Shown in pieces: positions 1 to 64,000 of a stretch of 64,000 nucleotides of DNA. The position numbers were made by a program, and so were the translations under genes. The first letter of the stretch is position 1. Each line of letters begins with the position of its first letter. This stretch comes from Obrimoposthia wandeli. Its lineage: Eukaryota. The notes below the pieces were generated by a model. It was not told where the DNA came from. It saw only the letters and a list, made by a program, of their open reading frames with translations, and made no database searches. The stretch is from the NCBI GenBank assembly GCA_977020255.1, contig CDROCS010006559.1, positions 1-64,000 of the forward strand, written 5' to 3'.

Positions 1-49
1 CTAAATCATCTTATTCATAGTATTTACACTTACGTTTCGTTGTCCCATC

Positions 50-934
50 TTAGAGCTGAGCCACTTCTATGGCCAGGGGGATACTCGACGAGGCTCCTAA
101 ACGCTGAACTGCAAGCGACGACGCTTTACAACCCGCTATTAGAGCTTGCTCTTTACTTGCTCCTCGATTGATTGCCGCCAGCAAAAATCCGAGAAAAGTG
201 TCACCTGCCGCAGTTGTATCAACAACCTCTACCTTATAGGCAGGCACTTGAATTACCTCTTCAGCATCTATCCACATCGCGCCATCACTACCGAGAGTCA
301 CAACAACATCCATGGGTGGTAATAGCTCTCTCACCGCTGCCACTATTTCTGTTGCAGATAAGTTCTGAGTTTTTAAGAGCTGTGAAATTTCAACTTGATT
401 GACCACCAACAGAGAAACTGCCTGTAGCGGAAACTGCCCAATATCCCTGAGCATTGGCGAGGGATTAAATGCGACTTTCAATCCCTTAGCCGATGCCAGG
501 TTGACTGCCTGAGCGGTATGACTACATTCGTTTTGTAATAATAACCAGTCACCGCTTTGTGCGGCGGTTAATTGTTGTTCTATATCACTGACAGTGTAAC
601 TGTGGTTGGCACCTGCAAAGAGTATGATTGAGTTCTCTGCCTGCTCGTCTACCTGGATAATAGCGTGACCACTGGGCTGATCAACCCCTTCGATAAACTG
701 GCAATCAACACCTGCACTTTCTAACTCACCAAGCACCCATTTATCACTGTGATTAAAACGACCAATATGGGCCACATCCGCTCCAGCTTTTGCCAGCGCA
801 ATAGATTGGTTAGCACCTTTGCCACCAAGTACTTGGCTATAAGCATCACTGGCCAGTGTTTCCCCTGGCTGAACTAAGTGAGGTACTTGATAGATATGAT
901 CAATATTAATTGAGCCGTAACTGTATACCTTCAT
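50..934 (-). CDS. rbsK: Ribokinase (PfkB family)
   Basis: 294 aa ORF with GSINID, GGKGANQ and the C-terminal DTTAAGDTF PfkB signature; last gene of the nucleoside ABC operon. Confidence 0.88.
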   Translation of the reverse strand: MKVYSYGSINIDHIYQVPHLVQPGETLASDAYSQVLGGKGANQSIALAKAGADVAHIGRFNHSDKWVLGELESAGVDCQFIEGVDQPSGHAIIQVDEQAENSIILFAGANHSYTVSDIEQQLTAAQSGDWLLLQNECSHTAQAVNLASAKGLKVAFNPSPMLRDIGQFPLQAVSLLVVNQVEISQLLKTQNLSATEIVAAVRELLPPMDVVVTLGSDGAMWIDAEEVIQVPAYKVEVVDTTAAGDTFLGFLLAAINRGASKEQALIAGCKASSLAVQRLGASSSIPLAIEVAQL

Positions 935-936
935 CT

Positions 937-1911
937 CTAACGCTCCTTCGAGTAAGGAACGCCGATCGACTTAGGCGCTACCGCCTTGCCAATAAAGCCT
1001 GCTAATAACACTACGGTCAAAATATAAGGTAACGCCTGCATCAACTGTGCGGGGATTTCGCCGATGAGTGGCAAATCAACCCCTTGCATTCTCACCGTCA
1101 AGGCATCAAGGAAGCCAAACAGTAGACAGGCAAATAGAGCGGTTTTAGGCTTCCACTTGCCAAAGATAAGTGCGGCAAGTGCAATGTAACCCTTACCTGC
1201 AGACATCTCCCGAATAAAAGATGCATTCTGTGCGATTGATAGGTAAGCGCCAGCAACACCACAGAGGATACCCGCGCAAATAACAGCGCGATACCGTAAC
1301 CAAACCACTGAAATACCTGCGGTATCTACAGCATGCGGGTTCTCTCCAACCGCACGCAAACGCAAACCAAAACGCGTTTGATAGACCACCCACCAAGTAA
1401 TAGGTACTGCGATAAACGCCATGTAGACCAGTATATTGTGACCGCTTAGCAACTGTGTATAAATAGTCCCTAACAAAGGTACATCCGCTACCTGAGCAGC
1501 CCATGGTAATTCGATGTTGGCAAAGCGTGCATCACCAGAGAGGAAAGGCGTCTGCCCGCCTCTTTGGAACCAGGCAATCCCTAATGTGACAGAAAGCCCT
1601 GAGGCTAATATATTGATTGCCAAACCACTGACTACTTGATTCCCTTTGTGTGTAATACAGGCGAAACCATGTAATAAAGCCATACAAACAGACACACCTA
1701 CTGCACAGAGCAAGCCCATCCAAGCAGAACCGGTCACTGCAGCAACCGCGGCAGCGGCGAAAGCACCGGCCAGCATTTTTCCTTCTAAACCAATATCGAC
1801 AATACCGGAGCGCTCAGAGAAAAGCCCAGCCATGGCGCATAAGATCAACGGGGTTGATACACGAATTGTTGCATCTAAGGTGGAGACTAAAATGAGCAGA
1901 AAATCAGACAT
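937..1911 (-). CDS. Sugar/nucleoside ABC transporter permease (NupC-like)
   Basis: Hydrophobic ORF with FSERSGIVDIGLEG, GLRLRAVGENPHA and GKGYIALAALIFG motifs. Confidence 0.9.
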   Translation of the reverse strand: MSDFLLILVSTLDATIRVSTPLILCAMAGLFSERSGIVDIGLEGKMLAGAFAAAAVAAVTGSAWMGLLCAVGVSVCMALLHGFACITHKGNQVVSGLAINILASGLSVTLGIAWFQRGGQTPFLSGDARFANIELPWAAQVADVPLLGTIYTQLLSGHNILVYMAFIAVPITWWVVYQTRFGLRLRAVGENPHAVDTAGISVVWLRYRAVICAGILCGVAGAYLSIAQNASFIREMSAGKGYIALAALIFGKWKPKTALFACLLFGFLDALTVRMQGVDLPLIGEIPAQLMQALPYILTVVLLAGFIGKAVAPKSIGVPYSKER

Positions 1912-3016
1912 TCGCGCGCTCCTTCTTGTTGACCCAGTTTAAGAACAGCTTCTCTAAGGTAGGTTTAATCATATAAGAGAGAGCACCACAAAACAGTATC
2001 ACTAAACCTTGTATAACGACCACGAGATCGCGGGTAATGGTGGGAACCTCAAACGATAATTCTGCCCCGCCCTGATACAGCGCCCCAAATAACAAGCTGG
2101 CCACTATAATACCCACTGGATGGTTACGCCCCATCAAAGACACTGCTATGCCAGTAAAACCTGCGCCGGCCACAAAATCTTGAATGATACGCCCCTGCGT
2201 CCCCATCACTTCGTTAATACCCACCATGGCCGCCAATGCACCTGATATGCACATAGTGATCACAATAGTACGCTTGGTATTAATACCGCTGTAGATCGCC
2301 GCACTTTCGTTAAAACCTATCATCCTTATCGCGTAACCTAAACGGGTATGCCAAATCAGCAACCACACTAGTACACAGCAAATAAGTGCAATAAACAGAG
2401 ATAAATTTAGCGGACTACTGGCAATATCTATATTGAAGAGCGCAAATATATCTTTCATAAATGGCAAGATTGCATCTTCATTAATTGCTCGGGATTCTGG
2501 AGACATCTTACCTGGCACAATCAATACATTAACCAGTAAAAAGACCATCAACGCTGAAGATAAGAAATTGAACATGATGGTGGTAATAACAATGTGACTA
2601 CCACGATAGGCTTGTAAATAGGCTGGAATAAAGGCCCACGCCGCACCAAAGAGCGCTCCCGCTGCAATCGCAAAGGGTAACAGTGCCCACCAAGGTAAAT
2701 AGTTATCCAGTGCCAGACACATCAAACCAACACCTAATCCGCCGATGTATGCCTGCCCCTCTCCACCAATATTAAACAATCCGGCGTGGAAAGCGACTGA
2801 CACTGCAAGACCGGTAAAAATGAAATTGGTCGTGTAATACAAGGTATAACCGATGCCTTCGTCATAACCAAAAGCGCCCGTTATCATATATTGAACTGCC
2901 TCAACGGGGCTCTCTCCGATCAATAAGATAACCAACCCTGAAACAAAGAAGGCTAAACATACGTTGATCAGGGGAATTAAACCTATATCAATCCAGGCCG
3001 GGAGTGTTTTATTCAT
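1904..3016 (-). CDS. Sugar/nucleoside ABC transporter permease (NupB-like)
   Basis: GLFNIGGEGQ and GFTGIAVSLMGRNHP motifs; start moved to the ATG at 3016, which overlaps the upstream stop. Confidence 0.9.
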   Translation of the reverse strand: MNKTLPAWIDIGLIPLINVCLAFFVSGLVILLIGESPVEAVQYMITGAFGYDEGIGYTLYYTTNFIFTGLAVSVAFHAGLFNIGGEGQAYIGGLGVGLMCLALDNYLPWWALLPFAIAAGALFGAAWAFIPAYLQAYRGSHIVITTIMFNFLSSALMVFLLVNVLIVPGKMSPESRAINEDAILPFMKDIFALFNIDIASSPLNLSLFIALICCVLVWLLIWHTRLGYAIRMIGFNESAAIYSGINTKRTIVITMCISGALAAMVGINEVMGTQGRIIQDFVAGAGFTGIAVSLMGRNHPVGIIVASLLFGALYQGGAELSFEVPTITRDLVVVIQGLVILFCGALSYMIKPTLEKLFLNWVNKKERANV

Positions 3017-4586
3017 TACCCGTCTCCTGTGCATTGCCGCCGGCGTTACCCATTAATAGCCCGAGTGTTTTTGCATCGGCGTCTTCCGCTGGCATTTCAC
3101 CGACGATCCGCCCCTCAAACATCACAATAATTCGATCACACAAGGACATCACTTCCTCTAATTCAACAGAGACTACCAATATTGCGCTGCCTGCATCACG
3201 CAAGCTGACCACTTGCTGATGAATAAACTCGATGGCGCCGATGTCAACACCACGCGTTGGCTGCCCTACTAGCAGTACTTTTGGTTGGCGTTCAATTTCA
3301 CGGGCAATACAGAGCTTTTGCTGATTGCCTCCGGAGAAGTTTGCCGATTTAAGATGAGGGTTAGCTGGACGGACATCGAACTGCTCCATCAGCCTTTCAC
3401 AATGAGAGGTGACTTCGTTACCTTTCATTAAAAACTTGCCGTTAAACTGTGGCGCATCCTGGAAGCCCATTATCGCAGACTCACGTGCACTAAAGTCGGT
3501 AACCATACCTTGTTTGTGTCGATCTTCAGCGACGTGCCCCATACTTAAATGGCGCATATCTTTGGCATTAAGCACATTATTGCTATCTACTTTAATACTG
3601 TTGACCACAATCTTGCCTTGCTGCACTGGCACTATGCCACTAAGTACATCGAGCAGCTCAGTCTGACCATTACCAGAAACCCCTGCGATACCGACAATCT
3701 CACCGGCACGCAGTTCAAAGCTAACATTGTCTAAACGGGTGACTTTATCACTATCTTTTAATGTCAACTGCTTTACGGCTAATAGTACTTCTCCAGGTTT
3801 AGCGACCGTTTTATCAACTTGCAACAGTACTTTTCGCCCTACCATTAACTCGGCAAGTTCTTCTTTACTAGTTTTAGCCGTCTGCCTAGACGCAACCATG
3901 GTGCCGGCACGCATTACCGTGACTTCATCGGTAATGGCCAGTATTTCTTGTAGCTTATGAGTAATTAACATAATGCTTACACCGCGCTGGCGCAGTGCTT
4001 TTAGAATATTAAATAGCTGTTCAACTTCCTGTGGCGTTAGCACTCCCGTTGGCTCGTCGAGAATCAAAATATCCGCGCCACGATATAGCGCTTTTAATAT
4101 TTCAACTCGCTGTTGTAAACCAACTGCCAGTTCGCCTGTGATGGCCTCGGGATCAACGGCTAAGCCAAACTCATCCGATAGGCGTTGTAACTCTTTACGC
4201 GCCGCTGCTTTACTCACTTTCAGTGAACTAGAGCTCTCGGCTCCCAGCATGACATTTTCCAGCACGCTGAAATTTTCAACCAGCATAAAATGCTGATGCA
4301 CCATGCCAATCCCCGCGGCAATAGCATCGCTGGAAGAGCGGATTAGTTGCTTAATGCCATCGACAAAGATATCTCCACTATCCGCTTCATAGAAGCCGTA
4401 GAGAATACTCATCAAGGTAGATTTACCCGCGCCGTTTTCGCCAATAATGCCGTGAATAGTGCCTTTAGCAACACTCAAATTGACATCTTTATTAGCGCGA
4501 ACTGGGCCAAAGCTTTTATTTATTTTGATTAGATCAATAGCAGGAGGCCGAGCGGCCTCCTGTTTGACAGCAGGAGTTGTCGTCAT
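3009..4586 (-). CDS. Nucleoside/sugar ABC transporter ATP-binding protein (CUT2, two ABC domains)
   Basis: Walker A GENGAGKST, LDEPTGVL and second-domain FSGGNQQK/QPTRGVD. Confidence 0.93.
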   Translation of the reverse strand: MTTTPAVKQEAARPPAIDLIKINKSFGPVRANKDVNLSVAKGTIHGIIGENGAGKSTLMSILYGFYEADSGDIFVDGIKQLIRSSSDAIAAGIGMVHQHFMLVENFSVLENVMLGAESSSSLKVSKAAARKELQRLSDEFGLAVDPEAITGELAVGLQQRVEILKALYRGADILILDEPTGVLTPQEVEQLFNILKALRQRGVSIMLITHKLQEILAITDEVTVMRAGTMVASRQTAKTSKEELAELMVGRKVLLQVDKTVAKPGEVLLAVKQLTLKDSDKVTRLDNVSFELRAGEIVGIAGVSGNGQTELLDVLSGIVPVQQGKIVVNSIKVDSNNVLNAKDMRHLSMGHVAEDRHKQGMVTDFSARESAIMGFQDAPQFNGKFLMKGNEVTSHCERLMEQFDVRPANPHLKSANFSGGNQQKLCIAREIERQPKVLLVGQPTRGVDIGAIEFIHQQVVSLRDAGSAILVVSVELEEVMSLCDRIIVMFEGRIVGEMPAEDADAKTLGLLMGNAGGNAQETGNE

Positions 4587-4609
4587 GCAGTTATCACTTC
4601 CCGATCAGA

Positions 4610-5605
4610 TTATAGTGATGGGCAAGAGTTGTCTGACATATAGTCATGGACTTTGATTTTACCAGCGATAATGTCTGCCTGCGCCTGATCAACAGCCGCT
4701 TTCATCTCTGCTGTAATTAAGTCTTTGTTATTGTCATCCAATGCCCAAGCAACACCGCCCTCGGCAAGGCCTAGTACATTAATACCTGGCTTCCAGCTAC
4801 CATCTTGTGCGCCTTTAAAAGCATTGAACGCGGCAACATCAACCTGCTTCGTCATCGAAGTTAACATAGTACCTGGGTGGATATGGTTTTGATTTGAGTC
4901 AACACCAATCGCGTACTTGCCCGCATCTTTAGCAGCTTGGTAAACACCGATACCGGTGCCACCAGCGGCGGCGAAAACCACATCTGATCCACGGTCAAAC
5001 TGACTGCGTGCTAACTCGCCGCCTTTAGCCGGGTCATTCCATGCAGTGGGGGTTGAGCCTGTCATGTTGCTGAAAACTTTTACATCATTAACTGCATATT
5101 TTGCGCCTTGTGCGAAACCACAGTTAAAGCGACGAATCAGAGGAATATCCATGCCACCTACAAAGCTTACAGCTTTGTTTTGCGACTTCAGGGCAGCTAA
5201 CATACCGACTAAAAATGAGCCTTCGTGCTCTTTAAAAACCACTGATTGGACATTTGGCTGATCTACAACTGCATCAATGATTGTAAACTTGGTATCCGGA
5301 AAATCTTTGGCTACTTTCTCAAGAGCCGGTGCTTGAGCAAATCCTACACCGAGAACTGGGTTAGCTTTACGCTGTGCCATTTTACGTAGCGCTTGCTCAC
5401 GCTGTGATGGATTAGTAACTTCAAACTCACGATAAGATATGCCACTTTCTTTCTTGAAGCGCTCAACACCTTCATAAACACCCTGGTTGAACGATTTATC
5501 AAACTTACCACCCATATCAAAAACAACTGCAGGCTTGATCTCTGCTGCCATTGCCGTGCTGGCCATTACTGCCGCTGTCGCCAGCGCTAAAAGTTGACGT
5601 TTCAT
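4610..5605 (-). CDS. BMP/PnrA-family ABC substrate-binding protein (purine nucleoside type)
   Basis: Signal peptide; GGKFDKSFNQ, FKEHEGSFLVG, IGVDSNQ motifs of the BMP family. Confidence 0.9.
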   Translation of the reverse strand: MKRQLLALATAAVMASTAMAAEIKPAVVFDMGGKFDKSFNQGVYEGVERFKKESGISYREFEVTNPSQREQALRKMAQRKANPVLGVGFAQAPALEKVAKDFPDTKFTIIDAVVDQPNVQSVVFKEHEGSFLVGMLAALKSQNKAVSFVGGMDIPLIRRFNCGFAQGAKYAVNDVKVFSNMTGSTPTAWNDPAKGGELARSQFDRGSDVVFAAAGGTGIGVYQAAKDAGKYAIGVDSNQNHIHPGTMLTSMTKQVDVAAFNAFKGAQDGSWKPGINVLGLAEGGVAWALDDNNKDLITAEMKAAVDQAQADIIAGKIKVHDYMSDNSCPSL

Positions 5606-5810
5606 GTAAATCTCCGTGATCTATTTATTATAATTTAGATGCAAAAAAACTATTTCACCAATCAAAAATACTTCCGATTAAGGAATGCGACTATCAAGAA
5701 TGACGTTAAAAGCAAAACTTTAGCCTTAAATCCAGTCCCATGATCCACCACTCAATCAAAGTCAGTGCCTCGTACAGAAAACCTACCGTACTAAAGGGCA
5801 ATGAACTGGC

Positions 5811-5824
5811 CATTGTATACAATG
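5811..5824. promoter_or_regulatory. Perfect 14-bp palindrome CATTGTATACAATG; candidate GntR-family operator
   Basis: Exact palindrome ~205 bp upstream of the BMP operon; the TTGTATACAA core resembles GntR/HutC-type operators. Confidence 0.55.
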
Positions 5825-6216
5825 TAAAATAAAATATCACAAAAAAATAAACCCCTTAAAATACCGAGTTTACCGGCAAAAGATAGCCGTTAGATTCAAA
5901 CATCATTTACCGCTAGAAATACACTTCAGTTGCACTGCTACGTCCCTCGTCCGCCAGCGGCCTAATTCACCGCAAAACTTGTAGAAACTAATGTTTATCC
6001 ACTGGCATGAGGCTATAACGCTCAAGCACCAAACTGCTGATATCTCTCTATTAATCTGTATTTATCGAACTTTATTGATTAAACACATCCAACTAATCAA
6101 TTCACGGGCGATTTTTTTGCTAGAATGCAGATTCTAATTTGCTAGCAGACAACGCTCGCGTAAGATAAAACCACATACTTTATTTTTGCAGCCGTGTAAT
6201 TTGGGATTTAGCCGTC

Positions 6217-7023
6217 ATGAACACTAAACAAATATTCTCCGTCGCCGCGTTAATCGGCTTTCTTATTTTCAACCCTGTATCCGCTGCAAGCATTGCTAAA
6301 GCGAAAGCGGCTGTCGAAGCCAAAGACTATAATAGCGCACTGAAAATGCTCAAGCCTATGGTCAAATCTGGTAATCCTGATGCATCTAACTTGCTAGGGC
6401 AGATGTATGAAAATGGCTGGGGAGTACCTGCCAATCTCGGTAGCGCAAAAACCTACTACAAGAAAGGTGCGCGCACTGGACACATTGCCAGTGTTAACAG
6501 CTTGCGTGCCCTAGATGATATCGATTACCTAAAAGAGCTAGTTGGCGTAAAAGAGAAGGCGCTACAAGGTAACGCCACGGCTCAAAATCGCTATGGCGAA
6601 ATGCTAGAGTATGGCTACGGTGTCAAACGCAATCCAGCAGCAGCCTTCGTACAATATCAACTTGCAGCGCAACAAAACTATGTCGCCGCGCAACACAATG
6701 TTGGCCGCAGCTATAATTTTGGCACTGGCATCAATCAAGATTTTTCCCAAGCTGAAAAATGGTATCGCATTGCCGCGAAGAAAGGTTACACCCAATCTAT
6801 GTTCTACCTCGGTACACTTTACGCCACTGCGCACGGTCAAGACGAAAGCGTTGACCAAGATATCACCGCTTACGCTTGGATGAGTAATGCTGCCGCCCTT
6901 GGCGACAACACTGCTAAATCTATTGAGAGTCGCTTACTCATGAAATTGCAAGACACTCAGATGAGTGAGGCTAAACAGCTTTCAGCTAGTTTCAAAAAAA
7001 CTTACGTTATCCCCTTCCAGTAA
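6217..7023 (+). CDS. Secreted Sel1-like repeat (TPR) protein
   Basis: Signal peptide followed by several AQxxLGxMYxxGxGV-type repeats. Confidence 0.85.
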   Translation: MNTKQIFSVAALIGFLIFNPVSAASIAKAKAAVEAKDYNSALKMLKPMVKSGNPDASNLLGQMYENGWGVPANLGSAKTYYKKGARTGHIASVNSLRALDDIDYLKELVGVKEKALQGNATAQNRYGEMLEYGYGVKRNPAAAFVQYQLAAQQNYVAAQHNVGRSYNFGTGINQDFSQAEKWYRIAAKKGYTQSMFYLGTLYATAHGQDESVDQDITAYAWMSNAAALGDNTAKSIESRLLMKLQDTQMSEAKQLSASFKKTYVIPFQ

Positions 7024-7039
7024 ATCACAGTTACTTATC

Positions 7040-7063
7040 GCGGGAGTCGTACCTCCCGCTTTT
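7040..7063 (+). terminator. Intrinsic terminator after the Sel1 gene
   Basis: GCGGGAG-tcgtac-CTCCCGC followed by TTTT. Confidence 0.6.
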
Positions 7064-7085
7064 ATAAACGGACTCTCCATTTTAT

Positions 7086-7523
7086 ATGCCATTACACTTT
7101 GATCAAACCTCCACTGCTCCAGCCACTTTGTTACGCCGCCTAGGTGCTATTGGTTATGATTTTTTAGTAGTGATTGCGCTTTCTTTTGCCGTCACCGCGA
7201 TCTGGCTCCTCATTACGGGCGCCGAAACCGCAACGGGTGCCGGCTTTAAGTCGACTTTGCTTGTCTCTGTCTTTGGCTTTTTTGCTCTCTTCTGGACCCG
7301 CAGCGGCCAAACCATCGGCATGATGGCATGGAGAATTCGCATCCAATCCAAAGAGGGACATGTGATCAGCTTAACTCAAGCACTCATACGTTTTTTTGTC
7401 GCTGCGTTTTCCGCCGCCTGCTTCGGCGCGGGTTACCTGTGGATGCTATTTGATGACGAAAAACTCACCTGGCAAGATCGTCTGTCCAACTCTGAAGTGG
7501 TTTACTTACCAAAAAAAATCTGA
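7086..7523 (+). CDS. RDD-family membrane protein
   Basis: RRLGAIGYD, GQTIGMMAWRIRI and WQDRLS motifs; usual position next to lptG. Confidence 0.88.
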   Translation: MPLHFDQTSTAPATLLRRLGAIGYDFLVVIALSFAVTAIWLLITGAETATGAGFKSTLLVSVFGFFALFWTRSGQTIGMMAWRIRIQSKEGHVISLTQALIRFFVAAFSAACFGAGYLWMLFDDEKLTWQDRLSNSEVVYLPKKI

Positions 7524-7820
7524 GAATATCAGTTTACCTCAACCGTATACTTGGTACTTTCCTGCGTGTATATCTAACCGCTGAAAGAACAGTTTGTAGG
7601 CCTAAGCCTGAAGACTCAATAACTCACTGCCTTTGTGTTATCTGCTAGCACTACCTCCCGCCAAATCGCCTGAGTCTATCCAGTATATTATGATATTCTC
7701 ACCGAATAAATGAAGAGGTTAAAGCTTAACACCTAGCTGCACTTCTTACCCATCACACTATTGAACACTGCATAACTAATGAGCGAGCGCGTTAATATTT
7801 GATCACAGGGAGTCGTATAT

Positions 7821-8240
7821 ATGTCCAACCTAAAATTGGTCCCCGAACTTTATTGCCAAGATATTGAGCTGACTAAAACGTTTTATGTCGATGTACTTGG
7901 ATTTACAATAAAATACGAAAGGAAAGAAGAAGGTTTTGCCTATTTCACAATGAATGGCGTAGATATTATGGTTGAAGGTCTCCAAGGATCTGATCGTCGC
8001 TGGCTGACCGCTGAGATGGTTAAGCCGTTTGGTCGCGGAGTAAACTTTCAATGGGAGGTTGATGAAATTGACAACATGTATTTAAGAGTCAAGGAAGCGG
8101 CTGCCAATGCAATATATCTTGAATTAGAAATAAAAGAATACCAGTGCGACAATCAAATCATCGTGCAAAAGCAGTTTATTGTCCAAGATTTAGATGGTTA
8201 TCTATTTCGCTTTTGTTGTGAAAACCAGCCGCATAATTGA
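7821..8240 (+). CDS. VOC/glyoxalase/bleomycin-resistance family protein
   Basis: LVPELYC..FYVDVLGF, PFGRGVNFQ, QDLDGYLFRF; upstream RBS GGGAG. Confidence 0.82.
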   Translation: MSNLKLVPELYCQDIELTKTFYVDVLGFTIKYERKEEGFAYFTMNGVDIMVEGLQGSDRRWLTAEMVKPFGRGVNFQWEVDEIDNMYLRVKEAAANAIYLELEIKEYQCDNQIIVQKQFIVQDLDGYLFRFCCENQPHN

Positions 8241-8348
8241 TACATTCTCACCTTTCAGTTGATGGTTCATTAACAACACATCAACTGAAAGTAAAAATTC
8301 CTGATAACTAGTTAATACAGATTAGATACGCCCGTTTTTGACTAAACC

Positions 8349-9413
8349 CTAAACTTTAGAGCGCTGCAACATTAGCAAGCCGAAGCACAGGCAGGCTAGT
8401 ATAGGCAGTATCACTGCAAACAAAGGGGACACACCGGATAGCGCGCTCACTTGACCTAGAATATCCTGCATAAACTTAAAAGTTAAACCAATGAGAACCC
8501 CAGTAATAATTCGCTGACCAATGCTGACACTGCGCAACGGGCCAAAGATAAATAACACGCCGATTAACACCAGAGCAACGATAGTCAACGGTTGGAATAA
8601 TTTAGACCAAAATGCAAAGAAATAGCGATCTGCACTGAGTGATTGCTCCGCTAGATAATTGGAAAAAGACCACAGCCCACTCATCGATAAATCTTGTGGC
8701 TTCACCACAACTACCGACAGTAACTCCGGTGTTAAACCTAAACGCCACTGCTCGCTCTCTAGGGTTGTAACTGATGTTTCGCGCGCTGAAAAGGTAGTTT
8801 TCTTTACTGTTTCAAGCTGCCAATGGTCCTCTTTATAATAGCCGCGCCGGGCAAAACTTGAACTTTTCATTTCGCCGTTGTTATCAAATTCGAAGCGCGT
8901 AATACCCTCTACTCGCCCTCCTGGTATAACAGCATTGATATGGATAAAAGTGTTATCTTCGCGATGCCACACACCGTTTTGCGAACGTAGCGCCTGGCCA
9001 CCAGATTTGGCTAACGCCTTAGTGGACTGTGCAAGTTGCTCAGTCACTGGCACTACAAATTCACCAACTGCCATCGCGATAAAAGCCAACACTACTGCAG
9101 GTTTGAGTACTGAGCCTACAATTCTAACCGTAGATACACCCGCTGCACGCATCACCGTTAACTCGCTGTGACTGGCCAAAATACCTAGGCCTATCAAGCA
9201 ACCTATTAGGCTACTCAGCGGTAAATACTCGTACAATCGACCTGGAATGCGATAGAGCAGATATTGAAAAATCACCTGCATGTTATAGCGTTCACTGACA
9301 TCGGCAACTTCATCGATGAAATCAAACACTAGGTCCAGTCCTACAATGACCAAAAGTACGACTGCGATAGCTGAAACGACTTGAACCGCTACATATTTAT
9401 CTAAACGCTTCAT
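8349..9413 (-). CDS. lptG: LPS export ABC permease LptG
   Basis: MKRLDKYV start, SELTVMRAAGVS motif, adjacent to lptF. Confidence 0.93.
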   Translation of the reverse strand: MKRLDKYVAVQVVSAIAVVLLVIVGLDLVFDFIDEVADVSERYNMQVIFQYLLYRIPGRLYEYLPLSSLIGCLIGLGILASHSELTVMRAAGVSTVRIVGSVLKPAVVLAFIAMAVGEFVVPVTEQLAQSTKALAKSGGQALRSQNGVWHREDNTFIHINAVIPGGRVEGITRFEFDNNGEMKSSSFARRGYYKEDHWQLETVKKTTFSARETSVTTLESEQWRLGLTPELLSVVVVKPQDLSMSGLWSFSNYLAEQSLSADRYFFAFWSKLFQPLTIVALVLIGVLFIFGPLRSVSIGQRIITGVLIGLTFKFMQDILGQVSALSGVSPLFAVILPILACLCFGLLMLQRSKV

Positions 9414-9417
9414 CCGC

Positions 9418-10524
9418 TTAACTCTCTTTACGCTTGAGGAGATTTATCTTAGGTATCTTATTTAAGAGCCCACTCCAAAATTGTTCATAATATATAAGGC
9501 TCAAGCCATATGTCAGAAACACCCCATGTACTAACCAAATGTAAAAGATACTCGCGCCCTTCTCTATGTCATCTTTGGCACTTGTCAGTAATGTAATATA
9601 AAGCAAGTAGAGCAAAATGGATGGGATCATCCTGGCGTAGCGCCCTTGCCGTGGATTGGCGTGACTGAGTGGCACTGCAATTAAAACAACGATAATGGAG
9701 AGTAAAGGTAATGATATTCGCCACTGCAATTCTGCAATTTGCTCACCATCTTGACTGCCTATCAGTGAGAATGTCGATTTAGCGCTCACCTCATCTTTGG
9801 CCAGCTGTATTTTACGCTCGGGTAATAAATAACCATATTCTTTATACGCCAGCTTTTCATAGGCCAACTTACCTGGTTGCCCCGTGTAGCGCATACCTTT
9901 TTCTAAGACTAAATAACGATTCCCTTGCTCGTCACTTTGCTGTCGGCCGGACGCCGCTAAGGTTATTTGAATATCACCGGTTTTACGATCTACCTGTGAT
10001 ATAAACACCTGATCAAGCTGGCGTCGATTATCACTAAAGCCGCTGGTATAAGCTGTGCCGCCACCCGGTAAGCTCTGAAAACGTCCGGCAGTCAACTTAT
10101 CTAGCTCATTGAGAGAGTCCTGCTCCGCGTAAACCTTCTCTAATTGCTGCCAAGCTTGGGGGGACACATACAAACTCAAACTACCAACAATTAGTGCTCC
10201 GGCAAGTGCAGGGGCTAGGGCAAAGGCCACTAATTTTCGACCACTGGCGCCACAGGCCCTTAGCACTGACATTTCACTATCTAAATATAGCCGCCCGTAA
10301 GAAAGCAACACTCCAAGAAAGAGAGCCAATGGGATTATCAGCATCAACATACTGGGTAAACGGTAGAGAATCATCTGGGCGACAAACACTAAGCTAGTAT
10401 CGCCACTCACTGCATTTGAAAGCAAACGCACGAGGCGGCTGCTTATAATAATAGGGACCAGAACAAGCGCCACGGCAAAGGTACTTAAAAATATTTCTCT
10501 GGCTAAATATCGGTAAATAATCAA
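9418..10524 (-). CDS. lptF: LPS export ABC permease LptF
   Basis: IIYRYLARE start (TTG), GRLYLDSEMSVL, AELQWRISLP, NPRQGRY; divergent from pepA. Confidence 0.93.
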   Translation of the reverse strand: MIIYRYLAREIFLSTFAVALVLVPIIISSRLVRLLSNAVSGDTSLVFVAQMILYRLPSMLMLIIPLALFLGVLLSYGRLYLDSEMSVLRACGASGRKLVAFALAPALAGALIVGSLSLYVSPQAWQQLEKVYAEQDSLNELDKLTAGRFQSLPGGGTAYTSGFSDNRRQLDQVFISQVDRKTGDIQITLAASGRQQSDEQGNRYLVLEKGMRYTGQPGKLAYEKLAYKEYGYLLPERKIQLAKDEVSAKSTFSLIGSQDGEQIAELQWRISLPLLSIIVVLIAVPLSHANPRQGRYARMIPSILLYLLYITLLTSAKDDIEKGASIFYIWLVHGVFLTYGLSLIYYEQFWSGLLNKIPKINLLKRKES

Positions 10525-10743
10525 AAAATCTTGCCCTGTCGCTAAATAGTTAAAAGGTTTATAGTATCGCCCTAAAGCGTGCCAATAGCGCTACTAAATC
10601 TGAGTGTGCTGCGTATCTGTTGAAATCAGACTATAGAATAGCCTGATAATTCATCAACATTGAACGTCAGCCGTTTTATTTCAGCTCAGTTTAGTAATGC
10701 GCCGGCTATTATCTTACAAAGTTAGCCCAATGTCTTCTCTGGA

Positions 10744-12255
10744 GTGAATATGGATTTTGAAATAATCAGTAGTGATATCTGTACTGTTGAAACACAATGC
10801 CTAGTTGTAGGCATCAGCGCACAAGGCACTCTGACGCCATCAGCCAGTTTATTGGATAGCACATCCAAAGGCTGTATTACGCAAGTGCTTGAAGATGGCG
10901 ACATCAGCGGCAAGCTGGGACAGACCTTAATACTGCGTAATTTGCCCGGTGTCAGCGCTACGCGGGTCATGTTACTTGGCATAGGTGAAGAAGATAAGCG
11001 CAGTGATATGGCGCATAAGAAGATCATCAAAGCATTGATGAACCAAGCTAAAGCAATCAACTTGACCGATCTTACTCTCGCATTCGATACCCAAGCGAGC
11101 AAGGGCGATGACGTCTACCGTCAAATGCGCCTCTCTACTCAAATCGCCAGTGCTGAACTCTATAAGTACGATGAGACCAAAAGCGAGAAAGCACCAACAC
11201 CCACTCTAAAATCAGTTGCTTTTGTTGTTGAAGAAGCACAAAGAGATGATGCTGAAGCCGGTATTCTTGATGCTACCGCCGTCGCTAATGGCATCACCGT
11301 TGCTCGTGAATTGGGCAACTTGCCGGGTAACATTTGTACACCAAGCTACCTCGCTCAAGAAGCACGTGAATTAGCACAAGGTTATGACAGTGTTAGCTGT
11401 GAAATTTTAGGTGAGGCCGAGTTAGCTGAATTAGGCATGCACTGCTTGCTTTCAGTTGGCAACGGCAGTATCGAAGAATCACAGCTCATCGTGATGAATT
11501 ATCAAGGTGGCGAAGCCGATGAACGCCCTCACGTTCTCGTTGGTAAAGGCATTACATTTGATACAGGCGGTATCTCCCTCAAGCCTGGCGGCGCCATGGA
11601 TGAAATGAAGTTTGACATGTGCGGTGCGGCAAGCGTTTTCGGTACGATGCAAGCGATTGCTGAAATGGAACTACCGATGAATGTTATCGGTGTTGTTGCC
11701 GCTGCTGAAAACATGCCCAGTGATCGCGCAACTAAACCGGGCGATGTAGTCACTACGCTTTCCGGCAAAACGGTAGAAGTACTCAACACTGATGCAGAAG
11801 GTCGCCTCGTTTTATGTGATGCCCTAACCTACGTTGAGCGTTTTAACCCTAAAACCGTTGTTGATATCGCCACTCTCACTGGCGCTTGTATTGTTGCCTT
11901 AGGCCACCACGCCTCTGGTTTACTTTCAAACAATGATCACCTAGCTAACGAGCTGATTGAAGCGGGTGAATACGCTGCCGATAGAGCTTGGCGTTTACCT
12001 TTATGGGATGAATACCAAGAACTTTTAGACAGCAACTTTGCTGACATTGGTAACATTGGTGGACCGTCTGCCGGCACTATCACCGCCGCTTGCTTCCTCT
12101 CTCGTTTCACTCAAAGTTACGCTTGGGCACATTTAGACATTGCAGGCGTGGCGTGGGAGAAAGGCGCGGCTAAAGGAGCAACGGGACGTGCAGTACCTAT
12201 CCTTTGCCAGTATTTGATGAACACAGCAGCGGACTTGATTAGCGAAGCTGAGTAG
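10744..12255 (+). CDS. pepA: Leucyl aminopeptidase PepA (M17)
   Basis: GKGITFDTGGISLK, MKFDMCGAA, NTDAEGRL, HLDIAG motifs. Confidence 0.96.
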   Translation: MNMDFEIISSDICTVETQCLVVGISAQGTLTPSASLLDSTSKGCITQVLEDGDISGKLGQTLILRNLPGVSATRVMLLGIGEEDKRSDMAHKKIIKALMNQAKAINLTDLTLAFDTQASKGDDVYRQMRLSTQIASAELYKYDETKSEKAPTPTLKSVAFVVEEAQRDDAEAGILDATAVANGITVARELGNLPGNICTPSYLAQEARELAQGYDSVSCEILGEAELAELGMHCLLSVGNGSIEESQLIVMNYQGGEADERPHVLVGKGITFDTGGISLKPGGAMDEMKFDMCGAASVFGTMQAIAEMELPMNVIGVVAAAENMPSDRATKPGDVVTTLSGKTVEVLNTDAEGRLVLCDALTYVERFNPKTVVDIATLTGACIVALGHHASGLLSNNDHLANELIEAGEYAADRAWRLPLWDEYQELLDSNFADIGNIGGPSAGTITAACFLSRFTQSYAWAHLDIAGVAWEKGAAKGATGRAVPILCQYLMNTAADLISEAE

Positions 12256-12261
12256 TCGTCA

Positions 12262-12717
12262 ATGAAAAGAGCGGATTTTTATATCCTTGCGGCGGCTGAT
12301 GAAGACAGCCGCCAGCAATTTCTAGCAAAACTCTGCCAGCGTATTCTCAACGCTGGGCATCGGCTCTATCTCTACTGTGAAGACGAGTTCAGCGCCCAGC
12401 GTAGCAGCGACTTACTTTGGGACTTCCAAGCGCAAAGCTTTCTTGCCAATCAACTGGCATCGCAGCAAGGTGATGCACCTATCACTCTTGGATGGCCGCA
12501 GCAGCACACCCCGACACATCGCGATGTTATTATAAACTTAACTCAGAGCATTCCTCAGCTTGCTGCTGAATTTGAGCGCATTGCCGAGATTGTCATTCAA
12601 CAACCGGAAATTTTGCAAGGTAGCCGTGAACGCTACCGTGAATATCGTCAGCGTGGCTTCGAAATCCAACACAACGACATGCGTAAACCCAAGCCTGGGC
12701 CCACCGCTCAGAGATAA
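12262..12717 (+). CDS. holC: DNA polymerase III chi subunit
   Basis: ADFYIL start, SFLAN, IINL, RERYREY; pepA-holC-valS order. Confidence 0.9.
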   Translation: MKRADFYILAAADEDSRQQFLAKLCQRILNAGHRLYLYCEDEFSAQRSSDLLWDFQAQSFLANQLASQQGDAPITLGWPQQHTPTHRDVIINLTQSIPQLAAEFERIAEIVIQQPEILQGSRERYREYRQRGFEIQHNDMRKPKPGPTAQR

Positions 12718-12898
12718 ACTAACTTTCCCTTCTGAGCACTGTCATCCACTGCACAGGCAAGGTATAATTTTTCCCTTTTTTGCATATGCGCCCTACTATT
12801 AAAGAAGCGGCGCGATAGCGTTAATATTTATCGTCATCCGCCTGAAACTTGACATACATTGAGTTGCGGACACACTTTACCTGTTTGAGAAACCACCA

Positions 12899-15754
12899 AT
12901 GGATAAGACTTACCAACCCGCCGCGATTGAAACTGCCTGGTACCAGAAATGGGAAGAGAACAACTACTTTGCCCCCAGCGGTGAAGGTGAAGCTTACTCA
13001 GTTATGATCCCGCCGCCAAACGTCACTGGCAGCTTGCATATGGGTCATGCTTTTCAGCACACTATCATGGATACATTGATACGCCATCAACGCATGTTAG
13101 GGAAAAACACCCTGTGGCAAGTGGGCACCGATCACGCTGGTATCGCCACGCAAATGGTCGTCGAGCGCAAACTTGCCGCTGAGACAGGCCAAACACGTCA
13201 CGATCTAGGGCGCGATGCGTTTATCGATAAGATCTGGGAGTGGAAAGAAGAGTCAGGCGATAACATTACTCGCCAAATGCGCCGTTTAGGCAACTCCGTC
13301 GATTGGGAAAACGAAGCCTTTACCATGGACCCCAATTTTCAGGCATCTGTGGAAGAAGTGTTTATCCGTCTCTATGACGAAGGACTTATCTATCGTGGCA
13401 AGCGGTTGGTTAACTGGGATCCAAAACTGCATACCGCCATTTCTGACTTAGAAGTTGAAAGTCGTGAAGTAAAAGGGAAGATGTGGTATTTACGCTACCC
13501 CTTAGCAGATGGTGTCACAACGGATGCCGGTGATAACTTTATCGTGGTTGGTACCACCCGCCCTGAAACAATGTTTGGCGACACGGGCATCGCGGTAAAC
13601 CCTGAAGATGAGCGCTTCCAAAGTATCGTTGGCAAAGAAGTCATTCTACCCTTAGTAGGACGCCGTATCCCTATTGTTGCCGATGAACACGCTGACATAG
13701 AAAAAGGGACGGGTTGTGTGAAAATAACCCCGGCTCACGACTTTAATGATAACGAAGTTGGCAAGCGCCAACAGTTACCAATGATCAACGTTCTCACCTT
13801 TAATGCTGATATTCGCGAAGTCGGCCAAGGCTTTAATTTTGACGGAACACTCAACAGCGAAATAGATTGCAACATTCCAGAGCAGTTTCAAGGTATGGAG
13901 CGCTTCGCAGCAAGACGTGCTGTAGTTGCTGAATTTGAAGCTCAGGGATTACTGGTCAAAGTTGAAGAAAACAACATGACTATCCCCTACGGCGATCGTG
14001 GTGGTGTGGTTATAGAGCCGATGCTCACTGATCAATGGTTTGCCGATGCAAAAACACTGGCTAAGCCTGCCATTAAAGCCGTTGAAGAGGGCGATATAAA
14101 ATTCGTTCCCAAGCAATACGAAAATATGTTCTTCGCCTGGATGAACAACATTCAAGATTGGTGTATTTCACGCCAGCTCTGGTGGGGACATCGTATTCCC
14201 GCTTTTTACGATCAAAATGGCAAGGTATATGTCGCCTCTGATGAAGCGGCGGTGCGTGAAAAATACCAACTCGGTCAAGAGATAGTTCTGACACAAGATA
14301 ATGATGTATTAGACACTTGGTTCAGTTCAGGTCTTTGGACGTTTGGCACATTGGGCTGGCCAGCACAGACGGAGCGTCTTAACATGTTCCATCCGACCGC
14401 CACACTGGTCACTGGCTTCGACATCATCTTTTTCTGGGTTGCCCGCATGATGATGATGACGATGCATTTAGTGAAGGATGAAAATGGCAAGCCACAAGTC
14501 CCCTTCAAAACAGTCTATGTAACAGGTTTAGTACGAGACGAAAACGGCGATAAAATGTCGAAATCCAAAGGTAATGTATTAGACCCTCTGGACATGATTG
14601 ACGGTATCAGCCTAGAAGATTTACTCGCCAAACGTACTGGCAATATGATGCAGCCTCACCTGGCAGAGAAGATCCGCAAACGCACCGAGAAAGAATTCGC
14701 AGACGGGATCAGCGCACATGGCACTGACGCTCTGCGCTTTACCTTAGCAGCGCTCGCCTCTACCGGTCGTGATATTAACTGGGACATGAAGCGCCTAGAA
14801 GGTTACCGTAACTTCTGTAATAAAATATGGAATGCGGCTCGGTACGTACAAATGAGTACTGAAGGCGAAGATTGCGGTTGCAACGATGAAAGTGTTGAGC
14901 TATCGCTAGCCGATCGCTGGATCAGCAGTAAACTGCAGCAGATCGAAATCGACGTCAGCAAAAACTTAGCTGAATTCCGTATTGATTTGGCCGCTCAAAC
15001 CCTCTATGACTTCATCTGGAATGAATATTGTGGTTGGTATCTAGAGCTTTCAAAACCTGTTTTATGGGATGAAAATTCGAGCGCTGAAGCCAAGCGAGGC
15101 ACACGTCGTACTTTGGTACGCGTACTCGAAGTTATTCTTCGCCTAACCCATCCGATCATGCCATTTATCACTGAAGAGATATGGCAATCAATCAAAGACA
15201 ACGCCGGGGTTAGCGGTGAAACTATTATGCTGCAGTCTTACCCTGTTGCCGATAGTAGTAAAATCGATACCGAAGCAGAGCATGATATCGAATGGTTAAA
15301 AGGGGTTATTACCGGCGTTCGAAACATCCGTGGGGAAATGGGCATCTCCCCTGCTAAAGAACTGACCGTACTCATCAATAATGGTAGCTCTAGCGATTTA
15401 GCGCGCCTGCAAGCAAACCAGAACTTCTTGATGAAACTGGCATCGCTCAGTGAAATCACCTGGCTAAGTAGCGGCGAAGAAGCACCTATGTCTGCGACTC
15501 AACTCGTTGGCGAGATGGAAATACTGGTGCCAATGGCTGGCTTGATAGATAAGGATGCTGAAATTACCCGCTTGGGTAAAGAGATTGAAAAACTCAGTAA
15601 AGATGCTGCACGTATCGAAGGCAAGCTGAGTAATGAAAAATTTGTCGCCAATGCGCCTGACGAAGTAGTTGCTAAGGAGCGTGACAAAATCGCAAAAATC
15701 CAATCGGCAAAAACTAAACTAGAAGAGCAGCAGAGTAAGATAGCCGCTCTTTAA
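12899..15754 (+). CDS. valS: Valyl-tRNA synthetase
   Basis: [13 protein letters not shown] and KMSKS motifs, C-terminal coiled-coil arm. Confidence 0.98.
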
Positions 15755-15774
15755 TTAGGTTTGCATCTTTAAAG

Positions 15775-15799
15775 AACCCGAGCACTGCTCGGGTTTTTT
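15775..15799 (+). terminator. valS intrinsic terminator
   Basis: AACCCGAGC-act-GCTCGGGTT followed by TTTT. Confidence 0.85.
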
Positions 15800-15937
15800 A
15801 TGCACTATAGTCCACCAAATTAGCGATAATGTCCTTGTGTTTTTATTTCCAATATTTATACTGAAGATGAATTTAAAATAAACAAATGATTTTTTGATAC
15901 CTTAATTACCGCTAAACGCGGAAAGAGGGAGTTCAAA

Positions 15938-16270
15938 ATGTTAACTCTTTTATCGACATACCATCTCCTTAAAAATCACCGACCCGTTATATTTACCCTA
16001 CTTGGATTTAGCTTAATGACAGCTAATATCACTGAAGCTACCCAACGTGAAAACGGCTGCAAGACACAAAAAAAAGGTGGATTTTTTACCTTATCTGCCA
16101 ATCAAATTATAAAAAATACATCACAAAAAAACAAAGACCATCAGCCTACTCTGACTAATAGCTTAGATGACAGCCCACTAAACACTCAAGGCATTACAGA
16201 GGCTGAAAGCATTAAGATTGTCGCTGGGAAAATACTTCTCACTACACACCCCGCGAAAACCTGTAAGTGA
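15938..16270 (+). CDS. Hypothetical protein, possibly secreted
   Basis: 110 aa ORF filling an intergenic space with a strong RBS (GAGGGAG, 6 nt before ATG); no recognisable motif. Confidence 0.45.
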   Translation: MLTLLSTYHLLKNHRPVIFTLLGFSLMTANITEATQRENGCKTQKKGGFFTLSANQIIKNTSQKNKDHQPTLTNSLDDSPLNTQGITEAESIKIVAGKILLTTHPAKTCK

Positions 16271-16281
16271 TTAGATTATTC

Positions 16282-18054
16282 TCATTTTGACACTAGCATT
16301 AAAGGGAAATCAGAGCCTGCCTCTAATGCATTCACCGCTTGTGGGCAATTAATCACTAGAGAGTTCCCAGTGATGCTTTTAGCGGCTAGCTTCAACGGTG
16401 AAAGTGAATTGAACACCTCAAAATGCCCTTTAGCTTGCTGAGCACTCACCTCAATCGCTGCCACAGAGAGCGAGACAATAGGGTGAAAACGCAGTTCACC
16501 ATAGCGATCAACACTACTGAAGCCACCTGCATCCACATGCTCTGAACAGTACAACTGCGTCACGCTCTGTTTGAAATGATCACAAATATCCGTCACTCTT
16601 TGACGCCAGTTTTCACTCGCCCACAGTGCAAGGAAGTCATCGCCCCCTATATGCCCAATAGTATCTTTCGCTGACATTGAAAATTTTTGCAGGCTCTGAC
16701 TCAAGGCAAGTATGATTTTATCCCCCTTGGCAAAGCCATAGACATCATTAAAGGGCTTAAAGTTGTCTATATCAAAATGGCTGACAATGAAGTCATTATT
16801 ACTTGCTACCAAATCATCAATACAGTCATTCATAGGAATCAGACCAGGCAATTGGGTCAATGGGTTGGCGTGTCGCGCTTGGCTCATTTGTAATTCAGTG
16901 ACCTGCCGCAACAAATCAATAACACGCCCTATTCCCATAAAGCGCCCACTATCAGTGATCACAAAATCATTTTCTTGATGACTGCGCGCTCTAGAAGTCA
17001 CCAAGCGACTCACCTGCTCAATACTTAGGCCTGCATCAACATTAAGCGGTACTTCATGTAGTGACGCCTCGCCAATCTGCTTGTGAGAATAGAGTTCACG
17101 TCCAAAGTTTTGGCTTAACTTCCCCAACAACTGCGTGCGTTGAACTAAACCTACCACCTGTTCTCCTTGTAAAATGGCTATTGAATTGATACTCGGTCTA
17201 TCTTGGAACACTCGCGCCACCTCTGCCACCGACTGGCTCGTTGTGATAGAGACTTTGTGCACGCATAAATTTTTTGCCCGTACCGTTAGGTTATTATTGT
17301 GCTCTTTTAATCTGGCACTATTATCAATACTGTGAGGTGGATATTGCTGTGGGCGGCAGAAGAAATAACCTTGAAAGTAATCGACACTTAACTGATTGAG
17401 ATACTCAAATTCAGCTTCCGTCTCAACCCCCTCAGCAATCACTTTGCACTGCATCGATTTTGCAATTTCAACAAACGAGCGAACAAACTCCTGTTTGGTG
17501 GTATCTAAATCAATATCTTGAATAAAATGACGGTCGATCTTAACAAACTCAGGTCTTGTCTTTGACCAGAGTCGCAAAGAAGAGTAACCGGCACCAAGAT
17601 CGTCTAGTGCGATTGATAGCCCCATATTCTGGTAGTAACGCAATGCATTAAGTAATAAAGTTTCATCACTGCTGGGATACTGCTCCGTTAGCTCTATCAC
17701 TATTTTCGAGCGATCTAACGAAAAGCTATCTAGTAGCTCTAGGGTCTTTCCTTTTTGATGGTTACTCTGTTCTAGTGTCTCTGGGGTGACATTGATAAAC
17801 AACTTGCCGGGTAGTTTTTGCTCAATAAAACCGCGAACCGCACTCGCTCGACACAGGGACTCCACTTCACTTAATAGCGCATATTGTCTTGCATACTCAA
17901 ACAGTTGAGTCGGGGAATGTAAGGGGCTATCCGAAGGGCCGCGACTGAGCGCTTCATAGGCAAATATTTCACCGTTGTATTTATCAACGATCGGCTGATA
18001 AAGGGTGGTAATCAGTTTGCTCTCAATTATTTTATGTAGCTCATTTCTCATCAA
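16282..18054 (-). CDS. EAL-CBS-GGDEF c-di-GMP signalling protein
   Basis: YEALSRGP, DDLGAGYSS, IAEGVET; CBS-like middle region; ANPLTQLPG, DIDNFKPFND, HIGGDDF. Confidence 0.9.
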   Translation of the reverse strand: MMRNELHKIIESKLITTLYQPIVDKYNGEIFAYEALSRGPSDSPLHSPTQLFEYARQYALLSEVESLCRASAVRGFIEQKLPGKLFINVTPETLEQSNHQKGKTLELLDSFSLDRSKIVIELTEQYPSSDETLLLNALRYYQNMGLSIALDDLGAGYSSLRLWSKTRPEFVKIDRHFIQDIDLDTTKQEFVRSFVEIAKSMQCKVIAEGVETEAEFEYLNQLSVDYFQGYFFCRPQQYPPHSIDNSARLKEHNNNLTVRAKNLCVHKVSITTSQSVAEVARVFQDRPSINSIAILQGEQVVGLVQRTQLLGKLSQNFGRELYSHKQIGEASLHEVPLNVDAGLSIEQVSRLVTSRARSHQENDFVITDSGRFMGIGRVIDLLRQVTELQMSQARHANPLTQLPGLIPMNDCIDDLVASNNDFIVSHFDIDNFKPFNDVYGFAKGDKIILALSQSLQKFSMSAKDTIGHIGGDDFLALWASENWRQRVTDICDHFKQSVTQLYCSEHVDAGGFSSVDRYGELRFHPIVSLSVAAIEVSAQQAKGHFEVFNSLSPLKLAAKSITGNSLVINCPQAVNALEAGSDFPLMLVSK

Positions 18055-18242
18055 TTAATCGCCTTTTATCGCTAACGTCTCTGTAGCTAGGTGGAGTAAA
18101 CCTATTTAATGAAAGTAATGTGACGATTTAATGACATTGAATTATATTATTGAGTGATGCTTATAGATTAGAACAATAAATATATAGTGATTAATATTTA
18201 CTATATGATGGCATCCCACGACTCTTACTTTGACTGATATTC

Positions 18243-19103
18243 ATGCGTATATTTATTTTCACCGCCCTCCAATTGTTGTGTTGTATAAACTACAGCTATG
18301 CCGCCTCTTCTGTCTGGAAAATTGAATCAGCAGCACAAACCCTCTATCTTGGCGGCACGATTCATTTACTCAAAAGCAGTGACTACCCCCTACCACCTGA
18401 ATACAATCAAGCATTTATTAAAAGTAACATCGTTGTTTTTGAAACAGATCTTGGCTTATTAGATACGATAAAAGGCAAAAAACTAATAACAAATACACTA
18501 ATAGCGCAAGACGGCCGCCGTCTGACAGATATATTATCAAGCCCTGTTCTCAGCACATTGCAATCCAAGCTAGCCGACTACAACTTCACATTGGCGCAAT
18601 TCAATCCATACAAACCAGCCATGGCGGCCTTATCTTTGCAACTTGCCGAGCTTGCGAGGCTTGGGGTTGACAGTGAAGGCATAGACGCCCACTACTATCA
18701 ACGCTCGCTCGCTGCCGGCAAAAAGATAATTGGCTTGGAAACGCTGCAACAACAAGCTACCTTTATCAGTGCAATGGGGGAAGCTGACCCTGAAGCCTTT
18801 ATCAGCCAAACCTTAGCAGAGCTACAAGATATTGATCAGTACTATGAACAAATAGTCAGTGCTTGGCGTAACGGTAACCTCGAAGACCTAAATGAGCGAC
18901 TGGTAAAAGAGTACGCTGAGAATTATCCACAGCAGTATCAACAACTGATTGTTGTGCGTAATAACAACTGGATGCCTATTATCGAAGATCTGCTCAAGCG
19001 CAAAGATAACGCCTATGTACTAGTAGGCTTAGCGCATCTGGTAGGAAAGAAAGGCTTATTACAACAATTAGAAGATAAGGGTTTTAAAGTCAGCCAACTC
19101 TGA
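18243..19103 (+). CDS. TraB/GumN family protein
   Basis: Signal peptide, YLGGTIHLL, GLETLQQQ, RNNNW, VGLAHLVG. Confidence 0.88.
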   Translation: MRIFIFTALQLLCCINYSYAASSVWKIESAAQTLYLGGTIHLLKSSDYPLPPEYNQAFIKSNIVVFETDLGLLDTIKGKKLITNTLIAQDGRRLTDILSSPVLSTLQSKLADYNFTLAQFNPYKPAMAALSLQLAELARLGVDSEGIDAHYYQRSLAAGKKIIGLETLQQQATFISAMGEADPEAFISQTLAELQDIDQYYEQIVSAWRNGNLEDLNERLVKEYAENYPQQYQQLIVVRNNNWMPIIEDLLKRKDNAYVLVGLAHLVGKKGLLQQLEDKGFKVSQL

Positions 19104-19160
19104 ATTGTCTAAAAACAACTGATTCATTACAATCTAGGAATGACTAAGAGATGCTTCACT

Positions 19161-19190
19161 CCATCGCCTTCTTTCACAGGCGATGGGTTT
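19161..19190 (+). terminator. Hairpin/terminator downstream of the TraB/GumN gene
   Basis: CCATCGCC-ttctttcaca-GGCGATGG followed by GTTT. Confidence 0.5.
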
Positions 19191-19300
19191 GACTCTTGTG
19201 AGAAACACAAAAGCTTGTTGAATGAGCAAGCTCGCCGATAAGCCGACCTCCCTTTGACAAGAGTGTCGTGGACAGCCATTCATCGCCCTTTTCTACGGAC

Positions 19301-19337
19301 AAAAAAATACCCAGCCAGTTTGCACTAGCTGGGTATT
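19301..19337 (-). terminator. Second copy of the rnpB terminator (in the repeat)
   Basis: AATACCCAGCTAGT-GCAA-ACTGGCTGGGTATT followed by a T tract; one U.G wobble relative to the first copy. Confidence 0.88.
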
Positions 19338-19420
19338 CTGGATGAGTGAGTTCACCGATAAGCCGCTTTCATCGAGGTAAGAGTGTCGTGGACAGTCATT
19401 TATCGCTCTTTTCTACGGAC

Positions 19421-19457
19421 AAAAAAATACCCAGCTAGTTTGCACTAGCTGGGTATT
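19421..19457 (-). terminator. rnpB intrinsic terminator
   Basis: 14-bp stem AATACCCAGCTAGT/ACTAGCTGGGTATT, GCAA loop, T tract. Confidence 0.92.
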
Positions 19458-19463
19458 CTGGAT

Positions 19464-19635
19464 GAGTGAGTTCACCGATAAGCCGGGTTCTGTCGTGGAC
19501 AGTCATTCATCTGGATAATATGTCGCCATATACCTCAAGCGACCTACCCGAACCCACCACGGGTCGCGGCACGCGGGTTCCTATTTGGTCTTGCTCCGAG
19601 TGGGGTTTACCTTGCCACAACATGTTGCCATGTGT

Positions 19636-19670
<35 letters not shown>

Positions 19671-19815
19671 GGCATCCGAAGATGCTTAGGCGGTCTTCTC
19701 TCTGCTGCACTTGCCGTCGGCTCACGCCGCCCAGACGTTATCTGGCACTCTACCCTTTGGAGCCCGGACTTTCCTCCACTGTGCGAACACAGCAGCGACT
19801 GTCTGGCGAACTCGG
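19464..19815 (-). ncRNA. rnpB: RNase P RNA (type A)
   Basis: Minus strand carries GAGGAAAGTCCGGGCTC, AGTGCAGCAGAGAG, AGGGTGAAAGGGTGCGGTAAGAGCGCACC, GAGCAAGACCAAATAGG and ACAGAACCCGGCTTATCGG; 5' GAGTTCGCC pairs with 3' GGTGAACTC; lies just downstream of rsmI. Confidence 0.98.
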
Positions 19816-19858
19816 CGCGGACTATAACAGTATAATCTTGTAGATGCTATTGCTAATA

Positions 19859-20707
19859 TTAATCGGCAGCTGATTTACGGGCTAATGCTTCTTGGTACAA
19901 AGCATTTTTTTTCTCACCCGTGATTTTTGCCGTTAATGCACAAGCTTGTTTAACAGGTAATTCTTCAAGCATTAAAGCAAATACCCGCAGAGTTTCACGA
20001 CTAAAACCTTCCTCTTCTTGAACCACTGCTGGCGATACTAAGACAACAAATTCACCCTTCTGTTGATTGTGATCCCCCTCTACCCATTCACAAAGAGCCC
20101 CTAAATTATCGCCGTGAATAGTTTCAAACGTTTTAGTCAGCTCTCTAGCAATCACCACATAACGTTGCGGGCCCAAGACATCTCTCATATCTCTTAGAGA
20201 TTCAACAATGCGATGTGGCGATTCATAAAAGATAGTGGTCATTGGATCGTCTGCAATCGCCAGTATTTGATCACAGCGACCAACCCGTTTTGCCGGCAGG
20301 AAACCTTGGAAAGAAAAATTATTGGACGGTAATCCCGCGGCGCTTATCGCTGTGACTAGTGCAGAACATCCCGGAATAGGCACGACTTTAAAGCCGGCTT
20401 CACGTACTGCTCTTACTAAAATAAAGCCGGGATCGGAAATTAATGGCGTTCCTGCATCGGATATCAGTGCAATACTTTCGCCACTGTTCAACTTTGAGAT
20501 GATAGTATCAACTCTTTGTCTTTCATTGTGATCATGGACTGATATCATTGGAGTTTTAATGTTAAAATGCGCCATTAATCGAGAGCTGTGGCGAGTATCT
20601 TCTGCAGCGATTAAAGCAACGGACTGCAAAACCTCTATCGCTCGATGGGTTATATCGGCAAGATTTCCGATGGGTGTTGCAACCACATACAACATAGCAT
20701 CTGACAT
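19859..20707 (-). CDS. rsmI: 16S rRNA C1402 2'-O-methyltransferase
   Basis: LYVVATPIGNLADIT, AEDTRHS, SDAGTPLISDPG, FYESPHR. Confidence 0.96.
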   Translation of the reverse strand: MSDAMLYVVATPIGNLADITHRAIEVLQSVALIAAEDTRHSSRLMAHFNIKTPMISVHDHNERQRVDTIISKLNSGESIALISDAGTPLISDPGFILVRAVREAGFKVVPIPGCSALVTAISAAGLPSNNFSFQGFLPAKRVGRCDQILAIADDPMTTIFYESPHRIVESLRDMRDVLGPQRYVVIARELTKTFETIHGDNLGALCEWVEGDHNQQKGEFVVLVSPAVVQEEEGFSRETLRVFALMLEELPVKQACALTAKITGEKKNALYQEALARKSAAD

Positions 20708-20730
20708 TTTATTCAATCCTATTGGGGTTC

Positions 20731-22560
20731 ATGAAGATTATGACACACGTAAAACGCTTGGCGATCATAGCGATATTTGCCATTTTAGCAACCGCTTGTA
20801 GCGTACAAAAGCCTATTTCAACCAAGCAGAGCTCTAGCCAGATTAAAGATGATAAAATCCGCGCCGAAAACTTAATTCTCCAAGCACAAAATGCAACGAC
20901 CAATCGCTCTATTGAGCTAAAAATTGAAGCGGCTACTATTCTTTATCAACTAGGGGATTTCACGCAATCCGCGTCAATACTTGATTCAATCGTATCTACA
21001 GAGCTAACTACACAGATTCTCTTTGATCTAAGTATACTCAAAGCGAAAAATGCCATTGCCCAAGGACAAACCCAAAGCGTCATTTCATATTTACAGCCAA
21101 TTGCCGATGATTCAATCTTCAGCGCTAAGCAAAATAGCGAAAAATATCAGCTAACCGCAACTGCTCATGGCATCTTACTAGAGAACCTACAGCAAATCCA
21201 AGCACAGATCAGCGCCAGTCAATTCGTCTCTGAGCGTACAGCTGCACTAGCGCTGAATGAAAATATTTGGCAGACCCTGCAATCCCTCTCTGATCAACAG
21301 CTGCTTACCCTATCAGAGCCTGATACCAACAGTTACACTGTACGTGGCTGGGGTAAATTAATCTCTTCTTTGCGAGCTAATCCTGGTTTTGAGAAGCTAC
21401 AAGCTAATATATGGTTACGTAGCTGGTCTGCCCACAGTGCCGCGAAGCTACCTCCTTTCATGCTTTCCACCTATCTCGAAAAAGAGCCTTTGGTCAACAA
21501 GCCGTACTCATTCAATCATGTGGTTATTGCGCTGCCTCAAAGCGGTAAGTTTGCTAAGGCTGGCAATGCAATTCGAGATGGTATAAAGCTCGCTGCCGCT
21601 GCCAATAATGAGATCAAAATCAGCTACATTGATACTGCAAATATATCTTCTGCCGCTGATATCCTCTCTCAAGCAACCCAATTACAGGCGGACATGATTA
21701 TCGGCCCGTTAAACAAGGCACTGGTTGGGCAGCTAGCGCAATTTGGCAACTTATCAATACCGACCTTAGCGCTTAATCATACCGTCATAGGGGCTGGTAA
21801 CTTATATCAAATAAGTTTATCTAGTGAAGGCGAGGCACGCGACGCCGCTGTTAAAGCCTACAATGATGGCCGTAGAAGCATGCTAGTACTAACCTCCGAC
21901 GACACCAAGGGAGAGCTTGCTGCAAACGCATTTAGCCAGCAGTTTAATGCTCTGGGTGGTCAGGTTCTAAGCACTAATAGATACAACACCCAGGAGGGCA
22001 ACCTTACTGATACTATTGCGCAAATGCTCCAGATCAGTCAAAGCCGTGTACGTGCACTACAAAAGAAAATGAAGACAGCCCAACTACGCGGTGTTATTCG
22101 ACGGATGCGACGTAAAGATGCGGATGGCATATTTCTGATGGCGTCTTTGGCTGACGCAATACAGATAGGCCCTAGTATTTCTTATTTTTATGCCTCAGAT
22201 TTGCCTTTATACGCAACCTCTAAAATCTATAGCGGCAGAAGCAATCCAACGCGTGACATCGACCTAAACGGCATGATGTTTGGCGATCTTCCCTGGGTAC
22301 TCGCTCCCCCTTCTGTCAGCAAGACCACTTTAGCGGCGACGCATAAAAACACCAGCACCCGTTTTGGCCGCCTTTATGCTTTAGGTATTGACGCTATGAA
22401 CGTTGCCCCAGAGCTTTACCAGCTATCAAACCAAGCGCTATCCAGTTACAGCGGCGAGACAGGTTTACTCAAAGTCACTTCTGACAATCAGGTAGAGCGC
22501 TCTCAACACTGGGCCCGATTTGTTAAAGGCACTCCTGAACTGCTCACTGAGCAGCCTTGA
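20731..22560 (+). CDS. lpoA: Penicillin-binding protein activator LpoA (lipoprotein)
   Basis: Lipobox ILATAC, LPQSG, IIGPL, RLYALGIDA; start uncertain (20722, 20731 or 20740). Confidence 0.88.
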   Translation: MKIMTHVKRLAIIAIFAILATACSVQKPISTKQSSSQIKDDKIRAENLILQAQNATTNRSIELKIEAATILYQLGDFTQSASILDSIVSTELTTQILFDLSILKAKNAIAQGQTQSVISYLQPIADDSIFSAKQNSEKYQLTATAHGILLENLQQIQAQISASQFVSERTAALALNENIWQTLQSLSDQQLLTLSEPDTNSYTVRGWGKLISSLRANPGFEKLQANIWLRSWSAHSAAKLPPFMLSTYLEKEPLVNKPYSFNHVVIALPQSGKFAKAGNAIRDGIKLAAAANNEIKISYIDTANISSAADILSQATQLQADMIIGPLNKALVGQLAQFGNLSIPTLALNHTVIGAGNLYQISLSSEGEARDAAVKAYNDGRRSMLVLTSDDTKGELAANAFSQQFNALGGQVLSTNRYNTQEGNLTDTIAQMLQISQSRVRALQKKMKTAQLRGVIRRMRRKDADGIFLMASLADAIQIGPSISYFYASDLPLYATSKIYSGRSNPTRDIDLNGMMFGDLPWVLAPPSVSKTTLAATHKNTSTRFGRLYALGIDAMNVAPELYQLSNQALSSYSGETGLLKVTSDNQVERSQHWARFVKGTPELLTEQP

Positions 22561-22910
22561 ACCTTCTAGGTAAAGACGCTGAAGACAAAGCAAGATCCTG
22601 GCTTATTAGCCAGGGACTTGTATTCATCTGCGCCAATTACTTAGTAAAGGTAGGAGAAATAGATCTCATCATGAGCGATAAAAACACCTTAGTTTTTATT
22701 GAAGTCAGGCTTAGATCTAACAGTGCTTTCGGTGGGGCTGCACAGTCCGTAACTTACTCTAAGCAGCAAAAAATCATTAAGACAGCACAACACTACTTGC
22801 AAACACAAACAAAGGTAGCGTTCGAAAGCTGTCGATTTGATGTCATCGCCTTCGAAACAAGCCCTGCACAACTACCACCAATATGGTATAAAGACGCCTT
22901 CAGACTTTAG
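22557..22910 (+). CDS. yraN: YraN family protein (UPF0102)
   Basis: GEIDLIM, LVFIEVRLR, CRFDVIAF. Confidence 0.93.
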   Translation: MNLLGKDAEDKARSWLISQGLVFICANYLVKVGEIDLIMSDKNTLVFIEVRLRSNSAFGGAAQSVTYSKQQKIIKTAQHYLQTQTKVAFESCRFDVIAFETSPAQLPPIWYKDAFRL

Positions 22911-22920
22911 GAAAAGATCA

Positions 22921-23511
22921 ATGGAACTCGAAGATCGCATTGTTAACCAATTTCACAGCACAATGGATATCAACGCCCATACGATAGAGCAATACACCCC
23001 ATTGATCGCACATGCCAGTGAAATACTTTTGCACTGCTTGGCTGGTGAAAATAAAATTATCTGTGTCGGCAATGGTGGCTCAGCCGCTCTTACCCAACAC
23101 TTTAGCGCGCTACTTCTGAGCCGCTTTCGCACTGAGCGGCCTGGCCTGCCCTGTATGTCTCTCACTAATGATGCCTGTTCACTCACAGCGATTATAGAAG
23201 ACAGTGGTTTCAGTGACATTTACGCCAAACAAATTCGCGCCTTCGGTCAACCCGGTGATGTGCTAATTGTGGCTACAACGCAAGGTAAAGGCAGCAGCTT
23301 AGTTCAAGCGATTCAGGCCGCACATGGCCGCGAAATGACAGTGATATTATTAAATGGCAATGATGGTGGCGATGTCACAGCACTTTTACGTCCAGATGAG
23401 GTCGAAATCTGCGTCCCATCCAGCGACAACATACTTATTCACAATACACACTTGTTAGTATTACACTGCCTGTGTGATTTGATTGACCATCAATTATTTG
23501 GAGCCCAATAA
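22921..23511 (+). CDS. diaA: SIS-domain GmhA/DiaA protein, DiaA-like
   Basis: GNGGS, RFRTERPGLP, YAKQIRAFGQPGD; lpoA-yraN-X-dolP position; several GmhA catalytic positions are substituted. Confidence 0.7.
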   Translation: MELEDRIVNQFHSTMDINAHTIEQYTPLIAHASEILLHCLAGENKIICVGNGGSAALTQHFSALLLSRFRTERPGLPCMSLTNDACSLTAIIEDSGFSDIYAKQIRAFGQPGDVLIVATTQGKGSSLVQAIQAAHGREMTVILLNGNDGGDVTALLRPDEVEICVPSSDNILIHNTHLLVLHCLCDLIDHQLFGAQ

Positions 23512-24083
23512 TGCGAACTCTACCACTTCTCGCGATCGCTACATTATCATTAATCATTGCAGGCTGTGCATCAGTCGTCGGCTCTGCAACTGAAGAACCC
23601 GTCACTAGCGATTTAGGGGTAAGAACCCCCGGCACGTTGATTGAAGATGAGTACATTGAAAACAAGATTCTTATTAACCTAGGTAAAGGCTCAGCCGGTG
23701 TTAGCAATTCTCATATAAACGTAGTAAGTTTTAATGAAAATGTTCTCCTTATTGGTCAAGTACCCGACGCCCAATCAAGTGAAGAAGCTTTTCAAATCGC
23801 CAACACAACCCGCAATGTCAAAAAAGTTCACAATGAGTTAGAGATAGCAGGCCCTACATCACTAATCATTCGTAGCAATGACACTTATCTAACCAGCCGT
23901 GCTAAAGTTAGCCTTTTAGCATCTGAATCGGCAAAAGGAATCAGGGTAAAGGTTATTACTGAAAACGGCTCCGTCTTTTTGATGGGACTAGTAACACGTG
24001 ATGAAGCAGATGCCGCGGTAGAAGCAATTAGACACATTAGCGGCGTACGACGCATCGTTAAAGTATTTGAATACATTAATTAG
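23511..24083 (+). CDS. dolP: Dual-BON-domain lipoprotein DolP/YraP
   Basis: Lipobox IIAGC, RTPGTLIED, LLIGQV, VITENGSVFLMGLV. Confidence 0.9.
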   Translation: MRTLPLLAIATLSLIIAGCASVVGSATEEPVTSDLGVRTPGTLIEDEYIENKILINLGKGSAGVSNSHINVVSFNENVLLIGQVPDAQSSEEAFQIANTTRNVKKVHNELEIAGPTSLIIRSNDTYLTSRAKVSLLASESAKGIRVKVITENGSVFLMGLVTRDEADAAVEAIRHISGVRRIVKVFEYIN

Positions 24084-24100
24084 CAACTAATTCTGCGTAT

Positions 24101-24127
24101 AAAAAAAGGCCAATATGGCCTTTTTTT
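24101..24127. terminator. Bidirectional terminator between dolP and sspB
   Basis: A7-GGCCA-ATA-TGGCC-T7. Confidence 0.85.
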
Positions 24128-24146
24128 ACATCTTGAATATACAGTA

Positions 24147-24548
24147 CTACTTTACTACTTGCAGCTTTGGCCTCTGTCTTACTGGCTTTGGCGGTTCCGG
24201 TGGCTCTGGCGTTGCTGTCGACTCAAAAAATTCAACGCCCGGTTCCATACCAAAACCCATTCCCGATCCATTTTCTTTTGCATAAATCGCAACAATGGCT
24301 ACCATTGGCACATACACGTTCATTGGCACTCCACCAAATCGCGCATTAAATGAGAGAGACTCATCGGCTAGCTCTAAGTTTTGCACTGCACTAGGATTTA
24401 TATTCAGAACTATTTGCCCCTCTGAAATAAACTGCTCAGGTACCATTACTCCTTTAATGGTCGCATCTACAACAACGTGGGGGGTACATTGGTTTTCTAA
24501 CAACCACTGATACAAACCGCGTAAAATATAAGGTCGACTAGGGTTCAC
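24147..24548 (-). CDS. sspB: ClpXP adaptor SspB
   Basis: SRPYILRGLYQW, ARFGG, C-terminal PKLQVVK. Confidence 0.95.
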   Translation of the reverse strand: MNPSRPYILRGLYQWLLENQCTPHVVVDATIKGVMVPEQFISEGQIVLNINPSAVQNLELADESLSFNARFGGVPMNVYVPMVAIVAIYAKENGSGMGFGMEPGVEFFESTATPEPPEPPKPVRQRPKLQVVK

Positions 24549-24572
24549 ACTTCTTACCTTTTAATTAGCTAA

Positions 24573-24598
24573 TAAAAAAGGATGCCTAAGCATCCTTT
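24573..24598 (-). terminator. Terminator-like hairpin between sspA and sspB
   Basis: Minus strand AAAGGATGC-TTAG-GCATCCTTT followed by TTT. Confidence 0.55.
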
Positions 24599-24614
24599 AT
24601 GTTACGAAACTATT

Positions 24615-25247
24615 TTAGTAACGTAACTCACGCTCATATTCTGAAAGACTTTCCTGGAATGATTCACGCTCAAATAAGCGATCAGTATATTCCATTAAAG
24701 CTTCACATTGATCCGCTGGTAACTCAACCCCAAGTGATGGCAAACGCCATAGGATTGGAGCAATACAGCAATCTACCAATGTGAACTCTTCACTCATGAA
24801 GAATTCTTTTTCTGCAAAGATTGGCGAAATAGTAATTAGGCTATCACGCAATTGCTTACGCGTCGCTTCTAATTCCTCTACATTCAACTTTCCACTCAAT
24901 ATTTGATCGACTAGCAAACACCAATCTTTTTGAATACGGTGCATATATAAGCGACTTTCCGCGCGTGCAACCGGATAAACAGGTAGTAATGGTGGATGCG
25001 GGAAACGCTCATCTAAATACTCCATCATCACGTTTGGCTCATATAACACCAATTCACGATCGACTAAAGTAGGCAGTGTATTATAAGGATTTAGCGACGC
25101 TAAATCTTCAGGAACATCGCATGCATCACAGTCGATAATTTCAACTGCTACACTCTTTTCTGCCAATACAATACGGACACGGTGACTGTAGTGGTCTGAC
25201 CCATCTGACAAAAAGGTCATGGAAGAACGCTTTGTGACAACTCCCAT
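24615..25247 (-). CDS. sspA: Stringent starvation protein A (GST fold)
   Basis: YSHRVRIVLAEK, NPYNTLPTLVDR, EYLDERFPHPPLLPVYP. Confidence 0.96.
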   Translation of the reverse strand: MGVVTKRSSMTFLSDGSDHYSHRVRIVLAEKSVAVEIIDCDACDVPEDLASLNPYNTLPTLVDRELVLYEPNVMMEYLDERFPHPPLLPVYPVARAESRLYMHRIQKDWCLLVDQILSGKLNVEELEATRKQLRDSLITISPIFAEKEFFMSEEFTLVDCCIAPILWRLPSLGVELPADQCEALMEYTDRLFERESFQESLSEYERELRY

Positions 25248-25351
25248 TGAAGTCCCCTCATTAATAATCGCTAAAAACAAAATAAGCGCAGCCCATTACA
25301 GGCTGCGCTACGCATTATATCAGAAAGCAATAATGCTTTCCCTGACCGATA

Positions 25352-26116
25352 TTAGTGAATATCGCGCCAGTATTCTTTTTTCAGTGCATAGGCAAAGAAG
25401 AAGAAGATGAACAGGAAGATCAATACTTTAGTGCCCATTGCTTGAGATTCTAATTTAGAAGGCTCTCCAACGTAAGTCATAAAGTTAACCAGATCGTAAA
25501 TGGTACGATCAAATTCCTTTTCAGTTTGCTCACCAGTACCATCTACAACACTATAACAACCGCCAATCTCCTGACCTGTTAAAGGATCAATTTCGGTTGT
25601 CTGATGAAGTAACTCATCGGCAGAACAATGATTCAACTGCACGCCCTGTAAGTAGCCCAATACATTTGGCATACCCACATCTTTAAAGACCGCGTTGTTG
25701 ACTCCCCAAGGACGCGAAGAGTCTTGGTAAAAACTACGCAAGTATGTGTACAACCAATCCGGACCGCGTAAACGTGCCTCAAGCGTCAAATCTGGTGGCG
25801 CCGTACCAAACCATTTTGCCGCTTCAACTTTAGGCATTGGATTGGTCATTTGCTCTCCCACTTTCTGGTCAGAGAAAACTAAGTTTTCTTGAACCAGCTG
25901 AACGGGAATACCCAAATCATCTGCAGCCCGGCTATAACGCTGGTACTGCATTGAGTGACAACCTAGGCAATTGTTCACATAAGTCTTCATGCCACGCTGC
26001 ATTGACGCTTTATTGGTTAGGTCAACATTCATTTCATCTAAGTGAACACCTCCCCCAGCTGCTTGTGCAAGTGCGGGAAGCATTAGAACGAGTAGTGCAA
26101 TAAAATACTTTTTCAT
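25352..26116 (-). CDS. petC: Cytochrome c1
   Basis: CLGCH heme motif, PPDLTL, C-terminal TM helix; start at MKKYF overlaps the petB stop. Confidence 0.95.
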   Translation of the reverse strand: MKKYFIALLVLMLPALAQAAGGGVHLDEMNVDLTNKASMQRGMKTYVNNCLGCHSMQYQRYSRAADDLGIPVQLVQENLVFSDQKVGEQMTNPMPKVEAAKWFGTAPPDLTLEARLRGPDWLYTYLRSFYQDSSRPWGVNNAVFKDVGMPNVLGYLQGVQLNHCSADELLHQTTEIDPLTGQEIGGCYSVVDGTGEQTEKEFDRTIYDLVNFMTYVGEPSKLESQAMGTKVLIFLFIFFFFAYALKKEYWRDIH

Positions 26117-27363
26117 TAGCCTGTCACCCTTTCTGGAACGGGTTTTGTTTTTTCCATTCGAGTAAAGAATGGCATGCCGAAGAAATAGGCAAAATACAAA
26201 CCAGTACATACTTGCGCCATCACTGTTCGTGCAGGCGTTGATGGAACGACACCCAAGTAACCCAAGATCACAAAACAGACTGCAAAAATAACTATACCGA
26301 CCTTGCTCATCCAACCCTTATAGCGGATTGATTTCACAGCACTGCGGTCAAGCCATGGCAAGACAAACAAGATAGCTATTGCCGCACCCATCACAACAAC
26401 ACCTGGGAACTGTGATGCCGCTATTGGCGGTATTGCGCGCAACATGGCATAGAAAGGTGTGAAGTACCAAACTGGTGCGATGTGCGGCGGAGTCTTTAAC
26501 GGGTTTGCAGCTTCAAAGTTTGGCGCTTCAATAAAGTAGCCACCGCCTTCTGGGAAGAAGAAAACTATAGTACAAAATACGAATAAGAAAACCACTACAC
26601 CCACAATGTCTTTAACACTGTAATAGGGATGGAAGGGAATACCGTCAAGCGGAACGCCGTTTTCATCTTTCTTATCTTTTATTTCGATGCCATCTGGGTT
26701 ATTAGATCCGACTTCATGCAAAGCAATGATGTGCAGAACAACTAACGCCAGTATAACGATAGGTAGCGCGATAACATGCAGGGCAAAGAAACGCGTGAGC
26801 GTTGCACCTGATATCAAGTAATCTCCGCGAATCCACTCAGCTAGATCGGGACCGATAAATGGAACCGCCTGGAAGAGCGAGACAATTACCTGCGCACCCC
26901 AATAAGACATCTGCCCCCACGGTAGTAGATAACCCATGAATGCTTCAGCCATTAGCGCGACGTAAATCACCATGCCAAAGATCCATACCAACTCACGAGG
27001 GTTGCGGTAAGAGCCGTAAAGCATGCCGCGGAACATGTGCATATAGACGACAAAGAAGAACGCTGAAGCACCCGTAGAGTGCATATAGCGTATCAGCCAG
27101 CCGTAATCGACATCTCGCATGATATATTCTACCGATGCAAAGGCCCCCTCATTTGTCGGAGAGTAACTCATTGTCAGCCAAATACCCGTAAGAATTTGGT
27201 TAACTAACACAAGCATCGCTAGTGATCCAAAGAAATACCAGAAATTGAAATTCTTTGGCGCGTAATATTTCGAAAGATGATCTTCCCACATCGCTGTCGC
27301 TGGAAAGCGGTCATCAATCCAACCCATGATCCCAGGGTTGCCTTTGTTTCTTGAACCAGCCAT
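26116..27363 (-). CDS. petB: Cytochrome b
   Basis: NFWYFFGS, GQMSYWGAQVI, RFFALH, PVWYFTPFYA. Confidence 0.97.
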   Translation of the reverse strand: MAGSRNKGNPGIMGWIDDRFPATAMWEDHLSKYYAPKNFNFWYFFGSLAMLVLVNQILTGIWLTMSYSPTNEGAFASVEYIMRDVDYGWLIRYMHSTGASAFFFVVYMHMFRGMLYGSYRNPRELVWIFGMVIYVALMAEAFMGYLLPWGQMSYWGAQVIVSLFQAVPFIGPDLAEWIRGDYLISGATLTRFFALHVIALPIVILALVVLHIIALHEVGSNNPDGIEIKDKKDENGVPLDGIPFHPYYSVKDIVGVVVFLFVFCTIVFFFPEGGGYFIEAPNFEAANPLKTPPHIAPVWYFTPFYAMLRAIPPIAASQFPGVVVMGAAIAILFVLPWLDRSAVKSIRYKGWMSKVGIVIFAVCFVILGYLGVVPSTPARTVMAQVCTGLYFAYFFGMPFFTRMEKTKPVPERVTG

Positions 27364-27963
27364 TTACGATTTCTCCTCTGGGTTAAGACCTACGACTAGA
27401 ATATCGCCATCCTCGTAGAAATGCGGAGGAATAACCAAGTTAACCGGTGCAGGAGAACCGTCAAATACGCGACCTGACAAATCGAATCGCGAACCGTGGC
27501 AGGGACAAAAGAATCCACCTACCCAATTATCATCAAAAGGCTGAGGACCAACTTCTGGACGATACGTCGGCGAACAACCTAAGTGAGTACAAATACCTAC
27601 CATGACAGCGATATTTTCACGCACCGAACGCGCCGGTGTATGAGGAATATATTCTGGTTGCTGTGGCATTTCTGATAGTGGATCTGACATTCTATCGTTA
27701 ATTTCGCCAAGTGTTTTAAGACTGACTGCACTACGCTTCACAACCCATACAGGCTTCCCGCGCCACTGCACTATCATCTGCTGACCTTCTTCAAGCTTAC
27801 TAATATCAGCTTTAGCAGGTGCTCCAGCAGCCTTTGCCTTGGCACTTGGATTCCATGAACCCAAGAAAGGTACAGCGACCCCAGCCGCGCCAACTGCACC
27901 CATCGCAGAAGTCGCTCCGACTAGGAGACGTCGCCGGCCCTTATTTACGCCGTCATTGCTCAT
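27364..27963 (-). CDS. petA: Rieske iron-sulfur subunit of the bc1 complex
   Basis: Tat RR motif, CTHLGC and CPCHGS. Confidence 0.97.
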   Translation of the reverse strand: MSNDGVNKGRRRLLVGATSAMGAVGAAGVAVPFLGSWNPSAKAKAAGAPAKADISKLEEGQQMIVQWRGKPVWVVKRSAVSLKTLGEINDRMSDPLSEMPQQPEYIPHTPARSVRENIAVMVGICTHLGCSPTYRPEVGPQPFDDNWVGGFFCPCHGSRFDLSGRVFDGSPAPVNLVIPPHFYEDGDILVVGLNPEEKS

Positions 27964-28185
27964 CAAGATTTCTCCCCTTATTCAACCCCTGCACCCATCG
28001 TCGCAGATGTCAGTGAATTGCACAGTATAAAACCAAATAAATTCTGTCGTTTATAAATGGGCAAATAGTAATAAATATACCCATAGTTATCAAGGTCAAA
28101 TACTAAGTATAGCCCAGCTTCAGGAGGAAATATGTTTTATATCAACTTATTACATCCTATTTGCGCCAGCCGCTAAATTTAGAGC

Positions 28186-28224
28186 AAAAAAAAACGCTCG
28201 AACCTGTACAGTATCGAGCGTTTT
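28186..28224 (-). terminator. rplM-rpsI terminator
   Basis: AAAACGCTCGA/TCGAGCGTTTT stem with a minus-strand T tract. Confidence 0.75.
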
Positions 28225-28262
28225 CTCTGCTGATAGCCGCCATAGCAATGGCGGCAACCAAT

Positions 28263-28655
28263 TTAACGCTTAGAGAACTGAGGACGTTTACGCGCTTTGC
28301 GTAGACCAACCTTCTTACGTTCAACTTCACGAGCATCACGTGTAACGAAACCAGCTTTACGCAATGCAGGGCGCAATGTTTCGTCGAACTCCATTAGAGC
28401 ACGTGTGATACCGTGACGGATAGCACCAGCTTGACCGAAGCCGCCGCCGCCTTTAACCGTAACGAGTACGTCAAATTTCTCTAGAGTTTCAGTTAGCTCT
28501 AAAGGCTGACGAACGATCATACGCGCTGTTTCGCGACCGAAATAATTTTCGATTGTACGATCATTAATGGTAATTGTACCTGTACCTGGACGCAAAAATA
28601 CACGAGCAGCAGACGTTTTACGACGACCTGTTCCGTAATACTGAGTAGCTGACAT
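28263..28655 (-). CDS. rpsI: 30S ribosomal protein S9
   Basis: YGTGRRK, C-terminal RKRPQFSKR. Confidence 0.99.
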
Positions 28656-28668
28656 AATCTACTTCCCC

Positions 28669-29097
28669 TTATACATTCAATTCTAGTGGCTGCTGAGCCG
28701 CATGTGGATGTTCTGCACCAGCGTAAACTTTAAGCTTAGTGTACATAGAGCGCCCTAGCGGGCCTTTTGGTAACATACCTTTAACAGCAAGCTCAATAAC
28801 ACGTGTAGGGTGGTTATTAATCATGATATCGAAGTTAGCTGTCTTCAGACCACCTGGGTAACCTGAGTGACGGTAGTATATTTTACCTTGACGCTTATTA
28901 CCTGTAACGTGAACTTTTTCAGCGTTAACGACAACAATGTAGTCGCCAGTATCTGCGTGTGGAGTGTATTCTGCTTTATGCTTGCCGCGTAGACGACGTG
29001 CAATTTCAGTAGCCATACGACCCAGAGTTTTACCTTCTGCGTCAATTACGTACCAGTCGCGTTTTATTTCGGCTGGCTTAGCAACAAAAGTTTTCAT
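28669..29097 (-). CDS. rplM: 50S ribosomal protein L13
   Basis: [27 protein letters not shown]. Confidence 0.99.
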
Positions 29098-29278
29098 CTT
29101 TGTTCGCCTTACTTAATCTTAAACCTAGTTCACAGAGCTGATAGTTAACTACCTTGCCTGCTACCGGTTTAGCTTATAATTATTCGTTATAGGCTACGCC
29201 CATAACATCCAACCCCAATTTGAGGAGGGCGCATAATACACAAGCTAGTTTAAAATAACCAGTGCTTATTTACATTAA

Positions 29279-30388
29279 TTAAGCGCGATGCGCCTTCGCT
29301 AGATAATCGTGTGATTGCATCTCTAACAACCTACTTTTAGTACGCTCTACTTCAAAGGACAACCTACCTTCTGTGTATATTTCAAAGATGGGCACCTGCG
29401 CCGACAAAATAAGCTTAACACCTGAATCATAGAACTCATCAACCATGTTAATAAAGCGCCTCGCGGCGTCATCATTTGCTCGCCCCAGCTGAGGAACATT
29501 GGACACTAATACGGCATGATAAAGCTTGGCCAGCTCTATGTAATCATTTTGCGAGCGAGGCCCATCACATATTTCTGGGAAATCAAACCAAACAACATCC
29601 TCGCAACAACGACGAGACTGTAAGTAGCGCCCATTAACCTCTATCTGCTCATTTTCAACCACTTCGTCTAGATCGGGAGACAAACTTTCAAAGCTTTTAT
29701 TCAGGCTTTGATCCGCCGCTGCATCCAGTGGCGTATGGTATAACTCAGCTTGCTCTAACGCGCGTAGGCGATAGTCCACGCCCCCATCAACATTAACAAC
29801 TTCTGTATGTATTTCCAGCAGCTTAATCGCTGGCAGAAACCGCGCCCGCTGCAGACCATCTTTATACAATCCAGAAGGTATTATGTTTGATGTCGCCACT
29901 AAGGATACACCCTGTGCAAACAACCGCTCAAACAAGCCTCCTAAGATCATTGCATCAGTAATATCTGAGACAAAGAATTCGTCGAAGCAAATAATTCTTG
30001 CCTGCTCGGCATATTTTTTAGCGATGCTATCTAATGGATTCTTTTGCCCTTCAAGGCGGGTTAAGTCTGCATGTACTCGCTGCATGAAACGATGAAAGTG
30101 GGTACGTTCTTTGCGCTCAAAGGGCAGACTATCGAAAAAAGTATCCATTAAATAGGTTTTACCGCGCCCTACTCCGCCCCAAAAATACAGCCCTTTTATC
30201 GGCTCGGGCTGCACCGGTGCTTTAAAAACGCTCCCCAACTTAGACAATAAACCGGCAGGTTTGACTGGTACCTGCTCAATAAGCTCGTCATAAAGTCGCT
30301 GCAAATGTTTAACGGCTATTTCTTGAGAAGCATCGTATGAAAAATCATCACGTTGTAAATCTTGTTGGTAGCGCTCTATAGGAGACAT
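29279..30388 (-). CDS. zapE: Cell division ATPase ZapE (AFG1 family)
   Basis: GGVGRGKTYLMD, CFDEFFVSDITDAM, RRFINMVDEFYD; likely start MSPIERYQ. Confidence 0.94.
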   Translation of the reverse strand: MSPIERYQQDLQRDDFSYDASQEIAVKHLQRLYDELIEQVPVKPAGLLSKLGSVFKAPVQPEPIKGLYFWGGVGRGKTYLMDTFFDSLPFERKERTHFHRFMQRVHADLTRLEGQKNPLDSIAKKYAEQARIICFDEFFVSDITDAMILGGLFERLFAQGVSLVATSNIIPSGLYKDGLQRARFLPAIKLLEIHTEVVNVDGGVDYRLRALEQAELYHTPLDAAADQSLNKSFESLSPDLDEVVENEQIEVNGRYLQSRRCCEDVVWFDFPEICDGPRSQNDYIELAKLYHAVLVSNVPQLGRANDDAARRFINMVDEFYDSGVKLILSAQVPIFEIYTEGRLSFEVERTKSRLLEMQSHDYLAKAHRA

Positions 30389-30780
30389 GGTGTCAATAAC
30401 TTCCCAGCTGTGTTCTATATGAAAATTCTGCGCACTGTACGCCGGATTCAATGCGAGTGCAAATATGCACATTGCGTGTCGTTTTTGATCATCTATCTAA
30501 TATTAGCTAATGGGTGATTTCCAGCCGAGTTTGCACTATTAATGCGTAGAGTATTTGGTGACGATATTAAGGATGAGGTCCTATGAAAAACAACCCTGTC
30601 TATCGAGACTTTTGTGTCGGGTAGTGAGGGACTATTTTTAGTAAGCCTTTACAAATAAAGCTTACATTAACTGCTAATATTTTTCGTCATTGATGCATCA
30701 TATTCCCGTCTGCAAAAAATAACGCATCTCTCTTTGTAGCAGTCTTACCTTATCGCTGTTCAAAAGCTCCCATTACTGAA

Positions 30781-31347
30781 TCAATCAAGCTCTGAGGTAT
30801 AATTTATATTGGCCAATTGCTTGGACTCATCCTCATTTAAAGACAACACAATATTGGGATGTTGAGCATACCAGCGCATAACTGATCGACCACCATCGAT
30901 CAAATAATCACATAAGCTCTCTTTCAAATTTACCGGAATAACGGCATGCAAAGGATGCATTTGCTGATCACTGCTAAAATAGACAATGGATTGCGGAGTC
31001 TGTTCGCTTTGGCTAATTAGCCGTTCAAGAAGTACTGTTCCTAACAATGGGGTATCACAGGGCAGCACCAAGAGAGAATGACTGTCCGTTACCTCTAGAG
31101 CTGCATGCACCCCAGCCAAGGGGCCGAGGTAGCCAGATAAGCGATCACAAACCACTGCATCCGCCAAGGTCGAATAAACCCCTATATTTCGATTGCAGCT
31201 AATTATTAGCGAATCAGCCAATGGTCTCACTACATCTAGAGACCACTTAACCATTTCTCGACCTTGGTATTTCACTAAGCCTTTATCTTCGCCGTCCATC
31301 CGACTACCGCGACCACCAGCGAGAATAACAGCTGCCATTTTAAACAT
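30781..31347 (-). CDS. mobA: Molybdenum cofactor guanylyltransferase
   Basis: ILAGGRGSRMDGEDKGL, GPLAGV, PCDTP. Confidence 0.92.
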   Translation of the reverse strand: MFKMAAVILAGGRGSRMDGEDKGLVKYQGREMVKWSLDVVRPLADSLIISCNRNIGVYSTLADAVVCDRLSGYLGPLAGVHAALEVTDSHSLLVLPCDTPLLGTVLLERLISQSEQTPQSIVYFSSDQQMHPLHAVIPVNLKESLCDYLIDGGRSVMRWYAQHPNIVLSLNEDESKQLANINYTSELD

Positions 31348-31350
31348 GAC

Positions 31351-31896
31351 TTAATCCCTTGTTACACAAGCACTGTCAGCGCTTGGCATCACCATCTCTA
31401 CGAAGTTACATGGGCGATGACGCGCATCCAGCTGCTGACAAATAATTTTTTCCCAAGCCGTACGACAAGCATTTGGAGAGCCCGGCATACAGAAAATCAC
31501 TTTCCGATTAGCAACCCCTGCAACCGCGCGTGACTGGATGGTGGAGGTACCGATATCTTGGAAAGAAACGTGTCTGAAAAGCTCACCATAACCATCAATT
31601 TGCTTATCAAATAATGGAATCATCGCCTCAGGCGTACTATCTCTGGAGGTAAAACCTGTGCCGCCGGTAATAAGCACTGCATGCAATGAGTCATCGGCGA
31701 TCCATTGCGAGACCTGTGCGCGAATTTTATAGATATCATCAATCACAATTGCTCGCTGACCAACATGGTGCCCTGCCGCCTCTACGCCTTCTTGCAAAAC
31801 ATCACCCGAAGTGTCTGTCTGCTCTGTGCGTGTATCTGAGACAGTTAACACTGCGATGTTAAGCGCACGGAAAGCAACTTCTTTTTTATGTGCCAT
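31351..31896 (-). CDS. moaB: Molybdenum cofactor biosynthesis protein B
   Basis: TVSDTR, TGGTGFTSRDSTPEA, PGSPNAC. Confidence 0.95.
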   Translation of the reverse strand: MAHKKEVAFRALNIAVLTVSDTRTEQTDTSGDVLQEGVEAAGHHVGQRAIVIDDIYKIRAQVSQWIADDSLHAVLITGGTGFTSRDSTPEAMIPLFDKQIDGYGELFRHVSFQDIGTSTIQSRAVAGVANRKVIFCMPGSPNACRTAWEKIICQQLDARHRPCNFVEMVMPSADSACVTRD

Positions 31897-32014
31897 GTAT
31901 CACCTGTAATACTGCTATTTTAATGGTTGCTATAATGGGGCATAAATTGACTGATTGCTACTAAATCAAGCCCTGTTAGCGCAACTAAACCTTTGATGTA
32001 ACCTCACTATGATT

Positions 32015-32977
32015 TCAATCAAAACTCTGCTTTAAAGCGACTTTTAATTCCGTAATAGCGCTCATGTGCTGCAACCAAAAATCTTCACTGTTGAACCAAG
32101 GAAAAGCGATTGGAAAAGCGGGGTCACTCCATCTCTTTCCCAACCAAGCGGTGTAGTTAATGACTCTCAAAGCTCGCAGTGCGGGTATCCAAGATAATTG
32201 CTGTCGATCAAACTCACAATTCTCCTCATACCCCTCAATTATCTCATTCAATTGCATCCTCTGCGCGGTGTCATCACCACTGAGTAACATCCATAGATCC
32301 TGCACTGCAGGACCCATTCTACAATCATCAAAATCGACTAACATAGCGCCACTGGGCCCCACTAATATATTGGATAAATGGCAATCACCATGTATCGCAA
32401 TAAAATCGCTGCCAAATCTGTCACCCAACACTTGATCGACCAGTGTTAGGACTTGATCGTATTCATTGATCAATTTCGTTTTCATGGCACTTGGAAAGTA
32501 TATGTTTTGCAAATAGTGCAAATTATCCCAACCCATACTCTTTGGATCGAATACGGGTCTAGCAGCGAATATGTGCTCTTTGCTTAGTGCGTGCATTTTT
32601 CCCATCAACTGTCCCAATTGGAACAGTGATTCAAAATCTTGTAACTCTGGGGCTCTACCTACCAACTTCTCCTGTACGCTGCACGTGAAACCATTCACGC
32701 TGGCGAAGGTATCTACTCCCGCCTGATAATACTTAGCGACTGGCAACCCATTGAGTCGTAAATATTCACTAAAAGCATGTTCCTCTTGGACTTGCTCGCG
32801 TGACCACCTTTGAGGACGATAAAACTTTGCAATCACGCTGCCTGAATCGGTACCCACTTGAAAAACTCTATTCTCATAGCTGTTTAATGGATACACGGCT
32901 CCGGTCACTTGTTGTGAAAACAGCTCTACTCCATCGAGAATAGCGTTAGGTGTCAGTTTAGAAAAAGCGCTTGTCAT
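32015..32977 (-). CDS. srkA: Stress response kinase SrkA/RdoA (YihE)
   Basis: LNSYENRVFQ, KFYRPQRW, HGDCHLSNIL, DFDD, DPAFPIAFPWF. Confidence 0.93.
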   Translation of the reverse strand: MTSAFSKLTPNAILDGVELFSQQVTGAVYPLNSYENRVFQVGTDSGSVIAKFYRPQRWSREQVQEEHAFSEYLRLNGLPVAKYYQAGVDTFASVNGFTCSVQEKLVGRAPELQDFESLFQLGQLMGKMHALSKEHIFAARPVFDPKSMGWDNLHYLQNIYFPSAMKTKLINEYDQVLTLVDQVLGDRFGSDFIAIHGDCHLSNILVGPSGAMLVDFDDCRMGPAVQDLWMLLSGDDTAQRMQLNEIIEGYEENCEFDRQQLSWIPALRALRVINYTAWLGKRWSDPAFPIAFPWFNSEDFWLQHMSAITELKVALKQSFD

Positions 32978-33171
32978 AAAAATCCATATATAAAAAACAT
33001 TGCAAATATCGCTATCAAACGGGAGGTGTGAAGCCTTTAATAACAACACAGTGCAATGAACACATCGTAAAGATAGTCTTTTCTATTAAAGAAAGTGAAC
33101 ATCTATCTGCTAAAAACTCGACCTAAATTCGTTCCACCACAAGACAGCCAAATCTAAACTGTCCATTTAGC

Positions 33172-34152
33172 CTAGAGACTATTTGCCTTTCTTCGGCTAT
33201 CACTTGGGCTTAATGATTGATAGCGCTTCCATACTCGCCGAAATTGTCTAACATCATCAAAACCGACACGTTGAGCCACTTGCTCTACTGTTTGCTCACT
33301 CTGCTGAAGTAATTGTAGTGCTAAAGCTATACGTAATTTGTGGATGTAGCTGGTTATATTTATTCCGCTATTATTCTTAAATATCCGGGTTAAATGTCTA
33401 AAGGTACACCCTGCCACTTCACTTAGCTCAGCACCCTTCCACTCTTTAGCAGGTTCCGCCTGAATAGCATCTTGTACCCGATGCACACGTAAATCGATAT
33501 GATTTCTACATTCTAACCAGACAGACTTTGCCGGCTCTTTTGAACCTCGCCGGCTAAATAACACTAAATTACGAGCGATCGCAGCAGCACACTGACCGCC
33601 ACAATGTCGCTCAACAATATACAGCGCCAAGTCAATTCCCGCTGTCACTCCAGCACTGGTATAAATATTGTTATCTTCAACAAATAATCTATCACGCAAT
33701 ACATTAGCGTGCGGCACTAAGGCCTCTAGCTCGTCTAAGTGACTATGGTGCGTGGTACAAGAGCGCTCATCTAGTGCCGCTGTTCGTCCCAATAGTAACG
33801 CTCCAGAACACACACTAATCACCTTTTCAAATTGGCGATAACAATTTAACCATTCTATGGTTCTCTTCATTTCTGCTGTAGTAAAATCTAAGCTATGCCC
33901 TTGTAGACCTGGCACCAATAACCAGCTTGATGTCTCTATTTTCTCAGGTAGTGGTGCAACTTCTAACGTTAATCCCATCCCTGTGATGATAGGTGATTGG
34001 GGGCCAATGAACTTTAAACTAAAACAATCGGCCCGATAACGATTAACGAAATTAAAGACTTCTGCTGGGCCCACCATGTCAAGCATCAACATCTGTGGCA
34101 ATACAAGCACATAAATTTGCACCGTATTCAATTGCGCTACAGGTTCCCTCAT
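33172..34152 (-). CDS. GlxA-family regulator (DJ-1/PfpI domain plus AraC HTH)
   Basis: SVCSGALLLG, CTTHH, TSAGVTAGIDLAL, C-terminal AraC HTH. Confidence 0.9.
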   Translation of the reverse strand: MREPVAQLNTVQIYVLVLPQMLMLDMVGPAEVFNFVNRYRADCFSLKFIGPQSPIITGMGLTLEVAPLPEKIETSSWLLVPGLQGHSLDFTTAEMKRTIEWLNCYRQFEKVISVCSGALLLGRTAALDERSCTTHHSHLDELEALVPHANVLRDRLFVEDNNIYTSAGVTAGIDLALYIVERHCGGQCAAAIARNLVLFSRRGSKEPAKSVWLECRNHIDLRVHRVQDAIQAEPAKEWKGAELSEVAGCTFRHLTRIFKNNSGINITSYIHKLRIALALQLLQQSEQTVEQVAQRVGFDDVRQFRRVWKRYQSLSPSDSRRKANSL

Positions 34153-34158
34153 CCGCGT

Positions 34159-35049
34159 TCAGCGCCCCAATACTTTACGTAATTGCTTGTCCAAGCGCAT
34201 GTTGATAATAAGACCTAGCATAATTAGCAACACGCCATATAACTGTACAGTACTAATATTTTCACCCAAAAGTAAGTTAGCACTGACTAAGCCGATGACA
34301 GGCACTCCTAATGTTAGTGGAGCTACTTTTCCTGCAGGATATTTACTCAACAAGTGAGTCCACAAGCTATACCCTACGATCGTTGCTATCAACGCCAAGT
34401 AAAGTAATGACGTGATTGAAACCCAGTTAATATTGTACAAACTAAGCTGGATCACCTCGACACCTTCCACGTAAAAAGACACCGTAAAGAAAGCGGCCGC
34501 AGACACCCAAGAAGACCAAACAACTAAATTTACATTTGCTTTAAAACCACACTGTGAAATTTTTCTGGTAACGATATTACCAATTCCCCAACTGGCTGCT
34601 GCCGCTATCGTTAGAGCAAAACCCAGCGCTGTAATACTAGCTGTCTGACTACTTGAACCAATCAAAACCAAACCAGATGCTGCGACTAACATGGCAATTA
34701 TTTGATAGCCTTTGATCTTCTCGCCGAGTAAAAATACCGCAAAGAGTAATGTAAATAAGGCCTGTGACTGTAATACTAGGGAAGCCAAGCCTGCGGGCAT
34801 ACCAACAGCCATAGCGGTAAATAAAAAGGCAAACTGCGCAAAACCAATACTCAATGCATAAGCAATAAACCAGCGCCAAGGCATTTGGGGACGAGAGACA
34901 AACCAACAGCCAAGCACTGCAACCATGAGAAAGCGTAGCCCTCCCATCAAAATAGGCGGCATTCCCTGTAATCCCCATGCAATCACCACAAAATTAACAC
35001 CCCAAACCAATATTATAATCAGTGCCAATAACGTATCTTTTAAACTCAT
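34159..35049 (-). CDS. EamA-family exporter (O-acetylserine/cysteine exporter-like)
   Basis: VWGVNFVVI, QFAFLF..GMPAGLASLVLQSQALFT. Confidence 0.87.
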   Translation of the reverse strand: MSLKDTLLALIIILVWGVNFVVIAWGLQGMPPILMGGLRFLMVAVLGCWFVSRPQMPWRWFIAYALSIGFAQFAFLFTAMAVGMPAGLASLVLQSQALFTLLFAVFLLGEKIKGYQIIAMLVAASGLVLIGSSSQTASITALGFALTIAAAASWGIGNIVTRKISQCGFKANVNLVVWSSWVSAAAFFTVSFYVEGVEVIQLSLYNINWVSITSLLYLALIATIVGYSLWTHLLSKYPAGKVAPLTLGVPVIGLVSANLLLGENISTVQLYGVLLIMLGLIINMRLDKQLRKVLGR

Positions 35050-35201
35050 TTGATGCTCACCTTATCGCGCTTGTTAGCTTCACATGAATACCTATTAAAG
35101 GACCCCATCAAGATAACGCTTACTCATTTATTTAGTTTCAGATAGAACGACTCAGGCGCTCTAATTACTGTATTGTGCCTTCACTCGCTTCGTGCGCTGA
35201 C

Positions 35202-35504
35202 CTACCTTTCGCTTGCAGCTGTGGCTATACCATCGACAAACAAACTATGTTGTTTTAATGCTACGGGATTGTGGATAGAGTTTTGTTGCGCTGGGTGATA
35301 AGACAAGCAATTCCCATTTTTCAAATTTTGTTTTGGCCTTATAGGCCTTCGCTCAAAACCTCCTCCGCAGTTTGGACATACATTCTCTAATAACGCGACG
35401 CATTGCTGACAAAAGGTACATTCAAAACTACACATAAAAGCTTGGTCACTGTCCGCTGCCAATAGTTTGGCGCAGTGCTCACAGCAAGATCTAATTGCCA
35501 ACAT
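35202..35504 (-). CDS. DUF1272 family Cys-rich small protein
   Basis: CEHC, CSFECTFC, CPNCGG; RBS GGAGGAG. Confidence 0.85.
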   Translation of the reverse strand: MLAIRSCCEHCAKLLAADSDQAFMCSFECTFCQQCVALLENVCPNCGGGFERRPIRPKQNLKNGNCLSYHPAQQNSIHNPVALKQHSLFVDGIATAASER

Positions 35505-35609
35505 AATATTCTCCTCCCCTGTTGATAACAATCAACATCATAGCGAGCATCAAAGAACTATTACATGACAATCATCACTCAATTAAGGGGTCAATAAGGA
35601 CAACGAGGT

Positions 35610-36212
35610 TTAACCACGAACAATGACCAGTGCGGCAACGATAATCGCCACACCAAATGAGCGTCCTATGTTGTTCGCCGCTTTGGATAAGTTAATTATA
35701 CTAAATAGCTTTTGACCGATTAGGCCATAACAGGACATGACACAGAAAAGGCAAAGTAACTTTAATCCACCAAAATACAAGATATCTTGCGTAAAATATT
35801 CTTGGCGCGTGAAATTGGGAAAAAGTGCTAAAAAGAAGAGTAACGCTTTAGGGTTAGAAAGAGAGGTGGCAACACCTCGCAAGTAAATCTGCCAATGTGC
35901 TTTCGCCGTTTCTCCTGTGACACTTTGTTGACGCGCAAAGCCATAGCGACAAATTTTATATCCCATATAGGCTAGATAGCCAGCACCTGCATAGCGCAAT
36001 ATATTAAACACAGTGGGTGATTGCGTCAGCAATAAACCCAGTCCTGTCGCAACAATACTAATCCAAATCAAATTGGCTGTTAAAAGCCCCATTATTGCGC
36101 TAAACACATAGCGATAGCCAAAGGCAGACTGATAGAGCACAAACAACATAGCAGGCCCAGGCGTGAGCTCCAGCAATCCTGTAATTAATAAAAACTGGAA
36201 AGTTAACTCCAT
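35610..36212 (-). CDS. LysE/RhtB family translocator
   Basis: TPGPAML, GAGYLAYMG, SLSNPKALLFF. Confidence 0.9.
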   Translation of the reverse strand: MELTFQFLLITGLLELTPGPAMLFVLYQSAFGYRYVFSAIMGLLTANLIWISIVATGLGLLLTQSPTVFNILRYAGAGYLAYMGYKICRYGFARQQSVTGETAKAHWQIYLRGVATSLSNPKALLFFLALFPNFTRQEYFTQDILYFGGLKLLCLFCVMSCYGLIGQKLFSIINLSKAANNIGRSFGVAIIVAALVIVRG

Positions 36213-36230
36213 ACCTTATGCTCCATCAAT

Positions 36231-37238
36231 TTATGAAATACCTACCGTTTCACTACGACGCTCAAGTAATTGTACATCGCGCCACCGGCCCTTTAACTTA
36301 CCTAATTTGTCTCGCTGACCAATCAACTTAAAACCACAGCGATAGTGCAAGCCTAAGCTAGCCTTATTTTCCGGAAATATTGCCGCCTGTAGTGTCCAGT
36401 AGCCCTCTGCTTGTGAGGCCTCGATTAATGCTGAGAGTAATTGTTTGCCTACTCCTTGGCCCTGACAACGGCGTGCCAAATAAACACTTACTTCTGCTAC
36501 TCCCTGATAAACTTCTCGGCTAGATATAGCAGAGAGCCCCGCCCAACCGATGACCCTTCCCTGTTGATCACAGGCAACGATACGACACTTTGCTACCATT
36601 GATTCTTGCCACTGTTGCCAGCTTTTTCGCTCCGTCTGAAACGTTGCATTCCCGGAGGCAATTCCCTCTAGATAAATAGTTTGTACCGATTCAAAATCAG
36701 CCTCAGTAAAACACCTAATTACGTTGCCATGTATCGTTTTCTCATAATCTGAAATAAAAGCCTGTTGCTCAGCGGTTTCAGCACCAGAGCCAGCGACTTT
36801 TACCATTTCCAGTGCCTCTTTTAGCGTTGATCCCAATTCAAGTAGCAAACAACAAGCCGCTGTCCCCGTACGCCCGATACCCGCCGCACAGTGTATCAAA
36901 ACAGTTTCTCCCGCCTTGACGTAGCGCGCAACGGTAAGAATTATTTGGCGGTAACTTTGCAAATCACTCGCGATGGAGAAGTCATCTATAGGGCACTCTA
37001 CCACTTGCTCCTGAAACTTATCTTGCTGCAATGCAATAGCGTATTCTGGCGATTTATCAAGAATCTCGGCTCTGGGAGTCAAACAGAGTATTTTACTGAC
37101 CCCACTCTCTTGCAGTTGATTCTCAAAAGCCAGCCAAGGTTCAAAACGCCCTGGCATGCTGTGTAAATACACGATTCCCTGTGGAGTTACTACCTTTCTA
37201 AAACTTGGGTTTTCTATTCCACTCATTAGCTCTCTCAA
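36231..37238 (-). CDS. Fusion of a dual-specificity/tyrosine phosphatase-like domain and a Pat/YncA-like GNAT acetyltransferase
   Basis: N-terminal HCAAGIGRTG P-loop; C-terminal GNATF, VAEVSVY, QGQGVG, QAAIFPENKASL, WRDVQLLERRS; single frame with no internal in-frame ATG at the junction; start may be 37226. Confidence 0.85.
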   Translation of the reverse strand: MRELMSGIENPSFRKVVTPQGIVYLHSMPGRFEPWLAFENQLQESGVSKILCLTPRAEILDKSPEYAIALQQDKFQEQVVECPIDDFSIASDLQSYRQIILTVARYVKAGETVLIHCAAGIGRTGTAACCLLLELGSTLKEALEMVKVAGSGAETAEQQAFISDYEKTIHGNVIRCFTEADFESVQTIYLEGIASGNATFQTERKSWQQWQESMVAKCRIVACDQQGRVIGWAGLSAISSREVYQGVAEVSVYLARRCQGQGVGKQLLSALIEASQAEGYWTLQAAIFPENKASLGLHYRCGFKLIGQRDKLGKLKGRWRDVQLLERRSETVGIS

Positions 37239-37480
37239 ATATTCAAGTCATCACAATTTAAAAAGGTGGTCATTTTTATATCCATCACCAGTAACCTGGC
37301 TTATATACTGATAAACCTGCAGTGCTCACGGGTTATCTACATATATTCAACAAAAAGACCCGTCGATAATTTTCAGCGTTCGCGCAACAATAATAGGCGG
37401 TAATAACTAGTAATCAACGCTATGGTGGCGACAATGTAACGCAAGTTAAAAGTTCCACTTTCACACCAGACAGCAGCGGT

Positions 37481-38029
37481 TTAGGAATAATCTTGAAAGA
37501 TATTTTCACCTTTAACTAAATTGGAGCTATCAGGATACCAGCGGTAGATATTATCCCATTCCTGCTGCTCTACTTGAACAAAACCTTGCGCGAGATAAAA
37601 TGCGTTGGCGCGGCTATCAATTAGCGCTCCCAAACGTATTTCCTGTTGTGTGCTAATACACTGCTGTTTAATCTCGCTAAGAACTCGCTCACCTAATCCA
37701 CTACCTTGATATTGTGGATCTATATATAAATGGTCTAACCAAAGGTGATCAACTTTTTTTACTAGCACATAGAACCCTAACAAGGCATTTTGACGCATTA
37801 GTTTAAAGGTACATTGAGGGTCGAAGCTGGTGAGAAAACGCTGTTTTGCACGTTCTGGATCAAAGCGACCAACCGCTTCTAAACTGGGCTTCATTGCCCT
37901 AATTCGCAATTCAACCAATTCAGCCGCATCATCCAACTGTGCGAGTACTATATCTAACTCGCCAACGGAGCACGCTCTATCTTCTACCATGTTCAATAAC
38001 CCCTTAATATGTCGAGACTTCAGTATCAC
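37481..38029 (-). CDS. GNAT family N-acetyltransferase
   Basis: LDHLYIDPQYQGSGLG, RANAFYLAQGF; probable start 37990. Confidence 0.82.
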   Translation of the reverse strand: MILKSRHIKGLLNMVEDRACSVGELDIVLAQLDDAAELVELRIRAMKPSLEAVGRFDPERAKQRFLTSFDPQCTFKLMRQNALLGFYVLVKKVDHLWLDHLYIDPQYQGSGLGERVLSEIKQQCISTQQEIRLGALIDSRANAFYLAQGFVQVEQQEWDNIYRWYPDSSNLVKGENIFQDYS

Positions 38030-38194
38030 AACTATATTTAATGGTGCCGCGCCAAAAACAACTCAGCACCTAAGAAATATCATTATTGGATATTCACTGC
38101 CACAGTTACATCCATGAATATCAAAGATGTGGACGATTCCCCTGGCCGCGCCTTCATTTGATAGCTTATGCACAGGCTTCATTTTATGTGTCGA

Positions 38195-39103
38195 TTAATG
38201 CACTCGTTTAATTTTTTGCAGTAACTGTTTACCTAGCACAACCAACAAAATACCTCCGAGAATCAAAACTCCCGAGAATATTAAGCGTAAAGTCAGTTGC
38301 TCTGCCACAAATAGAACCCCGCCCACGGCGGCAATCACAGGGACCAGCAATTGTAATACTGCAGCTTGCATGGTCTGTAAAGCCGTGAGTGCCACATACC
38401 AAATTGCGTAACCAGCACCCGAGGTCAGCGCTCCCGAAACTAGCGCCAAGACCACACCCTCTGTGGTTAATTGAGCATTGCTAAAAGTTACAATACCCAA
38501 TAGCGCCACCAAGGGTAAGGTGCGGCCAAAATTAAAGGCAGTATCTCCTAGGGGATCGCGAGAACCCTTGCCTTTTAATGTATAAAAAGCCCAGGCTACC
38601 CCAGAAACACTCATTAAAAGCAACCCCGTTGGCGACGGTGCTGACACACCTGGCAGTACTAAATACACAAACCCTGCAAATGCTAAACTAACCCCGCACC
38701 ATTCCGTTATATGTAATTTATTACCTTGCCATAAAGAGTAAATAATCATGGTTAGCTGCACCACACCAAATAAAATTAAGGCGCCGGTTCCTGTATCCAA
38801 GCTGGTATAAGCATAGGAGAACCCCACTGCGTAGAGAAAGAGATACAAGGCTCCAGCCCAACTACCTCTTGCGGGATTATTGTCGATCACACCACGTTTT
38901 TTTCTGCGTAGCGCCAATAATATAAAGAGTGCGACAATACCACTAAAAAGACGAAGTACAGTGAAGCTCGCCGCATCGATCTGCTCTTCGCCTAACGCTA
39001 AACGACAAAGTACAGAGTTGGCCGCAAAAGCAATCAGTGCAACGCTGGTGTACATGATGACAGTAGGTACACTCATCGATTGAGGAGCGGTCGGTGTTTT
39101 CAT
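38195..39103 (-). CDS. DMT family transporter
   Basis: FAANSVLCRLAL, GFSYAY..LDTGTGALILFG, QLLVPVIAA. Confidence 0.88.
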   Translation of the reverse strand: MKTPTAPQSMSVPTVIMYTSVALIAFAANSVLCRLALGEEQIDAASFTVLRLFSGIVALFILLALRRKKRGVIDNNPARGSWAGALYLFLYAVGFSYAYTSLDTGTGALILFGVVQLTMIIYSLWQGNKLHITEWCGVSLAFAGFVYLVLPGVSAPSPTGLLLMSVSGVAWAFYTLKGKGSRDPLGDTAFNFGRTLPLVALLGIVTFSNAQLTTEGVVLALVSGALTSGAGYAIWYVALTALQTMQAAVLQLLVPVIAAVGGVLFVAEQLTLRLIFSGVLILGGILLVVLGKQLLQKIKRVH

Positions 39104-40267
39104 AATAGCCCTTAAAGTATCTCAGCAAAGTTTTACAACCTTGCCACGTTGAAGTTTCTCCAGGCTATTAGTCTCTAATACCGCTAAAGACGAACGCCCT
39201 ACACAATAAAAATTTGCTGTTAGGATACACCACATAGGCATTAATACTAGGTAGTGGGTGGCCTACTAAATAGACTTACTCATTCAGCACATTGAGTCAT
39301 GGTATCGCTATCGACATCAGTAATTTAGATGCCGTAACAAACAACAAACCAAGTCTATTAATAGAACACTATTACTGGCCGTTCTGCGCTCGTAAAGGTG
39401 CCAATTTCGCTCTTACTAGAGGGCCTGTGACCTAGCATTTCATTGGCGAATGACATCAATATTTCAACCAGAAGTATGAATGCCAATCATCAAATAGCAG
39501 AGGCCCTAAATTTTTCTTTCATCGCAACAAAAACTAAAAAAATCACAAGCACTTTGACTACATAGCTCGCCCATTATCCACAGAGGCTCGTTTTGAATAT
39601 TCGATAGCTTTTAAGGCTGTTCAGGCGCCGCTGGTCAATTTACGCAACCCCATTTGCGATAAACCGGCATAGTTATTACAAAATGCCTTCGCACGGCGGA
39701 TGGAAGCTGATGTTTGGAAAGATATATTCGTCGCTGTAGTAAAAAATATCAGCAACGTTTGATCAATACGGTTAATCAAATGGAAAGATGGAGGGAATAG
39801 AAATCTATGCCCTACAACCAGGCAATGGTATGGCCTGATGGATAGCCTGTTTCATCAATACCGCTCGGCTCTAACTAACACTCTTGAGCACGATCATTGA
39901 CAGCACAGCGCTGAATTCTCACTCAGCCAAAACAGCTGTGCTCAGCAGTTTATTCGCCTTGGGGTGGCTGGCCAAAACCGTGGCGAATTAAATCAGGGAT
40001 TGAAGGTTATTTGCCATCACTTATGACAAATCCAGCAACATGAAGAGAATACAAAGCAAAAAACAAGCCAAAATCAAAACATTATTTAAAACTGAGTTTT
40101 GATCGCAATTCCAGATTATAAACCCACAAAACACCTATAACACAAAATTAATCACTGCATTTTAATGACAATAAAGGATTTAAATTTTCAAACCTAATGC
40201 TATTCTAAATATCGTAAATAATAAGTTACCGCCTAAGCGGTGCAAAGTGAAATACAGGAGATTTACC

Positions 40268-41383
40268 ATGTTAATCGGCGTACCTAAAGAAATTAAAAAC
40301 CACGAATACCGTATCGGCATGACACCTGCAGGTGTACGTGAAGTCATTGCAGCTGGTCATCAAGTGATGATGCAAAAAGATGGTGGTACCGCTATCGGTC
40401 TAACAAATGAGCAGTATATTGCCGCTGGCGCGACTATCATTGACACCGCCGCAGAGATATTTGCTAAAGCAGACATGATTGTTAAAGTAAAAGAGCCACA
40501 AGAAAACGAATGCAAAATGCTGCGTTCAGGCCAGATCTTATTCACTTATCTACACCTTGCACCAGATCCTGCGCAAACTAAACTATTAGTAGAGTCTGAC
40601 AGTGTCGCTATCGCTTACGAAACTGTGACTGATAACAATAGAGGCCTACCACTACTTGCACCAATGAGTGAAGTAGCTGGCCGTATGGCTATTCAAGCGG
40701 GTGCTCATGCACTGGAGAAAGCACAGGGCGGTCTAGGTACTTTACTCGGCGGTGTTCCTGGCGTATCACCTGCTAAAGTTGTTGTGATTGGCGGTGGCGT
40801 GGTTGGTGTAAACGCCGCGCGTATGGCAATCGGCCTAGGTGCTGATGTTACTATTCTTGATCGCTCATTAACACGTCTAAAAGAGCTAGACAATTTGTAC
40901 GGCCCAAGCCTAAAGACTCTTTACTCAAACACTGAATCACTAGAATCTGAAGTCCTAGCCGCTGACTTAGTCATAGGTGCGGTTTTGATTCCTGGTGCTG
41001 CAGCTCCTAAGCTTGTAACCCGTGAAAATCTAAAAAGCATGAAAAAAGGCGCTGTACTGGTTGACGTTGCTATCGATCAAGGCGGTTGCTTTGAAACATC
41101 TCGCGCGACAACTCACCAAGATCCTATTTACATGGAAGAAGGCATTGTTCACTACTGTGTTGCCAACATGCCTGGTGGCGTAGCACGTACCTCTACTTTC
41201 GCTTTAACCAATGCAACATTACCGTTCATCTTGAACTTAGCTAACAAAGGCTACAAGCAAGCACTCAAAGATGACGAGCATTTGCTAAACGGTCTAAATG
41301 TTCATCGCGGTACTATCAACTTTGAAGCTGTAGCAAAGAATTTAGGCTACGATTACGTCGCACCAAGCGATGCAATTGCTTAA
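40268..41383 (+). CDS. ald: Alanine dehydrogenase
   Basis: [46 protein letters not shown]; RBS AGGAG. Confidence 0.97.
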
Positions 41384-41397
41384 AGAGTAACGCTATC

Positions 41398-41426
41398 GAG
41401 CTGCACTTCACTGTGCAGCTCTTTCA
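41398..41426 (+). terminator. ald terminator
   Basis: GAGCTGCAC-ttcact-GTGCAGCTC followed by TTTC. Confidence 0.7.
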
Positions 41427-42193
41427 TTTAGCCATCGGAAACTGCATTTCCTATCGCGCTGCCCCACAAAACAATTCTTACATTTGAGGCAATGCTGAGC
41501 CGAAAATAGTAAATCACTCTGCTTAACTATCATTACATTCTCTAATAAAATACTCGCTACTACACCCTTGTGAGATCAGTGACAATAACAGCATTACACT
41601 ATCAACCATTAGTAATTGGCTACCTCCAACTTCCCTTTCGCTGCCTTTTCATTTAATCACTTAAATTAAAATCCATAATCCTTGACCGAACTCATTGGAT
41701 AATTTCATACATTCATCACTCGGCAAAATTGACATCTAGTGCCCTCACTGATAAAAGCGCTCACTTTCGCTAAATCCAGCTATAATTAAAGTGCTATTAG
41801 CTAATTTGGCATCGCGTGTTTAAGAAGTCTCATACTGTTCCGACCAAGGATAATGTTTTTTATGACGAACTGGCTCTTGATTATTGCATTCACCGGCATA
41901 TCGTAAAGGAAAAATTTATTTTAATTTAATTTGAACTTTTATATTTATGTGTTAAAAATGCGCCATCTAAGAATAAATACTAAAATAATGATTATTATGA
42001 TACAAATAAGTGAATGTTTGATTAACCAAAGACCATTTTGACTATCAATTAATAACACTCTTAGCCGATATCCATATAACCAAGGTTGTCGTGATTTTCA
42101 CGCCAGTCGCTATCTTTGATTTTAGTATGCTGTATTCGAACAACCGAATTTAGCAACGAAAATCTCGATAACTCATTCGAAGGTTGGCCTAAA

Positions 42194-44305
42194 ATGTTTA
42201 ATAGAATTCAGTATAAGATCGCACTCATCTCGGCACTGTGTCTACTCGTTGCCGTCGTCGCAAGCATCAGTATCACGGTATATAACAACCAGCAGATAGA
42301 AAGTAATATTGAAGAACTAATCCACATTGAGCTGCAAACTAAATCTAAGCAGCAATTACAAGCTATCGCCGAATTAGAAGCAGAAAAAATTGCCCGTAAT
42401 ATTGAAAACTCACTTTCTATAGCTTTAGGCATTCAAGCGACACTTCAAACTTACATCCAAAATAATGACAGTGAAGCACTTGATCGCGATCGTATAACGT
42501 CTTATCTCAAAGGAGCCCTTGAGCACAACAAAGGTATTTTGGGCACTTACACTGCATGGGAAAAGAATGCCGTCGACAACCTTGATGCACAGTATATTGG
42601 TAAAAAAACTAGCCACACTTTTGAGAACGGTCAATTTGCTCCCTATTGGAACCGTGGCGGTGACGGCACCATTGCTCTTAGACCACTGAATCTTGCGGAT
42701 GCCATGGATAACGGTGGCTCAGATGACGCCTCTAGTGATGATTGGTATTTATGTCCATTGAAGAAAAAACGTATTTGTATCACTGAGCCCTATTCGTGGG
42801 AAGTACAAGGCAAGCAAACCCTCGGTACATCTATTACCCTACCACTCATTGTCAATGGCAAGCTCTATGGGATGGCTGGTGTTGATATTGGTTTAGATCA
42901 AATTCAAAAATTTGCCATTAATGCATCTTCTAATTTATACGATGGTAAAGGCCGTGTGCATATTGTCAGCAGCGGCGGTAAGCTCTCTGGCGATTCACAT
43001 AAGCCAGAACTGGTTGGTAAGTCTTTAGAAGCCAAATACATGCCTCTGTTCAAAGACTGGAATCGCGCCAAAAAAGTAGCTTTTGATAAATTTGAGTCAG
43101 CTTATTTGGCCTATGCTCCTATAAAAATTGAGCGTTTAGACAATACATGGGGGGCAATTATTCAAGTTCCACAAGAAGAGGCTCTCGCTGGCGCCGAACA
43201 ATTGGATGTTCTGATGGAAGAGAGCTTTCGAGACAGCATCAATGAGCAAATGATTTTTAGTATCTTGATCGCTATTGGCGGTGTATTTATATTACTACTA
43301 TTTGCACGCACTATTTCTCGCCCAATTGAACGTTCAGCTGAAATAATCACTGACATTGCATCAAAAGATGGCGATTTAACCAATCGATTGAATATGCAGC
43401 GTAAAGATGAAATAGGTAAACTTGCCGATGGAGTAGATGCCTTTATAGGTAAGACACAAGATATTGTTAAGGATATCGCAGGCGAGATGAGTAATGTCGA
43501 AGGATCCGCTTTGCGCACCTCAGAAATAGCAAAGCAAAGTAATCTTCGTGTCGATCAACAGCGCTCAGAAATAGAAATGGTTGCCGCTGCTGTCACACAA
43601 ATGTCGGCCAACGCGGGGCAAGTAGCGCGCAGCGCTGAAGAGGCAGCCACATCTGCAGGGCAAGCTAAAAATGCGGTCACTATGGGTTCTGAAAACGTCC
43701 GAGAAAGTGCTGAATCCATTAAAACCTTATCAAATGAAATGGAGCAGGTTGGCACTGTCATGCAACAACTTGCCGGGGACAGTGAAAACATCAGTAAAAT
43801 TGTCGATGTTATCAATGGAATTTCTGAACAGACTAACTTGCTGGCACTAAACGCTGCAATTGAAGCGGCACGCGCCGGTGAACAGGGTCGCGGCTTTTCC
43901 GTCGTCGCCGACGAAGTGCGTAGTTTGGCCTCTAAAACACAACAGTCCACCCTTGAAATCCAACAACTTATTGATAAATTACAGGGACGCTCGCAGCAGG
44001 CAGTCACTGCACTTGAACAAGGTAATAAATATGTTGGAGAGTGCCTAAGTCGTGCCGAAAACGCCGTAGAAACACTCAGTGCGGTAGTTTCTGATATCAA
44101 TGAGATAGACAACATGACCTCACAAATTGCCACGGCATCAGAGCAGCAAGCGGAAGTATCCGAAGATATATCTCGCAACATTAGTAATATAAATGCTGCG
44201 GTGAATGAAGTTGCCGAAGCTTCAAATGATAGTTTGGCTGAGAGTGGCCGCCTATTTGAATTAGTTAAGAAATTAGAGCAGCAGCTCTCACGTTTCAAGT
44301 ACTAA
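42194..44305 (+). CDS. Methyl-accepting chemotaxis protein (Cache-type sensor, HAMP)
   Basis: Two TM helices, WYLCP..ITEPY sensor motif, QTNLLALNAAIEAARAGEQGRGFSVVADEVR. Confidence 0.95.
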   Translation: MFNRIQYKIALISALCLLVAVVASISITVYNNQQIESNIEELIHIELQTKSKQQLQAIAELEAEKIARNIENSLSIALGIQATLQTYIQNNDSEALDRDRITSYLKGALEHNKGILGTYTAWEKNAVDNLDAQYIGKKTSHTFENGQFAPYWNRGGDGTIALRPLNLADAMDNGGSDDASSDDWYLCPLKKKRICITEPYSWEVQGKQTLGTSITLPLIVNGKLYGMAGVDIGLDQIQKFAINASSNLYDGKGRVHIVSSGGKLSGDSHKPELVGKSLEAKYMPLFKDWNRAKKVAFDKFESAYLAYAPIKIERLDNTWGAIIQVPQEEALAGAEQLDVLMEESFRDSINEQMIFSILIAIGGVFILLLFARTISRPIERSAEIITDIASKDGDLTNRLNMQRKDEIGKLADGVDAFIGKTQDIVKDIAGEMSNVEGSALRTSEIAKQSNLRVDQQRSEIEMVAAAVTQMSANAGQVARSAEEAATSAGQAKNAVTMGSENVRESAESIKTLSNEMEQVGTVMQQLAGDSENISKIVDVINGISEQTNLLALNAAIEAARAGEQGRGFSVVADEVRSLASKTQQSTLEIQQLIDKLQGRSQQAVTALEQGNKYVGECLSRAENAVETLSAVVSDINEIDNMTSQIATASEQQAEVSEDISRNISNINAAVNEVAEASNDSLAESGRLFELVKKLEQQLSRFKY

Positions 44306-44313
44306 AACGATCA

Positions 44314-44345
44314 TTCAAACAGCCCGCCTCTACGGGCTGTTTGAA
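44314..44345. terminator. Hairpin between the convergent MCP and ABC exporter genes
   Basis: TTCAAACAGCCCG-cctcta-CGGGCTGTTTGAA. Confidence 0.7.
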
Positions 44346-44411
44346 GCCTTCGCCACAACACACTATTGAAGCTCACTTACCTGCGTTAACATCGTTAGAA
44401 TTAGCTTGTTT

Positions 44412-46256
44412 TCATTTCAGGTCTAATGAAACAACATCTCCATCTAACTGGGCCTGCCACATTCTTGCGTAGCGGCCACCTGCGTTCAACAATGTTTGAT
44501 GCGTGCCACGTTCAAGTATTTCCCCACGTTCAAGAACGATAATTAAATCGGCATCGACAACCGTTGATAGGCGATGTGCGATAGTGACTACTGTCTTATT
44601 AGCTGACATTTTTTGTAGACTCATCTGAATTTGGCGCTCAGTTTGAGTATCCAGTGCAGAAGTAGCCTCATCGAGCAGTAAGATTGGAGCATCTTTTAGG
44701 ATGGTACGTGCTATACCCACTCGCTGCTTCTCCCCCCCTGAAAGCTTTAACCCACGCTCACCTACTTTGGTTGCATATCCCTCTGGTAACTCTTTAATAA
44801 ATTCATGAACATTGGCAGCTTTTGCCGCCACTTCCACTTCTTCTTGCGTAGCGCTTGGATTACCATAGTGAATGTTGTAAAAAATACTGTCATTAAAAAG
44901 CACTGTGTCTTGAGGCACTACACCGATGTGACGCTGTAGGCTATCTTGGGTAACATCCCTAACATCCTGACCATCAATCAGTAACTGGCCCCCATTAACA
45001 TCGTAAAAGCGAAATAATAGACGACCGATAGTCGATTTTCCAGAACCTGATGCACCGACAATAGCCACCCGCTGCCCTCCCTGTACCACTAAATCAAGTG
45101 CCTTTAATATTGGCCGCTCTACTTGGTAGCTAAAACTTAGATTACGCAATTCAATTTTTGCGGCGCTAACCACTAACGCTTTTGCGCCGACTTTATCCGC
45201 TACCTCCGGTGCTTGTTCGAGTAAATCGAACATCTCTGCCATATCAATAATAGCTTGACGAATTTCGCGGTAGACAAAACCTAGAAAACCTAAAGGCATC
45301 ATCACCTGCATCATATAGGCATTGACCATCACAAAACCGCCAATGCTCATTTGCCCTAACGCCACATCTTTCGCTGCCAAAATAAGTGCCGCCACTAAGC
45401 CCGCGTTTATAATCAGCGATTGCCCAACATTGAGTAAGGCCAATGATTTAACGGTTTTTATTGCCGCTTGCTCATAGCCAGCCATAGATTCGTCGTAGCG
45501 TCTGGCTTCCAAAGTTTGAGCATTAAAATATTTCACCGTCTCAAAGTTTAGCAGACTATCTACTGCTTTCTGATTGGCATCTCTATCTTGATCGTTCATT
45601 TTTTTACGTATTTTAAGACGCCATTGGGTGACAACTGTGGTGAACCACACATAACAGACGACGGTTACTGATACGATGAGTAAATACCAATAATCAAAAA
45701 TACTGACTAAAATAATGCAAATTAAAATCAGCTCTAACAACAATGGCCCGATATTAAAAAGTAAAAAGCGTAAGAGAAAATCAATCCCTTTGATACCGCG
45801 CTCTACCACACGATTCAATCCGCCTGTTTTGCGACTGATGTGGTAACGCATCGACAATTGATGAATGTGGCTGAGTGTTTCAAACGCTACTGTACGTAAT
45901 GCGCCTTGGCCAACATCGACGAAGATGACATCACGCAATTGCGCGAATAGTACATTCATCAACTTAGTCATGCCGTATGCAATCACTAAACCTGAAGCGC
46001 CTAAGGCCAATAACCAGGTTTCTGATGCTACTTGGCCATCAAGCGAATCTACCGCCGCTTTGTAAAAAAACGGCGAAGCCACTGCTATTAACTTTGCCAG
46101 CACAAGCACACTTAAAGAAAGCACCACCCTTAAGCGTATCTTGTTATTACCTTCAGGCCAAAGATAGGGAAGGACACGCTTGATGACTTTGATCGCATTT
46201 GAACTATTGGTGGGATCGCTAGTTGAAGTACTTTCTGCCGATGATTTTGAACGCAT
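44412..46256 (-). CDS. Atm1/ABCB7-like ABC exporter (fused permease and ATPase)
   Basis: DSLLNFETVKYF, GASGSGKST, LSGGEKQR, LLDEATSALD. Confidence 0.92.
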   Translation of the reverse strand: MRSKSSAESTSTSDPTNSSNAIKVIKRVLPYLWPEGNNKIRLRVVLSLSVLVLAKLIAVASPFFYKAAVDSLDGQVASETWLLALGASGLVIAYGMTKLMNVLFAQLRDVIFVDVGQGALRTVAFETLSHIHQLSMRYHISRKTGGLNRVVERGIKGIDFLLRFLLFNIGPLLLELILICIILVSIFDYWYLLIVSVTVVCYVWFTTVVTQWRLKIRKKMNDQDRDANQKAVDSLLNFETVKYFNAQTLEARRYDESMAGYEQAAIKTVKSLALLNVGQSLIINAGLVAALILAAKDVALGQMSIGGFVMVNAYMMQVMMPLGFLGFVYREIRQAIIDMAEMFDLLEQAPEVADKVGAKALVVSAAKIELRNLSFSYQVERPILKALDLVVQGGQRVAIVGASGSGKSTIGRLLFRFYDVNGGQLLIDGQDVRDVTQDSLQRHIGVVPQDTVLFNDSIFYNIHYGNPSATQEEVEVAAKAANVHEFIKELPEGYATKVGERGLKLSGGEKQRVGIARTILKDAPILLLDEATSALDTQTERQIQMSLQKMSANKTVVTIAHRLSTVVDADLIIVLERGEILERGTHQTLLNAGGRYARMWQAQLDGDVVSLDLK

Positions 46257-46468
46257 TAAAACTACCTAAATATTAATAAAAACCATTATCAATATTGTAA
46301 CTCACCGCTAGAGTCTCAGTTGACAGATTTCGTCGAGCAAAACAAATTGAATCAATCATTTATATAGGAGGTATTACTTGTTTAATCAGAACAATATGGC
46401 GTTCGGTAATTGTCCATATAACATTTCAGTATCAGCAAATAATACAGTGGCGTCTCAGCACTTAAATG

Positions 46469-47206
46469 TCATATGTAAAACAAAACACCACGTATTAAGC
46501 CTACTAAAGATAAAATTAAGAGTAGCGCAATGACTGAGCGGCGTAACACTTTCTCATTTAATTTATGAAAAAGTGCACTGCCCACCTGTATACCTAGAGC
46601 CATCGGTAAGACCATAACGGCACTGAGTATCACCAGTGATTCGTTGTAAATTTGATGGCCTGAAGCACTGAGAATAAAAATAATATCGGCGGCAAAAAAG
46701 AACAGTACCAATGTAGCACGTAACTCCTTCATGCTGAGTCGTACCGATGCTAAGAAAGTTGCAACCGGCAGCCCGCCAACCGCTGCAGCACCATTGCACA
46801 CACCTGAAAACAGTCCCATAATAACGTAGCTGACAGGGGCAACTTTACCTTTGTAATGCCAACCAGAGAGTAACAGTAAACTGAGTACTAAAATAAGCGC
46901 ACTTAACAGTAATCGAATTTGTTCGGAGGGTAAATAAACCAGTGCCAAAATACCCAATGGGGTAGCAACGGCCGCACCGAGTAGTAACAGCAGTAAGGGT
47001 TTTATTGCAGCGTCTCGCCAAGTACTGAATGCCATGTGGATACTTGCGACTATCTCAAGAATCGCCACTAGAGGCACCACAACAGAAGGTGGCATAAAAA
47101 GCGCGCCAGAGGCGACGACTAAAGCAGAAAAACCAAAACCTATACAGCCGCGAACAACGCCTGCAAAGGCGACAATAATACCGAGCAAAATCCAATCAAC
47201 GGGCAT
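46469..47206 (-). CDS. TauE/SafE sulfite exporter family protein
   Basis: GVVRGCIGFG, GVCNGAAAVGGLP internal repeat, hydrophobic throughout. Confidence 0.85.
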   Translation of the reverse strand: MPVDWILLGIIVAFAGVVRGCIGFGFSALVVASGALFMPPSVVVPLVAILEIVASIHMAFSTWRDAAIKPLLLLLLGAAVATPLGILALVYLPSEQIRLLLSALILVLSLLLLSGWHYKGKVAPVSYVIMGLFSGVCNGAAAVGGLPVATFLASVRLSMKELRATLVLFFFAADIIFILSASGHQIYNESLVILSAVMVLPMALGIQVGSALFHKLNEKVLRRSVIALLLILSLVGLIRGVLFYI

Positions 47207-47287
47207 TATTGTCTCTCCTTAAGTGATTGTGTTATATGATGAATATAACACTGAGAGTATCACATAGTAGTAATTAACCACTATCCC

Positions 47288-48490
47288 CTAAGCGGCTATT
47301 TCACTGGCAACCTGACAAATAATTTCACCGATAAGCTGACAGTCATCTTCACTGAAGGTCAGAGGTATCCGCATATCTATTAAGCTCGATAAATGATGTT
47401 CAGTGCGTGTTAGTTTCGGCATTTCTTCAATGTACTTCCAGCTATCGTATCTGCTGGTATAGCCCTCGGGATCTTGAGCGCCAAACCACTTTAATACGAC
47501 TCCACGCTTAGCCGCTAAATCGACCAATTGGAGTATTTTGTCGGTTGCCAGTCCCAGTGCAGCGAATTGAATTGAGCTGGCAACAAATTGTTCTTTTTCA
47601 GGGCGCATAGGTATCGTCAGTACTGCACTTTTTGCCAACTCTTTCTCTAAAATACGATAACGGCTATTCCAACGTTGGCACTGTTGATCCAAATTGGCGA
47701 GCTGTGGCCGTAAAATAGCTGCGCGTAAGTTATCCATTCTGCCGGAGTAATTAGGTGTCTCAAATTTTATCTGTTCAAATACGGTTTTATCCGGTGCAGC
47801 CTGATGATTTGAAAAGAGCATATAAGAGCCTGAATGCATAATGGCACGCGCCATTAATTCAGGATTGTCCGTCGTGAGAAAACCACCTTCACCAGAGTTT
47901 ACATGTTTGTACGTTTGCATACTGAAACAAGCGACTTCACCAAAGGTTCCGCTTAACTGACCATTCCAACGCGCTCCCATTGTGTGTGCGCAATCTTCGA
48001 TCATCAAGATAGCGTAACGCTGACAGATATCCATCACGCGATCCATATCAACGATATGACCTCTCATATGTGAAAGCAGCAGGAATTTAGCACCACTGGA
48101 TTTAGCTTTTTCCTCTAAGTCGTCTAGATCGATACAAAAATCTTGTGCCACATCCACCAGCACCGGCTCACCACCTGTATTATGGATTGCGCCGGGAACA
48201 GGTGCTAAGGTAAAGGCATTACATAGCACCTTATCCCCTTTTGACACGCCAAGAGCACGCATGGCGATATGTAGAGAATAGCCACCAGATGAACAGGCCA
48301 AGGCAAACTTTTGCCCCATATAAGTGGCAAATTCCATCTCTAAATGATCAGTCTCGGACAGCTCGCCCTCAGCAGTATTGTAGCGATGTAATCTACCTGT
48401 TTTCATCACAGCGACAGCCGCGGCAATCGCCTCATCAGGTATCGCTTCTTGCTGGGTAAAAGATTTAGTAAAGACTTTCATGAAATGCAC
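47288..48490 (-). CDS. DegT/DnrJ/EryC1/StrS-family PLP enzyme
   Basis: LLSHMRG, IEDCAH, CFSMQTYKHVNSGEGG (PLP lysine); start may be 48481. Confidence 0.88.
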   Translation of the reverse strand: MHFMKVFTKSFTQQEAIPDEAIAAAVAVMKTGRLHRYNTAEGELSETDHLEMEFATYMGQKFALACSSGGYSLHIAMRALGVSKGDKVLCNAFTLAPVPGAIHNTGGEPVLVDVAQDFCIDLDDLEEKAKSSGAKFLLLSHMRGHIVDMDRVMDICQRYAILMIEDCAHTMGARWNGQLSGTFGEVACFSMQTYKHVNSGEGGFLTTDNPELMARAIMHSGSYMLFSNHQAAPDKTVFEQIKFETPNYSGRMDNLRAAILRPQLANLDQQCQRWNSRYRILEKELAKSAVLTIPMRPEKEQFVASSIQFAALGLATDKILQLVDLAAKRGVVLKWFGAQDPEGYTSRYDSWKYIEEMPKLTRTEHHLSSLIDMRIPLTFSEDDCQLIGEIICQVASEIAA

Positions 48491-48714
48491 TCATCTATTG
48501 TCTAGGAGACTGTCGGACTACCATTAATCTACTGCGAAAAATCTACCTCAAATCTTATTGTTCTCGCGACGATCGGCCAAGTCCAACAAGCTGCTAGCTT
48601 GTTTGTATTGCTATTAACAACTTACCGTTTAATCAACACTATTATAAGATAAGGAGCCCTATCAGCTCCTTATTATTAATAACATGTCTCAGTTAACGCT
48701 TGAATAATATGTTA

Positions 48715-50022
48715 TCAATCGTAGCGCTTTTGATCGTAAACGTTGAAGTCCCACTTTGTCTCTGGAAAGTACTTACGTAAACGCCAATCACAAGCGCGTG
48801 CATGCCCCTCCATTCCCTCTGCACGTGAAATACGTGATCCCACTGCACTGAAAGCAAGGTTAGCCTCTTCGCTAATTTCTTGGTACGTTAAAATCTTCAA
48901 GAATTTATGTACATTTAAACCACCGCTGTAGCGAGCCACTTTTCTGGTCGGTAAGATGTGGTTAGTGCCTGAACACTTATCACCGTGAGTGACGGTAGCC
49001 CCCTCACCCAAGAACAGTGAACCATAATTCTTCAACGTATCGCGCCACCATGGCAAGTCTTCAGTGATCACTTGTAAATGCTCACTGGCATAATCATCAC
49101 TGACAGTGACTAGCTCTTCACGGGTTTCACAAAAAATAATTTCTCCGTGGTTTTCCCAAGCACTTTGTACCACTTCTGCATTAGGCATATCCGCCGCAAC
49201 TTTAGGCATTAATTGCGCTACTTTTTCACCTAACTGACGATCAGTGGTAAATAACCACACAGGGGAATCATAACCATGCTCAGCCTGTGAGACTAAATCG
49301 ACTGCAATCGTCATTGGGTCTGCACTGCTATCAGCGATAATTGCAGATTCAGTAGGTCCTGCAAAAACGTCAATACCTACTTCACCAAAGAGTAAACGCT
49401 TAGCTTCAGCGACGTAGCCATTACCTGGCCCAACTAAAATGTCGGCGCAAACACCGGTAAATAAACCTTTGGCCATAGAAGCGACTGCGTGAACGCCTCC
49501 CATTTCAAGAATAATATCGGCACCAGCCAAGTCCATCGCAAACACGATAGCTGGGTGGATACTGCCATTTTTTGGTGGTGAACAAGCGACTATTTTCTCA
49601 ACACCCGCTACCTTTGCAGTGGCTATGCTCATTAATGCCGAAGCGGCATGTGAATAACGCCCACCGGGCACATAACAGCCCGCACAATTGACTGGGATTA
49701 TTTTTTGTCCCAACTTGACGCCTTCATGCGTTTCTATTTCAAACTCTTGCAAGCTGCCGCGCTGCGCGACAGCAAAAGCTTTTACCTGTGCATAGGCAAA
49801 ACGAATATCATCTTTAGTTTGCTCGGGCACTTGCGCTATCAGTTCTGCACGTTTGTCATCACTGAGAATAAAATCACCTTCCCAGTTATCGAACTGCTTG
49901 GCGTATTCTCTGACCGCATTTTCACCATTCTTCTCAATGTTTGCTAACATCAATTGAACGGTTTCTTGTATTTGATTGTCGCTCTGCTGCGTGGATACTG
50001 TGGCTTTTTTTATATAATGCAT
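48715..50022 (-). CDS. Histidinol-dehydrogenase homologue, HpsN-like (sulfopropanediol 3-dehydrogenase-like)
   Basis: GCYVPGGRY, DILVGPGN, SQAEH, SEHL, GDKCSGTNHILPT, GMEGHA; outside any his operon and next to TauE. Confidence 0.75.
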   Translation of the reverse strand: MHYIKKATVSTQQSDNQIQETVQLMLANIEKNGENAVREYAKQFDNWEGDFILSDDKRAELIAQVPEQTKDDIRFAYAQVKAFAVAQRGSLQEFEIETHEGVKLGQKIIPVNCAGCYVPGGRYSHAASALMSIATAKVAGVEKIVACSPPKNGSIHPAIVFAMDLAGADIILEMGGVHAVASMAKGLFTGVCADILVGPGNGYVAEAKRLLFGEVGIDVFAGPTESAIIADSSADPMTIAVDLVSQAEHGYDSPVWLFTTDRQLGEKVAQLMPKVAADMPNAEVVQSAWENHGEIIFCETREELVTVSDDYASEHLQVITEDLPWWRDTLKNYGSLFLGEGATVTHGDKCSGTNHILPTRKVARYSGGLNVHKFLKILTYQEISEEANLAFSAVGSRISRAEGMEGHARACDWRLRKYFPETKWDFNVYDQKRYD

Positions 50023-50465
50023 AATTTTCTCTCGCTCGCCGCTCAGACGCTACAAAACCCTGAGCTCAATGGGTATTATCAATATCATAGAGGGGAATAT
50101 ATTTTAACTACAATGCTGATTTTCTCTGTCCCTATTACTTTTTAGCATGACATTCTATCCTATGCTTTTCGAAACGCATTACCGAAGGTAAATTGCTAGA
50201 TAGTATAAAATCAATGTGCGAAGTGGCGAGAGAATATAAGACTAGGCATAAAAAAACAAAATACTACAATCATCGACCTCTACTAGCAGATTATAGTGAA
50301 AGGGAAGGATGAAGAGTGCTCTTAATTTGGCCATTGAATTTGTTTTTAACCCGAATAGTCGGACGCTATCATCATGTAACGTTCGTTCAATATATATCTA
50401 AGAATTCTAACAAGAGAAAACAACGCTTTACTGTTTTACTGCATTTTTCATCAAACCCAAAATGT

Positions 50466-51443
50466 TTAATATAGATGGCATGCTATTTCACGTCCTTGAA
50501 TTTCACGCAGCATAGGGATTTCTTCGCTACAGCGCTGTTGCGCTTGCGGACAACGGGTGTGAAATACGCAACCACTAGGGGGAAACAGCGGTGAAGGAGG
50601 CTCCCCTACTGGCCGTACTCTTTTCTGGGCTCTGGCTTTTGTTGGGTCTGGGATAGGCATCGCCGAATAGAGCATTTGGGTATAAGGGTGTAGTGGGATA
50701 TCACTGAGTAGTTGGGCGTCGCCAAACTCAACAACTTTTCCTAAATAGAGCACCAGTATTTTATCGGCTAGGTGATGCACTACTGCCAAATCGTGGGAAA
50801 TAAATAACAAGGTTAAACCTAACTCTTTTTTTAGCTTGGACAACAAGTTAATTATTTGGGCTTGTATTGATACATCTAATGCAGATACCGGTTCATCACA
50901 GACAATAAATTTAGGATTACTGATAATGGCACGCGCAATACCTATGCGCTGTGCCTGACCACCGGAGAACTCGTGGGGAAAGCGGTTTTGCATTCGCTCA
51001 GGTAAACCTACAGCTTCCATCACTTCGAGTACCCGCTGGCGAATAGCAACGCGATCTTGATTATCTGAAAACACTTGTAGTGGTTCACCAATGATATTAG
51101 CGACGGTCATGCGCGGGTTTAAGCTTGCCAACGGATCTTGAAAAATCATTTGTAAATCACGACGAATTTCACGGAATTCGCTTTCTGCTAACTGGTCAAT
51201 TCGACGCCCTTGCCATATCACTTTACCCTCACTATTGGGTGCCAAATTAATCAAAGCACGTCCCAAGCTAGACTTACCGCAACCAGATTCCCCCACAACT
51301 CCAATTGTCTCACCAGCTTTAGCTTCAAAGCTGACACCCGATACTGCTCTGAGTCGCTGTTTCGGCGAAAAAAGACCACCTCCCTCAACGCGGTAGTCAA
51401 CACACAAGTCTTCTACTTTTAGCAAGATTGAATCTTGGCTCAT
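50466..51443 (-). CDS. Oligopeptide/dipeptide ABC ATP-binding protein (OppF/DppF-like)
   Basis: GESGCGKS, FSGGQAQR, HPYT, GCVFHTRC. Confidence 0.93.
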   Translation of the reverse strand: MSQDSILLKVEDLCVDYRVEGGGLFSPKQRLRAVSGVSFEAKAGETIGVVGESGCGKSSLGRALINLAPNSEGKVIWQGRRIDQLAESEFREIRRDLQMIFQDPLASLNPRMTVANIIGEPLQVFSDNQDRVAIRQRVLEVMEAVGLPERMQNRFPHEFSGGQAQRIGIARAIISNPKFIVCDEPVSALDVSIQAQIINLLSKLKKELGLTLLFISHDLAVVHHLADKILVLYLGKVVEFGDAQLLSDIPLHPYTQMLYSAMPIPDPTKARAQKRVRPVGEPPSPLFPPSGCVFHTRCPQAQQRCSEEIPMLREIQGREIACHLY

Positions 51444-52411
51444 GAGGCCTCCTGTGTATCAAGTATGCAACGTGACAAGCGCTGCTCAGCTAAAGATGAC
51501 AACGCAATGGGCTTTGCACAAGCTTGCTGTACTTGCTGGCAGCGAGGTGCAAATGCACATCCACTGGGTAATCGAGAAAGATCAGGCGGCATACCCTCTA
51601 TTTGCTGCAGCGATTCTCCTTTAACACCTAAGTGGGGAGTAGACTTTAACAGTGCCCGGCTATAAGGGTGCTTGGGATCGTTAAATAACTGATGAATAGT
51701 AGCGTACTCCACCATCTCTCCTGCGTACATCACCATGACTTTATCAGCCAATCCGGCAACGACACCTAAATCATGAGTGATGATGACCACTGCCATACCA
51801 AACTCTTGTTTTAAATCTACAATTAATTCTAGAATTTGTGCTTGAACAGTGACATCAAGTGCCGTCGTTGGCTCATCTGCAATCAATAGCTTAGGTTTAC
51901 CCAATAACGCCATCGCAATCATTACCCGCTGACGCATCCCTCCTGATAATTCATGAGGGTAGAGGTCAATTCGTCGCTTTGGGTCTGCGATACCAACACG
52001 TTCCAACATTTGTAGCGCCTGAGCTCGCGCCTCTTTTTTCGTGGCCTTGTGATGACACTGTGGAATCTCACTCAACTGCCTTCCAATACGAATACCTGGG
52101 TGCAGCGCTGTCATTGGATCTTGGAATATCATTCCAATATCCGCACCACGAATACCATCTAACTGCTTTGAGCCCATAGTGAGTAAATTTTCGCCTCCTT
52201 GAAATGAGACACTGCCACTTGTGTGCCCGTTTCGGGCTAACAACCCCATGATTGAAAGGAAGGTTTGCGACTTTCCAGAACCGGATTCCCCTACAACGGC
52301 CAAAGTTTCACCCGATAGTATATCAAGAGACAAATCACGCAACGCGCTCACTTCACCATCGGGAGTCGAAAAATGCACTGACATCTTTTCAATCGATAAC
52401 AAAGAGTTCAT
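51440..52411 (-). CDS. Oligopeptide/dipeptide ABC ATP-binding protein (OppD/DppD-like)
   Basis: GESGSGKS, LSGGMRQR, ADEPTTALDVTVQAQ, GCAFAPRC. Confidence 0.93.
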   Translation of the reverse strand: MNSLLSIEKMSVHFSTPDGEVSALRDLSLDILSGETLAVVGESGSGKSQTFLSIMGLLARNGHTSGSVSFQGGENLLTMGSKQLDGIRGADIGMIFQDPMTALHPGIRIGRQLSEIPQCHHKATKKEARAQALQMLERVGIADPKRRIDLYPHELSGGMRQRVMIAMALLGKPKLLIADEPTTALDVTVQAQILELIVDLKQEFGMAVVIITHDLGVVAGLADKVMVMYAGEMVEYATIHQLFNDPKHPYSRALLKSTPHLGVKGESLQQIEGMPPDLSRLPSGCAFAPRCQQVQQACAKPIALSSLAEQRLSRCILDTQEAS

Positions 52412-53319
52412 CAGTGATCCCTCGGATCTAAAGCGTCGCGTAGACCGTCACCTAAATAACCTAAACACAGTAATAGAGGAACGAGAAACAATGCAGGAAA
52501 AATAAGCAGCCAAGGCATGACTTCCATAACGCCACCAGCATCGGCGATTAACGTTCCCAGAGACGTCATCGGCTCTTGCACCCCAAAACCTAAATAGGAA
52601 AGGAAACTTTCGGTGACAATGATTTCTGGGATCGTCAATGTTGCGTAGATAACAACAGGCCCAGATAAGTTAGGCACTATATGTTTGAAAATAATGGTCA
52701 GCGGTTTCTGTCCCGCGGCCTTGGCAGCTTCAACATACTCTCGCTGCTTAATCGATAAGGTTTGTCCACGAACAATACGCGCCATCGTCAGCCATTCAAC
52801 GGCACCGATTCCCACGTAAAGTAAAATGACATTGCGACCAAAAATAACCATCAGCAAAATCACAAACAGAACATAGGGCAAAGCATACATTACATCGACA
52901 AAGCGCATCATCGCACTGTCGATTCGCCCGCCGTAATAACCCGCAATTGCTCCGTATGTCACCCCTATAAATACGGCAACCAGTGTTGCAACCAACGCAA
53001 CGGTCAACGACACTCTGGTACCGTAGAGTGTTCGTGCCAACATATCACGCCCGTTTTGGTCAGTGCCAAAGAGATGGAAGCTTTCCCATGTCGGAGGAGA
53101 TCTAAAGGCATTCCAATCAGGGTCCTCATAGCCATTTGGAATTAGATACGGGCCGATAAAAGCCGCCAAGATAATGAAGACAACCACGATTAGAGAGATC
53201 ACAGCCATTTTATTGCGCATCAATCGTGCGATGGCATTCGACGTTAAACTACGTCCTTGAGTCGACTCATCTGACAGCGACTCTATTATTTCTAGTTTCT
53301 TTCCAGTAAGTCCTATCAT
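52411..53319 (-). CDS. Oligopeptide ABC permease (OppC-like)
   Basis: HLFGTDQNGRD, EYVEAAKAAG, DGLRDALDP. Confidence 0.93.
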   Translation of the reverse strand: MIGLTGKKLEIIESLSDESTQGRSLTSNAIARLMRNKMAVISLIVVVFIILAAFIGPYLIPNGYEDPDWNAFRSPPTWESFHLFGTDQNGRDMLARTLYGTRVSLTVALVATLVAVFIGVTYGAIAGYYGGRIDSAMMRFVDVMYALPYVLFVILLMVIFGRNVILLYVGIGAVEWLTMARIVRGQTLSIKQREYVEAAKAAGQKPLTIIFKHIVPNLSGPVVIYATLTIPEIIVTESFLSYLGFGVQEPMTSLGTLIADAGGVMEVMPWLLIFPALFLVPLLLCLGYLGDGLRDALDPRDH

Positions 53320-54239
53320 TGGTAACGCACCTTGGGATCAAGAAAGGCATAAATCAAATCGACAACTAAATTCAAAATAATGATCAGTACCATATAAAAA
53401 ATTACGGTGCCTAACACCATACCGTAATCACGACTTAGCGCTCCCTCTACGAAGTAGCGACCAATACCAGGCAAACCGAATATTGATTCAACCACCAGCG
53501 ATCCAGTTAATAGATAACTGGTAGCGGGTCCCAGATACGACACCACTGGTAACAAAGCAGGTCGAATAGCATGTCGTTGCATCACCAACCGTGCCCCGAT
53601 TCCTTTTGCTTTGGCAGTGCGGATAAAATTACTACCTAGTACATCGAGAAGAGAGCCACGCATTAACTTAGAAATACGCGCAATATGCGGCAGAGACATG
53701 ACCAAAACAGGCAGCACTAAGTTTGCAATGTTCCCCTCCCCCCAACCACCAACAGGCAGCCATTCGAGTTGTAAACCAAAGACTAACTGCAAAATCGGGG
53801 CGATTAAAAAATTGGGAAAGACTAAACCAATCATCACCACAAAAACGAGAAGATAATCAGGCCATTTATTTTGCCACACTGCAGAGATCACCCCCGCAAT
53901 TAACCCTAGTAAAAATGAGAGCACAAGCGCAGATACCCCCAAGATAAAAGTGTAGGGAAGACCATTGAGTAATAGCTCAGTCACGGTAAAGTCATCTGTG
54001 ACAAATGAAGGACCTAAATCCCCTTGAAGTACTCCTTTCAAGTACAGAAAATATTGCTGAATAACCGGTTTATCCAGATTGTAGTGGGCTTCTAAATTAG
54101 CTCTAGTGGCTGCACTCATCGAGCGCTCTTGATCTAGGGGACCACCCGGTGCCAAGCGTAAGATAACAAAGCACAAAGTGAGGGCGAACCACAGTACAGG
54201 TACTGTAGATAACAGTCGTTTAAACGCGTAAAAGATCAT
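53316..54239 (-). CDS. Oligopeptide ABC permease (OppB-like)
   Basis: APGGPLD, GDLGPS, FIRTAKAKG, VESIFGLPGIG, AFLDPKV; start MIFYAFKR. Confidence 0.93.
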   Translation of the reverse strand: MIFYAFKRLLSTVPVLWFALTLCFVILRLAPGGPLDQERSMSAATRANLEAHYNLDKPVIQQYFLYLKGVLQGDLGPSFVTDDFTVTELLLNGLPYTFILGVSALVLSFLLGLIAGVISAVWQNKWPDYLLVFVVMIGLVFPNFLIAPILQLVFGLQLEWLPVGGWGEGNIANLVLPVLVMSLPHIARISKLMRGSLLDVLGSNFIRTAKAKGIGARLVMQRHAIRPALLPVVSYLGPATSYLLTGSLVVESIFGLPGIGRYFVEGALSRDYGMVLGTVIFYMVLIIILNLVVDLIYAFLDPKVRYQ

Positions 54240-54253
54240 AGTGACGCACAAAC

Positions 54254-54277
54254 ACAGCGCCGTAAGAACGGCGCTGT
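54254..54277. promoter_or_regulatory. Intercistronic hairpin after oppA (likely an mRNA stabiliser)
   Basis: ACAGCGCCGT-aaga-ACGGCGCTGT with no long U tract. Confidence 0.55.
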
Positions 54278-54283
54278 ACTCGC

Positions 54284-55861
54284 TTACTCCTCTTTAGATA
54301 ACCAGCGGGTGCGATGTATATCAAAGGCGTTGTCTTTAAAACCCTTAATTTTAGGAGAGACGACGTTCTCCGATAGGTAGTAGTAAATGGGAATGGCGGC
54401 GGAATCATCTATCGCCAACTTTTCTGCGCTATAGAGTAACTGCGCTCGCTTATCTAAGTCGGTTTCAAGCGCTGCTTTATCTAACAAACTATCAAACTCT
54501 TTATTGTTCCAGCGACCATAATTATCACCGACGTCACTGCGTAACAATGTCAGAAAATTTACAGGATCATTATAGTCAGCGAGCCAACCGGCGCGCGCAA
54601 TTTCTAAATCACCCTTTTTCAAATCAGCGTAGTGCACTTTAGTTTCGGTATTATAGAGTTCAACCTTGACACCTAAACCTTTCCACATCGCGGCAACAGC
54701 GATAGCAATGCGTTTATGGTTTTCGTTAGTGTTATAGCGCAACTGAATTTCCATTGGTTTATCTTTACTAAAACCAGCTTCTTTCATTAACGCTTTTGCC
54801 TGAGTAACTTTTTCACCGTAGGCTAAATCTTTCCAGCTGGCACTATAAGAATCGTTGTAGTTCGCCATTCCAGGCGGTACCCAGGAATAGGCGGGGAGCT
54901 CTCCGGTACCGAGAATTTTGGGTCCTATTACTTCACGATTAACTGCCATAGATAAAGCTTGGCGCACTCGTACGTCATTGAGTGGTGGCTTGGTAGAATT
55001 CATAACATAATAGTAAAGCCCAGCAAATGGAGCTACATGCGCTTCACCTGGGTGGTTCTTTTGTAGCCATTCATATTGGTCTTTAGGGAAATCAGTCAAG
55101 ATATCAAACTCGCCTGCGCGGTAGCGTTTGAGTGCGGAGGACTGATCTTCAAGAGTAAAGAAAGTAACATCGTCAATTTTTAATTTATCAAAATCATAGT
55201 ACTTATCGTTTTTAACGGTCTTAACATGGGACCCAGGTACCCACTCTACGGGTTTATACGGCCCGTTTGTCACAATATTATTCAGCTTAACCCACTTATC
55301 CCCATATTTTTCAACGACATGCTTTGGTACGGGATAAGCTGTGTAATGAGAAAGGGCTGTCAATAAAAAGGGGGCGGGGGTTTCTAAAGTTATTTGGAAG
55401 GTTTTATCATCCAATGCTTTCACACCCATTTGGTCAAGAGAAACCGTTCCCTCGTTAGCTGCTTTGGCGTTCTTAACAGGGTGCATTAAATAGGAATAGC
55501 TAGCCGCTGTTTTGGGATCTTGTAGCCGCTTAAATGCATATTCGAAATCTGACGCAGTGACGCTAACGCCATCTGACCAGACAATATCATCACGTAATTT
55601 AAAAGTATAAGTCAGCCCGTCATCAGAAATAGTCCAGCTTTTTGCTTGCCCGGGCATGAAATTGGCATCGATGTCCTCAGTGGTCAAGCCTTCAAAAATA
55701 TCACCAACGATTCGATTTTCCCAATCACCACTAACCTTATGTGGATCGAGCGATGTTGCATCGCCGCCATTGTGTAAGTTGAGGGTTGTAGCATGGCTCA
55801 TAGAAGCTGCTAACAGCAAAGTCAATGCAGCAGTAGCTACATTAAAGTGTTTCTTAAGCAT
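54284..55861 (-). CDS. Oligopeptide ABC substrate-binding protein (OppA-like, family 5)
   Basis: Signal peptide, SLDPHKV, IFEGL, WSDG, NGPY, GWLADY; RBS GGAG before the ATG at 55861. Confidence 0.93.
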   Translation of the reverse strand: MLKKHFNVATAALTLLLAASMSHATTLNLHNGGDATSLDPHKVSGDWENRIVGDIFEGLTTEDIDANFMPGQAKSWTISDDGLTYTFKLRDDIVWSDGVSVTASDFEYAFKRLQDPKTAASYSYLMHPVKNAKAANEGTVSLDQMGVKALDDKTFQITLETPAPFLLTALSHYTAYPVPKHVVEKYGDKWVKLNNIVTNGPYKPVEWVPGSHVKTVKNDKYYDFDKLKIDDVTFFTLEDQSSALKRYRAGEFDILTDFPKDQYEWLQKNHPGEAHVAPFAGLYYYVMNSTKPPLNDVRVRQALSMAVNREVIGPKILGTGELPAYSWVPPGMANYNDSYSASWKDLAYGEKVTQAKALMKEAGFSKDKPMEIQLRYNTNENHKRIAIAVAAMWKGLGVKVELYNTETKVHYADLKKGDLEIARAGWLADYNDPVNFLTLLRSDVGDNYGRWNNKEFDSLLDKAALETDLDKRAQLLYSAEKLAIDDSAAIPIYYYLSENVVSPKIKGFKDNAFDIHRTRWLSKEE

Positions 55862-56425
55862 GTGTATCTCCATATAATCACCCTAGGTATAAATGCCATA
55901 CCTAAGAGTGCGCGGGACAATCCAGCCGCTTAAATATGTCGTGCATTGCCGATAGACATCAGCGACATATTTGCCCCTATTGATTTATTTTTATAAATAG
56001 AGCGTATTGCAATAATGACGGTACAATACATACCTTCATTTTTGCCAGTCGCTTTAATCTAGCTCAAGGTGTACGCAGGGTAAAGTGCTAAGCTTACTTT
56101 TATTTATGTATTTGAGGTTATGCTTTAGCTAAAAGACGCGCTAGAAGGTAAGCGCGTTACCTGATAAAAAACAGTTGGAAATATCCTGTACGCCCCGATA
56201 GATGAGCAACCACGTGAGCTATTTCATTGTTAGAATCATTGTAAAAGGCACAACAATTCACTTCATTTTATTATCTATTGCTTTGGCGCTTAATTACCCA
56301 CAAGGAACCTTCTTCAGTTTAATCAAGCGTGTTTTGAAGTAGCTAATCGTTATACTGAAATCTGTTATCTAGAAAAACTGGGGGGTATTACTGCAAAAAA
56401 TATTGTATTGAGATCCGTAAAACCG

Positions 56426-57169
56426 TCAGCGATAGTTTATCTTCAAACCTTGGGCCACCATATCATCGAGAACCTTTGCTTGTGCAACCTTACTCATTTC
56501 GATGGTAAGAGTTTTAAGATTTTTCAGGGAAAGTAGTAATTCAAAATCATTAAAGTTTGCATAACTAACATCTAAATGCTCTAACAACGGCAATTCGTTT
56601 AATACCGAAAAGTCTTTAATTGGCATCCACAAAACATTCAGTGAGCGTAGTTTTTTTAAAGATTTCAGCGCGCTGATATCCTGAGCCAAGGTGTAACCAA
56701 GGTTTAAGTATTCCAGGTCTTTCAAGTAAGAAATAGGGGATATGTCAGTCACTTTATTGCTATATAGCGATAAGGTGCGTAAGTGTTCGAGCCTACTTAA
56801 AGCACTGATGTCAGTAACCTTAGTCCCTTTAAGATTCAGCCTCTCTAAGGACACTAAATTGGCCAAAGGTGTTATATCTTTTATATTGGTATACACCATC
56901 GAAAGGTATCTAAGACTATTCATGTTTGCCAGCACAGATAGATCTGAGATGTTATTACCGTTAGCGTTTAGAATCTCTAGTGAAGAAAATTTTGCCAGTT
57001 TTTCTGGAAACCCTGACATATTTTTGAATTCATCAAGGGATAAGCTGTGCATATTACTGTTAATGGCATCAGTTACTTTTTGCACACTATTGAGAGAGAA
57101 TCCCTGTGCACTCATTGATAGCGCAAATAATATTGTAATTAATAATTGATGTTTTATGAGCTTCATCAT
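56426..57169 (-). CDS. Secreted leucine-rich repeat protein (internalin-like 22-aa repeats)
   Basis: Signal peptide, then ~8 LxxLxLxxxxIxDIxxL repeats. Confidence 0.85.
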   Translation of the reverse strand: MMKLIKHQLLITILFALSMSAQGFSLNSVQKVTDAINSNMHSLSLDEFKNMSGFPEKLAKFSSLEILNANGNNISDLSVLANMNSLRYLSMVYTNIKDITPLANLVSLERLNLKGTKVTDISALSRLEHLRTLSLYSNKVTDISPISYLKDLEYLNLGYTLAQDISALKSLKKLRSLNVLWMPIKDFSVLNELPLLEHLDVSYANFNDFELLLSLKNLKTLTIEMSKVAQAKVLDDMVAQGLKINYR

Positions 57170-57404
57170 CGTAAATCCCTTTGATATTATTTTGATCAAA
57201 TATAGCACAGGACTTTTCGTGATTGCGACAATGTGTACCCAAACACGATGACAGGTGGATTGGTAATCTGGAGAAGACGTTAGAAAAGAATAAAAAATTC
57301 GCACACTCTATGTCACTTACACTCTAGGATAAGCGAACAGGCGAAATACACTGTGCAGCACTAGCTACCATTTAGTGCTGCAAAGCATTGTTAAATATAA
57401 TTCA

Positions 57405-58121
57405 CTATGCCGCTTGGCAAATATGCTCGACAAACCTCACCAGTAGGGAGCGGCTTTGTTCGGTATCACTACAAGCGTTTCGAACTTGTAGTGGGTCACC
57501 GCCGAATTTAGTAATATCTTCGGCAATTTCATCTACATAATACTGGGTAATCTCACAATCAAATTCAGGGTGAAACTGTACTCCCCAAATATTACCTACT
57601 CGATAAGCTTCGTGCGGTTCAAAATCATTTTCCGCCAGTAAAACAGCTTGAGGAGGTAGTACTGAAACCGTTTGCGAATGGCCAACATTGACTTTAAATT
57701 TTTGTGCCATTGCTCCCAGTAATTTGTCACTTTTGCCTGCGCTAGTTAGCGTGACATCAACACTACCAGGCTCCGGTCCTTTAGGATGAAAACCGACTTC
57801 CCCACCCAGCGCTTTAGCAACTAATTGATGACCATAACAAATAGCAAAAACCGGCAGATCTATTTTATACATTTGAAGAATATAGGGAATTAAACGTTCA
57901 CTCCATGGCTCTTGGGCTGTCACCATAGAATGCGACCCTGTAATAATCACGCCACGATATTTCTCAAGTTCAGGTAGCGCACTTTGTTTGGTCGCATCGT
58001 ATACTTCTATTTGTGCATCAGTTTGTGCCAAGGCACTCGTAATCATATCTTCGAAATCACCGCATAGCGCCTTTAATCCCGAAAATGTATCACCCATTTT
58101 TATCAACAATATTGCTGTCAC
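57405..58121 (-). CDS. Class I glutamine amidotransferase (GuaA-like/YfeJ-like)
   Basis: IITGS, AICYGHQL, GVQFHPE catalytic triad. Confidence 0.9.
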   Translation of the reverse strand: MTAILLIKMGDTFSGLKALCGDFEDMITSALAQTDAQIEVYDATKQSALPELEKYRGVIITGSHSMVTAQEPWSERLIPYILQMYKIDLPVFAICYGHQLVAKALGGEVGFHPKGPEPGSVDVTLTSAGKSDKLLGAMAQKFKVNVGHSQTVSVLPPQAVLLAENDFEPHEAYRVGNIWGVQFHPEFDCEITQYYVDEIAEDITKFGGDPLQVRNACSDTEQSRSLLVRFVEHICQAA

Positions 58122-58221
58122 ACTCTACCTCAATACAATACTAGCAAGAATTTTCGCTAGCTTACGAGCCGTTCTCGAAAGACAGCCCGAGCTATTTCAC
58201 CTATATTCAAACTGGAATTAC

Positions 58222-58710
58222 TTACAGTGATTGCTCGTCAAAGATCATCACTGCTTTGTCTTGTTCATCTGTGAGAATTAATTGTCCGCCTTTTAATAAA
58301 AAATGCTCCACGCGCTCTAAAGCAGCGAAAAACTGCTGTTCCTGTTGCATTTTTTCAGCTTTACAAGCCATGCGCGTTGTCGATAGTGCTGACAAGTTCA
58401 GGTGATCACCTCGCGGTGCGATTGATCCTGAGAAGGTATTACAACCTGCATTGCCAGAGATCACACCATTTGTCGCTATATTTAACTGTTTAGGTTCAAT
58501 TAGCGCTATAGCGTCAATACTGAGTAAACTCCACTGTCCCTGCATAGCTGATTGCTGCTTTTCAGCGAAGGTCATACAGGCTGTGAGTGATGTTATCCCT
58601 GCGATTAGAGCACAAGCTTTGGCAGCAGTTTTAAACGTTATGGTAGGTAAATATGATTTTGTCACTGATTGCGTCCCTGTTATACATTTTGAAAACACAG
58701 AGTATAACAA
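58222..58710 (-). CDS. META domain (HslJ-like) lipoprotein
   Basis: Lipobox SLTAC, SGNAGCNTFSG, STTRMAC; start uncertain. Confidence 0.8.
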   Translation of the reverse strand: MLYSVFSKCITGTQSVTKSYLPTITFKTAAKACALIAGITSLTACMTFAEKQQSAMQGQWSLLSIDAIALIEPKQLNIATNGVISGNAGCNTFSGSIAPRGDHLNLSALSTTRMACKAEKMQQEQQFFAALERVEHFLLKGGQLILTDEQDKAVMIFDEQSL

Positions 58711-58731
58711 GTATCATTTTGGCAAAACTAA

Positions 58732-58755
58732 AAAACGGCCTCCGTGGGCCGTTTT
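58732..58755 (-). terminator. hglS/ydcJ terminator
   Basis: Minus strand AAAACGGCC-CACGGA-GGCCGTTTT followed by TT. Confidence 0.7.
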
Positions 58756-58866
58756 ATCTGGTATATCTAGGATTTTGATGGCCGATGACTGCGCGCTAAT
58801 ATTAAACTTTAATCAGCGGCTTTCCGCCAAAAACCCACCACCCTCTATAAGCGGTAATGTTTATTC

Positions 58867-60249
58867 CTAGCTTTTTAACTGTCCTAGTACTTTGTCGACA
58901 GATAACTGTTCCATCTTGGCATAAAGCGTAAACTCATCGGCGACGCATCCTCCTAAATCCCGTTCAAACTCCGCTTGGTTTGGCGCTTGAACGAAATCCT
59001 TCTCCCCTTTATCCCCCAAATTTGACTGGAAGATGCCAGCGGCGCTCACTGGAAGAAAATCCTCGTAAGTAATAGGATCAAAACGCACTGCACCACTAGC
59101 CACTAAAGACTCAATATCAAAAGATTGCGCCGCGCTCACTTTTGAACCGTCGCTGAGCGAATAGTTGAAATAACCTAATCCCTGACTGCGCATTTCAGCG
59201 TAAGTGTCTGGGAATTCAGCGAATACTTGCTGCATTTGCGCTAGGTACTCATCAAGGTTAGAACCGTCATTTAAAGGCCTTGTAATACCACGCGCCTTCG
59301 TTAGCAACATATCATACAGTTCACGTCCTTTAGGTTTAAGCGCACAACCGCGCTGCTCAATTTCACCAAAGCGCGCTGCGTGTGCTCCCTGAGCTGAACT
59401 CTCATGCTGATCACTAAAGATCACTGGTTCTTTGATCGCAAGGAATGCTGTTTGGCGTAATAAGATAGGACACTCGCGTTTTGGCGGCCCCTCAATAACA
59501 GCTTTTGGCACACCGCCTGTTGTGTGTATTTGACTTTGTACCCAATCGATATCCAAGGTACGTGGCGTTAAATGATTTATATGCGGTCCTTTAAAAGACA
59601 CTACATCGGCAATCAATGGATGCTCATTAAGTAATTCGCGGTAAAGTACAGAATCGATAGCCGCATGTTGATGCCAACGAAATACTTCTACGATAGCCGT
59701 GACGAAGTCCTGCGCTTGCAATGAATTGAAACCGCCCTGCTGCTCACCTAATGCGACGATATCACGAACGTTATCGCCAAAAATATCCCGCTGATCAAGT
59801 ACGTTACGTGCGCTATCACGCAAGCCTTCATCTTTGATCAGGTCCAAGCGTAACAATGACGTGAATACTCGAAATGGATTGCTGCGAATAGCGGCAGTTT
59901 CAACAGGGCGAAACGCTGTTGAATGAACAGGAACTCCAGCAACACTCAAGTCGTAATAACCAACTGGATACATCCCTAGCAGAGCGAAAATACGGCGCAT
60001 CATCGCCAACTCACTGGCTTTGCCAATCCGAATAGCACCGTGGCGCTGATCTGAAAGCGTTTCTATATTTTCAACTTGTTCCAGATGATCCTTTAATGAT
60101 GAATCCTCCGCTAATTTACCTTCATTAGCATGAGTAACAAGGTCGAGAAGCGCACCGTAGGCAGGTACTTCTGCACGGTACATATGCGACATCGCCGCAG
60201 AGAAATTAGCGCGAATGTGGTTGGCATCGACAAGCGTAATCTGATTCAT
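58867..60249 (-). CDS. hglS: 2-oxoadipate dioxygenase/decarboxylase HglS (YdcJ, DUF1338)
   Basis: RHGAIR, YYDLS, PFRVFTSLLR, HINHLTPR, FGEIEQRG, YEDFLPVSAAGIF. Confidence 0.88.
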   Translation of the reverse strand: MNQITLVDANHIRANFSAAMSHMYRAEVPAYGALLDLVTHANEGKLAEDSSLKDHLEQVENIETLSDQRHGAIRIGKASELAMMRRIFALLGMYPVGYYDLSVAGVPVHSTAFRPVETAAIRSNPFRVFTSLLRLDLIKDEGLRDSARNVLDQRDIFGDNVRDIVALGEQQGGFNSLQAQDFVTAIVEVFRWHQHAAIDSVLYRELLNEHPLIADVVSFKGPHINHLTPRTLDIDWVQSQIHTTGGVPKAVIEGPPKRECPILLRQTAFLAIKEPVIFSDQHESSAQGAHAARFGEIEQRGCALKPKGRELYDMLLTKARGITRPLNDGSNLDEYLAQMQQVFAEFPDTYAEMRSQGLGYFNYSLSDGSKVSAAQSFDIESLVASGAVRFDPITYEDFLPVSAAGIFQSNLGDKGEKDFVQAPNQAEFERDLGGCVADEFTLYAKMEQLSVDKVLGQLKS

Positions 60250-60350
60250 GGTCTGTCCGTCTATTTTAATGTTTATGCAATTGAGTGATAATATATCAAT
60301 ACAATCCCAATTTATATTGAGAAAAAACCATTACTTGATGAATATTTGTT

Positions 60351-61241
60351 ATGAACTTACATAAAAGACTCATTCCCAACATCCACAACTTGCAAAGTTT
60401 TGTCAGTGCGGCCAAACACGCTAGCTTCACCCAAGCGGCTATTGAGTTGCATCTAACTCAAAGTGCGGTAAGTCGACAAATTAAGGACTTAGAGCGTCAA
60501 CTCGGAGTCGCTTTATTTGAAAGGGTACGCCAGAGAGTGGTGCTAACAGATAGTGGAAGTCGTTTTCTTGAAGATGCTCAGCAAATACTGAACACCACAG
60601 AACAGGCGATGCTCAAGGCAATGTCAATTGCAACTGCCAGTTCCACTTTGACTATTGCTGCACTGCCAACCTTCACTAGCCGCTGGATAATCCCTCGTTT
60701 GAGTAGCTATATTAGCGCCTATCCGAATACGGCATTGAGCTTTAGCTCAAAAACAGAGCCATTTGATTTCAGTGAAAAGAATGTCGATTTAGCCATCCAC
60801 TTCGGCAAACCCACCTGGCCACAGGCACGCTGCTATCTCATTTGTAAAGAGCAGTTAATTCCAGTTGCCAGTAAGAGCTACCTCTCACGATATCCTATCG
60901 AGTCTATAGAGCAGATACAGCGCGCGGCCCTACTCCAATTAACTACCCGATTAGGCAGTTGGAAACTCTGGTTTGATAAACAGGGTTTGGATATCAGTGC
61001 CAATAGCCATTTATGCTTCGATCAGTTTTCAATGATTATTGACGCGGTGGTGGCAGGCTTGGGCATTGCCTTGTTACCAAGCTATTTCATTGCAGATGAA
61101 CTGGCGCAAGGTAGCCTAATACAATTGGCTAAGGGCAGCGAAACGGAAGACTGCTATTACTTAGTTGTTCCCGATGACAAGGCTGATAACCCACAAGTCA
61201 TCGCATTTAAAGATTGGTTGTTAGGAGCAGCACGGGATTAG
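60351..61241 (+). CDS. LysR-family regulator (GcvA-like), divergent from hglS
   Basis: SFTQAAIELHLTQSAVSRQI HTH, VDLAIHFG. Confidence 0.92.
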   Translation: MNLHKRLIPNIHNLQSFVSAAKHASFTQAAIELHLTQSAVSRQIKDLERQLGVALFERVRQRVVLTDSGSRFLEDAQQILNTTEQAMLKAMSIATASSTLTIAALPTFTSRWIIPRLSSYISAYPNTALSFSSKTEPFDFSEKNVDLAIHFGKPTWPQARCYLICKEQLIPVASKSYLSRYPIESIEQIQRAALLQLTTRLGSWKLWFDKQGLDISANSHLCFDQFSMIIDAVVAGLGIALLPSYFIADELAQGSLIQLAKGSETEDCYYLVVPDDKADNPQVIAFKDWLLGAARD

Positions 61242-61422
61242 ACGACACTCATTGTTGCTACTACGTGCTATCAGCATCAGTAGCTATCTAGGTGTTATCT
61301 GACTTAACAATAACTAAATGGATAGCTATGAATGCTGTATTTACGAGGAAAAAACAGTCAGCATATTCGATGAGTAATACCACCGTTCATGCCTCACAAA
61401 AGCAGAGGCCTGACTATGGTAT

Positions 61423-61776
61423 TTACAGTTTTTGCCACAGCGCATATTCATTCCCATTAGGGTCTAGAAAATGAAAGCGACGACCACCTGGAAAGCTAAA
61501 AATAGCTTGGCTTATTTCGCCACCACAATCGACGACCTTGGTTATACTCCCCTCTAAATCATCGCTGTAAAGTACGACTAGTACACTGCCGTTTTCTTGC
61601 TTTGTATTGAGTTTGCTAAAGTAAAAACCCCCGTCGATACCTGCATTATCAATACTACAGTACTCTGGTCCATAATCTGTAAAGCGCCAACCAAAGGCTG
61701 CGGCAAAGAACTTCTTACTTACCGCTATGTCTCTGGAGGGGAATTCCAGATAATTTATCTTATCGTTATCACTCAT
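61423..61776 (-). CDS. VOC/glyoxalase family protein
   Basis: INYLEFP, FGWRFTDYG, FPGGRRFHFLDPNGNE. Confidence 0.88.
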   Translation of the reverse strand: MSDNDKINYLEFPSRDIAVSKKFFAAAFGWRFTDYGPEYCSIDNAGIDGGFYFSKLNTKQENGSVLVVLYSDDLEGSITKVVDCGGEISQAIFSFPGGRRFHFLDPNGNEYALWQKL

Positions 61777-62009
61777 TAATTTCTCCTTTTCAACGATCTT
61801 GATCCAAGTTTTTGCTATGCTATGCCAACTAAAAAATAGGCGTATGTACTGTCGTTATATTCGTAGTAGTGATGCCATAAAACAGGGCTATGCACACACC
61901 CATTTAGCTCTAAATTATGGAATGAAAACATAGTTTACTGTCTTTTCATCACTATATTCCAATATGCGGTCATCGCCATTTATAATACTCTTCGACAAAA
62001 GGCCATTGT

Positions 62010-63062
62010 ATGCAAACAAAATTAACCATCGCCATGCCCGATGATTGGCACTTACATTTACGCAGTGGCGAAGTGCTTGAAAAAGTACTGTCCTTCACTA
62101 GCCAGCATTTTAAACGCGCCATCGTCATGCCAAACTTACCATCTCCGGTGATTACCTCCGCAGACGCTAGAGCCTACGCGCAACAAATAAACGCAGTAGC
62201 AGATAAGGCTCATGGATTTGAACCATTGATGGTGCTTTATCTCACAGAGCAAACGGATCCTGCGGATGTAAAACAAGGATTCCTTGATGGTACTGTCTGC
62301 GCAGTGAAATTATATCCAGCTGGGGCGACCACTAATTCAGATGCCGGCGTTAAAGATCTCGAGAAGATATACCCGGTACTTGAAGTGATGCAAGAGATCG
62401 GTATGCCATTTTTAGTGCATGGCGAAGTGGTCGACGCCGATGTTGATATTTTCGATCGCGAAGCGGTTTTTATTGATCAAAAGCTTATTCCTATCCGTGA
62501 AAAATTTCCAACGCTTAAAATTGTCTTTGAACACATCACCACCAAAGATGGCGTTGATTACGTCAAATCTTGTGATGACTACACCGCTGCGACAGTGACG
62601 ACTCACCACTTGGTAATCAACCGAAATGCCATGCTCGTTGGCGGGATTCAACCGCATTACTACTGCCTACCGGTCGCAAAGCGTGAATTACATCGCCTTG
62701 CATTACGTGACGTTGTCACCAGCGGACATCAGCGTTTTTTCCTCGGTACCGACTCAGCACCTCATTTAGCACATAACAAAGAAGCACCGTGCGGCTGCGC
62801 TGGTATCTTTAATGTTGCCAATACGATGGCAATACTCGCGCAAGTATTCGAGCAGGAAAACCAGTTACAAAACTTAGAAAAGTTTACTTCGCTAAATGGT
62901 CCCGCATTTTACAACCTACCCATCAACAGCGGAAAAATGTATCTTGAGCGTACTGACAGCTCGCAGCCATTACCACAGGATGTAGAGACTAGTGAAGGAT
63001 TGATCAAGGTATTTGATCCTAAAATGCCGGTGCATTGGCAAGTTAGCGCTATCGAATATTAA
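62010..63062 (+). CDS. pyrC: Dihydroorotase (homodimeric type)
   Basis: [34 protein letters not shown]. Confidence 0.96.
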
Positions 63063-63067
63063 AAAAT

Positions 63068-63093
63068 GTGCCTCGTGTACGGGGCACTTCTTT
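63068..63093 (+). terminator. pyrC terminator
   Basis: GTGCCTCG-tgta-CGGGGCAC followed by TTCTTT. Confidence 0.6.
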
Positions 63094-63793
63094 AACTGCT
63101 CGTTTTTTAAGCCTGTCAGATATTTTGCATCTCATTAAATACTTAGCCTGATGCCCCTGTAAGGTGTAAGAGTGGAGCAATGTAGAGCAATATGGCTATT
63201 ACCCATTCCCTCTAGCGTACTATAACCAATTGAACATATTTTACTTGGAGGCACAACGATAGCCAGCTGGTTACCCGGCGAAAAGCTTGAGTAAAATACA
63301 CGTAAGATCCTGCTCTTCCCGAAGAGACAACCCATCATCATAAATCGACACTATATTTACTTCTCTTTCTTACCTATGATTTTGGCGCGAGCTTATCTAC
63401 CCTGGACATAGAGACTTAATTAGATATTCCTAAGCCTCTTCCTCTCGTAACCATTAGCCTACAAATTACATCATATTCTATGACGAGTAAGCACTATTAT
63501 GTGCCCACATGGAATGATGCTACGCAAGCTCACTCTTGCTAGATTATCTAATTTCCCTACTGAACTAAGAAAAGATAATTACGCTTCATTATTTTGTCAG
63601 ATCCGCGCATAACGACTGTATTTGGATTAACAATGAAAATATCCACAATTGCATTTGAAGCTGATAATAATTGAACTATCATTAAATAATAGCATTATTT
63701 TTTAGGGCTTTTCTTGGGCTGCTAAATACTAAACCTTATCGCAAAAAGGTACTGTTCGAAAATAGACTAAAACCATGTATGGAGAATGAGTTA

Positions 63794-64000
63794 ATGATAG
63801 GAAAATTAAATCAATCAATTCTAGTGGTATTGCTTTCTATGTTTACTAGCGTTGCAGCGGCTGACTCGAATTCCCATACCCATATAAATCATTTGATGAA
63901 AAGTTGGCCTCAAGCACCTAAAAGCTTGGGGCTACTCCCTATGGCTTTGAAAGAAGCTGCTATCGTTTCTCTCTACATAAAGCTTTCACGTATTCACGAT
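63794..64000 (+). CDS. Hypothetical secreted protein, N-terminal part (runs off the window)
   Basis: RBS GGAG at 63781; open to the window end (69 codons, MIGKLNQSILVVLLSMFTSVAAADSNSHTHINHL...); signal-peptide-like start. Confidence 0.55.
   Translation, partial: MIGKLNQSILVVLLSMFTSVAAADSNSHTHINHLMKSWPQAPKSLGLLPMALKEAAIVSLYIKLSRIHD

What the first reader, a model, noticed from the sequence alone, without database searches (positions are those of the whole stretch)
19221..19510. rnpB 3'-end tandem array with a hypervariable cassette at the RNase P catalytic junction
Seen: on the RNA strand, rnpB ends GAAUGACUGUCCACGACA-GAACC-CGGCUUAUCGGUGAACUC followed by a terminator. The same flanks recur at an exact 120-nt period, but GAACC is replaced by CUCUUACCUCGAUGAAAG in the proximal copy and CUCUUGUCAAAGGGAGGU in the distal copy. 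The shared unit differs at only 4 of 107 nt, while the 13-nt insert cores match at 3 of 13, about chance level. Point drift cannot easily give this contrast. Known: GAACC covers the J2/4-P4 junction of conserved region V. From memory (please verify), E. coli rnpB is followed by ~113-bp repeats of the same design with a ~17-nt insert. If so, the architecture is deeply conserved or recurrently generated, and I know of no explained function. Inference: the array could yield terminator-bounded small RNAs with a variable guide-like loop, record repeated integration/excision at an rnpB att site, or provide alternative rnpB 3' ends.
Basis: partly seen in the sequence, partly recalled or inferred. Interest (0 to 1): 0.78.

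Follow-up and report, generated by a model that had tools for sequence, protein, structure and literature searches.

The report
Disabled rnpB tail copies behind rnpB
Behind the RNase P RNA gene of this marine bacterium lie two tandem, catalytically disabled copies of the gene's tail, the same old repeat family known from E. coli; the supposedly hypervariable piece is a shared motif that has drifted slowly.

Summary
rnpB (19463-19814, minus strand) is followed at an exact 120-nt period by one full and one partial copy of its last ~45 nt. In both copies GAACC is replaced by 18 nt. The full copy carries a strong intrinsic terminator of its own.

The "hypervariable cassette" reading does not hold. 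About 190 such units from about 125 loci (E. coli, other enterobacteria, marine Nitrincolaceae-like relatives) all carry a homologous insert, CTNT...GAAAG. The window's proximal insert matches relatives at 15 of 18 positions. Unit flanks match the resident rnpB at 46-47 of 47 positions, which is concerted evolution. That alone explains identical flanks around drifted inserts.

The only conserved RNA structure is the terminator. I found no promoter, no conserved ORF and no transcript evidence.

The shared block after the insert is the attachment core for at least two tyrosine-integrase island families: the flk islet in E. coli and DUF6538-type integrases in marine relatives. The latter sit at real rnpB or at the last pseudo-unit. 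The window has no integrase, so its site is empty.

Verdict: a new member of a known kind, the E. coli rnpB 3'-flank repeats (1983). The units most likely act as backup terminators and spare attachment sites. What the conserved insert does remains open.

The parts
19463..19814 (-). rnpB, RNase P RNA class A
   Evidence: Rfam RF00010, 327.8 bits, full-length match. A promoter-like site lies at 19856-19829.
19491..19511 (-). Block A of the true gene: 21 nt (J18/2-P2 3' strand up to ACA of J2/4) that is copied in each unit
19486..19490 (-). GAACC of the true gene (end of J2/4 plus the first two C of the P4 3' strand). This is the piece replaced in the units.
19458..19485 (-). Block B of the true gene: rest of the P4 3' strand, P1 3' strand and 3' trailer. 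It holds the integrase crossover core seen in E. coli and in relatives.
19421..19457 (-). Terminator T1 of rnpB (hairpin plus U7)
   Evidence: -25.3 kcal/mol; coordinates
19405..19420 (-). Spacer 1 between T1 and unit a
19384..19404 (-). Unit a, block A copy (1 mismatch)
19366..19383 (-). Unit a insert (18 nt, type 'CTCTTACCTC..GAAAG'), replacing GAACC
   Evidence: It is 15/18 identical to the insert of L115, L146, L211 and L180.
19338..19365 (-). Unit a, block B copy (exact)
19301..19337 (-). Terminator T2 of unit a (1 change from T1, G-U in the stem)
   Evidence: -25.0 kcal/mol
19285..19300 (-). Spacer 2
19264..19284 (-). Unit b, block A copy (1 mismatch)
19246..19263 (-). Unit b insert (18 nt, second variant)
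   Evidence: It is 11-12/18 identical to the inserts of L004 and of the terminal unit of L211.
19219..19245 (-). Unit b, diverged block B. The array ends here, without the repeat's terminator.
19161..19215 (-). Two unrelated hairpins between the array and the convergent TraB/GumN gene (18243-19103, +). They are not part of the repeat.
   Evidence: Pfam PF01963

Best explanation
The array is a short member of an old repeat family: tandem pseudo-3'-ends of rnpB. Each unit copies the last ~45 nt of the gene plus its trailer and intrinsic terminator. The J2/4-P4 core (GAACC) is replaced by a 17-19-nt motif inherited from a common ancestor of all units, so no unit can complete a catalytic RNase P RNA.

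Shown: the family exists in E. coli and other enterobacteria and in the window's closest marine relatives. The inserts are homologous across them. The flanks track each genome's own rnpB. The only conserved RNA structure is the terminator.

Inferred: copy number changes by unequal crossing-over between units. The flanks are kept identical to the true 3' end by gene conversion, while the insert has no template in rnpB and drifts. This gives the pattern of identical flanks around different inserts. The two window inserts are two old variants, not a diversifying cassette.

Inferred function: the units have no promoter-like site of their own, so they would be transcribed only by read-through of T1. 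They would then act as backup terminators ahead of a convergent gene. Their block B also offers extra copies of the attachment core that rnpB-targeting tyrosine integrases use. Such islands can therefore land in a pseudo-unit instead of in the essential gene. In this window the site is unoccupied.
For: - Anatomy and repeat statistics.
- Same design after E. coli rnpB, with 113-120-bp units and a 17-nt insert. Copy number is polymorphic among 5,426 E. coli genomes.
- Same design in Nitrincolaceae-like relatives L002, L004 and L007/G408.
- About 190 units in about 125 loci all carry a related insert, and none has an intact second GAACC copy.
- Unit flanks match their own rnpB best (46-47 of 47 in the window, E. 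coli and L083), while inserts group across lineages.
- RNAalifold on 21 non-redundant units finds only the terminator, with compensatory changes at 3 stem pairs.
- No sigma-70-like site in the units.
- Integrases on block B. The E. coli flk islet lies between rnpB and the units with a 12-bp direct repeat inside block B. Its excision by a tyrosine recombinase through direct repeats is reported in PMC3378880. DUF6538-type integrases lie directly after the real rnpB in L009 and after the terminal pseudo-unit in L116, L130, L180 and L211.
- In G001 a 15-kb segment that starts with an integrase is bracketed by two units.
Against: - No transcript data cover the units. The RNA runs found hold only the conserved rnpB body of relatives, so read-through and termination at T2 are inferred.
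- Gene conversion is inferred from the pattern, not observed.
- Conservation of the insert ends may partly reflect the search pattern used to collect units. The interior 9 nt are about as variable as the trailer.
- Why every unit keeps the insert, and why no intact duplicate exists, is not explained by a purely neutral history.
- The window has no integrase (two query families only), so a role as attachment site here is by analogy.
- Metagenome contigs across repeats can be misassembled.
Confidence: 0.62

Rival explanations
1. The units are scars or arms of integrative islands. On this view islands that target the rnpB 3' end carry a pseudo-rnpB piece (block A, insert, block B) in their attachment region. 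Each integration leaves one unit, and arrays grow by accretion and island decay. That would also account for horizontal spread of the insert between enterobacteria and marine Oceanospirillales.
For: - Distribution is patchy. Only 3 of 32 unbiased rsmI-rnpB loci from relatives have units, and 1 of 401 sampled gammaproteobacterial genomes has the motif. Yet the inserts are homologous between orders.
- Long pseudo-rnpB copies with the same insert lie next to integrase fragments in L115, L146, L212 and G001 unit 3.
- A 15-kb integrase-bearing segment in G001 is bracketed by units.
- L211 interleaves two terminator types, one of which is the type linked to the island-associated pseudo-rnpB copies.
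Against: - The E. coli flk islet's far junction has only the 12-bp core and no block A or insert on the island side, so that island does not make units.
- The exact 120-nt period with near-identical spacers is what unequal crossing-over gives. Repeated imprecise island loss would not give it.
- No sequenced phage in the 50,697-record collection carries a unit.
- The window has no integrase or island remnant that I could establish.
Confidence: 0.2
2. Each unit is a small RNA gene bounded by a terminator. The insert would be a variable, guide-like single-stranded loop that targets other RNAs.
For: Each full unit ends in a strong terminator. The insert is predicted to be unpaired in the consensus fold.
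Against: - No promoter-like site in the units.
- No Rfam family, only chance-level terminator look-alikes.
- The insert is shared across genomes and usually identical within an array, which is the opposite of a diversifying guide.
- No structure beyond the terminator is conserved.
- No transcript evidence could be obtained.
Confidence: 0.07
3. The units encode small peptides that start at the ATG inside the copied GATGAATG. Open reading frames were noted in the E. coli repeats (recalled from Reed and Altman 1983).
For: ATG-initiated frames exist in most units. In E. coli one frame runs through consecutive units and is preceded by a GGAGG.
Against: - Frames, lengths (9-75 aa) and sequences after the insert are not conserved.
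- Insert length varies between 15 and 19 nt, which shifts the frame.
- The window's unit a lacks the first ATG.
Confidence: 0.04
4. The units are alternative or spare functional 3' ends for RNase P RNA, used by read-through or by recombination.
For: The P2 and P1 3' strands are kept identical to the true gene.
Against: Every unit lacks GAACC, that is, part of J2/4 and two P4 pairs of the catalytic core. This rests on established RNase P structure and the Rfam alignment. A swap into the gene would give an inactive RNA.
Confidence: 0.02

Closest known systems
Repeats in the 3' flank of E. coli rnpB (Reed and Altman, PNAS 1983). Cited from memory: the paper could not be fetched here.
   Same: Both sit directly after rnpB in the same orientation, with a period of 113-120 bp. 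Each unit copies the last ~45 nt of the gene plus a terminator. GAACC is replaced by a homologous 17-18-nt insert, and the array ends in a partial unit.
   Different: The host differs: a marine, Osedax-symbiont-like Oceanospirillales bacterium found inside a eukaryote assembly. There are 1.5 units rather than about 3.5. The two inserts differ from each other, whereas E. coli's are identical. Spacer and terminator sequences are unrelated.
Repeats after tyrT in E. coli (178 bp, 3.14 copies, each with the last 19 nt of tRNA-Tyr; source of rtT RNA). From my own knowledge.
   Same: Both are tandem units behind a stable-RNA gene, and each unit starts with a copy of the gene's 3' end.
   Different: The tyrT units are transcribed and processed into a known RNA. 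No such product is known or shown for the rnpB units. The tyrT copies carry no inserted motif.
Displaced 3' fragments of tRNA and tmRNA genes at the ends of integrative islands (Islander-type att repeats; PMC4383910 listed)
   Same: A tyrosine integrase crosses over inside the 3' end of a stable-RNA gene. The island restores the gene end and a partial copy marks the far end. This is seen for rnpB in E. coli ECC-1470.
   Different: The window's units are tandem, carry no island and hold an insert that a simple displaced fragment would not have.
flk genomic islet of E. coli H3/H35/H36/H47/H53 strains (Feng et al. 2008, as described in PMC3378880)
   Same: It uses the rnpB 3' end (block B) as its attachment site and lies between rnpB and the repeat units.
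   Different: It is an 8-9-kb island with an integrase and flagellin genes. Nothing of it is present in the window.

Membership tests
rnpB 3'-flank repeat family (E. coli type) | Lies directly downstream of rnpB on the same strand | tested here: met
   rnpB is at 19463-19814 (-). Units lie at 19219-19404 (-).
rnpB 3'-flank repeat family (E. coli type) | Head-to-tail units of about 113-120 bp | tested here: met
   Period 120, 96% matches. E. coli has 113 and 120.
rnpB 3'-flank repeat family (E. coli type) | Each unit copies the gene's last ~45 nt on both sides of GAACC | tested here: met
   Block A has 1 mismatch in each unit. Block B is exact in unit a and diverged in unit b.
rnpB 3'-flank repeat family (E. 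coli type) | GAACC replaced by an insert homologous to the CTNT...GAAAG motif | tested here: met
   Unit a fits fully. Unit b keeps the 5' half and AAAGGGA but ends in GGT.
rnpB 3'-flank repeat family (E. coli type) | Each full unit carries its own intrinsic terminator | tested here: met
   T2 folds at -25.0 kcal/mol with a U7 tail. The stem covaries across 21 units. The terminal partial unit lacks it, as in E. coli.
Attachment site of an rnpB-targeting tyrosine-integrase island | Integrase gene next to the site | tested here: not met
   tblastn with the flk-type and DUF6538-type integrases found nothing in the 64-kb window. Only two query families were used.
Attachment site of an rnpB-targeting tyrosine-integrase island | Core sequence repeated at both ends of an inserted segment | tested here: not met
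   Nothing is inserted between the units in the window. The feature is met in E. coli ECC-1470 and in G001.
Attachment site of an rnpB-targeting tyrosine-integrase island | Site is recombined by the integrase | not testable with these tools
   This needs an integration or excision assay. The report for the flk islet is taken from PMC3378880.
Small regulatory RNA gene | Own promoter or transcription start | tested here: not met
   No promoter-like site in 19219-19420. This was a consensus scan only.
Small regulatory RNA gene | Conserved secondary structure beyond a terminator | tested here: not met
   RNAalifold finds only the terminator plus two trivial 3-4-bp hairpins without covariation.
Small regulatory RNA gene | Detected transcript | tested here: inconclusive
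   The RNA runs cover 19456-19803 only and come from relatives. The units are uncovered.
Functional RNase P RNA 3' end | Intact J2/4 and P4 3' strand (ACAGAACCCGGCUU) | tested here: not met
   GAACC is absent from both units. Exactly one intact copy per locus was seen in all loci examined.

The most novel reading that the evidence does not exclude
The conserved insert is a selected safety catch, and the pseudo-units are decoy attachment sites. By destroying J2/4-P4, the insert would make any recombinant that carries unit sequence into the essential gene inviable, and no read-through RNA could fold into a second ribozyme. The intact block B would draw rnpB-targeting integrases into a harmless copy downstream of the real gene. 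That would be a host-side (or island-side) device protecting an essential RNA gene used as an integration target. It would explain why no intact duplicate is ever seen and why islands sit at the terminal unit in several lineages.
Probability: 0.15. Interest if true: 0.65.

Novelty: new member of a known kind. Interest (0 to 1): 0.4.

Why it matters
The repeats behind E. coli rnpB have been known since 1983 without an accepted function. This window shows that the same unit, including a homologous insert at the catalytic-core junction, exists in marine Oceanospirillales. Comparison with about 125 other loci adds three points. The insert is inherited rather than variable. The flanks evolve in concert with the resident gene. 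The locus is an attachment site for at least two integrase families, which sometimes use a pseudo-unit instead of the gene. This turns an old curiosity into testable questions: do the units terminate read-through, and do they divert integrases from an essential gene? It does not reveal a new kind of system.

Tried and rejected
- **Expression.** One run search and one read-laying run found only marine metatranscriptome contigs. These cover the conserved rnpB body of relatives (19456-19803). The likely source DNA run covers the flanks at about 4-5x, with fragmented contigs across the repeat. Nothing bears on unit transcription.
- **Literature.** Reed and Altman 1983 and Feng et al. 2008 are not held. 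Searches for rnpB repeats, rnpB/yhaC and rnpB integration sites gave nothing direct. The flk islet is cited through PMC3378880.
- **Phage-borne units.** Of 13 viral-contig pattern hits, 11 are chance. The other 2 (L083, L084) are host flank next to a prophage repressor. The cultured-phage collection has only one unannotated 2.5-kb Salmonella record with a partial match.
- **Broad taxon sample.** Of 401 sampled genomes of the class, only G001 itself (the query-centre genome, already known to carry units) has real pattern matches; the one further pattern hit (G341) looks like chance. The pattern is specific to a GTCYACG form of P2, so it undercounts.
- **Closest relative.** The closest relative (Osedax symbiont Rs2_46_30_T18, G005) has no rnpB in its assembly, so no close-strain comparison was possible.
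- **RNA pairing of the insert.** Pairing with the spacer, which looks good in E. coli by eye, is not conserved.
- **Coding.** Rejected.
- **Island relic after unit b.** Only weak similarity to island left ends, so I do not claim it.
- **Second copy of a 14-nt insert/block-B junction in L083.** It lies just after the prophage repressor stop codon but is absent from L084. Left open.
- **Earlier notes of this scan.** None found.

Full report
**What is there.** The window is one bacterial contig inside a 1.35-Gb, 6,912-contig assembly, so it is an associate or contaminant of a eukaryote. Its RsmI is 97% identical over 66 residues to an 'Osedax' symbiont Rs2 contig. It is 79-82% identical to Nitrincolaceae-like and Oceanospirillales MAGs.

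Rfam places a full-length class A RNase P RNA at 19463-19814 on the minus strand (327.8 bits). It lies after rsmI (19859-20716) and opposite lpoA. A TraB/GumN gene and an EAL-GGDEF gene lie downstream.

On the RNA strand the gene end reads as follows:
- block A (21 nt, 19491-19511)
- GAACC (19486-19490)
- block B (19458-19485)
- terminator T1 (19421-19457)

Then come a 16-nt spacer and unit a:
- block A copy, 19384-19404
- an 18-nt insert, 19366-19383
- an exact block B copy, 19338-19365
- terminator T2, 19301-19337

A second spacer and a partial unit b follow:
- block A copy, 19264-19284
- a different 18-nt insert, 19246-19263
- a block B that diverges after 11 nt, 19219-19245

Tandem Repeats Finder gives period 120 and 96% matches.

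**The E. coli parallel is real.** An E. coli chromosome fetched by similarity shows rnpB followed by units of 113 and 120 bp. Each has the same block A, a 17-nt insert in place of GAACC, block B and a terminator. The array ends in a partial unit. Across 5,426 complete E. coli genomes the match length varies from no unit to several. To my knowledge this is the repeat described by Reed and Altman in 1983, but I could not fetch that paper.

**The insert is not hypervariable.**
- The two closest relatives with usable sequence carry arrays of the same design: L002 (three units) and L004 (two units).
- A third relative, a complete genome (L007/G408), has three longer units with the same kind of insert.
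- A pattern scan of metagenome contigs returned 119 loci. Together with the others this gives about 190 units in about 125 loci.
- Every insert is a variant of one motif that begins CTNT and ends in GAAAG or a one-base variant.
- The commonest form, the E. coli one, occurs 90 times, and there are graded intermediates up to the marine forms.
- Within an array the inserts are usually identical.
- The window's unit a insert is 15/18 identical to the insert found in L115, L146, L180, L211 and L212, and similar to the proximal unit of L002.
- Unit b resembles the second marine type at 11-12/18.

So the two window inserts are two old variants with counterparts in relatives.

One caveat applies. The second search pattern fixed the insert ends, so their conservation is partly ascertainment. 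The interior nine positions are about as variable as the 3' trailer.

**Why the flanks are identical and the inserts are not.** I compared the 47 flank positions (A plus B) of each unit with the true rnpB ends of ten lineages. Units match their own genome's gene best: 46 of 47 in the window, 46-47 in E. coli, 46 in L083. They match other lineages at 26-43. Inserts group the other way, across lineages. This is the signature of concerted evolution. The flanks are kept like the resident, strongly constrained gene end by gene conversion or unequal exchange. The insert has no template there and drifts. The conversion itself is inferred, not observed.

**RNA-level tests.**
- RNAalifold on 21 non-redundant units predicts only the terminator hairpin, with both-sides changes at three stem pairs. 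It also predicts two trivial short hairpins without covariation. The insert is unpaired.
- The consensus scan finds no promoter-like site in the units. The only minus-strand site is the rnpB promoter.
- Rfam has nothing there apart from terminator look-alikes below threshold.
- ATG-initiated frames exist, but their frames, lengths and sequences are not conserved, and the insert length varies.
- Public RNA runs hold only the conserved body of rnpB from relatives. The units are uncovered, so expression is untested.
- The units cannot supply a working gene end, because they lack part of J2/4 and two P4 pairs.
- No locus has a second intact GAACC copy.

**The locus is an integrase target.**
- In E. 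coli ECC-1470 an island of about 9 kb lies between rnpB and the repeat units. It carries a tyrosine integrase (Pfam PF00589), a flagellin gene and a repressor-like gene.
- Its two junctions share a 12-bp direct repeat that lies inside block B, and the island supplies a new, well-pairing P1 3' strand.
- This is the flk genomic islet. PMC3378880 reports that it is excised by a tyrosine recombinase through its direct repeats.
- Related integrases occur in L108, L137, L170 and L199.
- In the marine clade a second integrase type, with a DUF6538 N-terminal domain, starts about 70 nt after block B.
- In L009 that block B belongs to the true rnpB. In L116, L130, L180 and L211 it belongs to the last pseudo-unit of an array.
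- Pseudo-units therefore appear to serve as secondary attachment sites.
- In G001 the order is rnpB, two units, 2.3 kb holding a methyltransferase gene and an integrase fragment, a third unit that extends about 125 nt further into rnpB-like sequence, an integrase (partly masked by N, which I left as is), about 15 kb of cargo, and a degenerate fourth unit.
- L115 and L212 hold an almost full-length pseudo-rnpB with an internal deletion and the same insert. L146 holds a 3' half.
- The window itself has no integrase detectable with these two queries. Similarity of the sequence after unit b to island left ends is too weak to claim.

**Distribution.** Of 32 unbiased rsmI-rnpB loci from relatives, only L002, L004 and L007 have extra copies. 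Of 401 sampled genomes of the class, only G001 has the strict motif. That patchiness, together with homologous inserts in two orders, is easier to explain if units sometimes travel with islands. I keep this as the main rival, or as a complement. Two points argue against it as the sole origin. The flk islet's own junction lacks block A and the insert. And the exact period with identical spacers is the mark of unequal crossing-over.

**Verdict.** The finding is a genuine, correctly described repeat and a new member of a known kind. The most likely working parts are the terminators (backup termination of a highly transcribed gene ahead of a convergent gene) and block B (spare attachment cores). 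The persistent insert and the absence of intact duplicates remain unexplained by neutrality. They support a modest chance (about 0.15) that the disabling insert is itself selected.

Noticed in passing
window 1-64000 (whole contig): The contig is bacterial (rsmI, lpoA, rnpB, EAL-GGDEF, TraB/GumN) but belongs to a 1.35-Gb, 6,912-contig assembly. Its RsmI N-terminus is 97% identical to an 'Osedax' symbiont Rs2 contig, so it is probably a symbiont or associate of a marine animal.
   Followed up: partly
L083:9280-9300 (minus strand), just after the stop codon of the prophage CI repressor gene: A 14-nt exact second copy of the insert/block-B junction (CAGGAAAGCGGCTT) lies about 70 nt beyond the unit's terminator, at the edge of a prophage. 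It is absent from the sister contig L084. It could be that phage's attachment core, which would make a pseudo-unit rather than rnpB its target.
   Followed up: partly
L211 (minus strand) 496-900: A five-unit array built as a two-unit higher-order repeat. It alternates two terminator types. Block B is mutated to CGGCATA in the inner units, and one unit holds an internal 27-nt duplication. Only the terminal unit, next to the integrase, keeps CGGCTTA.
   Followed up: no
L219 (G408:C1:1012000-1012760); L115 (minus strand) 5450-5760: Long pseudo-rnpB units in two different genomes share the same internal deletion, joining the P13 loop region to the P16-17 region. This argues that long pseudo-copies are ancestral and the short units are derived.
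   Followed up: no
L215:1577-10461 (E. coli ECC-1470): The flk-type islet here carries, besides the integrase and flagellin genes, a YagK/YfjJ-domain gene and a serine-recombinase-family gene. The new rnpB 3' end it supplies pairs perfectly with the P1 5' strand, better than the native G-U pair.
   Followed up: partly
L091:1240-1290 (G001:C5): A run of 40 N lies inside the integrase gene that follows unit 3.
   Followed up: no
window 19320-19446, as seen in run X23: The probable source run gives only 69-81-nt contigs across the repeat, with five variant letters (for example 19350 G>T, 19401 T>C). This could reflect further unit copies or strain variants collapsed in the assembly, so the true copy number may exceed 1.5.
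   Followed up: no
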